Source: Mytilus californianus (Eukaryota). Taken from it: a stretch of DNA of 64,000 nt. Of the stretch, positions 1 to 64,000 are shown piece after piece. The position numbers were made by a program, and so were the translations under genes. The number at the start of each line of letters is the position of its first letter. Within the stretch, counting starts at the first letter, position 1. The notes beneath the pieces are model-generated. The model saw only the letters and a list, made by a program, of their open reading frames with translations. It was not told the DNA's origin and did no database searches. Location: positions 93,868,001 through 93,932,000 of the forward strand of contig NW_026262734.1 of assembly GCF_021869535.1 (NCBI RefSeq). Direction: 5' to 3'.

Positions 1-1879
1 AAGTTGAATTACTATCAGTACATTTCAGTTTGACGACTATTTTAAGGCCAGTTGGTGCAGCGACTTTGAAATAATTAGCAATGTTGCTGTCCATCAGATT
101 GTCTTTTTCTGAATTTTATGCCGACAGGCCAGACATATCTCTGTGTCAACAGTTTATTATTCCGATAATAAATACACTTATTTTCTTTTTATCTCACTAA
201 AAAATGTCTGACTCTACATAGCACTTCGATATTTGTGGTTCTTCCCGTTTACACCAATTCGTAAAATAGGATGACAGATCTTTAGTGACATGACGACACT
301 CTTTCCATTTTATTTTCTACGATAGTTTTAATTCCTTTTCGTATAATTTATAATTCATAGGTCCTTCAAAGTTTCAAGTTGAAGGAGCATTGTTTTTTAT
401 ATTGACGTCTGATGTAGCTGATGTATAATTGAAAATTAATTTCTAATGGATGTGTATGCGTATAAAAAATCATAGGTGCCTCTTTGTTATCAAAATATGG
501 AGATTTAAAGTTTTGAAGGGTAGAGTCATCAAAAATACTAGACAAATTGATAAAACAAATGCCTCTGTTGATTTATTCTAATTTTATAGAATGCCTGTTA
601 TGATCTTCTGGTTTGTTAACACTAGGGAACAGTTTATGGTGACAAAACTATTATAGTAAGTGTACACTCATATTTCGGACCGAAACACGATATTGTATCG
701 TGCCTGTTTTAAATTTTATGTAATTTACTAATTGGTATTTGACCCTGCATAATAATTAATATTTACCATTGTTTTTTTAATATAGATAAAAGATCATCAA
801 GTGTAATTTTAGAACGATGTTTAATTTGTTGATTGTAGTTAATGCGTTTGCCACGAGACATAAGATTACGTTGTATGTTATCATCAATGGTCATACTATC
901 AAAAGAGGTCAAGATATGTTTCCTTGTAACGTGATATTGTCAATTAGACCTAGGGGATACGCTGCCTGTAGTCTTTTAATCCAAGACAGTTGCAAATTTT
1001 ACGGAAATCTTCAAATTGTTTATGTGATTGTCCTGGTTGCTTCAGGACAGTTTCAAGAGGTTGGAATTTTAAAAATTTAATATTGTGTTTGTCACAATCA
1101 TACTTTTGAATTTCTAGGTCTGCGGAAGCAGTATACATGTATATGTTCATGTGTTTGTTTGAAACATTCACGTCCTGTTTGTCCTACATGTTGAATGCAA
1201 AATTTCGGTCAACATTGCCTGATGTAGTTGCAATCGTAGTTTTTCTTTAAGGTAAATTTTGTTACCAGGAGTTGTAGCCGTATTTTTTGCCAAATTTCAT
1301 TTTTTAGTGAACTGTTAATGAGAAGGTCCCCTGAATCATAGAAATAAAAAAATCAAGAAATGAATCTATCACAAAACATCATTTTGATTTCATGAGATGT
1401 AATTTCATTTGATGTGTATATATTTATATTTTAAAACTTTATCATAAATGTTCGCTTTAGGGATTCATATTTCTTACATTAATGCAAAAACCAAAATGCC
1501 CACGCTTCTAAAGCAGTCTCATGGAAAAGTAACAAAATGTGTCAATGAACAACTTTGCTCATTTAGATAACGTGTCTAGTGTTTGTTCCTCTGTCTCGCT
1601 TTTATCCATTTTCTGGCATAGTCCTCAAAAGCATTAGTCAGTAACCTTAAGTTATTCTTCCAGTTTATGGACTGTGGGATTCGATATTTTGGGCCTTTGG
1701 CTAACAACTCTCTTATTTTATCATTGTTTACGATGCTAAGGTCACCAGTTATAACATGATCAGCGGTACTATATTTTTATGGGGACGATGCATAAGAGCA
1801 ATCAGGAGTTTTGGATTAGGCATCCCTGAGGGTAAAAGTTTTTAATACGTACGTTCATGCATCCACATACGCACTCAAA

Positions 1880-2760
1880 CTCTGCAATGTTCAATGATCC
1901 TTTTGGAAACGCAGAGGTTGTGAATGCATTAGCTTCCCTTCACGACAAATATGTGTTTGTACCAGCACAAAAAGCCACTAACAATATTGTTTTGATATGC
2001 ATCTTTATTTGGAATGTCTCACTAAAGAAAACTAAGCAAGACGGGGAATCCCACATATACCCCTGCATATGTCATTCGCGATAGAAGAGATTTTAGAAAA
2101 TCACGGATGCATCCTTCTCTCCTATGGTAATAACTAAAAATGCTGAAGAAAATCTGCCATCTCTATTTTGGTTACCTAAACTTTACTCTACTATATATTT
2201 TATGTTAACAAAACTTTGAAGTTTTCGAAATACTAAGGATTTGTACCCCAGAAATAGATTACCTTAGCTGTATTATTCAAAACTTTCCAATTATCAACTC
2301 CCCATTTCTCAGCAGTAATATACCCTCTGCTTTATCAAATGGCGTTTATATATCTCAGTTTATACCTTACGCTCGTGCATGTTCATTCTATACGGATTTC
2401 ATCAATATGGGTGATCTCCTTACCGGAATCAGTTCAAACAGAGTTATGAGGAAGAACGACTGAAATCGACACTACGATGTGTCTCTGTATCAAATCACTA
2501 TGCACATGTTTTCACAGTCTTAGATCTTTATATACCAGTATAGTCGTCTGATCTGTAATTTTACCGGTTGTGTCCTATTCCATGTTGTGATATATTTACT
2601 GAATGTGAATAGCACGGCGGATGATGCCGACGATTACCCTGTTGACACATCCTGTCTTGCTACTTTTGGGTGCTACCTTATTTGTCTCTTTCTAATCGGG
2701 ATTAACGACATTTGAAAATAGACAAATTTCTGTCGCCTTTCTGTCGCTTTATTTACTGTG
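1880..2760 (+). mobile_element. Decayed Naiad-type Penelope-like RT relic
   Basis: Translates to LHDKYVFVPAQKATNNIVLIC, then LPSLFWLPKL and FPIINSPFLSSNIP..GVYISQ..YARACS across frameshifts. These match motifs in the RT at 60639-62309. Confidence 0.75.
2205..2290 (+). repeat. Fragment of the retrozyme-like repeat (no ribozyme core), nested in the RT relic
   Basis: gttaacaaaactttgaa..aaatactaaggatt..ccc agaaatagattaccttagct is nearly identical to 63579-63650. Confidence 0.6.
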
Positions 2761-3129
2761 AATTCAGAAAATATTATGAAAAATGCGACAGGGTTATAAT
2801 TGCAATAATTCAAACCCTCATTTTGAAATTTTTTATATAATTTAAACAAGATTTCTCTCAATATCGAAAAAAAAATATAAATCGCATTTTATTCCAAAAT
2901 GACAAAATCGCAATAATAAATGCACGCAATAATTTCTAAATTTACAGTATTCGAAACTGTCATTCTTGGTAGGATTGTTTTACACCTTATACTTTTGGCC
3001 GTATAGCACCATGATTTTCATTTAGTCATTTTTATACGACCGCAAAAACTTTTTGCGGTCGTATATTGGTATGACGTTGGCGTCGTCGTCATCCGGCGTC
3101 GTCCGAAGACACATTGGTTTTCGCACTCT

Positions 3130-4020
3130 AACTTTAGTTTAAGTGAATGGATCTCTATGAAATTTTACCATAAGGTTCAATACCACAAAAGGAAGGTTGG
3201 GATTGATTTTGGGGGTTATGGTACCAACAGTTAAGGAATTAGGGGCCAAAAATAAGCATTTTTGTAACTTCCAGACATAACTTGTGTGTTAGTGTATGGA
3301 TCTCTCTGACATTGTACCACAAGGTTCCATATCACACAGGGAATGCTGGGATTGATTTTGGGGGTAATTGCCTCAAAATATTAGGAATTAGGGGCCAAAA
3401 AAGGGGCAAAAAACAAGCATTTTTCTAGTTTCATGACAATAACTTGTGTGTAAGTGTATGGATCATTCTGAAATTGTACTACAAGGTTCCATATCACAAA
3501 GGGAAAGCTGGAATTGAGTTTGGGGGTAATTGCCTAAAACGTTTAGGAATAAGGGGCAAAAAAGGGGCAAAAAATAAGCATTTTACTAGTTTCCAGACAA
3601 TAACTTGTGTTCAAGTGAATGGATCTCTCTGAAATTGTACCACAAGGTACCATATCACACAGGGAATGCTGGGATTGATTTGGGGGGTAATTGCCCCAAA
3701 ATAATAGGAATTAGGGGCCAAAAAAGGGGCAACAAACAATCATTTTTCTAGTTTCATGATAATAACTTGTGAGTAAGTGTATGGATCTTTCTGAAATTGT
3801 ACTACAAGGTTCCATATCACAAAGGGGAAGCTTGAATTGAGTTTGGGGGTAATTGCCCAAAACGTTTAGGAATAAGGGGCCAAAAAGGGGCCAAAAATAA
3901 GCATTTTTCTAGTTTCCAGACAATAACTTGTGTTCAAGTGTATGGATCTCTCTGAAATTGTACTGCAAGGTACCATACCACAAAGGGAAGGCTGGGATTG
4001 AGTTTGGGGGTGATGAATCA
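3130..4020. repeat. About 161-bp satellite array, ~5.5 monomers, alternating variants
   Basis: AACTTGTG anchor at 3279, 3441, 3602, 3764 and 3925 (spacing 161-162). Confidence 0.9.
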
Positions 4021-4218
4021 TAACGGTTCAAAAAAATTTTTTTTGGGGGGGGGGATTTTTTTTTTTTTTTCCTTTTTTTTTCTTTTTTTTTCTTTTTTTT
4101 TTTCTTTTAAAATTTTCCATTTTAAGTTGGTTATTTCTGTTTTATATTTAAAAGCAAACAATAATGATATGGTAGGAGATACACACCAAACAGGATGTGT
4201 AAATTATTATATAATAAG

Positions 4219-4440
4219 TATTGTGCAATAGCAAGAAATTTTCAATTGCACAGTATTGCACAATAGCAAGAAATCTTCAATTGCACAGTATTGCGCAGTA
4301 GCAAGAAATCTTCAATTGCACAGTATTGTGCAATAGCAAGAAATATCCAATAGCACAATATTGCGCAATAGCAAGAAATTGTCAATTGTACAGTATTGCG
4401 CAATAGCAAGAAATATTCAATTGCACAGTATTGTGCAAAA
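4219..4440. repeat. 35-bp minisatellite, 6 copies
   Basis: GCAAGAAAT at 4231, 4266, 4301, 4336, 4371 and 4406. Unit TATTGCGCAATAGCAAGAAATCTTCAATTGCACAG. Confidence 0.92.
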
Positions 4441-4489
4441 GAAGATACTTCGTATAAATTGCTTATTTCTTGACCAATTCAATGGGGTT

Positions 4490-5100
4490 TTATTCTTGAA
4501 TTCTTGGGGTTCTTTAATGTGCTGATTCTAACCGTGTATTAAGTTTTTGGATTTTGGGCTTCGTTTTTAAATTGGTCCACATTGAGATCCAAAGGGTCCA
4601 AAATTAAACTTTGTTTGATTTCATCAAAAATTGAATTATTGGGGTTCTTTGATATGCCGAATCTAACCGTGTATTTAGATTCATAATTTTTGGTTCCGTT
4701 ATCAAATTGGTCTACATTAAGGTCCAAAGGGTCCAAAATTAAACTTAGTTTGATTTTAACAAAAATTGAAAAATTGAATTGTTAGGGTTCTTTGATATGC
4801 TGAATCTAAACATGTATTTAGATTTTTGATTATGGGCCCAGTTTTCAAGTTTGTCCAAATCGGGGTCCAAAATTAAACTTTGTTTGATTTCAACAAAAAT
4901 TGAATATATGGGGTTCTTTGATATGCTGAATCTAACCATGTATTTAGATTTTTAATTTTTGGGCCCCATTATCAACTTTGTCCACATTGAGGTCAAAAGG
5001 GTCCAAAATTAAACTTTGTTTGATTTCATCAAAAATTGAATTCTTTGGGTTCTTTGATATGCTGAATCTAACCATGTATTTAGATTTTGGATATTGGACC
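4490..5100. repeat. About 135-bp tandem array, ~4.5 copies
   Basis: GGGTTCTTT anchor near 4506, 4641, 4784, 4910 and 5046. Confidence 0.88.
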
Positions 5101-7023
5101 ATAATAGGTGAATGTCCAATTTAAAATTGTTAAGTTCTTAGACCACATTCATTCTGTGTCAGAAACCTATGCTGTGTCAAATATTTAATCACAATCCAAA
5201 TTCAGAGCTGTATCAAGCTTGAATGTTGTGTCCATACTTGCCCCAACTGTTCAGGGTTCGACCTCTGCGGTCGTATCAAGCTGTGCCCTGCGGAGCATTT
5301 TATTAATGGAGCTATGGGACTTTGAACAATTTTGAGGTATCGAAAAATCCACACGTGGTAAATTCAACTTCTCTGACACCATTTGACTGAAAGCTGTCAT
5401 AATTGCAGGATTGTTGAAACTATTGCCTGTAATGTACCGCCATTTTAAGTGGAGTTCTGGGACTACACATTATTGTGAGCGCAACTCCTCATAGATCCTT
5501 TGACAGAAAACTCTTATTCTTGGAAGAAATGTTTGCGATCATGTGTATTTGATCATACATATTGTACTGTCATTATGACTCCCCCATTTTATGGCAGAAC
5601 AATGACTATTTTGTCGACTGTTGTTCAACAATTACACCATGTTTTGCCTTTGGAATAATAGGAGCATAAACATCAGCTCGAAATACACTTTATAATGTAA
5701 GCTATGTTTCTTGTCTACAATTCAACACTGTACGCACAATTCAATTCCATATTAGCACAACGCAAGATACATTTCAATCCGGTGCAGCAATCTTTATTAG
5801 TGACAATAGTGGAATTAATTATTTTTGGAGTGTAAAAAATTCTTTGTATGTTTTAGATAAATGACGTGCCTTTGATGGTCCTTTTGATTCTGTTGACAGT
5901 TTTGATATAACTCTAATGAGAATAATTACATATGTCAAGGTTTTTATCTCCGATGTTTCTCCTATACTCATGGTATCGAACGCATCACTACACTACACTT
6001 CCAAACAATCTTATCAAACAAAAGTTTTACTATTTAATTATTTGGTCGTTTGGTAAATCTGAATGCAAATATATTTGCTGCAACTCATTTAAAGCCTTCT
6101 TCTCTAATGAGAAAGGTAAATATGCTAGATATACTTACTGGAAGAGTGATGAGAGGATTGAAGCTGTTAATGTTCTCCTTGATAATATTTATGTACGTTT
6201 CGGCAATAAAGTTTATCGACAGATTGTAGGTATTCCTATGGGCACCAAATGCGCCCCTTTAATAGCAGACTTGTTCTTGTACTGTTATGAATAACTTTAT
6301 GGCCAAACTCAGTAAAGACCCGTCTAAATTGAATTTAATTGATAAATTCAACAACACTTATCGTTATCTTGATGATATTTTTCCTTAAATAATCAAGAAT
6401 TTTCTAAATATACTGCCGAAATTTACCCAAAGGAACTTACTTTAGATAAATCAAATATGAACGGTAATAACTGTCCTTTCCTAGATTTAGATATTTCAGT
6501 TTTACACGGGAAAATCTACACTAAAATATACGACAAAAGGGACGATTTTTTTGTTCCCTATTGTTAATTTTCCTTTTTTTGACGGTGATCGCTATGCCCG
6601 TGTCTGTTTTGGATTTCAATGAACGTAACCTTTGTATTACTGGTTAATTATTAAGTCGGGGATCTCGTTACCACAAATTACTTAAAACCTTTACTAAATT
6701 CTTCCATAGATATAAAGATTTGGTTTGGAAGTTTGGTTGTTCCTTATTTTTAACGGGATAGCACATCATAATTTTTACGGAGATGTTGTTTACCGAGCCC
6801 GGAAATTTAGATACGAACCGGATAAATTTATCGATCCTTTAAATAAACTTATTCAACACTATAATTAGATCTTCGAATATTGTTTTTATTGGTATTAATA
6901 TTAATTTTGTTATCAGTAAATTAAAATCAAACTAAATATTATTTTTATATACATATGCACATTCATGGCTCTACAATCTGTCGATACCTGTATATTGGCA
7001 TTGCACAAGGTCATGTTTTCTCT

Positions 7024-7090
7024 GACTGTTTATGACGTCTTTACACTAAATCCATTGGATGTTGGATGTGTACTGATTGATATTTTAGTC
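7024..7090 (+). promoter_or_regulatory. Type II SECIS element in the family-2 Naiad 3' UTR
   Basis: ATGA (7032-35), C, then GTC-TT-TACAC pairing with GTGTA-CT-GAT. AA 12 nt after ATGA, mini-stem ATCCA/TGGAT, 3' quartet TGAT (7078-81), helix I GACTG/TAGTC. Confidence 0.7.
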
Positions 7091-7326
7091 TTAAATGCAT
7101 GATTTTTTTATTAGCTGTTATTGGCTTTGAACTAGCTGTCAGTAACTGCGAGTACTCTCAGATCTGTACTTAGTGTCTTTTTGTTGTGGGGATGTATAAG
7201 TACCCTGCCACGTTCACTCTGTGTTTTTGTTAGATGTATTTCTGCTTTGTATCGATCTGATGAGTTAAGCCCTTTTCAACTGATTTTTATAGTTTGTTCT
7301 TTTGTTGTACTGTTACACCACTGTCC

Positions 7327-7410
7327 CAGGTTAAAGGGGGGGGTGGCATGCCTTCAAACTAGTTTAATCTCGCCACATTCTGTTTGTGCCTGTCCCAAGT
7401 CAGGAGCCTG
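7327..7410 (+). ncRNA. Degenerate P5-type twister ribozyme (family 2)
   Basis: P5 CAGGT/GCCTG, TAA, GC, P3 CACA/TGTG, P4 CCTG-TCCCAAGT-CAGG, A. The GAGGG segment is mutated to a G run and P2 is weakened. Confidence 0.65.
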
Positions 7411-9654
7411 TAATTCAGTAGTTGTCGTTTGTTGCTGTATATCATATTTGTTTTTCGTTCATTATTTTGTACATAAATCAGGTCGTTAATTTTCACGTTT
7501 GAATTGTTTTACATTTGTCATTTCGGGGCCTTTTATAGCTGACTATGCGGTATGGGTTTTACTCATTATTGAAGGCTGTACGGTGACCTATAGTTGTTAC
7601 TTTCTGTATCATTTCGTCTCTTGTGGAGAGTTGTCTCATTGGAAATCATACCACATCTTCTTATTTTTTTATATCGTCATATAGATGCACATCTGATATA
7701 GCAAAATTGACTCTGATTCATGTTATCAAGTTATATTTTTTGGCTGTTGTATTCAAAACATGTACGCTAGATTTTTATTTTGTATAACCGTCACTTCAAT
7801 AAAATGATACTATATTCGAGATAACTAATATATGCAGATGTTTGAAATAAGTAAAAAACAATGGAATTCAGATAGTCACTAATACACGAAAGAATATGAA
7901 GAATGGAGATATTTTTAACGTGACACAATTAGACCAGTTGCTCTCTCAAACGAGGAGTTATACATAAACTCATCATAGATACCAGGTTCAAAATTGTGTA
8001 CACCAGACACAAAACAATAGGTAAAGAATGTGTTTGCCTGTTAAGATCGAAGTGCTTTTACCCCTTTTAAAGGAACTTGATAGTTGTCTCCTTCAGATGA
8101 ATTTTCTTCCTGTTTTACCAGTGTCAATTTAGGGCTTAACATATAAAAGAGAAGGTGTATATATAAATATATTATGCCATTTAATTCTGCAATCAGATCG
8201 AATTAATAAAGCGATTATTATGATATCAGTAAATAAAGGCAACAGTAGTATACCGCTGTTCAATAGTCGTAAATCGATTAAGCGAAAACAAATCCGGGTA
8301 ACAACTAAAACCGAGGGAAACACATCAACTATAAGTGGAAAACAACGGAACAACAGAAAAACTGAACTGCAACAAAAACAAACGCCAACATAAATAGAAA
8401 CGGACTGCTTCACAAATTTGAACATGTTGAAATGAGTTTATTAAATCTATTGATGTTTCTTATGATTCAGGGAATCTTTTTCTCACATTTGAAATTTTAT
8501 GAGTTAATATTTATTTCCGAACACTTTGTGTGAATAATCCTTGGAAATTTTGCCACTTTCACAATTGTTAATGTTGACAGCAATCCATTACACATACAAT
8601 AGTCATTAGTCTGGTATACACAAACAACATCATTAAAGACGTAATTAATGTGCTAGAACAACAGTACCGGTATGGTACATTGCCGAAGGAGAAGAACTTT
8701 AATAACCAATGTGTGTGTCCGATATTGGATTACCATTGAGATAAGTGTAGTAGCGAGCACCATTGGTGTTCGACATTGCCGCAGATATCAGATATATTCC
8801 ACCAGTCTCACAAGTGAACTTCCCGGTACTTTTATACGCTGACAGATCATTGATGCCAATACTGAACTTAACGGCGTCAAATTTTATAATACCAGACTTG
8901 GTCGAGGAAGATACAAGATGTGAGTCATTGCCACTGAAATAAAACATTTTGATATAATGATGTGTTTTGTCGCCGTAAAATATTAGAAGAAAATAATATG
9001 TGTAATACGCGTGACATTGATGATATGTCTTGTATTACAGAAAACAATAATGACCCACCAGTGATAACTGACTTCGTTTTTCTCTTCATTTATACATATT
9101 TTTTATGAAAAGATTTTCAAGCAAGGTTATTTACATAATTATTATCAAGGTGACAGTATCTCAAAAGGGAAATCAATAACCAAAATGAAAAATTACGAAA
9201 AAAATCGACAATGCTCAAAGAACTAAACAGAAAACCGAACAATTGAGCAGCAAAAACTCAAATAAACACCCATACTGTGTGTTGAACTCTTCAGAAAAAC
9301 TCCATTTTTCACTAATGACACTCGTCGTATTTCTTTTTGAAAGAACAAATTATGTCTCATGTCGCATTCGGTGAATAAAATCATGAACAAAAGGACGGGT
9401 ATATGGCTTAGACAAGTAAAATGTACAACATTTGAATGTTTTACAAATATTTTATTTCAACCAAATCATGTGTCTGCTTGTTAAACAATATCAAGTGCAT
9501 TGTGTTGTTATGACGTATAGTCCTGATTTAATCATATATAATGGTGTTTGCTATGAATTCAAGACAGGATAGGTTAACTGTCAGTTGAAAAGGAAACAAG
9601 CGACATATAACAGTCAAAAGACGATATACGATATGAAGTTTGCGGTGCTGAAAA

Positions 9655-10380
9655 AGGTTGTGACATTTGTTGTTCTTTGTAATAAATAATTATTGAATGA
9701 GTACTTGCATCTAATATAACCAAGTGAACTTGAAATTAAGGATACTACAGAGAGCATAAGGTCTGCTTCATATCTTGATCTTTCCTCTATATTGACACAG
9801 ATGAACGACTTTAAACTATAATCTAGGACAGACGTGATGATTGCAGCTTTCCAATTATCAACTTCCCATTTCTCAGGAGTAACATGCCCTCTGCTACATC
9901 GTACTGTGTATACATGTCTCATTTATAACGTCTTGCTCATGCTAATTCACACTAAACATACCTTTTTTAGATGTGTGTGCTTTTTGCAAATAAACTGCTT
10001 CGACAGAGATGAGGAAGAACGACTGAAATCGAAACTACATAAGTTTTACGTCACCATCACGAATTAGTTGTCCGATACCATGTATCGTTGCCTCAACTCA
10101 CTAGTGACGTGTTTTCGCGGTATAAGATATTTAGATACCAATATAGTTGTCTGAACTGTAATTTTACCGATCCTGTCATAACTTTGATTGTGACATATTG
10201 ACTAAGTGTGAATTCGCACAGCGGGTGATGCATGCATAGCAAAATACACTTACCTCTCGACGCACTCGGTCTCGCTACTTTTGGAGTACATGTAAATTAC
10301 TCAATGTTTGTTTGTTACCTTAATTGGTGTCTTCCTGATTGAGTTACGAGATTTGAACATCGGGAAACTACTGTCGTCTT
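9655..10380 (+). mobile_element. Decayed Naiad-type RT C-terminus and UTR in the C1q intron
   Basis: YPSELEIKDTTES..SASYLDL, RDDCSFPIINFPFL.SN.P and EEERLKSKLHKFY. The downstream segment resembles 2590-2760. Confidence 0.75.
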
Positions 10381-11246
10381 TAAAACATCGTTGTTTCCAG
10401 GGTACTGGATGAATTATTAAAAATCTAGAGTTTCAACTAACGGATCTATATCAAATATTGTTACATATCATATTTACCTAGGTCTGTGCTGTCGTCTATC
10501 TGTTTTTGAAGACGAGATAAAGTTAAAATAGTTCGCTTTTCAGTTTCCTGTATATCACTTGTAATCTTATTCAACGCCTTACTTTGATTCTTCTCAAAAT
10601 TTTTCAGCTGGATGTCTAAATTACGTTCCAAATATATCATCGATGTATTATGAGACTGTAGTGTGTCATTGTTAAGACTGTACATACGATGTTTTATATT
10701 ACTAAATGAAATATTATGACTGTTTGATAATTGTTGGATTTTACTGTCAGTGCGCATTTCGAGATCCGAAAATGAATGAGTGGTCATATTATACAATGCA
10801 AGAAATTCCTGACTACGAACATGCTCTTTTAAACTCAACGAAGTGACCTGCGAAGGTAGAGTTTATACTTTCTCTTCTAAATTTTTTATTTGTTGCAGTG
10901 GTTTAATACTACTCAATTGTTTTAGGCTTGAAATGTTCTGATCAATAGCCGTCGACTTATTTTTCAACAAGGCCAACTCTTGTCCCTGTTTTGTTAATAT
11001 TGTTTGTGTGTCATTACAAATCTCATTTTGGACCTCCAAAAGTTTATCGTTTATGTTTGTTTTATTTCTGATAAGTACAAGTTCATTTTCGACAACACTT
11101 CATTTTCCCTGCAATATCACATTTCCGTTCTTCAGATTATGATAAGTTTGCTCCAAAGCTTGATATTTTTGCTGCAGTGTAATCATCTCCTGGTTTGTTT
11201 CATTCTGTGCTACTTTGTCCGTTATTTTAGCGTCCATCAAATCAAA

Positions 11247-11824
11247 GGAGTAGGTCCAGTAAGACCCCTTTTTGGCCCCAAAATATAGCAGTTTTACAAA
11301 ATTGTTAAAATGTAAACGTTTAGCTATTTATTGGAAAGTAGAATACTTCTGCTACATAAATATGGGCAGTTTTTTACAAAACAATGCATATATATCGGGT
11401 ACTAGCATCATTAAGTCATGCTAAATTACTGAAATCTTCACAATTTTAGCATTTAAGTTAAATTTTAGACGTTTTCCGTCTTAAATGGAAGTGGCCGCAT
11501 TTGTGTTCATTCTTAATATTTAAATGTAAGTTGTATTTGATGATAATACATAACATATATAAAGGTTGAGAGTGAACACGGATGCGGCCACTTTCGTTTT
11601 TGACAAAAACCATCTGAAAAGTGACATATTATGGCATTTTTGATAGATTTTTCATATTTAAGGTTGAATCTGAGCGTCCTTAATGATAAAATCAGTTCAA
11701 ATCTGTCACAAAAACTAATTGAATCAACTGAAGTAGACACTTAGGTGTTTAAAAAGTGACAAAAATCTCTCATCAGATGAACCTGAAATTTGAGGCCAAA
11801 ATCGGCCCTTACCGGACCTACTCC
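11247..11824. mobile_element. Spy-type MITE (578 bp)
   Basis: Imperfect ~35-bp TIRs GGAGTAGGTCC(A/G)GTAAG...TTTTGGCC(C/T)CAAA. Flanks are AAA| and |TTT with no TSD. Removing it restores the codons cag-aaa-ttt-gat on the minus strand. Confidence 0.8.
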
Positions 11825-12319
11825 TTTCTGCTGTAGCTGTGCAGGGAAGTATCCATATCATGGCGAAGAGAAGTGGTATCGGTTTAAACTTTCTGTTGCA
11901 GAAGCTTCTTTTCCTCAACAAACTTTGATATGGTCAAGTACTGATTTGATGGAAGCGATTGCACAGTAATTCCTTGTGGATTGTCTAATAGAAACCCATG
12001 AACAAATGGTAGAAAATGAAAGAAAAATACCAACATTTTGTATAAATTGTCGGTAAGCACAATGCCCATCCACTTTATTATATTATCAAATATCAAAGGT
12101 AAATTTACATTTTGATAAACTATATACATAATCAAGTATGAACCTTTTGGATCAAATAGTAAAATTTCTCAAATCAATTATATATACATGTACTATTTAT
12201 AAAAGTATGTAATGAATGCTTTTTTAAAGACAATAAAAATTTAAAATAGGTTCACTAAGTTTAAATAATGGTTCTAAAAATCCCTGGCTTTTCGTACAAA
12301 GAATTATAATGACAGTTTG

Positions 12320-12600
12320 TTGTGACCAGCCTACGATAGTAGAGTGGCATTATATTTTCTAGTCTGTGCGTCCATCCGTTAGTTTAATCTCAGTTATTCC
12401 TTTCCGTATCAGGTTAAAAAATTTGGTAAGGCTAATTTACCTTACAGGTGTAGCCACGTCAACTTGATACTTGTTCATTATGATATGAAATTTGAGAATT
12501 ACATATCAAATTACGAATTTGACCATGATAACACGGTTCACTGAGCATAAAAATGTGATGACCGGAGAGACGTACATTATCAGTTTAAATTTTTCGGTTT
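12320..12600. mobile_element. Decayed Helentron-associated (HINE-like) relic; a similar relic lies near 40470-40660
   Basis: cctacgatagtagagtggcattat head followed by a gtcc/ccgt microsatellite-like tract, resembling HINE heads. Ends not resolved. Confidence 0.35.
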
Positions 12601-15600
12601 ATGTAAAAATATACTGACGGACTTTAAATGCACAGCAGAAGATTATTCTTGTTAATTTTCATTTTCAAAAATGCAATACTCGTAAAATAAAACATAAATT
12701 TCATTCATTACTTCATTGTCTATATTAAGTTTACAGTTCGAAAGTTGAATTGACTACGTCGGGTTTTATGTTCAAAGCATGTGGTATGCAATGAAACCTT
12801 CGTTTTTTTCCTTATCAATGAATGTGTCATCGTCGAAGGAATTGACTGCATGTAATCAACGCCTAAATAATTGAAAAAAAGTCTACCAGTTTTGTTGGGC
12901 ATGTTTTAAGTTCTGTTTTGTCCCTAAGTAAAGTATGGTTATGGATTCTTAGAAATGCTTCACGAAGAAAAAAAACCTTAACAAATCATTCTTTGCTTTC
13001 AAATCTCGCTTTAAGAAAATCGTCAATTATCCGGAATGTTCAACATATACATCAACAAGACACTTAGTACACATGTTGTTTGTGTGGTGAATACAACGAG
13101 TGTTACTGTTGTTTGTTTTTCTTTGTTCTACAGGTTGTTTTGCCATTGCGTACTATGTTTGTCTTCGACTTATGAGTTTAAATATCTCTCTCTTCCGCAT
13201 CTCTTTAAAATCATATGACAAATTATCATTTTGATCCCAATTTAACGGTTCACTGTATGTACATGGACATGGGATAGTGCAAACGTATCATGATGTCCTA
13301 TTACCCTATGAATACATATTGTTGTTCAAAGAAATTGGTATAAAACCGATTGTAAATAAAATTAAACATGTTTTTGATAGTTTTTTTCCATGTTTACATA
13401 TCATGATAAATTATTAAGTTATAGTTGATTTTTTACTCAATTTTATCATATAAACAAATACGTTTGAATAAATAGGATGTTTCGTTAAGCAACATTAAAA
13501 CACGATTATAGTGGGTTAAACCAATGCCATGAAAGGTGATAAATTATTTACATTTATAGCTATAACTCCATATGAGTAAGACTTTAACAAAGATTAAGAA
13601 TTACAACGAACTAACAGAATGTATATTTTCATATTGAAAAACCATGACTGCTTTCAAATATTTGTTTATGAACCGGCTTTTTTTTTCTACATGCCGATTT
13701 CATTATTTATTCCTATAGGTTAACTTCATACTGGGGTTTTTGTAGAAAAAGGAAAGAAGCCGGCGTTTGCTTTTAACTTCGCGTTCCTCTATATATGTTC
13801 TTTCACTTAAAAATAAAAAGTGTGATGAATATATTCATTGCATGTATTCAAATAAACTTTAGATATAGGTCATCATTACTTGCATCTGAAAATTGACAAT
13901 AATGGTCAATTGAAAACTAAATTTCATTACTTATAACATAATTTCAATTTTTGTGCAGCAACATTACAGCAGCGGCTGTATACGGATTTATTATCACCCG
14001 GTCGATACGATATTCCAGGGCTTTTCCTTTCACGCTCTTTTATAGAAAATTGTTGCTTACAAAACAGTCATTCAACCAAGGGTTTCAAATGGTTAAGGTC
14101 AAGTCATCCCTATAAAAGTTAAACCGGACGACATTAATATTGCTCCGCAATAAAATATAAGTATCACAGAGGAACAGGGATGTGTACACGTTGTCGTAGC
14201 CAAAACGCCGTATTCTGCAACGCCGAATGAGACTTGTCACCTATTGTTAACTAAAATCAGTAACATAACGGGTGCCAGAAACTTGTGATCCTACCGCATA
14301 ACCTGGGCTTACGCCCCGCACCCCTCCCCTCCCCCACCACCATTTAAGGATGTGTGTCACTAAATCTTTTATGTAGTGGTATGTGGACTGTTGTTTTCCT
14401 TTTTTCTCTTTTGTTTTGCAAGGGTGATGTCTGTTTTTACAGAATTGTGAATCAAACGAAAAATCAAAGCAAAGGATGTATACTTTCGTGCAAACTTGAG
14501 TAGCTATAGAACTCATTGAGACCTAAAGAGAATAGCCAATTTCACCTAACACCAAGTTTGCCTGGAGGAGTTAGAACTTTAATTTCTTAGCTATTTCTTA
14601 TTATGTCAACATTACCCACCCTCCACCGCATTGCAAGATTTCAGTTCAATAGGAGAAATTAATTACTATTCTGTTCACTTTAGAATCAAATGTTGCTGTG
14701 TAATGATTACTTTTAATTAGTTGGGTTTCAAATGTTTAATTATTACTAAAATAACATTATTTCCAGGTTTTTGCAGACAACTTTTTTAGTTGGAACATTA
14801 TCTATGTTATATGTTATATTTTCATTTGTAAACTGATTCGCTTTTTACAATATAGCAAAATGATATGAAGATATATTTATAACTAAATTTTCCCAAAATA
14901 TACTGTTACTATTTAATTTGTGGGTATATTCTGCAGGGAGCATATCTTTAAATTTTAATTGTAAATCAAATTGAAAGGATTTATTATTTCTTTGCCAATT
15001 TTAGATGAAACGTGTCATACATGTATTAAATACTTCTAAATTTTGACCAAATTTTATTATGCACATTTACCATACTCTTTATAGAAGGAAGTGAACAAAA
15101 ATTAACTTCCATTTAATATCAGAATTTCTTGAAGGCTCTTTCACTGGATTTGGACGGATGAAATAATCCAATAAAAATATGGCATAGAATAAAGCAGGGA
15201 GAATTTTATGCAGCAAGAAAACCCTTAAATGCCATTTACATCTTCTTTGAAACTACTGAGCTTTTTATCATGTTTATATCACATCTTTTTTGAAACCACT
15301 GTTTTAATAACAACATTTTTGAAATAAAACAAATTTTATATTGCACTTCCTATGAAAATTTAGGATTTTTTTTATTGCAGGTCATTTGTTTTTATTGTTA
15401 GTCCTTTTTGCAATTTCTGGTACTTTACACTTATTTTATTATTTTTTCTAATCTTTATTTATATTTGATTTTTTTGTAAAACTTTACTTTAAAAAGAAAT
15501 TGTTAAAGTATATAAAAACGGGTTTCAATGCAGAAAACAGTATACAAAACTTTAACATGTTTAAGCTTTTAGACGTTAACATTATTTATAAAAAGCTAGA

Positions 15601-17030
15601 AATTTAGAAGAATGTTTATAACATCTCAGATGATTAGCCAATTTACTAATCATAATACATGTAATAGCTATAGTTCAAAACTGTGCAGATCATGATCAAT
15701 CACATGACCAATACAACCCTATGGCCAACCTACCATGATACTGTTTTCTATATATCACATTTTAGATATCCAGAAATCTAAACCATCACCTGGATACATG
15801 ATAAAATTGCAAATATTAGCAGGATAAAAGTGTTCATTCGTTACTTTTTTTTTTGAGAAAAGAAAATGATAATGTAACAGTTCATATCAGTGTGACATTA
15901 TCGAATCGAATCCATTAATTGTTGTCATATCCAGTGAATTGCTATGTCATACCCGGTAAATCATGCTGTCATATCCCAGGGGTGTATTTGGCCTTAAGAG
16001 GCTAAAAACCTTTTTTCAGCTTGGTATTTTATAATTTTGGTTAAATATTTCTAATGTCTATTCCAACGTTTCATTCTGATCAAAGAATTAGAATAAAGCT
16101 TTAGCTTGGAAAAACCCACACTGACCCTTAATTCTATCAGAACACTATCGATGACCATTTAGTATTATTTTAAGCATGACAGATGTAGCGCTGAACAACC
16201 ACACTGACCTTGCGAATTTTTTTCGATGTATAAGACTGCACATCATCCTCAAGGTGAGCTGTGGTATTTATGATGTTCGGATCCTGTATCATTGATGTAT
16301 ACTCCACACCTAATTTCATTCATAAAGGAAACTTCGCCAAAACCATATTCAGGTTTTAATGTTTAATTGGTAACCCTCACATGCCAATTAACATTACTGG
16401 GAAATAGGAATCGGCCTTAAAATTACTACTAAATGGCCCAATTGCTTTCTATATTAAATCCCCAAATTTCAAGCTTTCATAGCTCTTATGTCTTAAGGTC
16501 AAATAAAGTGACACTCATTCCATGTCAAACAAATACTAGAATTATCAAAATGCTTTACATATTATAACAGGTACACCTATGTATGGTATTCGCAACAAAC
16601 ATAGTCTATAAAGTTGCCAAACTTCAAATCGTCCCCGAGTCCAGAAAAGTCGCAGAAAAAATCAATCAATATATCGAACATTTGTCATCTTACATTTGTA
16701 CTTTCTCGAAACTACTTTATTTAGAATAAACCACATGTTTCATAATCTTCGTGGTTGTAGGTCCCATGACTCAAGTTTCCGATTCACAAACAAATGCAAA
16801 AAAGATTTCTTTTTTTTTATCAAAATGACATATCTATTTCAAATTCAATGTAGACAGATATGTTATAAGTGTTACTATTAAAATTTAATTTTAGCACATC
16901 ATCCTAATCGATATAGCATAAATTACAAAATCAGTAAAATTGATTTAGTACAAATTTAATTATGGAGATAAAAAAAGACTTTTGAGTCAGTAAGCACGAA
17001 AAATGCAATGTTCCATATTTTTTTAATATT

Positions 17031-17419
17031 CTATTTTATTTTTACAATCGTAAAAGTCGACGAATGTCCAGATGGAATAGTAATGCCAGATTTAATATTT
17101 ACCCACACTTTATCATTAGAACGTAGCTGTCGTGCTACAACAAGAGTACCGGTATGTTGCATTGACGAAGGATTATTACTGTCATTACCAATACTTGTGT
17201 ACGATATCTGAACCCCATTCAGGTAAATATAGTAGAACGCACCATTGGTACCAGAGAAGATTGATGTAGAAATCAAATACAATCCCTCTCTCTCAATCAC
17301 GAATTTCCCGGTACTTTTATACGTTGACAGGTTATTGATGCCAATGCTGAACTGGACGTCGTTAAACTTTACTATGCCGGATGAAGTTGTATCCGATGCA
17401 GGATGAGCGCTCATGGCCA
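17031..17419 (-). CDS. C1qDC gene B, terminal exon encoding an intact globular C1q domain
   Basis: Acceptor ttttttgcag|TG (phase 1). VAMSAHP...IVKFNDVQFSIGINNL..YKSTGKFVIEREGLYLIS...STFTIVKIK-stop with no internal stops. Confidence 0.9.
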
Positions 17420-18099
17420 CTGCAAAAAAAATGAAAGCATCTTCATTGCATCTTTGTCTTTATATGATATTAACAGTGAAAACCACTATGATATGTAATA
17501 TTTGTGATATAAACTTTATGTCTTTTTTCTGAAACATCTATGAAAATCATATCAAGCTCTTGATATCATTTCACTTAGGTTTCTTTTATAACTTAGGTTA
17601 CTTCATTTCGATGAACTGATTTCTTGTTTGCATCGTAGGTTTGTGATGATCACAGTAAAATAAATATTGGCAGCTACATAACATAATCAACGTTAAATGT
17701 ATTCTCATATTGAGTTATTTGGGATTTTTTTAACCTGACGAAAAGGTCATTACTTATGGTATGCTTCTTAATGTTAGACCTTTGATTGACAGACTCTAGA
17801 ATATACTGACCAAGAACAAACTAAACAATTATTTGTATTATTATGTATGTCAGCATTTGAATTTCACAAAATTCTGATAGCTTTCTGGAAATAATTTAAG
17901 CCAAATAAACAAAAATCCTTACATGGATTAGCTTAGAAGCATAAAACATATTCATTTCTGTCAAAAACTTCATAGATTAACCATCAATAAATCACTTACA
18001 AAGTTTGATCAGCGAAACATCAGATAAATGCATGTGTATGAGACTATGTAAACAAAGCCCTCACTCAATTCATAGAACGTATAAACAATAAATCACGGT

Positions 18100-18205
18100 C
18101 CTTTCTGTTGTAAATACTTATCAAAGATACTAGCTTTATAATTTTCTACCCAGACGTGCGTTTTGTCAATATCAGTCTCATCAGTGGCGTTCGTTTCAAA
18201 ATACA
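18100..18205 (-). ncRNA. Decayed type I hammerhead (retrozyme relic)
   Basis: Minus strand: acgcca-CTGATGA-gactgatattgac-AAAA-cgcacgtc-tgggt. GAAA is mutated to AAAA. Confidence 0.6.
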
Positions 18206-18786
18206 TTATTATTAAATGAAGCAAGAGTTTATTCAAAACTTACTGTCTTGCTTAAATATTTATCATTAAATCTAATTTTACGTGGCATAATGAATTATGA
18301 AAAAATGAGATTCAGGTCAACCTTTCAGATGTTCATGTACACATGAGTCAATCAATATAACAATTGTAGTTGATTTGTTTACATGTAGTATCTGAGAAAC
18401 AAACTTTGTTTCACATTTTGTCATGCCTGTTATAGCTTACTATTACGTATATGTTTGGCTTAGCGAAAACAGTACGGTGGGTGTTCATATATGTGTCATA
18501 TAGTCTATAGGTGTTTCATTGGCAATCTCACTACATTTCCTATTTATTATTATCCCGAAAACCTTAACTTGACCAATGCATCATGAAATGAGATTAAGGT
18601 AAGATGATACCTGTCAGACGGACATGTACTACGTTCAATCATTGTATACATAAAAATTGTTGATCTATTACTTATATCTTAAACCAATCACATTTTTGAT
18701 GAACCAACCATGTGATTAAGGTCAGGTGAACCCTGTCCGATCGTCTAGGACTAAACCAGTCACGTGCTTAAAAAACTAAATATGAT

Positions 18787-19100
18787 TTAAGGGTATCACC
18801 AGTCCGAAGTCAGCACTTTTGGCATAAAATGTCATATATGTTCATATTCTGTAAATTTACTTTTTATAAAATGTTATTAAACTAATAGTATTCGAAACAT
18901 CAAGATCTTTTTCCCCCATACATAGTTTGCCTGAGCCGTATTTGGCACAACCTTTTGGAATTTTTGGTTTTAATTGCTCTTCAACTTCGTAATTGATTTG
19001 GCCTTTCAACTGCTTTTATTTGAGCGCCACTGATGGGTCTTATGTAGACGAAATTGGCGTCTAGCATACCAAATGATAAACATTCGTATCTTTGATGAGC
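18787..19100 (+). mobile_element. Retrozyme-like monomer relic with decayed hammerhead (core 19025-19066)
   Basis: gcgcca-CTGATGG-gtc ttatgta gac-GAAA-ttggcgtc-tagca. The body is homologous to 63590-63820. Confidence 0.65.
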
Positions 19101-19974
19101 TTTTTTTGCAGCAGTCACTAAACCACGAAATGCAGCTTAGAACAACGGACGCTTGGTAGACGGAAATTTCAGACCATAAAATATCTGTAAACAAGATATG
19201 TTGTCTGATACACATTGGATACAAAAGACTGATTTCACAGGAATGTCAGCTTCTTATTTAGAGATGCTGTAGATCAGAGCTGCAATTACCAGCGTATCTT
19301 TATTTTTATCCGTAATTTTGTGAATTAGATGTTAATGGTAGGTCGTTGATTGCTTCTGTTAAATGGATCCACAACTCTAATTCCATCATCTTTTATCCTA
19401 ATTTCCTCAGGCAATATTGACCTTTGATGTACTTTGCTTCGCTAATCTTTTTTTATTTTTGCCTATTCATACATCATTGACTGTAACTGTTTTGGGTTTG
19501 AGTGTTTTTAATGAAGGTCAATTAGGAACAAACCTTCAGACGCCCCAAATTAATGAAGCGCTTTTTTCATTCATAGATCCATGACGATTTAAAAAGTCTG
19601 TATGTTGCTCTGTAGAATTATGCCTTTTGGTTATTTTGTCGATTGTTTGATTTTTAGTTGATGAATAACCCCATACTCATTTGTTATATCAGAATTTCTT
19701 GATGAACATGTTTTGAAAAATATAATGCGATCGTTTAAATTAGCAAGAGCAAAACACGAAATAATCATAGTTTAAGTTTCCGCTATATATTGGATAATCA
19801 ATAATGTAAAACGTTTGGCGAATGTCGGATGCAACCTTTTATAACCTAAATACATTACTTAGAGTAAAGACAGCATTTAAAATCTACAGCGGGATAGAGA
19901 TGCGCATTGAGATTGACATGGATGTTTCTCAATCTAAAGTGACAAAATACGGCTGCATTATGAGTCTGATCATT

Positions 19975-20245
19975 TAAGGAATGACTGTAATTTTTTTTCT
20001 GTCTATGAAGAAATAACATCAAAAATGAGGTTCACACTGAATAACTCGCGTAGGTTGTTTCGAATTGACAGAAAAAATATTACAGTCATTCCTTATAATT
20101 TAATTCTAAATTCATTTTTAAGGAGTAAATCATGAAAAAAAACGTTGATGACGTCACGGTCACATGATAAAATTATGTCTATGATCTGAAAGACAAAAAA
20201 CTTTCAGCCAATCAGAAGACGTGATACATCCAAAATTAAATTATT
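19975..20245. mobile_element. Palindrome-headed ~270-bp dispersed element, copy 1
   Basis: 29-bp inverted repeat 19975-20003 / 20067-20095, then a unique tail ending aattaaattatt. Near-identical copy at 38325-38600. Confidence 0.75.
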
Positions 20246-22364
20246 ATTTATTAGTTTGGAAGCCTGCAATGATCCACCTAGGTGTTTTATATTACCACTT
20301 TGGGCAGATAATCTCCAGGTTAAGTATGTATATTGGGAAACGGCCATGGAATCACATTGTCGCATATGGAATTACACTGTCGCGTATGTAAACCACATTT
20401 TAGTGCGGTCTTACATTGAATTATTTTTAAAAGTTTCAATATGTTTTCATCAGAAGGGGTGACATGGGACACACTTAGATATTTTTCTTAAGTTGATTTT
20501 TGCAATATCATTGACTGCGGCTGCTCTTGATTTTGATCTCCGGCGCAGAGCTGACATCCGCTCCGTCCTTACATCGTATCACTACACTGAATATGACCTC
20601 TGCCACACATTGTAGTGTAGTGTACCGAGTATAGGGAACAGAAACGAGCGCTGTACGGAGATTGAGTTTTGTATTGCCGTCTGACAAACACACACGTGTA
20701 AATTCGTGTTGGAATCCATATAAAATGTTGTTGTTTGTAATCGACAAAACCAAAGATGTGTTTAAAGGGTATGGCAAATGAAAATCTTCCTTGCTTGTTA
20801 GCCTTGTAATGATATTATCGTGTCTAGCTGTAAAACTGGTGTTGTTAAGCTTCGGCGGGTGTTGTAGAATCCTTGAATCACAATTGGTTAAGACCTTATA
20901 AATTTCTAAAAACATCTAGGTAGGTCATTAGTCTCATCATGGTGGTTGCAACACTTGGATCATTCAAGTACTCTTTTTGTTGTCCAGATAGTCTTTATCC
21001 AATGCTTTTGAATAGGTACATGACACCATTGTTTACAAGTGACACTTGGTTTCCGTCTGCATTAGCTGACTATCATTTTTCAAAAGACAACCTTCTACCA
21101 AGAGATAACTTTTAGATCGATAGACAAATCCTGTATTTCAATGTTTATGCGTATTCTGCACCAGAACAAGGGAGCCACATATTGCGGTTCGTATTCGTAT
21201 ACTTCATATTCACAAAGACTTTCATCAATCAAAAGACGAAACCTTCGGTAATGTTAAATATTACTGACATACTTTATTTGTTTATATTAATTGACGACGT
21301 CCAATAGTGTAGCGATGCATGTTGTTTAATTCTTCTTTGTCAGTGTTGGGAGGACATAGAAGGTTCCGCAATACTGTTAAATCTAACGCGTTGATGTTGT
21401 GTCATGGTTTTAAATGGCTTGCTGCATTGTACAAAGTTAGATAACGAAAGTGCTTTGGGTTTCTAAATCCGAGATTACTCTGACGTCCAACGGCTGTTTT
21501 GCCAGACAAGCTGGGGCCGTGGGACGTCAGAGCTCGTCCCATATCAAAAAGTGGATATTTGCCCGTCCAAAATAGATGCGCTGCTTCGTCGCTTCTGGTG
21601 CAAACGTAAGGCCTTGGAATTATATAAATCGGGTATCAATTTGTTCATTTTTCATTTTTCTCTTCATTTATGTAAGTTTCACCTACCTGCCACCCTTTAT
21701 TTTCTCAAATTTAGACAGTTTTCACAGTGACCCATCGATTCAGACATTTTTTACTTTTATTTTCAAATGGACATCAAGTTACGAGAGATTTCGCGACCTC
21801 GAGACTCAAATATGCAAATATTTATACTTTTTTCACCTCCTTTATAGGAGATCGATATTTAACATTTAGTAGCCAACCACGATTTTTCACCTCCTTTACA
21901 GGAGATCAATATTAAGCATTTAGTGCCAACCACGATAACATTCGGAAGCTCTCGGATATTTACATTGCTTGCATCGTAAATGAGCGAGGTGTTAGATTAT
22001 ATATTCATATTGACCTAGGGTCATATGCATACATCATTTCCCATAGTCCATTGTGCCTTACTTTTTTCTCGTGATCACATGACAATCTTTCAAAATGAAA
22101 GTCAAAATGCCAGAATCGGTATTTAAATATACAATTCCTTGATTGTATGATGACCTGCGAACTGATCTGTTTTAGAAAAATTTTGTCAGAACATCCAACA
22201 AATTTGAAAAAATGAAATGGTGGGACGAAACTTGTATCCTATTGGTTATGGTTTCAAAATCTGATCATACCGGCAAATAATTCAAAATAATGGTTATCAT
22301 GAAACCAGTTATATTGAGTTGTATAAAATTATGCTTAAAGAAAACAAAATAAGCGTGTACTAAC

Positions 22365-23301
22365 CTTGTTGCTCATCTGTGGTGATTTTCTGTTGAATAT
22401 CGTTTAATTTTTGTGTTGCACCATTTTGAGCTAAAGAGAGTTGTTTGAGTTCGGCGGAAATCTGTTTGTTTTTATTTGCAGTTTGTTTAGTCTCATTTGA
22501 AAGACCTTTAATTGACATTTCGTTATCCTGCATTCGCTTTAGTAATCCATGGACGTTTTGACAGCATGTGTTTGACGTGGTGCTCAAAGAATGAAGGATT
22601 GCCTTTATATCGTCAGTCTTTTGACCTACAGAGCTAATATTTACTGAGACAGATTTCACAAAGACATCCATCTTATGCTTTAATTGATTTGTTTCATTAT
22701 GACAGACTTGAATTTCCATTTGCATAGAAGAAAAGTTTTGCTTTGCCGATCCATTATTTTGTAGTTTTGATATCTCCCTGTTGATTGTATTAATGTCACG
22801 TTTCAGCTGAAAAGTGTCATTTTTATTTTGGTTAATTTCACTCTGCAGAACTGGATTATCCTGGTTTAGTTGAATGATGTTCTTTTTTAGTTGGAAATTT
22901 TCTTTTTGAAGTAGGACAGTCGAAGTTTGAAGTTTTGTGGTCACCAGTTGAATCTGAGAAACTTCCAGTTGAAGGCGTGTATTGTTTTGCAGCATTCTGT
23001 GTTAGCTATTTGCAAATGTAACACCTCACTCTGTTGTTTGTTCATGGATTCCTTAAGATTTATGATGATATCTTTCAAATGGGATAGTTCTGCCGAAGGA
23101 ACATTACCCGTAATGCTCAGTCTAGTCAATTCTTGCTTCACTGAGATCATTTCGGAACTTAGCTGGAGCACTAACTGTTTATAATGTTGGTCCGTCATAG
23201 AATTGCCATGGCTACCAGTGGAAGAGTTTGTCAGCAAAAATCCATTCGACAGAGAAATCAAAACCCAACTAATAAATAAAACAGATCTTAAAACCTCACA
23301 T
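22365..23301 (-). CDS. C1qDC gene B, signal peptide + coiled-coil exon with one frameshift near 22994
   Basis: Hydrophobic VLRSVLFISWVLISLSNGFLL and heptad-rich ORFs 22941-23261 and 22360-22995, offset by 1 nt. Donor caag|gttagt at 22365/22364 is phase 1 and matches the acceptor at 17419. Confidence 0.75.
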
Positions 23302-23844
23302 CTTTCAATTTTTAAATTGAATAGGTTTAACTGTATCGGATAAAGTACAAGAAACGGGATACAAATACTCGTGCCTTTGCTTTATCTTTTGGGGCATTAT
23401 CAGTAAAACGTTAGTATATGGGACATCAAATATTACATTTGTACCTTAATTCCCTTTCATATTATGAATGTCACTTGATAACTTTGTTGATTTTCGTATC
23501 GTTTATAATTTGTTATCAGTAAACTTTTAGAACACCAGACATGACGGTATGGATGTGGTTTACAGAATAGAGAATAATGGTCTTAAAAGAACAGAATAAA
23601 GGACAAAAAAATTAAAAGAAAAAACAAGGCAAAAAAATAAAGAATAGAGAATCATAGGGTGTTAAATCGCAATGAATTAATAAAAATAAAATGGTTTGAA
23701 AATTAAAGAATAAAGGAAATAAAGGACTCCATCCGGACCCTCAGATATTGCATTGTAAATTATGATATTTCCCCTGTACTGTATACACGTTACGTGATAG
23801 TTGTATTAGCATTTGGACAATTCTTTGTTTTAAGTTATAATAGC

Positions 23845-24100
23845 AACGGTACCAATTTTACGGCACCAGATGAGCAAATCGACATTGCGTGTCTATTCAG
23901 TCATGTTCAAAGCCAAAATATTTGAAATTCCAAAACTAAAACAAAAGTAAAGCCAAACCAAGATAAGGAATCAGACATATGTGTGAGGGAGATATATTAC
24001 TTAATTTAAAGATTTCAAAATTCACAACAGCAAATAAAACAATATCCGTATTTTCATGCCAATACCGAATTATTTGCTACTGGGCTAATGATACCCAACG
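23845..24100 (-). mobile_element. Second retrozyme-like family relic with decayed hammerhead (23863-23906)
   Basis: Minus strand: acatga-CTGAATA-gaca cgcaa tgtc-GATT-tgctcatc-tggtgc. Stem II is intact and the core is mutated. Confidence 0.5.
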
Positions 24101-24114
24101 TAAAATGTAAGTGT

Positions 24115-24575
24115 TAGTTCTTCAAATAATCATTATGAATCGTTGTTTAAACAGACTTGTCAGCAACACCCCTCTAAACGGAAGCATAAGCCTTGGAATA
24201 CCGTATCAACACGGACATATATACTACATATGGACGCCCTGCTGGAATGGTGCTACATATAAATGGGATTTATACAAAAGAAAATTTGATATCGTCTCTT
24301 TTGTCGTGAAGTTTATTTCTCAACCGACCCTTATAGTCAACTTCTAGATGTAAGTCAAGACGAGAAGAATATTTAGCTATATCTATATCATAGTGTCCAA
24401 ACTTTAAATTATTCAGTGAAGGGATGTCCTCTACATAGAGGAACTTGAAATGAAAGAGGAATGCCAGCTTTTTTTCTTTCGTATCGAAAAGCTCCTGTAT
24501 GAAGTCTGCCTCATCAGTATAAAAGATTAAGTCAGTAAGCAGGGGGGCAAAGGTGGTTCTGAAAAGTAATTGTGT
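24115..24575 (-). mobile_element. Decayed Naiad-type RT relic
   Basis: Minus strand: GTTFAPLLTDLIFYTDEADFIQEL...LDLHLEVD..GRLRNKLHDKRDD...YMSVLIRYSKA. Confidence 0.75.
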
Positions 24576-25584
24576 AAAAATATTTTATACTATTTCACGA
24601 GGAGAGGGACTTCGGTTTTAAGTTATCTAACAGTTCATTGGTTTTTTAACTCTCAATATCTGAATCACACTACCTCTTGAGTATGTAGTTTCACATTTAT
24701 TCTGAAGCAAACTGTGTGATCGCTATAATAATCGCATTACCCGTGGACCTTTTCCCTTCAAATGAAAAACAAAAGATACATAATGTACAAGGGAGAACGT
24801 AAAACGTGTTTGCTGTCAAGAAAACTAAAATGCTGTATCAAAGCATGCACATATTTACTGAAATAAAGCTCAAAGTACAAGAAATTAAACCGCTGATATA
24901 ATATCATGGTATTCTTCATTCAAACTATACTTAAGGATTATATACACCAACGTCATAAACTGTACCGAAAGACAAAATCTTGACCACAATAGATTTGTAG
25001 GAAATTTCAGTGCATAAAAAAAAATGAAGAAATAAAACATTTTAAAAAGCGATCTAGTAGTTATCCGAAAAACTCAATGGCTGATATCGGCGAATAATAT
25101 CATTGGTAAAAAGGTGTACAACAAAATCAACATAACAAAAAGAGATAAAGACAAACTGTAGTCCATAAATCACTAAACAAATTAAAGAAAACGATAGATG
25201 TACACAAGAACAACGGCAATTACATATTAAATAAGTATTTCAAGACATACCTAAAACACCATCTACACAATTGTTCTGTAAAATTAAACATACTGAATGA
25301 CTGATAAGAGTGTCAAGAGGGAAAACACATCACATGAACACAAATGAAATGTGTTTTAATCAATGAGGCAGAGACAATGTATTTTCAAACGGGAATATGT
25401 GTCAAGAGGAATTAATTGCCAAGCTCATACTATCATTTCTTGTTGCTTGAACTTTAAAATCTGGGTCAAAATATTAATCTTGCATATTCTATTAAAGTTC
25501 ACATCATAATGAACTTTTTTTACTAAGTTTCAAAATTGATGTGATCACAAATTCATTGTGATCTACATAATTTCAAAACTTTAA

Positions 25585-28500
25585 CTTGGTGCTGGACGGA
25601 CAAATTGACGTGGGGGTATAAAATTATGAATGCATAAAAAGCTTACATGTCATTGAAGTAGCTAAATCCATTTAGTTTGAAATTGAAAATGAAGCTTTAT
25701 AGTTATAAAATACTAGGTATAATTGTTGGAAATTAAAAGTAATGCTGTATAGTTGATTGTTTCTGAAGTGGGCATTTCATGCATATATTCCTCATTAAAA
25801 ATTCATTTTCATGATATTTGTGAAAATAATGTGCAGAACAATAATTAAAGAGGGAATATTATTCTTGATTTGAAAACATGTCTGTTAACGTGTTTCTTGT
25901 TTTCTGTCTGAGGACATTTTTTGCATCTAGGGGTAAGTTTCATGATCGATCATCCAGAATATTTTTAAAAATTTATACTTTTTTACATTTGGGTAAGGTC
26001 TCAGGGTTCCGGATAGTGTTTTATTTGGGCATGGGTTAGCGTTATTTTTGGTTATTCAAGTCTAGCTCTATAAGATTTTGGACCCCTAAAATAAATGAAA
26101 GACTTATCAAGTTGACGTCGTTTGCTCTTGACATTTTTTAATTGGTTAAGATGCTTGTTGTTTAGTAGTATTGAAATAAAAGAGTCTATACCGAATAAAT
26201 GTTATGATACATAAAACCCCAAAAGGTCAAATAACCTGCAAAGGTCAAAATGGAATCAATATAAAGATAGTAGAATATACCGAATGAATGATTGGATGAA
26301 TACGTCGATGTAACAGCATCCTCACTACTCCTAAAAGACAATACGTTTCGCAGAGATTTAGAACTAACCGAATATGCATTTAAAGATGTCATATTTTAGA
26401 TTCACACGCCACCAGACGTTTCCAGTATATATTTTTTTTTTTCGTAATTAGATGAACTGTAGTTTACCGACGTTCAAATCTTATCAATCAATTCAGAAAA
26501 TGCAAATTAAGGTGAAAAAGAAAACTGAGGAAATTAAAAAAGGAGTGAGGCCGCGTGCGTTGATCGGGCTAATCATTTCTTTTGATAATTGACATAAAAC
26601 CTAGTAAGTTCGTCATTGTTATACAAAGAAATTTATGATTGCTTATTAAATTATTTAAAAAAAAACACATATAAACAAAAAGCCAAGATGCACTTTTCAC
26701 ACCTGATTCACGACTGAAAAGAAAATTCCCTGTTACATGTAATGACATTGTTATCGAATCAATGTGAATATGCTGAATGTCTTAGATATCTGGAAACGTT
26801 ATCATTAATGTTATTATATATAACTCCACTCTGATGATTTGCGATGAATTATGAATGAAGTTCAATGAAATACATCTCAATCGACATACTTTGTATAGCA
26901 TTTTTACGAATAAAACGATATTAAAAACATAAAGTCAATACGTATACGTTTGATGTTTTTGAGCTTTTGTTTTTGCAATTTGATAAGGGATTTTCCGTTT
27001 TGAATTTACCTTGGTGTAAAATTGACAATTTTACGCGCAAGATGTTTATTTCAATTACATACTCTAATGTTTTATCATCTCAATTCCGTGGGAATAATGT
27101 TAATATCTTGTACATTTCCACCAGTTGATTGTTATTTATATTAAGCTAGTGATTTATAGAGAAAACGGTAGTATTTATTCTTCCATAGGCGACAATACTA
27201 ACATTTTCTAAATTTACCACTTTTTAAAATAAAAACCTGGACAAAACAGTTATGTGCTATAAGTACTTTATTATTCTGTTTTAGAAATTGGAATCAAATG
27301 GTATCATGACCATCTTCGAACAGAGCTTGTTTATGGTATTCATGCCCACCGTCATTTTACATCAAATTTATGAAAATTTGAAGCCTTTTTGAATAATTCT
27401 CAATAAAATATTTCAATGTGTTTCAAAATTTATATTGTAAATATACACACTGTATTTATTCATAAATAAATAAAAAATATGTATTATACCCTTACATCAG
27501 CGCTCCTAAGTTTACTTCCGTCACCTGCCTAGTATAAACCAAAGGCCAACCTAAAGCCGGGAATATGTAATACTACTATGTTCCCAATATATTTGCTATC
27601 CCTCCACACCCAAGTTCCAGAGGTAACAGTTGGAATTGTGTTTTCCTTACATATAAGAGGCAACAATATTTTACCGATGTTCAAATCTCATTAATCTTTT
27701 AAAATGATACAAGTCAAGGTTTTAAACAAAAACATAGGGAACCACGTGAACTCCATGGTAGGCGGGACCCTGTGAATCAAATGATACCACGTGAACTCCA
27801 TGGTAGGCGGGACCCTGTCAATCAAATGGATAAGCGTCACCTGTTATGCATGTATCACCCGCCTTGCAAATTCTTACTTTGTCAAAATGTCGAAAACGTA
27901 ACAAGGACATAATTCGTAAATTTACAGATCGATTGACTATTTTAGTATCTTAAACTTTAATAATGAGTGACAGACACAGCTTATTTGTCAACCGAGTCGT
28001 TATTGTTATCATAACACGTACATATATAATGTCGATTGAAGTCGGCGAATCTCAACAGATTCCGCTACCCTTCGATCTGCCGAGTTGTTCCGAATGATGT
28101 CGACAGCAGTCGTTCTTCATCATTGGACCAGTAACATATTCGTAACGTCAAATGCAGTAATTCTTCTTCATTGGAGCAGATTTTGTATCAGGAGCACAAC
28201 AACATTATTAAACATAGAATGTCTTTGTTAATTACATCTTTTTTTGGTAGAAGATGAAACATGACTAATTCATTCTATTCCACTCTATTCAAAATTCAAA
28301 TCTTAACCAAAAGTTGATTGGTTTAGACTACCCCCTTGACATTGAAAAAAAAATCATACTCCTACTAAAAATCATATTCCCCTCTAAATATTGTCTTTAC
28401 TGAACATCGTGTTTAACTCGCGCGATGTTGCCTAGTGTTGATACAACATAAACACTTTTTGCACCACTAAATCATTGTTATTATTAAGTTTAAGTCATCT

Positions 28501-28700
28501 CTCGAGAGACGAACTTACTTCAATTTTTTACATCCTTTGACGACCATGCGTCTAGCAGGTAAAAGAAGTAGAGGTTCTAACAACAGCACCAGATCCAATC
28601 CTCAAAAGAGAAAGTTTCACTGGGGTAGTGTTACCTTTGCTTGTCACAAAAACTTTCTAATTAGTGCTTGTCTGTTACATACACAGTGTTTATATAAATA
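25585..28700. repeat. Segmental duplication, copy 1 (~3.1 kb)
   Basis: Collinear with 29745-32865 across many anchors, e.g. ggacggacaaattgacgtgg (25595/29748), tattcctcattaaaaattca, gacagacacagcttatttgtcaacc (27969/32040) and acacagtgtttatata (28681/32845). Confidence 0.88.
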
Positions 28701-28814
28701 TAAAAAAAAAGGTGTGGTATGAGACAACCCTCCACACGAGACCAAATGACAAAGAAATTAACAACTATATGTCACCGTATGGCCTTCAATAATGGGCAAA
28801 ACCCATTTGTACCA

Positions 28815-29360
28815 ACGTGCATTTCAGTTGAAGGCGTGTATTGTTTTGCAATAGTTCTTTTAAGCCGTCTGCGTCACTGTAGAACTTCACTCTGTTGTTT
28901 GTCCATGGATTCCTTAAGATTTAACCGCCTCGGTGGTTTCGTTGTAGCGTGTTCGCCTCGAGTGTGGGGGGTCGTGGGTTTGAGCCCCGGCTGGGTCAAA
29001 CCAAAGACTTTAAAATTGGTATTTGCTACTTCTCCGCTAAGCACGCGGCATTAAGAAGTAAGAGCAAAGACTGGTCGGCTCGGAGTCAGAATAATGTGTC
29101 CAGGTAAGGTGACATGTCTTCCTGCGGACTGTTACCTTGTGAACTAGCACGTTAAAAAATCCGGCTCAGCGTGTCGGTCTAGTACAAAGCAGGTTAAATA
29201 ATGATATTACATTAACATGTTTACGTCCTGAATATGCATATAAATTTGCCGCTGGACGTTAAACAGCCATCCATAATCATCACCTTAAGATTTATGATCA
29301 TGGTATCTTTCAAACGGTATAGTTCTGCCGAAGGAACCTTACCAGTATTGCTCATTCTAT
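28815..29360 (-). pseudogene. Fragment of the C1qDC coiled-coil exon, split by a SINE
   Basis: Homologous to 22965-23130 (GKVPSAELYRLKD..NLKESMDKQQSEV..LQNNTRLQL). Contains a stop and indels. Confidence 0.8.
28924..29282 (+). mobile_element. tRNA-derived SINE (Meta-domain-like) with a perfect 12-bp TSD
   Basis: Degenerate A box, B box GGGTTTGAGCCC and central ctccgctaagcacgcggcattaagaagtaagagcaaagactgg. TSD CCTTAAGATTTA at 28912-28923 and 29283-29294. Confidence 0.88.
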
Positions 29361-29361
29361 T

Positions 29362-29720
29362 TGGTACAAATTTTCTGAATTTTTTGTTTTAACAGCTCTT
29401 CAACTTCGTATTTGATTTGGCCTTTCAACTGCTTTTATTAGAGCAACACTGATGGGTCTTATGTCGAATTGGCGTCTGGCGTACCAAATGATAAACATTG
29501 TATCTTTTATGAGCTTTTTCGGCAGTCACGAAACCATGAAAAGCAGCCGTGAAAAAACGGATGCTTGTTAGACGGAAACTTTTAACCGTAAAATATCTGT
29601 AAACAAGATATCTTGTCTGATACACATTGGATACGAAAGGCTGATTTTACAGGAATGTCAGCTCTTTGTTTAAAGATGCTGTGGATCAGAACTGCAATTA
29701 CCAGCGGATCTTAATTTGTA
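29362..29720 (+). repeat. Duplicate of 18940-19310, including a decayed hammerhead (29443-29481)
   Basis: Shares the CTGATGG and ttggcgtc lesions and the 3' flank with the copy at 19025. Confidence 0.75.
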
Positions 29721-29744
29721 TTTGTTATTTGGAGAATTACTTGA

Positions 29745-32700
29745 TACTGGACGGACAAATTGACGTGGCGGCATACAATTATAAATGCAGAAAAGCTTAC
29801 ATTTCAATGATGTTACTGACTGCATTTAGTTTGCAATTGAAAAATTATGCTGTATAGTTTGTTGCATCTGAAATGTGAATATCATGTATATATTCCTCAT
29901 TAAAAATTCAGTTTCCTGATATTTGTGAAACACAACAGCAGATCAATACTTAAAGAGAGAATATTATTCTTCATTTGGAAATATGTATTTAAATATGTTT
30001 ATTGTTTTCTGTCTGAGGACATTGTTTGTATCTGGAGGTAAGTTTCATAATCGATCTTCCAGAATATCGTAAAAAAAAGGCCTTCTTTTATTTAGGACAG
30101 GGTTTGTGTCACATTAACCAATTATGTCTGTTTGGGTTGATCATCCTATTTTGTGAATTTTCACTGAAAAAAAAACTGTCATACAAGTGGGATGTTTGGC
30201 TAGTTATAAAACCTGGTATTGCCCATCATTTTTTCGAGAAATGACTTACAAAATCAGGAATATGACATTTTTTGCATTCGTTCCGTTGACAGATATAGTC
30301 TGACTTGGATTTTGTCAAGGCTTATGGACTTCCCCCTTTTTGAAATGACGACGAGGTTCGTTCTTATTGTTAATATTTTTTCACATTTGGGTTAGGTCTC
30401 AAGATTTCGGATTGTGTTTTAATTGGGCATTGGTGCGCGTTATTTTGGGTTTAGGTTATAGAAGTCTAGCTCTATATGATTTCTGACCCCTAAAATAAAT
30501 GTGAGACTTTATAAAGTTGGCGTCGTTTGCTCTTGGCTTTTTTTTTTATTGATTTAAATACCAAATGTTATTTTCTAAATTGCCCATAGACATCTTAATT
30601 CTTTTCGTTTTAAAAGCAAAATTGAAAATACAAGTTGTTGTTTAATGGTATTGTAATGACAGAGGGTATATTGTATACTGAATAAATGTTATGATATATA
30701 AAACCCCAAAAGGTGATGGGATTAATACGTCGGTGTAACAGCATCCTCCCTACTCCCAAAAGGCCATATGTTTCACAGAGATTAAGAACTAACCGGTTAT
30801 GTATTAAAGTATGTCGAATTTTAGATCCACATACAACCAGACATTTCCAGTGTATTTCTTTTCGTGAACAAAATTAGATGAGCGGTAGTTTATCGAGTTT
30901 CAAATTTTATCAATCAATAACGAAAATACAAATTAAGGTAAAAAAAGAAGCAAAAACTGAGGAAATTAAAAATGGAGCGAGAACGCATGACTTTATCGGG
31001 TAAATCATTTCTTTTAAAAACTGACATAAGGAAGTTCGACATTGTTTATTTGAAGACATTCATGACTGTTTATTAAATTATAATAAAAAAAAATATGAAC
31101 AAAAAGCCAAGATGCACTTTTTACATCTGATGAACGACTGAAAAGACAAGTCCCTGTGAATGGCAGTGTTATCAAATGTATGTGAATATGCTGAATGTCT
31201 TTGATATTTGGAAAAGTGTATCCACAGTCGGTAATGCTTTCTAACATTTAAGATCCCTTTTGTTACATATGTGTTGATCCATACATTAAATTTTAAAAAA
31301 ATACAATTGTACCAAACTTTAAAATTAAGGTATCGAAAATTTCAAAACTCAAGTATCACTAAAGAAGCATTATTTGCTGTCATGCGCAATGGATTCATTT
31401 GAATTGTTACCGATATTGTTATTATATATGACTCCACTCAAACGACTTGCGATAAATTATGAATGAGGATAAACGAAATACAATCTATCAGATATACTTT
31501 ATATAGCATTTTTACCAACAAAACAAAACCAAAAAAAAAAAAACCATATGAGAAATATAAAGTCAATACATTGTGTAAAAAAGACAATTTTACGAAGATG
31601 TTTATATCAATTACATACTCTATATGTTTTACATCTCAATTCCGTATATAATGTTAACATCTTGTACATTTCAACCAGTTGATCCTTTTGTTATCTCCCT
31701 TAGTAAGCCGGTGATTTTTTTCTTAGGTAAAAAGTTGGGATTGTGTTTTCCTTACATATAAGAGATAACAATAGTTAACTGATGACCAAATCTCATTAAT
31801 CTTTAAAAAGATACAAATAAAGGTTTTAAACAAAAACATAAAGAACCGCGTGAAGCGGGAACGGGTGCGTCAATTGAATAAGCGTCGTCTGCTATGCATG
31901 TAACACCCGCCTTACGAGTTCATTCTTAGTCAAACTGTCGAAAATTTAAGAGGACACAATTGGTAAATTTACAGATCTGATGACTTTTTTAGCATTTAAA
32001 ACTCTAAGAACGCGTCCACACTTAGTTTTTGAGTTAGGTGACAGACACAGCTTATTTGTCAACCCAGACGTCGTGATTATTATCCTAACATAAACACATA
32101 AGAAATGTCGATTGCAGTCGGCAAACCTCAACAGATTCGTCTACCCTTCGATCTGCCGAGTTGTTCCGAATTCTGTCGATTGCAGTCGTTCTTCCTCATT
32201 AGAGCAGTAACACATTCGCCTATGTCGAATGCAGTCTTTCTTCCTCATTGGACAAACTGTTGGAGCAGATTTTCTATCAGAAGCAAAACAAAATTATCAA
32301 AGGACATCTTCATAGATTGTGGTAGAAGATGAAAAATTAATATTTCTTTGATACAACCGATTCTTTCTATTCCACTCTATGTAAAATTCATGGCTTAATC
32401 AAAACTTGAATGGGTTAGACTACCCCCTTGACATGGAAAAAAACTTACCCCTACTAAAAATCATATCCCTTCTTATCTGAACATCGTGTTTAACTCGCGC
32501 GACGTTGCGTGCGGTTGATACATCATAACTATTTTTGCACAGCAAAATCATTGTTATTATCATGTTTAAGCTTATTCTATATTGCATATACATATGAAGG
32601 CCTATTAGTTTAACCAAACAATGCCACGTAGTTTCGTCTGTACACACAGATTTGATTTATAAGTAATCTCTCGAGGGACGAACTTGCAACCATTTTTACA

Positions 32701-32865
32701 TCCTTCGACGACGATGCGCCAAGCAGGTAAAAGATGTAGAGGTTCTGAACACCAGATCCAATCCTCAATTTAGGAAGTTTCACTGGAGTAGTGTTAACTT
32801 TGCTTGTCACAAAAGCTTTCTAATTAGCACTCATCTGTTGCAGACACAGTGTTTATATATACGTA
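29745..32865. repeat. Segmental duplication, copy 2
   Basis: Collinear with 25585-28700 and carries an extra insert near 30070-30370. Confidence 0.88.
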
Positions 32866-33269
32866 CACATGTGTACCAATGTATGTTTTAGGCTATGCAT
32901 TTTTTTTATTTTATGGGGGGTGGGGGGAGAGGGGGGCCGTCGACTCTTTATCTTTAACTTTTATGTCAATTTCCTTCCCTTCATTGTAGCACCCCTTTAT
33001 TCTTTTTTTCTTAATTGTGGGCCTATGTTTCTCTTTTCATTATTTTCGCTCCAATTTACTCTATTCTGTAAACATCATCCAGATCCCCATATTTTATTAT
33101 TCTGGAAAGAAATGATATCAATAACACCAGAGTTATCTCCCATTTTTTGGTTGGTTAATGTTAATTGATATTTAATTGTATGTGTCCTCAGTGACTGATA
33201 TTCCAGGGTTATGTGAATGATTGATTGGTGTTTAAAGCCACTTTCAGAACTTTTGTGCTATTTCTCGGC

Positions 33270-33582
33270 GGTCAGTTTTTTTATGGAGGAAGCCAGAGTG
33301 CCCGGAGAAGTACAAGCGGGTCCTAAAATGATTGTAAGTCCAGAAGAGACACAGACGGATCTTACAGGGATGGACAGACCAGAAGAAGCACAGCTGGGTC
33401 CTTTATGAATTTTCGGACCAGGAGAAGCACAGAAAGGTCTTTTATGAATTTTCGGACCATGAGAAGCACAGCTGGGTCCTTCATGAATTTTTAGACCAGA
33501 CGAAGCACAGCTAGATTCTTCATGAATTTTCAAACCTTGAGAAACACATGTTAATCCTTCAATGATTTTCTGACAAGGAGAA
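33270..33582. repeat. 39-bp minisatellite, left part
   Basis: Recurrent GAGAAGCACAG...ATGAATTTT...ACCAG units about 39 bp long. Confidence 0.8.
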
Positions 33583-36500
33583 TAGTACTGCAACTGACCT
33601 CGAAAAGACGCTTAGTTAACGAGTTTAATGTTCCGGAATAACACACGACTGGAAATTGTTTTAAATGATAGAATAATATCTATGTTTTAATTTCCGTCTG
33701 GTCGTAAAAAGTTTCTATGGTCACATTTTTGTATTTTAGCCCTTTAATGGGGTACCCCTCAATTTACGGTTTTTGGTAGTCACATTAAAATCCAAAAACT
33801 AAATGTTTTTGTTAAATTTCTCGCTATTTTCGTAAATATTTTCGATGAACATATCATAAAGGAACATCGGAATGATGAAGACATAAATATAATACCATCC
33901 CCGAGTAAAACTTTCAAACTTAAAGTTGGCTGTTTTTCAGATGGAAATTTAACGCGTTTTTCTTTAAAAACGAGAAAACATATGATTCAAAAACAGTATT
34001 TTACATTTGAGAGGAAAAAATATATTATTGCGATACTGCATGCAAGTTTTATTGGGCAAATTCCAAACAATTTTGTCAAAAACTCAAATATAAAAACATC
34101 ATTTGTACCTTTTTTAATTACGGAAAATTTTATATCCGTCAATCAGCTCCACCATTTATGTTTTCCTTAACAATGAATTTGATAGTTTCGATGTGATTAT
34201 GTACATTTTCTAGGATAATTTAAGTTATTTTTGAGAGATTTGAATATATGAAGTTGTTCTTTCGTGTATTTTCTGTAGAAAAGTTATATTTCAGTTAATA
34301 AAATTTTTACTTTTTATAAAAGTTAACCAAATCCTTTGGATCAGATGTTTTTCCGGATAATGACTTGTTGATATTGTGTGGAAAAATACATTGTATGTCA
34401 ATGTTCAACCTCAGAGCATTTTTTTATGCATGCAAGCAGTCGGGAAAAGAGTAATTTTGATGTTTCGCAGATAATTGGTGTGTGACAAGGTGATGCTACA
34501 ACTTACTTCTCTTAATATTCTGCTTTCCTTGGGCGAAAGAGTTGTGAATCAGACTAACACCAGAAGGAAAAATTGTTGCGTCTTTAAATTAGAAGCAACA
34601 GAAAGTCATATATGTGATCAAACCGATCCACATGTATGCTCACAACCTGACACTTTTATTCGATCGCGCGCTCAGTTTCCTCCTTGTAGTTTGGATATGA
34701 AAACAGGTGTTTTGTGTAAAAGCACAACCTTTAAAAATGACAGAAAGCTACACAAAACTGAGTCGTCTGAACGTGTTGGCAGTCTTTTGAGGTGTGCTAA
34801 TGTGAGTAATCATTTATCCTACTTATTGAAATCAACACCTGTGCAATCAGGTAAAACAGGTACTAAAAAAATACAATTTGAACTTGCTGTCAATTCATTG
34901 ATAACGATTGTATGTAATAATCTGTTCTTTCATAAAAAGGCATTTCTCATGTAGCACATCATCGACATATACCGATCACTTTTACACAAGGTTGTCGAAC
35001 GTCTCTGGTGCTTACCAAACTGCCAAACTCCAGAACAAACTAACTAGATATTGTGACACCTTACAATTCAGACACAGTGGGGCCAAGGGATATCAAATAT
35101 AGAGTTTAGCTCTTAACTCAATATAGGGGATGCCATATCTGCTGCAGGAAAATAAAAGTCTGTGTTAAGACTTTCAGAATTACACCAAGGTGTGTCTGAA
35201 GATATCAAGGATACATTAGAAGAAGAACAATAACTTCACTTTGCCGGCAGCGCTCTTATGAGCTATGTCCTCGTTGGGTGTTTCTATGGAAAAGATTCCC
35301 GCATCGCTTCTGAAGTTCATTTGTTAGTTAATTGATGAAAAATCACACAAAGGTGCTTCTGAACCGTATATTGTCCCTAAAGATAACAAAAATTCGTAAA
35401 TGTATGCCTATTACAAAATAAATCGTTTCTGTAGCAACATTCGCCCTATTACATTTGGGATTGGCGGTGCAGTTAGATCATGATTATGGGAATATGGGTC
35501 ACGAACATTGATAGAAACTTTGTACTCACATGGTTTTAGTGTTTCCAATGCAGAGGTAAGACTATACCTGACAGACATTTCCATGCACGAGTTTGACCGA
35601 ATCAAGACGGTATTTACGCTCCAGATGGCATTGTTTCAAAACACCAAGGGGGATGTTTGATACAAAAAGGTGCCGACAATATAGTCACCAACACGGAGAC
35701 AATTGATAGTACCGAACGTTTCATTCCATGGCACGAGCAGACTTTCCGGTTTCTCGCTGCATTGAAGACCTATTGGTGACCTACGGTTTTTGTCTGCTCT
35801 ATGGTCGGGTTGTTGTCTCTTTGACACATTCCCAATTGCCATTCTCAGTTTTATTATTAATCCACAATTGATTCCGAAAAGCGTCAGATGAAAGTGAAGA
35901 GAGGTCAAGATAACACTTTTCAATTGACTGACAGTGCACCATCTTTGGCGGCTGTGTCATTATACCAAAGGTAAGAGAGGTCCTGTTTGTGTTCCGAATT
36001 CTTTCAAAAAATTAGACCGGGAAGACAAAAATGGAAAAACCCCAACATTTTTCATTGGAAAAATACCATCAGATTACTTACAGGATTAACTTTGTACCTG
36101 CAAAGGTAAATCTTTGTGCTCAAAAGCTGTGTCTGCTTTGAACAAACTCTGTCCTGCGCCGAACTTGTTCGTGCCTAAAAAGGGAAGTGTGTTGTAATGC
36201 TAATACGCGTACTGAATCCGCATATGATGACGAAGAGATTGATTCATATCCCTTTTTAATGAAGACTAGAGCTATTGCATGTCGCTTTTAAAAGACAAGT
36301 TACATAAGGGTCATGACTGATTTTCAATTACAACATAAGCAAATTGGCATTACATTGTATTATTTTCCATCACTTCCCTATAAAATTGTTGAGTCTTCAC
36401 TTTTGTACCAGGATAATCTCACTAAGACAGTGTGCATGCACTAAACTGACTCTGAGTTACACTCAACCAAACGCTAAATCAATGCAAGTCACACAAAGTC

Positions 36501-37199
36501 TTATGATTTAACATCGCATTCGCCTCGGTTGACTGTGGTATCTTTTGTGTTATAACTGATCTATCCAGACTTTGCAAATACACAATATGTATTTATCTAT
36601 AACTAGATACCAATTTTCCCAAAATACACAACCTTTTAGATGCAAAATTAAAAACACTGTTTCAGTGCTTGAATTTAGTTTTTTTTCAAAGATAGAAAAA
36701 AGATTGAAATAATTTAATGAACTGGTGTTTTATAGTTTAGAAAATAGTTCTGTAATATACTGTAGTGAAAAAGTATAAGCAATATGAAAGTTTATGGATG
36801 TGAAAAGGTCAAGGCCACTACTTCTTTTGCTGTATCATAAATGAAAAAAAAAACAGAAAGTTCCAGATCAACGCCATTTTGTAATGGCAGCTCTTCATAT
36901 AAGTAGTCCAATATGTCGTTTTAACATAGTTTATAGCATATGCTTATGATTGAACCGTTTTTGTATCATTCTATTGAATAAATATCAGAAAATATCTCCT
37001 TTTTGTCCTTGTGGTTGAAATATTGATATTTTTAGGTCTGACCTTTGACCTCAATTTCAGAAAAATGTGACCAATCTGTATTTTTACGACCAAACTTTTC
37101 TTATTGTACACGTTTGTCTCTTTCCATCGATATATTATTTAGGTATGTGTTCTTCCGGAACATTAAAGTTTTAAAAAATGAACTCTGGTTGCAGTACTA
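33583..37199 (+). mobile_element. Academ-type DNA transposon relic (3617 bp)
   Basis: Perfect 12-bp termini TAGTACTGCAAC/GTTGCAGTACTA with further inverted blocks (TTTAATGTTCCGGAA; TGGTCGTAAAAA..TGGTCACATTTTT). 3-bp TSD GAA. Decayed transposase-like motifs GSRTLIETLYSHGFSVSNAEV and GADNI..NTETID at 35496-35735. Confidence 0.75.
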
Positions 37200-38190
37200 G
37201 AAGCACAGGTAGATCTTTCAGGGATGTTTGTAATCATCAGAAGCATGGGCGGTTTTTCAAGGTATTTTCAGACAAGTAGAAGAACGGGAAGATCCTTCAG
37301 GGAATATTAGTCCAGGAGAAGTATGGTGGATAATTCAGGATTATCCGTGCAGGAGATGCACAGGCGTATCCTTCGCTGATATTTGGTTCAGGATAAGCAC
37401 GGCGGATCCCTGAGTAAATGAGAAGCACAGGTAGATCCATCCGGGATTGTCAGTCACATTCTGATCCTTCAGGGATTATGAGTACAGGAGAAGGACATGC
37501 AGAGCCTTCGGGGATTGTCAGTCCAGGAGAACCACTAGCAAATCGTTCAGGGCTTATTAGTCAAGGTAAAGCACAGCCGGATCATTCGTGAATGTTTAGT
37601 TCAGGCGAACCACAGGCTCGAGGATGTTCTAACAAGCAGAAGCATAGGCGGATACCTCAGGTATTTTCTTAGCAGGAGAAACTCATGCGGATCTTTAAGG
37701 AATTGTCAGTCCCGGAGACGCATAGGCGGATATCTCAGTGATTGTCTGTCCCGGAGAAACACAGGCGGATACCTCAGGAATCATCTGTCCCAGAGAAGCA
37801 CCGGCAGATACTTTAGTAGTTGTCAGTCCCGGAAAGCACATGCGAATACTTCACACGGATTTTCTGTCAAGGAGAAGCATGTGTAGATCCTGCACAGAAT
37901 ATCGGAATATAGGTCAGTCCAATAGAAGTGCAGATGGATTCTGCAAAGATTGTCTGTGCAGGAAAAGCACAGGCATCTCCTTAAGGAATTTTCTGAACAG
38001 GAGAAGCACATGTGGATCCTTCAGGATTTATTAGTCCAGGAGAAGCGCGTGTGGGTTTTTCAGGACTTTTCAGACCAAGAAAAGCACAGGCGGATCCCCT
38101 AGGTATTTTCTAATAAGGAGAAGCACAGGCAGATCCTGTAGGGATCGTCATTCCAGGAGAGACACCGGCGGATCTTTCAGGATTTACAGA
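37200..38190. repeat. 39-bp minisatellite, right part (~25 degenerate units)
   Basis: Recurrent ggagaagcacaggcggatccttcagg..ttgtcagtcca. Confidence 0.85.
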
Positions 38191-38324
38191 AGCGGTTGTA
38201 ATACATGTCATCGAGCTGATTGATGTTGGTGTCTTTAAAAACGATTCCTTGAACAGGAAGCTTAAGTTATGAAACCCTCGAAACAGCTCTCAATGTTCCA
38301 TAATTTGCATTCCGTTTGAAACTG

Positions 38325-38600
38325 AAGGAATGACTGTAATATGTTTTCTGTCTATGAAGAAATAACATAAACAATGTGGTGCACACTGAATAACCTCATT
38401 TTTGAGGTTAATTCGAATAGACAGAAAAAATATTACAGTCATTCCTTATAATTTAATTTTAAATTCCAATTTTAAGGAATAAGTCATGAAAAACGTTGAT
38501 GACGTCACGGTCACATGACAAAATTATGTATTTGAGCTGATAGACCAAAACAAATTCAGCCAATAAGAGTTAGACGTGTTACATCCAAAAATAAATTATT
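38325..38600. mobile_element. Palindrome-headed element, copy 2
   Basis: Same inverted head and tail as 19975-20245, with internal hairpin taacctc/gaggtta. Confidence 0.75.
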
Positions 38601-39101
38601 GAAAAGTGTCATAACCAGGAAGTACTTATTGAGGCTATTAATATGTTAAAGTATAGTAAAAGAAGTCTAAGGGAAAATTGTAAAAAAAAACCAATTTCAA
38701 ATGGTCACAACTTGAAAACTACTTTAAAAAATGATTACTGTAAGTCTAGTTACTAGTGGGATGACCTGCTTTTAATTTAACTACTGGGCCAAATTAAACC
38801 AAATTTGGCCTCAATCATAATTAGGGTATCCAATACTATTTATTATGATTTAAACCTTATTTTACATGATTTCCAAAACCACAGAAGATACAGGTGAGCG
38901 ACACAGGCTCTTAAGAGCCTCTAGTTGTTTTGTGTAATTATTAATTGTTGATACTCACGTAATAGCTCACGTGATAACCTGTTACATTCCTATGCATTAT
39001 TTTGTAGAATTTGAAATTCTCCCCTCGAAATGAACTTATTGATAAAAGACTAACATTTTGCAATTCATATTTTACGAGCATTGCTTTATTTTTAATTGCA
39101 G

Positions 39102-39338
39102 AATTAGAGTGCAAAACTTCAAAAGAAGGAGCAGAATATATAGGTACAGAGAACATGACTCGCTCATACATCCCATGTCAGAGATGGGATTCTCGTTTCC
39201 CACATGATCATTTGAATACTGAGTTAATGAAAGACCATGAAAATTATTGTCGGAACCCTGATGAAGAGTCTGAAGGACCCTGGTGTTACACAATGGATCC
39301 AAGGATTCGATGGGAGTCCTGTGATGTACCGTTTTGTG
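39102..39338 (+). CDS. Kringle-domain exon (phase 1-1, 237 nt)
   Basis: ttgcag|AA...TGT G|gt. Encodes CKTSKEGAEYIG..CQRWDS..H..ENYCRNPD..GPWCYT..RWESCDVPFC with 6 Cys. Confidence 0.93.
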
Positions 39339-39408
39339 GTAATATATGTAGTGTTATACAATAAGTGACATGAGTATTCGTCACTTACAATTTTGTGCTT
39401 TAAGATAC

Positions 39409-39467
39409 TAAGATAAGATAAGATAAGAAAATTAAGATAAGATAAGATAAGATAAGATGAAATAAGG
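39409..39467. repeat. (ATAAG)n microsatellite
   Basis: Read directly from the sequence. Confidence 0.9.
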
Positions 39468-39547
39468 TAAATATTATTTCCAATAGAGAACGCATTATGG
39501 ACAAAATAAGTACAACGATTAGCACATTAAACAATTTATAATATAGA

Positions 39548-39878
39548 TAATACTTAACGTCAAGCGGCAAATTAATATGCATATTCAGGACAAGAACATG
39601 TAAATGTTATGTCAATATCAACCCTGCTTTGTACTAGACCGATACGCTGAACCGGATTTTTAACATGCTAGTTCACAAGGTAACAGTCCGCAGGAAGACA
39701 TATCACCTTACCCGGACACATTATTTTGACTCCGAGCATACCATTGTTTGCACTTACTCCGTAATGCCGCTTGCTTAGCGGAGAAGCAGAAAATACAAAT
39801 TTTCAAGTCTTTCGAATGACCTGGCCGGGGTACGAATCCACGACCTCCCACACGCTACCACGAGACCACCGAGGAGGT
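39548..39878 (-). mobile_element. tRNA-derived SINE, same family as 28924-29282
   Basis: Reverse-complement match over the full length. A shorter relic lies at ~47770-47890. Confidence 0.85.
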
Positions 39879-41060
39879 CCAGTGAAAAAATAAACACATC
39901 GTGTATAGTAAAACAAAATGTTGCTTGTTGTACAAACAGGAGGATAATAAATGATTTAACACGTATTCTAATAGTTGACACGAATAAACAATGTTTCACA
40001 GAAGATGTATATACATGTAAATATCAACATTTTGATACCGACAAACCGACAACCTCGCCAGTGCCGTAACTCATAAAATAAGGTGATGTGGTATGGTTGC
40101 CAACTAGAAAAGTACTTAAACAACTATAGGTCACCGTACGCCTTTAAATCGCAATCAAATCTCATACCGTAAAGTCCACTGTGAAAGGCGCCTACATGAC
40201 AAATTATAAAAAAAAATCAAACGGAAAACCAACGTCCCGATGTATGACAAAAAAATAAAAGAAAAACAAATATGACAGACACAAACCAACGACAAACACT
40301 GAATTACAGGCTCCCGACCTGGTACATGCACATATAGAATGGGCGTGGTCAAAAATGTTTGTGAGCGCTTAAACCTATAACCTTCAAAATTCATTTAGGA
40401 ACCGCTCAATACAATGATTAGAGAACACTTGCTAATTGTTGAAATCCGACCATACGGTGATATTGTTACATATTCACTGTAGGAGTGGGGTTTGTTATAT
40501 TCACTTTGTCTGTCCGTCCGTTCTTTCAGGAAATATTTTCATCTAGTTCACTTTTCTGAAGAATTACTAAATAGAATGACTTGATATACTTTATATTTAT
40601 TAGCCGCTTGACATATATGAGTTGTAACGTGTAAGCAGTTTCCGTATTTATCCGACAGTATTTTTAAAGAAGGATATAAATTCTCATGAAAATGTTTTCC
40701 CGACATTATCTGAGAAATGACAAAAACATACAAGCTATAATTTACGTCAAATGTGAGGGATATTTCTTTATGAAAGTGATCGGACATTGCTTGAATTTCG
40801 TAGTGCAAAAAACAAAAGAGTTTACAATTATACCATCGAGTGATAGAAAAAAACCCACTATAAAAATCTTTATTTTTTTATAATGTGACGTTCCCTATTT
40901 GTTGTATTCTAGCATTTGCTTCTTTAAAGAAGATAAAAACTTTATACATGTGTTATATGAATAAACAAAATATATTTTCTATAGAATAGTTTGAGTCGTA
41001 TCACGCACCCACAGAATACAATGTAGCTAGATTCTTCATTACAAATACATTATTTCACAG

Positions 41061-41488
41061 GATCAACCCCGGCGGTGCCATCTCACATCAAAAGTCAGAT
41101 AACAACAACTTACTACACAACAGCCGCTTACGTCAATGCAACATCCGATTCAGCAGTATTCCCATCTCCTCTACTGGAAGACAAGAATGAATCACAGTCC
41201 CGGTGTAAATGCAGATGTTCTTCTAGTGAACAGTTGATTGACCAATCAACAAAATCAAGCGATCACAATTATACGAATGCAGAACTAAAACAGCTTATGA
41301 AAGAAGAGTTACGGGGAATTACAGAACAGCTGAGAGTTCAGAAGAATTTGACGTCTGCTTGGTTTAGAGCGCGACGATCTGCAGACGATCGAAGAATGAC
41401 ATCTGTCGGGATGGGTTATGTTGCCATTGGTATTATAGCAATGCCTTTTATTCTTACGGTGGTCAGCGATTGTTGTAAGCTAAAATAG
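41061..41488 (+). CDS. Terminal exon of the kringle gene: Thr/Ser-rich linker, CxCxC, coiled segment, RARR site and C-terminal TM helix
   Basis: tttcacag|GA is phase 1 and matches the kringle donor. Open to TAG at 41488. Hydrophobic VGMGYVAIGIIAMPFILTVV. AATAAA near 41608. Confidence 0.85.
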
Positions 41489-42620
41489 ATAGTCGGTCTC
41501 TATCTCCAACAGATGAAGTATCTAGTAGTCTGTGACTCGGTAAATTAATCAAATGACTGACATTGTTGTGATATTGTTTAATGTTTCTGAAGCATGCATA
41601 CTAAATCAATAAAATTGTTATATTTTCAATGTAATGACAGTAAAAGATGGGAAATGGGCTATTTGTGTATGCAAGCCGGAAAAATGGTTGATACGTTTTT
41701 TTAAACGTGAAAAAATGTTTGATTGCTCTTTATTTATATTGTAAAAATATACAAAATCAAATACTAGCAATTTATCCAAAAAAAATGCAACATTTTTAAA
41801 TTTACACTGTTAATATTATTGTTACCATAAACAAGAACAGAAAAATAAAACCCAGAAAACATATACATGTGTATAAATTAAAAGATTTTAAAATTCACAA
41901 ACTTTTAGTTGTTGATTTATTCACACTATTGAGGTTTATTGAAAGACTGTTGGGCTAAGTTTTCAAACAAGACTGGTTCGACCTTTTTCAGGTTGATTAT
42001 TTATCGCTGCTGGATAAGTTATAGAATCGGTTTCCCAGATTCTTTTCCACATTAGGACCAGAAAAAAAGTCTTTCACTCTTAACTCAAATTCGATACAAC
42101 AGTTCCTTGTGTGAATTTGAGGTTCTAACAATATTGTAGCGTATCTCTGAACATGAGACAGGACACTGCAAAGACTATTGATAACATTTTTGGTTTCTAG
42201 ATACTTGACTTTTTATACTCCCTGGAACATAAAGTTTATATTGTTTTTGGTTGATAGCTTGTTTATCCCATTATGAATTTTAACACATTTATACAGGTGA
42301 AACATTAACAATAATAGTACATGTGTTATTTGTCCATCCAAGCATAAATGCACTAGTATTTTGATCTCTGGAAATAAAAAGTTTTTTCCTCAATAAATGT
42401 GCAGTTGCAATTAATTAAAATCTGTTGGTACTGCCACATTTTCACTTTTTATAATATTGTTGATCTTAATCTAATGTTGATGGCGTATCTATGAAAAAGT
42501 TTTCATAAGATTAGCAAGCAAGGTCAATCATCTGTCATTCATACAGATAACATTTGTATGTTGATTATAGTTGTTTGCTTAACGTCTCAAAACAAATATT
42601 ATGACAACTCCGATTAAAGA

Positions 42621-43175
42621 AATAATTAGGTAGATAGTGGACGTATACAAACGAATTACGTAGAACTTGTCACGAGACAGGGGTTCGAGTTGTATATGTA
42701 CACATGTCTTTTTTACAACGAGTCCATGCAAATCACGTGACACACAGATACAGACATCTGGTATATAAACGTTTTTATCCTACAACTAGCCAACTATTGT
42801 ACAAATAACAGGTACACAAATGCATTTTGCTCTATTTGTTCTTGTACAAATATAGTTTCCTCTTACTCCGTTTCCATGTTGAGCAAACGGTGAAGTTATT
42901 ATAATTTCTTTTTGGGTGACAGTTTATTTTGGGATCCTCTTCGTGGTCCACGTTTAAAGCATGTCGATTTTTTTGAAAAATCCTAGACAAATATCTGCAT
43001 TTAAGCAAGTAAACCTGAAAGTGCCGGGTGTAAATTACAGGATAAAAACAATATATGTACATTGTCAGAAATATAAATTTATTTGTACTCGCGTTTTGTA
43101 CTGTTTTTAACGCTCGTACAAATAAATTTTAATATTTTCCGACAATGTACATATAATGTATTTCTATTCTGTCTG
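42621..43175. mobile_element. Possible palindrome-ended element in the opposite orientation
   Basis: Imperfect ~36-bp inverted repeat 43053-43088 / 43116-43154. The left end aataatt mirrors the aattatt tail of the 19975 family. Confidence 0.4.
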
Positions 43176-44217
43176 AAAAGCCGTTGCTCTGCATTTATAA
43201 ATACATTTCGCTTGGTCGAAGGTCTTACTATAAAATGTAACCTCTAGCTTTATCCAGGTCGGACAACTGGGAAAGAAATATTAGAAAAAAATACTGTTGT
43301 GTGTAGAATATTTGATATTGTTTGATATTTTTAACTTATTTGACCTCTTGACGAAGCAAACTATGACGTTTGATATTAATAACCTATGTCATATATATGT
43401 GTGTATGTTTATAAATAAATACATGTATTTGTCGCATATTTATTTCCGCTTTCATGTGTAAATTTAGTAAGTATCTTAATTGTATATATTACATATCTTA
43501 GAGAAATTGGAAATTGTGCATAGTTAGAGAAATTCACCCTTCTGTTATTGTAAGTATCCTTAAGTGTTTTTAAAACTATGATATACAATTAAAAAACGAT
43601 CATAATATTGTTTTTCTTTGTAGAAAATGTCACCATGAATATTTGTCGTTTTTAACTGTATACTATATACTTATGGGTTTTCTTCGGTTTGTATTTTTAG
43701 CTTAGTCACTTATATTTTGAATACGTCAAATTTGATCCAAAAGTAATTTGTTCATCAAGTTTTGAAGTAAATGTTGTTTCTTATTTTAAAATATAAATGT
43801 TCTAAATTTAGTATACCAACTATATGCCTCACTGCACAGAAATGTTTACAATGTACTTGTGAATTAATGCACCAGTTCACCTAAATATATCAATGCATTT
43901 GCAAATTTGTGAGTATTATATTATTATGGATGTGTGACTGTCGGCTATAGACCATTCCTTCTGAACGTATAAATGATGTTTCTGAGAACCGAAATAAAGA
44001 TTTCAGTGATTACGTCCCATCCAATTAACGAAAAAGGATCAAATAACATGCGATCTGAAAAAATATAGACAAGACGGTTAATTGTCTACAAATACAATTT
44101 GTCAAATTCTACAAAAATTGAGAATTATTTTATAAAGAGATTAACGTTAACAACGATCAACAACCTAATATCTAATCCGTAGACAATATTAAGAGAAAAT
44201 TATAATCTTTATTTATA

Positions 44218-44437
44218 AAAGGGAGGCAAAAGATACCAAAGGGACATTCAAACTCATAATTCGAAAATAAACTGACAACGCCATGGCTAAAAAAGAAAAA
44301 GACCAACAGACAAACAATAGTACACAAAACACAACATAGAAAACTAAAGACTGAGCAACACGAACCCTACCACAAACTGGGGGTGATCTCAGCTGCTCCG
44401 GAAGGGTAAGCAGATCATGCTCTACATGTGGCACCCG
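44218..44437 (-). mobile_element. PLE-like 3'-end remnant
   Basis: Minus strand: acgggtgccacatgtagagc..cttacccttccggagcagctgagatcacccccag followed by a GT-rich tail. It resembles the UTR starts of the RT relics at ~2630 and ~10250. Confidence 0.55.
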
Positions 44438-45843
44438 TGGGCTAATGGCATACAGTAATAAATTAACAAGAATACAATTATTAACAGACAAGAATACAAC
44501 AATTAACAAACAAGAATACAATACAAATATAAGTATTGATATTATGATAACACCTTTACCATGTATGGGACGTCGGATATTGTTTAGTACATGGTCATTT
44601 GTCGTTGATAAACTAGTGTTTGAGCACGCAAACCTCTCTCTTTAAAACAGCCTCATTTTTACCCACTAAAACAGCATCATACTCACTAAAACAGCATCAT
44701 ACACATGTTAAAATAACAGCTGTGCAGCCTATGACGAAAGGTTTTAAATATACAAACCAATGTAACGGTTTGACTTCGGTTAGACGTGTGGCGTTCAGAG
44801 ATATAAAAACTACAAAGATAGAATAAAAATCAAAAATAGAAATAGAAAGTTGTAAAAAAGTGTTACACCAAACAGAGAAAAGAAATTTGTGAAAAACACT
44901 GCGTTGCCTCTTGCAGATTTAGTCTTAAAAATCTTTAAAATCTTTTTTCGGTATACTTTAGTGTATATGCACCTTAAACTCAACTCGACAAAAATCCTAC
45001 GTATCATATGATTATTTGACTATTTATTTTTTTTCCAGAAATTATCAAATTGTGGATCTGTCCGAAATGTTATACAGAAAATAGTCCTGACAATGGATCG
45101 TGTGATAAATGTAATACTATTAAGGAAGACAGTGACCATAAAGGTAAAGGTGCGTTTACACGATACGATTTTCCGTTCGATTTTCCATCCGACTTGATAC
45201 CGTCGCACAGGTAAATCGTACGGCGTTCTGTTCACACGATACGATTTTCCATTCGATTTTGAACAGATTTGAACAAGTGCTTTTATTTTTCTAAACGCAA
45301 CAACTTTCGAAATTATCTATACGGCATGTAATCGGCAATTATATTATTAGAATTTAAACAAATATTATTTAATTATTGATTGGCGACTGGTTAATGAATT
45401 TTAACCAGAGGCCCCCTGGAGCCTGTAAGCGCTCATCTTATTTACAGTAGCCAAGAAAAGATTGTAAAAAAAAATTTCAAACTGAAAAAGAATGCCTCAA
45501 TAAAAATTTTCATTTGAAGTCTAATGAATGTCAAAACCCGTTTCCAAGATAAATTCTACCAAATTATGGTTCCATCTAGCCAAGTGATTTCAAACAAGAA
45601 GATTGTCTTAATGTGAAATGTGAACAAACGGACGACGGCGAACACCGGATGCAAACTAATGGCAATTATTCGCATGACTTTTTGGGGACAGGTGACCTAA
45701 AAATTGGAACTACGCGAATCTCCGTGATAGTCTCATCACACAAATTATGACAGAATTATTATGACGTCATGAATTGATGACCATTACGTCATTTATCCGA
45801 AAACGTCATCTTTCGCCATTTTCAAGAACGGTAAAGTTACAGA

Positions 45844-48766
45844 ATGAAAAGTAAGAAGAAGAGAGCCTTGAAATACATAGTTGCTGCTATTGCCGCTAAA
45901 AGACAAACAAAAAAGGTTAAGCGGAATTGGACAAAACCATGGTTGACAAGAAGAGCAGATCTGGGTGTTTGCCAAACTCTGCTTAAAGAATTGTCAAACG
46001 AAGACAGCGATTCTTTTCGCAACTTTCTGAGAGTCAGTCCGCAGCAATTTGCTTACCTTTTGGATATGGTAAAAGACAGTATCACAAAGAGCAGTACCAA
46101 TATGCGTACCTGTATCACAGCGGAGGAAAGATTATCACTAACATTGAGATACTTGGCAACAGGTACATTAATATCAGCCTCTTGTAGTCATTGTTAATTT
46201 TTTGTTGATTTTAAGCGTTAGAAGTTTGTTGAAAAAAGATAAACCAGTATTAAGTGGTGGTTAAATTCCATTATCCAGAAGTGTTATGCTTTAAAAAAAA
46301 ATGTTCTATACATTTTTAACTGTACTGAATTGGTGGTGTAGTTTCATGGCAAACGTATCAATCGAAATCATCGTATAAATTATACACTTGATGATCTCGT
46401 ATCTGTATTAAAAAAAAATGCATGCATCAATTATTAAGTAAACTCTCCAGAAGTGTTCGAATCATACGCTTGTACATAAAAGTAAATGTTATTGTCGAAG
46501 CTAGTAAATCAGACTATCATGCGTGTAATTTATTGTAGGTGAAAGTTATCGTAGTTTGAGTTATAGCTTTAGAATTGCACCTTCTACTGTATGCAGTATC
46601 ATCCCAGAAGTTTGTGATGCACTGTACCAAGCATTAAAAGATACATATCTGAAGGTATTAAATCACGTAATACTGCAATGTTTATTCATATCGGTTGAAA
46701 TTACTATATAAAATTTGACGAAAGAATGGTATCTTCATCAGATCATGGACGCAAAAAGAAAGAAATGCTCCACCGTACAGAACACATTATCATATGACAA
46801 ATCAACAAGAATATTTTGTTACCGTGATATGATTTAGAAACGTAATGTTAGAATACACGTTATTTGTACCAGTACTATGAGGATCAGTGGAGACTCCAAA
46901 CGCACAACTGTGCGCTGTAGCTATAGTACTTTCAAGGCAAATTTTGTTGTTGAAAAATATCTCATTTTATTACGATCCCTTGAGAATGCGTATTTTGTCA
47001 TACAGACTTAGAATTAAATATGGTCGTTATAAGGGTATTTCTAAAAAAAAACAAACATAGATGTCTCAGGTGCACCTCAAATGAAATTGGTAATGAAAAA
47101 CATTTTTTATTTACATGCACATCATCTTTTACTAGTAGAAACTGCATGTAGTCTTAGATTAATTCACTCTGTCCTAAATTGTAAGCACTTCATTCCTATC
47201 CAAAAAATGATCTGGCTACTTAAAGTAGAAAATGTTAATATATTATTATCTGTTTGTGATTTGATTGTTGAAGGCAAAACATAAATATGGCTTATCTGCA
47301 CTAGGCATGAAAATAGCATGGTGGTTACCTATAATAGACATAGTTTTGTGGATATTATCATAATATTTCAAACAAATTTTTATCTACATACATATACCTA
47401 TATATCCACATTGCCATGCAGCAATCTTGGAAGATTTTGCAGTTGAATTAAATATCCACTAAATTTTGTATGTTTGTGTGTGTGTGGGGGTTGGTGGGTG
47501 GGTGGGTGGGTGTGATTCATACATATTTAAACTGCTTTTTTATTTGTATACATACTTGATTTTTTTTTTAAATAATGTCGTATATTGTTATATTCTCTTT
47601 GTGAGCCCATGTAATAGAAATAAAACATCTTATATATATATATATATATACTATTTGGAAATTCAATATCCACACTCATATGCATATCAAGTCGAATCCA
47701 CAGGATGAGAACTGATATTTCATTCTGAACAAGATTCATCATCATCAGTAATTGCTGGTTTATTATAAAATGACTGGTCAGCTCTGAGTCAGAATAATGT
47801 GTCCTAGTGGAGTGACATGTCTAACTGCAGAAAGATATTCCAGTGTGGTAACACTTTTCAAATCAAACTAATCATGTTGATCAAGTACAATTTATCACAA
47901 TACATAAAATATGAACGCTCGCCTTACACCATAGTCTTGTTTTTGTCATGATATAGGTAAAAAATTATTTGATGTACACATTCTTTTCTTTATAAATGTA
48001 GGTACCATCGACACCAGAAGAATGGGAAGAAATTGCATCGGATTTTTATGAGAAATGGAATTATCCAAATTGTTTGGGGGCTATAGATGGGAAACATGTT
48101 GTCGTCCAAGCACCATGTAACAGTGGATCGTATTATTACAACTACAAACACACACACAGTATCGTTCTGATGGCTCTTGTTGATGCTAACTACCGCTTTA
48201 CCTACGTGGATGTAGGAAGTAATGGTCGTGTGAGTGACGGAGGAGTTTTTCGACAATGCACACTGCAAGAATCCATTGAAAATGAGTTGATAAATTTTCC
48301 GGGTCCTAAAGAATTACCTGGAAGACACAAAAAAGTTCCATTTGTTGTTGTTGGCGATGAAGCCTTTCCGCTGAAAGAATACCTGATGAAACCCTATCCT
48401 CAAAGGGGTGGATTGGATGATTCACAAAGGATTTTCAATTACAGACTTTCTCGGGCAAGAAGAATAGTTGAAAATGCCTTTGGCATTCTATGCAACAGGT
48501 TTCGTGTTTTAAGAGCCCCAATCCTTTCTTCACCCGACAAAGTAGAGAAAATAGTTTTGTGCTGTTGCGCTTTACATAACTTATTACGTCCAGAAACTCA
48601 GACTGTTAATGATGCAGAAAATGGACAGGATATTGGAACAGGGCTTCTGAAAGTTCCTCGTGGAGGAAGTCGTAACTCGTGTCAGGCGAGACAAATTCGC
48701 GATGAATTTAAAGAGTACTTTTTCACTACAGGCCAGGTTCCATGGCAGGCAAATGCTGTTAGATAG
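45844..48766 (+). CDS. Harbinger DDE transposase, 3 exons (45844-46162, 46539-46654, 48002-48766), about 399 aa
   Basis: GT-AG introns with matching phases (1, 0). Motifs FRNFLR, LRYLATG|ESYRSL, AIDGKH, VGDEAFPL and RRIVENAFGIL. No stops. Confidence 0.93.
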
Positions 48767-48992
48767 ATAAATACAAATTTCCTAACTTTTTTCTTTTATG
48801 CCTAGTGTATATGCATGAAGAGAATATGTAATCACAGACTTTTCATATTACAATAATTCAATACTAGAGATAATAAACTTAAGTTAGATATATAGACCTA
48901 ACTATTTTATTATAATATAGATAACAGAAGTCAACCTAATATAAGAAAAAAAATATGACAACATATATCTATTTTGAATTTGCATTGTTTTT

Positions 48993-51900
48993 TTAAAGGT
49001 TGAGATACTGGTTTCCATCTATGTATTGAGTGTAGCATTGATTTTGGGATTGGGTATTATTCATTGGATACGATTGCATATCTCTTGGCACTTGTTGGGA
49101 TTGACTGCGAGGAACTTGCTGCTGAGAAGAACTTTGATATTGCTGGTTTAGGTTTAAAATTTGGGTTTCACACACCAAATTTTGAATTTTGTTCTTTAAA
49201 ATGAATTTGTTTACGTTTTCTGGCATGGCCGAGAGGGATGTTCCAACATATTTTCCGAAAATTGCATCATTGGAATCTTCTTCCTCTGGTGCATTCAGTG
49301 TGTCAATTGCTTTTTGTAAAAGCATATCAGATTTGTTGTCTTTAGACGTTTGTTTCCTCTTTTTAGCAGTTGTTGTGGAACTTGTGAAAGAATTTGCTGT
49401 TACAGAATTATGTGGCCAATCGTTTCCACTGTCATCTTCAATATCATCTCCTTCGTTATTTGAAGAATTCTGCCAAAAATAAAAAAAATAATTTTTATCA
49501 TGATTTCTTTTATAAGAAAACAAAAAGCACCTTCCTAATTAAAAAAAAACATACTCAGTCACATTCAACCATTAACATTCGATGAATTGATGCTTATTAC
49601 AACGGTAGGTTAAGTTCCGCTTATTAATTATTTGAAACTTATATTGAACTTTGGTTGCTTAACGTTCAGTGGGAAGTTACTTATAGGAAAATTACAAACC
49701 TTTGGAAAAGGGGGGGGGGGGGGGGGGTTGATACATATTGCTATGCATGCTTTTTTTTTTTTTTTTCTTCCGCACGGATATTTATTTTCACTTTTTTTTT
49801 TCTCAAATGGAGTGAGCTTCAAAATAATATAGTTTTTGTAATATCTTAATGAAAGGTGAATGACGAAAAAAAATCATAATTGTAGATATGCGAAGGATAT
49901 TTTTTTTCTATAATTGGCTCTTCGTTTTAAAATGCTAATTATATGCAATTATTCAGCTACACGATAGAATAAAGACTTATAGTTGATAAATTCTGTGTCA
50001 TTTGGTCTTTTGTGGAGAGTTGTCTCATTTGCAATTATATTTATACCACATCTTCTTATATCTATAACGTCACAGTACCCAAATTGCACCTATTCAACAA
50101 AAATAGCTGCGGAAATTTTACAAGTTTTCTTTGAAACTAAACCCCTTGTAATTTTATAATTTGACACTATACACGTCTTTCAACATAGGTAAACTTGTTT
50201 AGATATACACAAAACGTTCACAGTATAAACCAACAGATTAACCATACACCGAAAAAGTAAAATCTGCGGATACGTCGTCATGCGACGTTCACATAAAGTC
50301 ATCGTTTAAAAATGAGCAAATAAAATATGTTACAAGCATCTATTTCTAAAAAAAAATGAATATTAAGCATGGACTACATGTCAAATTGTTCTAAATATTT
50401 GAAGAAATAGAACAAAACATCTGTTATTCAATTTTTGGTAGAGTCGACACACTTTGTACATCTTCTATGATAGATATCCGTTGTATGATCTCATGAAAAA
50501 GATATTTATTTAAAAATGTTTTTGTTTAGCCAACTTGGCCTATTCCCGATTTCATATTCAACATACTTGTGTCATACACTGTAGTTGTGCAACACGGCTT
50601 TAATTATTTTTCAGATAGGTGTTTTTGGGGATCCGAAAAAGAATAAGATAAAGGGGTTGTACGGTTCGCAATTCGCAACTTCTGCATGATTTTGCTTTCA
50701 CAAGTCGTTTTTTCGACTTGTAGAACTCGTCTTTTTTCGATTTCCTGAGTCGTTTGTGTAAGTTTAGAAGTCAGGCTATTTATTTCGAACCACAATAGTA
50801 GTTTTATATTCAAATTCAAAGTCTAAACTATGACTTTGACTTTTTTTAATGTTTTTTTTTTATCGTTTTTCTGTTTCATTTTTTTTTTTGGGGGGGTGGG
50901 GGGGTGGGGGGGGTGGGGCTAATCTGCATTTGTACTTACAATATTTGATTTAGATACTCTTTTTCTGACTTGAGTTCTGAGAAATTTGTCCATACTCTGG
51001 TACATAGGCCATTTACTCTCATAGATTTCACATGTCCCAGCACCACTTCTCTTGGAATCTTCCACCTTATTCATTTCCCTCTTATAATAGGTTCTCAAAT
51101 TGTTGATTTTTTTATTGATCTTATCAACTGAAACAAAAAGACATCTTACCTATAACCGATATTAAAGCACAAACTTGATCGCCATAAGCTGTCGGATAAA
51201 TAATTGAGAATGACGCACTTTAATAGCAGATGACAATAAAAATAACATTAAGTTCCTTACTGCATATTTTTAAAATCAATTTGAACAGAAAAGCAATCGC
51301 ACTGTTTTCGAATATTTATATCATTACTTTGGGTTACTTTTATTTTAAACCGGGGGGACAACAAATATTCCTGAAAATTCTGCTTAATACAAAGGTCGAA
51401 AAGATTAAATGACAGTCTGTTGAAATAGCATTCATATGATGAAGACATAATCTTTCAATCAGTTTAATTGAAGTCTGGAGCTGGCATGTCAGTTAACTGC
51501 TAGTAGTCTGTTGTTATTTATGTATTATTGTCATTTTGTTTATTTTCTTTGGTTACATCTTCTGACATCAGACTCGGACTTCTCTTGAACTGAATTTTAA
51601 TGTGCGTATTGTTATGCGTTTACTTTTCTACATTGGCTAGAGGTATAGGGGGAGGGTTGAGATCTCATAAACATGTTTAACCCCGCCGCATTTTTGCGCC
51701 TGTCCCAAGTCAGGAGCCTCTAGCCTTTGCCAGTCTTGTATTATTTTTAATTTTAGTTTCTTGTGTACAATTTGGAGTTTAGTATGGCGTTCATTATCAC
51801 TGAACTAGTATATATATTTGTTTAGGGGCCAGCTGAAGGACGCCTCCGGGTGCGGGAATTTCTCGCTGCATTGAAGACCTGTTGGTGACCTTCTGCTGTT

Positions 51901-52968
51901 GTCTGTTCTATGGTCGGGTTGTTGTCTCTTTGACACATTCCCCATTTCCATTCTCAATTTTATATAGAAAGATTCTGTTTTAATTGAAAAAAATGAACAA
52001 TTAAAGTTCCCTTTAGGAACCTTACGTCACTATATTTTATACATTTATACGAGTTATCCCCCATTTTATGTAAAAAGAAAACATTGATGCAACATTAGAC
52101 ACTTTTTTTTTCTTCTTCTAAAAATGGAGTGATGCAAATGTTTAAACGTAAAGTTTTCAATATATTCATTACATACGATGCAGTCCGGTAAATCCGCCCA
52201 CATAAGGCTTTGACCGTATGTATTTCTGCTTAATTATATACAAATTGTAGCAAATTTAATATAAATCGATTTACTGACAAATCAACTTTGAGTATTTTAT
52301 CTCATTTCTCAAAAAATATCTGAAGTAAATTTTAAAATCAACAAAACAAGTGGGTCATCCGTGTTTTTATTGGAAATGTGTTTGTCCGGTAAATCCGCCC
52401 ATGGGCAGAAAATATGTATGGAGGGCCAGTTTATCACAATTTTATGAAAGGAAAGGTGATCTATTTATTAATAGACCACTTATAAAGAGATTCCAGATAA
52501 TCCAAAAAAAATTTCAAGTCAGAAATGAGTTTTGTAAGCAATAATATGATTATCGTTAGCTTAAGGAACTGTATTATATATATCACTAGATATTTTCGTA
52601 ATAAAGGATTTTTCTTTAAAATTTGACATGCAGTGATGATAAGTACAGTTACTATGTATGAAATAGCAGACGAAATATTCACGGAAGTGACAATTACGGA
52701 AGAAAAGAAATGGGAATGGGCGGGTTTACCGGACGGGCGGGATTACCGGACACTACTGTATATATATATATAAGCATTTACCTCCTATGTTTATTTTGCC
52801 ATCCATTCTCTCTAGGGCCCTTTTCCTCTCAATTTTATCATGATACGCTTGGGAAGTAACGTCCCATAGAGATGGCTCATTTTCATAGAGGTCGATGAAA
52901 TCCAAGTCTTCAGATACTTTCTGCTCTTCGTTATTGTCTAGTATTTCAACGGCTATCATGTCAGCCAT
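48993..52968 (-). CDS. Harbinger accessory MADF/Myb-like protein with BESS-like C-terminus, 3 exons (52968-52782, 51127-50940, 49469-48993), about 283 aa
   Basis: FIDLYENEPSLWD, KKINNLRTYYKRE..KRSGAG..YESKW..Y..MDKFL and FGKYVGTSL..MP...KNKIQNLV. Phases 1 and 0 are consistent. No stops. Confidence 0.9.
51430..51964 (+). mobile_element. 535-bp 3'-UTR-only copy of the family-1 Naiad, inside Harbinger
   Basis: Nearly identical reverse complement of 59998-60531. Confidence 0.93.
51635..51725 (+). ncRNA. P5-type twister ribozyme, best-preserved copy
   Basis: P5 GGCTAGAGG/CCTCTAGCC, P2 CCCC/GGGG, GAGGG (51652-56), T|AA (51678/51679), GC, P3 CGCA/TGCG, P4 CCTG-TCCCAAGT-CAGG, A. Confidence 0.85.
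52176..52758. mobile_element. TA-flanked MITE in MADF intron 1
   Basis: GTCCGGTAAATCCGCCC at ~52183 and ~52384, with inverted copies at 52717-52750. The right end reads cactactg|ta followed by (TA)n. Confidence 0.6.
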
Positions 52969-53786
52969 GTCTGGAGAATGAGTGTCAACAAACGCGCTTA
53001 CGTGTTACATTGCACTCGCACTCGTAAGTTCAAATAGGTACTAGTAATTTATAAGTAAAGGTCTGGTAAAAAAAGGGGGGTCCGGAATGAAATGCATGTA
53101 AAAACAAATAACGAACAATATGTGACGTATACGTAAGTGTTTTAAATAATTGAATAACCACACGAACATTTTCTAATGTACATGTACATTGTATTTCATT
53201 TAAACCATCTTACTTGAAAAATTCTCAAAAATTCCTGTTTGGTTCTTATCAAAATGAGATGCTAATGATTTAAAAATAAATTTGAAATATTGAAGTTCAG
53301 GTCCAAACAGGTATAATGAATTGTCTTTTTCTAAATTAGGGCCACCTCGCTATCTGAAAAATATATTTTTCTTAAATTTCTAGTTTAATTAGCGTAATTT
53401 AAAACTAGTTTGACATAACATATACTGTAGGGCGCAGAATAGCCAGGTTTATGAACAAAAGATGACATTGTTCCCTTTACGAATAAAAACGTTACGAATG
53501 ATGTGAAAATTGGAATATTGTCGATTAGAATTATTTGTTTGATTTTTTCAATCGACTAAAAAATAAGTCGATTAGGCGTTCACACGATCCGATTCCAGTT
53601 AAAAAGTCGAATGGAAATAGCGTACGTTTCGATTTCAAAACGACGTTTCGACTTGACATTCGACTTCAGATTTTAGTGTTCACACGGTACGATTTTAGTC
53701 GAAAGCAGGTGCATAGGTAAAAATCGAATGAAAATCGAATGGAAAATCGTATCGTGTGAATGCACCTTAAGAGTTATTGCACTTAA

Positions 53787-55996
53787 GGGCATACGATACA
53801 GTAGCAGGGGCAGATAATAACGTTTTCAAAACTTTTCGTGTTGTTTTCGCGACGTTGTTAATCAGAACGTTGTAATTTCGCGATGTTTCTAATAAGAACG
53901 ATTACATTTCGCGACGTCGCTTTAGATGTAGTCACATTTGCGGAAAATTCACTGACGTCATAATCCCGATTGCGCGAATTTGAAAAAAGTACCTGCAATG
54001 AAAATCGGCCAAATCACGAGAATTGTTATATCTATTCATTAATAAGGAAGTCAACAATATTAACTTGGAATGGGAAAAAAATCAAATCCACATTCTTAAC
54101 TTTGTATGTCTGTTATTTCATATAGGAAATGAATAAGAGATATGAAAAACATAAGACGTCGATGAGAGAGAAACCCAACTACACAAAAAGAAAACCAAAA
54201 CAATAAGTAATTTATATAGTAACTTCACCATTTGGCTCACAAAATACGTAATAAATAATGAGAGCGCATCTTACTGTTCCTGACTTTGAAAATAAAGAGT
54301 TTAACTACATTTTTAGAATTTGACCCGTGGAATATATATGTGTATGAAGAAGAACTGTCAGTTAAAATGACACAGTTATAAGCCCCGTATTATAGCCCAA
54401 AAACAAAAACGCACCCGTTGATGTGCCAAGCATATCCTCTATGCACATATTGAGAGAGAAAAATCGGCACACAGGAATTAGGTATTTGACAGACCAGAGT
54501 TGCAACTCATTGATGTTAAGTTACTGAACAATACGAAGTCTTTTTGTAAAGAAGTTTCTCAGATAAGAAACAAAATATTTGTTGGACCGGACAAACAATG
54601 TGGTTGCACTCACTCCTAGATTAAAGGTATAATACAGACAAGTAATTCAATGATTATATGTGCCGTAATAAAAAAAATACCCTGAAGACAAGCTTAGGTA
54701 ACTTATCTATTGATACAGAATCATTAAATTTCATGCTCTTATATCGACTGCTGTATGAAATGTTATACTACACTGTAATGGACTAAGCTGACCCGATTTA
54801 ATGTAGGTATGATTTTGTGTTCATGTAATGCCTATAGAGTAGGTCGTTAGTTTTCTTGTTTGAATTATTTCACATTTTCATGTCGCGGCTTTTTAAAGCT
54901 GACTATACGATGTGGCTTTTTTTTTCTTTTTTTTTTGTGTTGAAGGCCGTAGGGTTACCTTTAATAGCGTTTATCTTCGTCATTTGAACTATGGTTGATA
55001 GTTGTCTCTTTTGCAATCATACCAAATGTCCTTATTTTTATATCATCCCCCTTACTTTATAATTGTTGCACATTTTGTCATGTCGGGGCCTTTTGAATAA
55101 TTAAAACTATGTTCAAGCTGTGTTGTCTGCATGAATTGTATGACTAATGTCGGACATGCAGAGATGCAAATTATTTTTTTTATTATATATATATCTGTTT
55201 TGTTTCCGAACAGTTCTTTTCTAAAAGTAATTTACTAGAATACTTTTTCAATCCAAGTTTCGTAACAATTCATAAAGGTTTGGCAAATATGATGCTATTT
55301 ACGAGGAGCCAGCTTTATTAATTTTCATAATTAATATCATTGGTTTAAAAAAAACACCTTGGCTCTACCACTGAAATTGACAACGTAGTAGTGAACGGCG
55401 GGAAAGATTTCACGACGTTGTTGCGAATAAAACTTATTCCAACGTAGTTTGGCGCCTTATTGGCAAACGTCCCGTTTACCAATAAAAATTAAGGTTTATT
55501 GCTTTTATTGAAAAAACAAACACATGGACCCCCCGTTTTTTCTTTTGCAATCAATCAAGTTCTGTTTCAAGAACGCTCCGCCAAAATTTTAAGATAAAAT
55601 CAACGATAGAATTTTTTCTGCACTTCTGTGTAGACGCAAAAATATTTTCATCTTCTTTATTTCACTTGTATTAAAAGAATTTAGGATATAATTATTTATT
55701 TCAACCGTTAACTTGCTACAGCATGCTGATGCCATGGATCAAGGGAACATTTTACAAAAAACCCGGTTAAATTATGACTTTTTGTTCAAAAGTATTGGTA
55801 CTTTCCTTAAAAGTCCTGATTTTTGAAATTTCAGGGTTTTTCCTTCAAATATGCAAATTTCGAACCAAATTATCTCAAAAAGTAAGTCATGAAGGTATAT
55901 TTTTCTTTGCATATTTCAAAAGTACACATCGAAATTGACCATCTACCAAAATTTCAAGAAAAAATCAACGAGGGATCTCTACTGTATCGTATGCCC
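53787..55996. mobile_element. Non-autonomous Kolobok-type element (2210 bp)
   Basis: Perfect 18-bp TIRs GGGCATACGATACAGTAG/CTACTGTATCGTATGCCC and TTAA TSDs (53783-86, 55997-56000). The 5' terminus is purine-purine (GG), not the CC of piggyBac. Confidence 0.8.
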
Positions 55997-57669
55997 TTAA
56001 GGATGTTTGCTACTCTTGGTTTTTTACTTTTTGTCAGATATTCGGAAACTTCTAATTTTATCCATATAAAGCCAATACAAATTTTGCCCGCTAACCCCTA
56101 CTTTTCTTTTCATGATTTTATTACATATAGTTTTAAAATCAATTTTTGAAAAAATTTTAGAATCATTATTATTTTTCATAACTTATGAAAAAAGGGTGCT
56201 AATGTTAAATGTATGAAAAATCTAGAGAGAATCATCTCCCGCCAAATTTTCAATTGATAATATCTTTCGAAACAGAGGAGAATACGCTAAAAATGAAGGA
56301 AACTGTTGTTTTTATGGTGTTTTCGCCCAAGTTTTCTCTGCATGCAGAAACATTGTGAACAACTAAAAAATAATTTTAGAGAAGACTTCGTATAGCTTAC
56401 TTTAACAAAATTTTGATAGGCGCATATTCTTCAATCCAAATATAATTGAAAATTGATTAAATAAAAGGAAAATAAAAGTGGCTTTTTTAACTAAATATAC
56501 ATTTCTTTATGGTTTTCTGTAACAGTTATTGTAACTCGTTAAATGTGAAATTTGATCTTTTTCTGAACACTTTTTACTTTAAAAGATTACTTGAAAGTTG
56601 TCTAATAAATTCAACAAATTCTACTATATTCTTTATTTGCTATAGAACTCGTTGTCTGTTGATGCCATTTTCTTGTCAATCAGTCTACAACCAAATGTAT
56701 TATGATACAATGAGGTGCATAAGGAATTTATAGCATCAAAATGTTCAAGTCACCATTTAAGCACTGAATCGATATCTGCTAGTCAAGTACCTTTACAATC
56801 ACCCTTGACAAACTTAGAAATTAAAAAATATTCTAAGGGTTTAAACTCATTCGAGCAAAGTTGACTATAGATGGGTTTGGCTATATAAATAATTCTTTGT
56901 ATGTCCCTTTGGGTCATAAGCGTTAATCAAGAAAAGCGTTTTGGACGCACAAATTTATAACGCGTCATTTGTATTTTCACAAGGATCTAATGGTACTTAA
57001 TTTACGACAATAATGAAATGTATGACAGTTAAAAAAATTTCTTTCCAGTGCGGCGGGAACATAGACGAGCTGATGTATTAAAAGATAAGAAGACGATGTA
57101 CATCCTGGTCCATTCGGATGGAAATTATATGTAAATACATATTTAGTATATAAAATTTCCTAGCAATAATAATTTCAGCTAAACTTAGCGTTTGATATAC
57201 CTCACTTCAATGCAAGAGAATAGGGCTATTAATGTTAATCGGATAGCAATACACAAACAACCAAAAGCCATTAAAAAGTCAACATGTGGTATTTAAAAAT
57301 AAAAATGTGTCTCATGATACAAACGTCGACTTAATACATCGATCTACAGTAGTTGTAAAGCAGCGTTATTGCTAGTCAAAATCGTCGCGGCACATAATTT
57401 CAAAGAGGGTCTGGATGGTGGTGATGAAATTAGGGGGTCTTCATTTCTTTATTTTTTAAATTTTGTGCACATTATTCTCTATTCTGTTAACTCCTTCCAG
57501 ACCCTCATTAGACTATCGTTGATTGAAGTCTTGTTTCAAAGTAAGATACGACGAAAATGAATAAAAAAAAAAGTTTAATATGCATTTTTTCATTCATTAG
57601 AACAATGGTCGGTAAATAAATGATTAATCATGCCTAGGCCTTCATTTTTATTTTTTAAAACCTTTGCAG

Positions 57670-57732
57670 CAAAGCATGGCACACTTTCAGACACAGACTC
57701 AGGAGAGAATATGTCAACTGACACGGCCAAAC
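57670..57732 (+). CDS. Candidate small upstream exon of the HSPA12-like gene
   Basis: tttgcag|...aaac|gtaagt. Phase 1 is compatible with the exon at 58771. No homology support. Confidence 0.3.
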
Positions 57733-58187
57733 GTAAGTAAAAATTCTTGGAATCCATGAGTGGTTGGACAGTGAGATTCTAATATATGTATTAGACTTTA
57801 ACGTAGGACGGGTATTTCCCGTTAGAGTGAGGTTTCTTGTGTGGTTACTGAGTGGGGAGCTTCCAATGAAAAATTGAAACAAATTGAGCAATGATGCGCC
57901 ATATAATAGCAAATAACAAATAGAAGGAATGTCGACCATATTATACTATACAGACTGTACACCAAATTCATATATGCAACTTACTAATAAAACCAAAAAT
58001 AACAAAAATAAAATAAAAATGATAGGATACAGAGTCACGTACTCGTCTAAACTCGGCCGATTCCGTTCCTCCATCTGACACCCGAGGATTGCCGATTGGA
58101 TCCAGAGTATTCCAGTTAACAATTAACTTTCTGAATCCAATAAGTTATACTTTACTTGTCAGATATACGCATAATGCATTTGTAATT

Positions 58188-58464
58188 GGGGGGTCTCTGT
58201 GGTCGAGTGGCCTAAATAGTTCAAGAGAGAGAGAAAAAAACGTAGTTTAACTACTGTATCACTAGCCTGTCAACACTGAGGTTGTGAGTTCAAACCCTTC
58301 AAATAACAGACGCGATCGACTCCAATCTTAATTCACTTAGATTGTCAGTTTTCCTGATGAAGGTTCTTTCCGGGCACTCCGGCTTCCTCAACCAATAAAA
58401 ACTGACCATCACGATAAAGCAATTAGTGCTGAAAATGGCGTTAAAAAACCAACATCATTCAATT
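58188..58464 (+). mobile_element. tRNA-derived SINE (V-domain-like core)
   Basis: A box TGGTCGAGTGG, B-box-like GAGTTCAAACC, core ttccgggcactccggcttcctc.accaataaaaactgacc and tail ggcgttaaa. Confidence 0.7.
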
Positions 58465-58770
58465 AAACATTCGTAATGACTAATAGGTCATGATAGTAGA
58501 TTTTTTTTTCGGATTTGTTTTTTTTTTTTTTGTAAAAGGGAGATAACTCAATTAAACTATGTTCTTTATATACTTGTCCTTTGGTCTCTGGCGGACAATT
58601 GTATCATTTTACAATCATACCAATTCACCTTATTATTATTTGTTTTATATATTCAATATTCATTACCAATCAATATGTATAAATTATGAATATGTCTGGG
58701 GTCGTCTTAGATAGGTGCATGCATTGACATAATGAAAACTATGAGGTGTTGATCTATGTTTTTTGTGTAG

Positions 58771-58985
58771 ATATAACTTCATGTAGAGCTGATTATACAG
58801 TCGTTGCAGCATTGGATTTAGGAACAACATATTCTGGATTTGCATTCTCGACAAGACAGAATCCTTTAGACATACAGCATTCTGAAAAATTCCCAACGTG
58901 TTTATTACTTAATCCCGAAAAAGAGTTCGTAGGGTTTGGAAACGACTTTTTACATAAATTCAAAATGAATCTTTATGAGAATGAG
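58771..58985 (+). CDS. HSPA12: HSP70-family HSPA12-like N-terminal NBD exon (possibly a pseudo-exon)
   Basis: VVAALDLGTTYSGFAFS...KFPTCLLL..KEFVGFG..FLHKFKMNL, ending at donor gag|gtaaat. Confidence 0.7.
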
Positions 58986-59067
58986 GTAAATGCTAAGATA
59001 AAAAAAAGCAAACATTCTGTGTCGTTATTGTCTATCTTGTATATAGGTCCATCTCTTAGATCTCCAT

Positions 59068-59997
59068 GGTAAAGACACTTGCATGTCTATTGTTTAAGAT
59101 AGTAGGTTTACCTTTAGAAGTCTTTGGTAAAGACACTTGTCTATTGTAAAAGATCGGAAATCGACCCTTTTCCATGATAAAGACACTTGCATGTTTAAGG
59201 TTTTAGACAGTGGGTTATCCTCAAAAGGATAAGGATTAAGACACTTGTCTGTTGTAAAAGACCGCAAGTCGACCTCTTCTCCAAGGTCAAGACAATTGCA
59301 TATCTATTGTTTAAGAAAATAGGTTTATCTCTAGATGTCCTTGGTTAAGACACTTTTGTTTGTAAAAAACCACAAGTCTAACTCTTCTCAAAAGTTAAGA
59401 CATCTGCATGTCCATTGTTTAAGATAGTATGTTTACATCTAGATGTCTTTGGTAAAGACACTTTTCTGTTGTAAAAGAGCGCAAGTCGACCTCTTCTCCA
59501 CGGTAAAGACACTTGCATGTCTATTGTTTACGATAGTAGGTTTACATCTTAGACTAGATGTCTTTTGTAAAGATACTTGTCTATTGTAAAAGACAGCAAG
59601 TCTACCTCTTCTCCACGGTAAAGACACTTGCATGTCTATTGTTTAAGATAGTAGGTTTACCTCTGGATCTCTTTGGAAAAGACACTTGTCTATTGTAAAA
59701 GACTGCAAGTTGACCTCTTCTCCACGGTAAAGACACTTACATGTCTATTGTTAAAGATAGTAGGTTTACCTCTGAATGTCTTTGGGAAAGACACTTGTCT
59801 TTTCTAAAAAAACACAAGTCTACCTCTTCTCCAAAGTTAAGACACCTGCATGTCTATTGTTTAAGATAGTAGGTTAACATCTAGATGTCTTTGGTAAAGA
59901 CACTTCTTTGTTGTAAAAGAGAGCAAGTCGACATATTCTCCATGATAAAGACACTTATAATATCTATTGTTTGAGATAGTAGGTTTACCACTTAGAC
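59068..59997. repeat. 109-bp tandem array, left part (~8.5 units, two sub-repeats each)
   Basis: GGTAAAGACACTTGCATG-type anchor at 59068, 59176, 59285, 59393, 59502, 59617, 59726, 59835 and 59944. Confidence 0.92.
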
Positions 59998-60236
59998 TAT
60001 AAAATTGAGAATGTAAATGGGGAATGTGTCAAAGAGACAACAACCCGACCATAGAACAGACAACAGCAGAAGGTCACCAACAGGTCTTCAATGCAGCGAG
60101 AAATTCCCGCACCCGGAGGCGTCCTTCAGCTGGCCCCTAAACAAATATATATACTAGTTCAGTGATAATGAACGCCATACTAAACTCCAAATTGTACACA
60201 AGAAACTAAAATTAAAAATAATACAAGACTGACAAC

Positions 60237-60326
60237 GGCTACAGGCTCCTGACTTGGGACAGGCGCAAAAATGCGGCGGGGTTAAACATGTTTATGAGAT
60301 CTCAACCCTCCCCTATACCTCTAGCC
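60237..60326 (-). ncRNA. P5-type twister ribozyme in the Naiad 3' UTR
   Basis: Minus strand: GGCTAGAGGT-ATA-GGG-GA-GGG...T|AA-CCCC-GC-CGCA TTTT TGCG-CCTG TCCCAAGT CAGG-A-GCCTGTAGCC. Predicted cut between 60284 and 60283. Confidence 0.82.
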
Positions 60327-60509
60327 AATGTAGAAAAGTAAACGCATAACAATACGCACATTAAAATTCAGTTCAAGAGAAGTCCGAGTCTGATGTCAGA
60401 AGATGTAAACAAAGAAAATAATCAAAATGACAATAATATATAAATAACAACAGACTACTAGCAGTTAACTGACATGCCAGCTCCAGACTTCAATTAAACT
60501 GATTGAAAG

Positions 60510-60600
60510 ATTATGTCTTCATCATATGAATATCAGGCACAATCCTTCCCGTTAGGGGTTTAGTATCATACCATCATAACATATATGAGAAGAACATAAC
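60510..60600 (-). promoter_or_regulatory. Canonical type II SECIS element (core 60577-60532)
   Basis: ATGA-T, helix II GGTATGATACT/AGGATTGTGCC (10 of 11 pairs), AAA, mini-stem CCC/GGG, TGAT quartet and extended helix I. Begins 62 nt after the ORF stop. Confidence 0.85.
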
Positions 60601-60638
60601 CCGTGTCATGCCAACAACTGGTTTTTAAATAAATGTGT

Positions 60639-62309
60639 TTAGTGCCGATGCAAAGACCCTATAAGTGAATCAATATTAACGCCAAAATATGCAATCTTTA
60701 ATGACCTGACAACAGTATCGTAACTATATCCCTTCTTAATAAGTCTATTTAAAGGTTTTGTTAGCTTCAGAGGTGAATACTGACATTTTTGTGCTTTATA
60801 AAGAATATTTCCATAAAAAATTGGATGTGAAATACCTGAACGTATAAGAAGTCTGCATGTTGAGCTATACTTACGAATGATGTCCTTATACCGATGATAA
60901 AATTTAGTAAATGTTTTGACTAGTTTGTGATATCGAAAACCCTGGTGTAATAATTTTTCAGTAATACATAAATTTCTCTCGTTAAAATCTAAAACATTGT
61001 TACATACACGAGCGAATCGTACAAGTTGAGATATATAAACACCGTAAGATGGTGACAAGGGAACGTCACCATCTAAAAATGGATAATTAACGATAGGAAA
61101 TGAAAAATCATCTCTTTTATCATATATTTTAGTATTAAGCTTTCCGTTAATGATATAGATATCAAGATCGAGGAAAGGGCAGTGGTCATTGTTAGTATTA
61201 GCTTTATTTAAAGTAAGTTCAACAGGATAAATTTCTTTAGTATACATACTGAAGTCGTCATTATTGAGAGCCAAAATATCATCCAAATATCTAAAAGTAT
61301 TATTAAATTTGTGTATCAGATGTTGTTTCGATGGGTCTTTGCTGATTTTTGTCATAAATTGTAACTCATAGCCATACAAAAAAAGGTCCGCAATAAGTGG
61401 TGCACAGTTAGTCCCCATTGGAATTCCGATAACCTGACGATATACGGAATCTCCAAAGCGAACAAAAATGTTATCTTGTAAAAATTCAAGGGCATATATA
61501 GTATCAAAGCATGTCCAATTGACATAGTTTTTTTGTTTATTGCTACTAAAAAATGACCTTAAAGAGTTTGAACATATATATTCACATTCTGACTTTTTAA
61601 ATGCCCATTTAATTAGGTGTGTGAATTTTTTCTTAATGAGAATGTGAGGCAATGTGGTATATAGGGTAGAAAAATCAAAACTTTGAACAGATTCAAAATC
61701 ACCAATATATGCATGCAATTTATCAAGTACTTCCAACGAGTTCTTGACACTCCAAAAGTAATTAATTCCACTATTTTCGAAGGCCTTATTTGAACAATTT
61801 ATTATCAGGTTTTTGATTGTACCAAGTGTACTGGTAAAAAGAATAGACAATTTAGTAGTGGAACAATGGCTTGAAGACGAAATGAATCTATATTTGTAAG
61901 GTGTTTTGTGTAGCTTCGGAAGCCAATACATAGTTGGGACTTTCATTGTATTTGGTTCTGCTTGTAAAGCGGTAGCTAAAAGTTTATGTTTGTTACAGAT
62001 GTCGTTTTCTGAAAATGGAGTCAGTTGGAATGTTGGTGAATTGGTGATTTCTTTTTTCAGAACCTTAATGTAAAATTTACGTCAAACAATAATAATATTA
62101 TTAGCAGCTTTATCGGCCGGGACAAAAACAAATTCCTTGGCTAGTTCTTTTAGTTTATGTTTGATACGAGAAATAGGTTTATTGTGGTTATTGTTAAGAG
62201 TAAAATGTTCTTTAAAATGTTGAATACGTATATCAACTATGTTCATTACTGATTTAAAAAAAGAGTCCAAAGATTTTTTGTCAGCTTTTTCCCGTTTTAT
62301 CCATTTCAA
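60639..62309 (-). CDS. Naiad RT reading frame with one in-frame TGA (62084-62082, candidate selenocysteine); upstream part disrupted
   Basis: ORF 62309-62082, a stop-free 45-codon bridge and ORF 61946-60639 share one frame. Upstream there is a frameshift near 62340 and a TGA at 62378-80. Confidence 0.75.
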
Positions 62310-62975
62310 ACAGTAAGTATGGAGTGAGTCGTGGATGACTCATTCCAATTAATAATTGACGGGGGACGATATTTAGGTCATTTACTGAGGAATGATTTTA
62401 ACTCTCGGTCTTGAACGATGTTAAGATCTCCTGTTATAACATGGGAAATGGGTCCATAAATGTATTCGGAATTAATGCAATTACATGAAGTAGGTGTATT
62501 TTCACTGATATTAACATCTTTACACAATTGGCTATAATTAAACACAAATTTCCGGGTAGATTTCTTGTAAATATAACAAATAAGAGGGAGCTCAGTATTA
62601 TCAAAATATCCCGAAATTTGTTCTTTAACAGAATGGTCGTTAAAAATACCGGCAATATTTACAAAATCAAAACCTTTATTGACATACTTTATTTTAATTA
62701 ACTGTTTTTTATGATCTTCAGGGCGATCAATTTTGGGAAACAGTTTAGAATAACAATATGCCATCATAATTTGAACGATTTCATACTTAGGACTGCTATA
62801 TGAAATTGTGTTGCAATCCTCTAAAATTTTATTTAACTTATTAACCGGTAATGAACAGAGCTTTGTTAACAGATAATGTCTGCCGTTGTTTTTTGAAATA
62901 GAAATTAGGTCCGAAATATTGGTATGATTGGTCCGAAATTTTCTTTGATTGCGATTTTTTCTACGACCATGAAAT

Positions 62976-63425
62976 ATGTTTTTGGTAAAGACACTTGTCT
63001 ATTGTAAAAGACTGTAAGTTGACCTCTTGTCCACGGTAAAGACACTTGCAAGTCTATTGTTTAAGATAGTAGATTTACCTCTGAGACTAGATGCCTTTGG
63101 TAAAGACACTTGTTTAATGTAAAAGACCGCAAGTCGGTCTCTTTTCCTTGGTAGAGACACTTGCATGTCTATTGTTTCAGATAGTAGGTTTACCTCTGGA
63201 TGTCTTTGGAAAAGACACTTGTCTGTTGTAAAAAACGCAAGTCTACCTCTTCTCCAATGTTGAGACACTTGCATGTCTATCGGTCAAGAAAGTAGGTTTA
63301 CCTCTAGATGTCTTTGTCTATTGTAAAAGACTGCAAGTCGACCTCTTCTCCACGGTAGAGATACTTCCATGTCTATTGTTTAAGACAGTGGGTTTTTCCT
63401 CCAGATGACTATGGTTAAGACACTT
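62976..63425. repeat. 109-bp tandem array, right part (~4 units)
   Basis: Same unit as 59068-59997. Confidence 0.9.
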
Positions 63426-63578
63426 GTAGGGAAGTTGGAAGTGTCTCTCTCTCTTGTACGTTAAAGAACCATTGCAACTACTCTTAAAGGAGTCCGTAGG
63501 TGGCCTGTTGCCAGGCGAAATTTCTGCTCTTTTTTTGGGATACCTTAGCTCCTAATTGTAGTAGAAATCTCAGTTGAC

Positions 63579-63821
63579 TGTTAACAAAACTTTGAATTTT
63601 TCAAAATACTAAGGATTTTCTACCCCAGGAATAGATTACCTTAGCTATATTTGGCAAAGCTTTCGGAATTTTGGGTCCTCAATGCTCTACAATTTCGTAC
63701 TTTATTTGGACTTTTTTGACTGCTTAGATTCGAGCGTCACTGACGAGTATTTTGGAAAAGAAACGCGCGTCTGCCGTCTGGCTTACAAAATTGTAATCCT
63801 GGTATCTATGATGAGTTTATT
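63579..63821 (+). mobile_element. Retrozyme-like monomer with partly decayed type I hammerhead (63733-63776)
   Basis: gcgtca-CTGACGA-gtattttggaaaa-GAAA-cgcgcgtc-tgccg. The core and the palindromic stem III (acgcgcgt) are intact; stem II is broken. Confidence 0.7.
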
Positions 63822-64000
63822 CTCAGCCTTCTTTCTAATCGACCCACTTTGCAGACTGTTACGTTAGAGTTATGCACTTACAGTGCCATGTACTGCTTCA
63901 CGAAAATTCAGCTTAGTTTGTAGTTCTGTTTAATATGTTTACTATAAAAAAAAATCGGTCCAACATTGTTTTTAACCAACTAAAACTAAACAAAAACTTT

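Follow-up and report, generated by a model that had tools for sequence, protein, structure and literature searches.

Positions 60326–60237 of the 64,000-nucleotide stretch of Mytilus californianus DNA analysed here (the window) had been read from their letters as a type-P5 twister ribozyme in the 3′ UTR of a Penelope-like element (PLE). The locus raises three questions: what element carries the motif, whether its RNA is likely to be a self-cleaving twister, and how such an RNA might work with no canonical helix P1. PLEs are the retroelements closest to telomerase.

The host element and its 3′ region

Judged by published diagnostic motifs, the element that carries the motif is a selenoprotein-coding Naiad PLE. 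Its main features, together with a second fragment in the window, are as follows.

59999–62972, minus strand: Naiad PLE copy, 2985 bp, 5′-truncated, of a 4020-bp element, inserted in a 109-bp satellite
60639–61946, minus strand: RT part of the Naiad ORF, 435 aa from the ATG, past the last in-frame UGA, with an RYLDD motif
60523–60587, minus strand: SECIS between the stop codon and the twister (SECIS_1, 31.7 bits, below the gathering threshold of 35; E 1e-4)
51430–51963, plus strand: 534-bp 5′-truncated 3′ fragment of the element, carrying an intact copy of the motif

The diagnostic features of clam selenoprotein Naiads are an N-terminal GIY-YIG, the CxC and DKA motifs, the positions of the UGA codons and a 3′ SECIS (Craig et al. 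2021, PMC8557442). The Naiad frame here runs over ~1,029 codons and contains four in-frame stop codons, each a TGA; one is 8 residues past DKA and two flank the GIY motif. In PMC8557442 the clam Naiads have UGA codons at these sites, ahead of the GIY motif and eight residues past DKA. GIY-YIG motifs (IIYLLT-UGA-...YVGETGR...EH...N) are readable in frame upstream of CxC; the CxC linker (TSCNCSNSEY...HVITGDL), the DKA variant of the DKG motif (PADKAANN) and the RT motifs GIPMGTNCAPL and RYLDD are likewise readable in translation, and 4,304 RT homologues were found. SECIS_1 matches score 39.0 and 37.4 bits in the relatives L109 and L110. The Naiad identity rests on these published motifs because the protein-family and PDB searches gave nothing significant for either domain: the RT has no significant match in Pfam RVT_1, NCBIfam or PDB, by sequence or by profile, and Pfam GIY-YIG has no match in the family A protein and matches weakly only in the L110 ORF (E 0.013, 16.2 bits, below cut-off).

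The insertion splits the 109-bp satellite array (window 59021–60001 and 62976–63395), so that its boundaries are precise. The repeating unit is 4020 bp in an intact tandem (L043), and several of the best RT matches are spaced at 4020 bp; searching the genome (1.65 Gb) for the RT returned 91,770 candidates, the best 97 of which are 98–99% identical. Tandems, 5′-truncated copies and AT-rich flanks are equally a property of the clam selenoprotein Naiads (Craig et al. 2021, PMC8557442). The flagged motif is situated 312 nt past the stop of the RT-like ORF and ~240 nt short of the sharp element end, and it lies ~310 nt past the stop codon in 11 of 12 RT copies. Its assignment to the 3′ UTR of a PLE is therefore borne out, the more precise address being the 3′ UTR or pseudo-LTR of a Naiad. 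Elsewhere in the window, an ORF at 48074–48766 (plus strand) has a strong DDE_Tnp_4 (Harbinger/PIF-type) transposase domain (E 7.5e-39).

Canonical hammerheads are reportedly absent from Naiads, and the word 'twister' is absent from the paper describing them (Craig et al. 2021, PMC8557442); the study sought hammerheads only, whereas here a twister fold is located downstream of the SECIS. In agreement with this and with the sequence-only reading, no hammerhead family reached its gathering threshold, either in the window or across ten element loci.

The genome contains at least two Naiad families with RTs 42–67% identical. The flagged motif belongs to family A (P5 GGCUAGAGGU/GCCUCUAGCC, P3 CGCA/UGCG), and family B has a two-part P5 (CAGGU/GCCUG plus CCACUG/CAGUGG) and a different P3 (CACAU/AUGUG). 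In the window, the family-B motif at 7308–7427 is ~385 nt past a decayed RT (5802–6923) and ~245 nt ahead of the element 3′ end (7672). A hammerhead half-core, CUGAUGAG, is found at 7257–7264 (plus strand), ~50 nt upstream of this family-B twister; it is conserved in the family-B 3′ UTR and is present in the left flanks of two short tandem arrays described below (L127 and L128). No full hammerhead was detected around the half-core of the family-B 3′ UTR, and 'HHR half cores' in Naiad 3′ UTRs are mentioned by Craig et al. (PMC8557442).

Organization and conservation of the twister-fold motif

The segments of the motif, assigned by reading the sequence, and its further copies in the window are listed below. 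The slash in U/AA marks the predicted cut, and scores are from a covariance model (R1) built from copies in this genome only.

60237–60326, minus strand: twister-fold motif, slightly worn (116.2 bits, E 2.8e-32)
60326–60317, minus strand: P5 5′ strand GGCUAGAGGU, followed by AUA
60313–60311, minus strand: P2′, GGG
60310–60306, minus strand: GAGGG
60305–60285, minus strand: 21-nt stretch without P1, between GAGGG and U/AA
60295–60304, minus strand: palindrome 1, UGAGAUCUCA, 2 bases past GAGGG, at the site of the P1 3′ strand
60284–60293, minus strand: palindrome 2, AAACAUGUUU, with the scissile U as its last base, at the site of the P1 5′ strand
60283–60284, minus strand: predicted scissile bond U60284/A60283, with U/AA abutting P2-GCC on its 5′ side, in keeping with the Rfam twister consensus line
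60281–60278, minus strand: P2, CCCC, followed by GCC
60275–60264, minus strand: P3, CGCA/UGCG, a small hairpin
60263–60248, minus strand: P4, CCUG/CAGG, closing the loop UCCCAAGU
60247, minus strand: A after P4
60246–60237, minus strand: P5 3′ strand GCCUGUAGCC, pairing with GGCUAGAGGU with one mismatch
51635–51725, plus strand: intact copy of the motif with a 4-bp P2 and a perfect 10-bp P5 (124.7 bits)
51678/51679, plus strand: predicted cut of the intact copy, between these two positions of the same motif
7308–7427, plus strand: second-family (family B) motif with other P5 and P3 (112.3 bits)
40290–40403, minus strand: degenerate second-family copy (56.9 bits)

All twister parts except a canonical P1 are present in type-P5 order at 60326–60237 on the minus strand, as had been proposed, and again in a better-preserved inverted twin that is 99% identical to it (51635–51725, plus strand). 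The conserved core (U/AA, GCC after P2, the loop UCCCAAGY and GAGGG) is complete in both, and its letters match the capitals of the Rfam twister consensus line (UAA / GCC / GUCCCAAG / GAGGG). The U/AA next to P2-GCC places the predicted cut at 60284/60283, the same U/A step that had been named before. The proposed P2 (CCCC/GGG) and P5 are present as well, but this copy is worn: its P2′ is one G short of the family norm, leaving a P2 of 3 bp, and its P5 has one mismatch. GGGG-GAGGG and a perfect 10-bp P5 are found in the 51635–51725 copy and in 10 of 11 other family copies checked.

The order of parts is that of twister type P5 (Roth et al. 2014; RF02684, clan CL00120), namely P5-P2′-GAGGG-(P1 region)-U/AA-P2-GCC-P3-P4-A-P5, and the chain ends open in the P5 helix between P4 and P2′, which is the arrangement of the type-P5 permutation. 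Both have the P4 loop UCCCAAGY, the conserved core bases and the pseudoknots T1 and T2. The Naiad motif differs in having no P1 hairpin and in its place 21–24 nt with two palindromes, in its long P5 (10–16 bp), and in the last loop base, a U, which gives a G·U pair in T2; it also scores far below the Rfam thresholds, and its self-cleavage is a prediction.

A search with the Rfam twister models had been suggested as a check and was negative. None of the models reached its gathering threshold in the window or the element loci; Twister-P5 (RF02684) has no match in the window or the whole genome, and twister-P1 gives partial matches only, at 13.3, 17.6 and 20.2 bits against a gathering threshold of 67.2, in permissive runs on the window, the intact copy of the family, family B and one foreign lineage. 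This failure is understandable, given that P1 is absent, a P3 is inserted and P5 is long.

The motif is abundant in the genome. A core pattern (GAGGG-N5-35-TAA-N4-GC-N8-30-TCCCAAG) has 18,228 matches versus 16 for a reversed control; these matches are members of repeats and not independent events, and weight is therefore placed on the comparison between lineages. A DNA search with the 101-nt motif gave 37 matches, a severe undercount in which very common words were skipped, and the pattern search was used instead. In a plain MAFFT alignment of 73 copies, a P5 pair is CG in 30 and GC in 27, and a P3 pair is AU in 35 and GC in 31.

For the comparison between lineages, contigs encoding RT homologues (38–76% identity) were taken from six other assemblies. 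In five of these six, model R1, although built from own-genome copies only, picks out the motif on the sense strand and downstream of the Naiad RT ORF (E ~1e-24 to 9e-5), at loci L107, L108, L109, L110, L112, L113, L115, L122 and L124. At L111 there is an apparent decayed copy (U/GA) of the L122-type motif that R1 does not score, and L114 was left out because its downstream sequence is too short. The sixth assembly has only a more distant element, which lacks the motif. At L123 (RT 38% identical and possibly not a Naiad) no motif is found downstream of the ORF. A weak twister-model match (24.9 bits) is present at L123 1317–1451 (minus strand), antisense to and upstream of the distant RT ORF, which has a faint RVT_1 match; since no motif follows the L123 ORF, this match is probably part of an adjacent element. 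At loci L110 and L122, copies of the motif occur both upstream and downstream of the ORF, which indicates a pseudo-LTR location, where canonical PLEs have their hammerhead.

All of the sampled lineages look bivalve-like and share ancestry, so that few independent events are represented. The claim that this clade uses twister stands, as regards the fold, for a handful of bivalve-like lineages and does not extend to Naiads as a whole. Two Naiad RT homologues (P0185 and P0202) are also present in public records under Candidatus Thiodiazotropha MAGs (lucinid clam symbionts), most likely as host clam DNA binned with the symbiont.

Between lineages the motif is the sole blastn-alignable island in the 641-nt 3′ UTR, and it is kept where the RTs are only ~50% identical. 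Covariation, whose absence across genomic copies the sequence-only reading had named as a refutation, was found across copies and lineages. In alignment A2, 94.3% of the cells are paired, compared with 76.8% when shuffled and 27–49% with slid partners, and double changes occur in 17 of 26 pairs; the corresponding values for alignment A5 are 93.4%, 78.4% and 28–47%, with double changes in 16 of 26 pairs. The nested P2–P5 parts of both alignments were fitted to the model structure and their pair counts are biased accordingly, a bias from which T1, T2 and palindrome 2 are exempt. T1 and T2 lie outside the model structure and nevertheless covary, in A2 and likewise in A5. In T1 (GAGGG paired to CCC in the P4 loop), pair 34–107 is GC in 12, UA in 2 and AU in 1 (A2), with examples such as GAUGG opposite the loop UCCAAAGU and GAAGG opposite the loop UCCUAAGU. 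In T2, formed by the GC that follows P2 and the final two bases of the loop, pair 66–111 is GU in 10, CG in 2, AU in 1 and UG in 1 (A2). Both pseudoknots that had been proposed (CCC/GGG and GC/GU) are supported in this way.

The helices behave similarly. P2 takes the forms CCCC/GGGG, GCCC/GGGU, GCCC/GGGC and CCAC/GUGG, with 98% of the cells pairing and double changes in 2 pairs, and P4 the forms CCUG/CAGG, AUCG/CGAU and ACCG/CGGU, with 92% of the cells pairing and double changes in 3 pairs (both A2). P5 and P3 stay paired with wholly different sequences between lineages; P5 has five unrelated sequences of 10–16 bp (10 bp in family A, 5+6 bp in family B, 15 bp in L109, 16 bp in L112 and 8+4 bp in L122), with double changes in all four modelled P5 pairs (A2 and A5). 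The G and A of GAGGG, the AA past the cut and the AAG of the loop, all unpaired, are invariant across lineages, and the core letters vary solely at T1 and T2 positions, in step with their partners.

The comparison shows that the sense RNA can form P2, P3, P4, P5, T1 and T2, with the pairings kept by compensatory substitutions, and a twister-fold RNA is well supported by these alignments. A chance look-alike or a decayed relic, riding without function on a successful repeat, is very improbable: high copy number is by itself uninformative and many individual copies carry core mutations, as a relic would, but this reading is contradicted by the compensatory double changes in 16–17 of 26 pairs and by the survival of the motif where RTs are ~50% identical and the rest of the 3′ UTR is unalignable. 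Because paired positions covary while catalytic positions are frozen, the pattern is the signature of a functional ribozyme more than of generic structure, and this combination of covarying pairs with frozen, unpaired active-site bases is the main reason for favouring catalysis. The motif is in our estimate quite likely to be a genuine self-cleaving twister variant, P5-permuted and a fixed part of the Naiad 3′ UTR or pseudo-LTR.

Palindromes at the sites of the P1 strands

The 21 nt between GAGGG and U/AA cannot form P1. In every lineage this stretch (21–24 nt) contains two palindromes between GAGGG and the scissile U, at the exact sites of the two P1 strands, and they stay self-complementary while their letters change between lineages. 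At least ten different self-complementary sequences are found for palindrome 1 (UGAGAUCUCA, UGAGCGCUCA, GGGAUCCC, GGGCGCCC, UGGCGCCA, GGCGCC, GGGCCC, AGGUACCU, AUGGCCAU, UGGUACCA and GGCAUGCC) and four for palindrome 2 (AAACAUGUUU, AAACUAGUUU, AAACCGGUUU and AAAUGCAUUU), in which the central pair is AU, CG, UA or GC (A2 and A5). The evidence is the list of distinct forms and not their shares, and palindrome 1, which has no fixed centre across lineages, is not countable by alignment column. The central four palindrome bases are self-complementary in every lineage, and several palindromes are too short for hairpins.

Intermolecular pairing is the simplest reading of these palindromes, since they are short and a loop has no need of a self-complementary centre. 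The presence of two palindromes in place of P1 suggests that the RNA works as a dimer. With RNAcofold the dimer is at −83.2 kcal/mol versus 2 × −37.8 kcal/mol for the monomers, values that show the energetic accessibility of a dimer only; minimum free energy folding ignores pseudoknots, favours an alternative P2-like pairing and is uninformative on the twister fold.

In the proposed mechanism, each palindrome would pair with the matching palindrome of a partner RNA, such that the two molecules supply partner strands for both halves of each other's missing P1 and the active form is a dimer. The RNA would then cut itself at the U/A step (60284/60283), leaving a 2′,3′-cyclic phosphate and a 5′-OH. 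Cuts in successive tandem or pseudo-LTR copies would release unit-length RNA, which might circularise, and isolated copies in host transcripts would stay mostly uncut given the dependence on a dimer. As a type, the motif is probably a new, dimer-type twister variant; in the dimer mechanism specifically our confidence falls somewhat short of even.

A monomeric twister that lacks P1 and cuts in cis, with palindromes unrelated to catalysis (for example small hairpins or DNA-level sites), is an alternative. P1 has been reported dispensable for twister cleavage (PMC6154101), although cleavage without it is described as inefficient (PMC8501958), and palindrome 1 of the main family could make a 3-bp hairpin with a GAUC loop. 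Against it, the short palindromes such as GGCGCC and GGGCCC cannot form hairpins, the central four bases stay self-complementary in every lineage, and both palindromes lie exactly at the P1 strand sites. We consider this explanation unlikely, and the RNA reads bear on it further.

RNA reads, known ribozymes and implications

Raw reads from four RNA-seq runs of this species were mapped to a tandem junction of the intact element (L043:5700–7800). At the predicted cut (L043 7038/7037), no site with at least one-fifth of the molecules starting or ending was found in the four runs (depth 450–1,070), and the RNA ends that had been anticipated there did not appear. No informative joints were present at L043:5700–7800. 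The two read orientations are about equal, and most reads run past the element 3′ end into diverse AT-rich flanks; on both counts the reads come mostly from thousands of truncated copies in other transcripts. Efficient cleavage of bulk sense transcripts is excluded by these data. An efficient cis-acting monomer should cut thousands of sense copies in host transcripts, and such ends are absent; a concentration-dependent dimer and an inactive RNA fit the missing pile-up equally well. At the element 3′ end (L043 6751), ~200–300 reads per run (X21–X23) enter one specific sequence with an agreement of 0.74–0.79, in contrast to the diverse AT-rich flanks entered by the others; this might reflect either a single strongly expressed insertion or a favoured junction.

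It is also conceivable, though rather unlikely, that the motif is a structured, non-cleaving RNA module, perhaps derived from twister, that serves another step of the Naiad cycle. Such a module could perhaps be recognised by the RT in the 3′ region for target-primed reverse transcription, or perhaps mediate dimerisation of the template RNA, as does the retroviral dimer-initiation site, and so promote tandem or inverted PLE insertions. Covariation proves the fold and not catalysis, the Rfam models reject the motif, the palindromes fit a dimerisation role, and there is no read-end pile-up at the predicted cut in the four runs. In addition, the element 3′ end ~240 nt beyond the motif is retained in all 5′-truncated copies, and since integrated copies end there, the RNA that was reverse transcribed was uncut at the downstream motif. 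Set against this, the invariant bases (the G and A of GAGGG, U/AA and the AAG of the loop) are exactly the catalytic and active-site bases of twister, of which a mere scaffold has no need, and a proven self-cleaving ribozyme occupies the same place in canonical PLEs.

Minimal type-I hammerheads are reportedly present in the pseudo-LTRs of canonical PLEs (Cervera and de la Pena 2014; Lunse, Weinberg and Breaker 2016/17), and the release of unit-length RNA from tandems is said to be the role proposed for them. To judge from the title of Lunse et al., as cited in PMC6765202, PLE hammerheads cleave as dimers. They share with the Naiad motif the host class and the site, a terminal repeat downstream of the ORF, and their shortened helix makes them poor as monomers and active as dimers, which is the working mode proposed here. 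They differ in being an unrelated fold of another ribozyme class, with dimer activity demonstrated for them and deduced for the Naiad motif. It is a tentative proposition that Naiads replaced the dimer-dependent PLE hammerhead by a twister rebuilt for dimerisation through palindromic P1 strands.

Twister ribozymes are already known, as are twisters in retrotransposons of the RTE group. The T-variants of Perere-3 and other RTE elements (PMC8501958; PMC7761336) likewise have a relaxed or missing P1 and are integral to the retrotransposon transcript, with a proposed role in RNA end processing, and Perere-3 variants with a degenerate P1 are active (PMC8501958). These are type-P1 twisters at the 5′ end of non-LTR elements and derive P1 partly from the target-site duplication, whereas the Naiad motif is P5-permuted, lies in a PLE 3′ UTR or pseudo-LTR and has palindromes for P1. 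Reviews of retrotransposon twisters name only RTE/Perere-3. The literature search returned no paper with both 'twister' and 'Naiad' (subscription-only papers being outside its scope), which matches the earlier statement that no report for this clade was known, and it found no report of a twister in a PLE or of a natural twister with palindromes for P1.

The genome also contains dispersed tandem arrays of 2–4 units of ~178 nt, each unit with a family-B twister (R1 110–127 bits). Four of these were placed as follows.

L125 1654–1981 (genome region C1:5254800–5258400): 178-nt array
L126 846–1558 (genome region C106:902300–905000): 178-nt array
L127 about 777–1248 (genome region C1:42460800–42463000): 178-nt array
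L128 about 793–1269 (genome region C79:6700600–6702700): 178-nt array

A query of two array units matches over its full length at 40 or more places, spread over many contigs (8,003 candidates). In layout the arrays resemble the hammerhead 'non-LTR retrozymes' of metazoans, except that a twister stands where those have a hammerhead, and are known here from DNA; short non-autonomous tandem arrays of this kind (retrozymes) are likewise related to PLE hammerheads, and the hammerhead 'non-LTR retrozymes' have been tied to PLEs by a 2026 preprint (10.64898/2026.07.22.740005). If the tentative replacement of the hammerhead by a dimeric twister is correct, the 178-nt arrays would be the first 'retrozymes' built on twister, with the capacity to yield small circular RNAs.

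For annotation, it follows that the twister-fold motifs of Naiads are missed entirely by the Rfam models. The motif would offer a natural, P1-less and probably dimeric twister for mechanistic work, and would be the first natural dimeric twister if the dimer reading is true. For the biology of PLEs, it would give a handle on how their RNAs are processed. Naiads, the apparent exception among PLEs, have no canonical hammerheads yet out-proliferate others, from which it was argued that the ribozyme is maybe dispensable or merely parasitic (PMC8557442); with a twister conserved at the same place this argument would be reversed, and some self-cleaving RNA would appear to be needed. If the dimer reading is also true, what the PLE life cycle needs would be concentration-gated self-cleavage as such, whatever the ribozyme.
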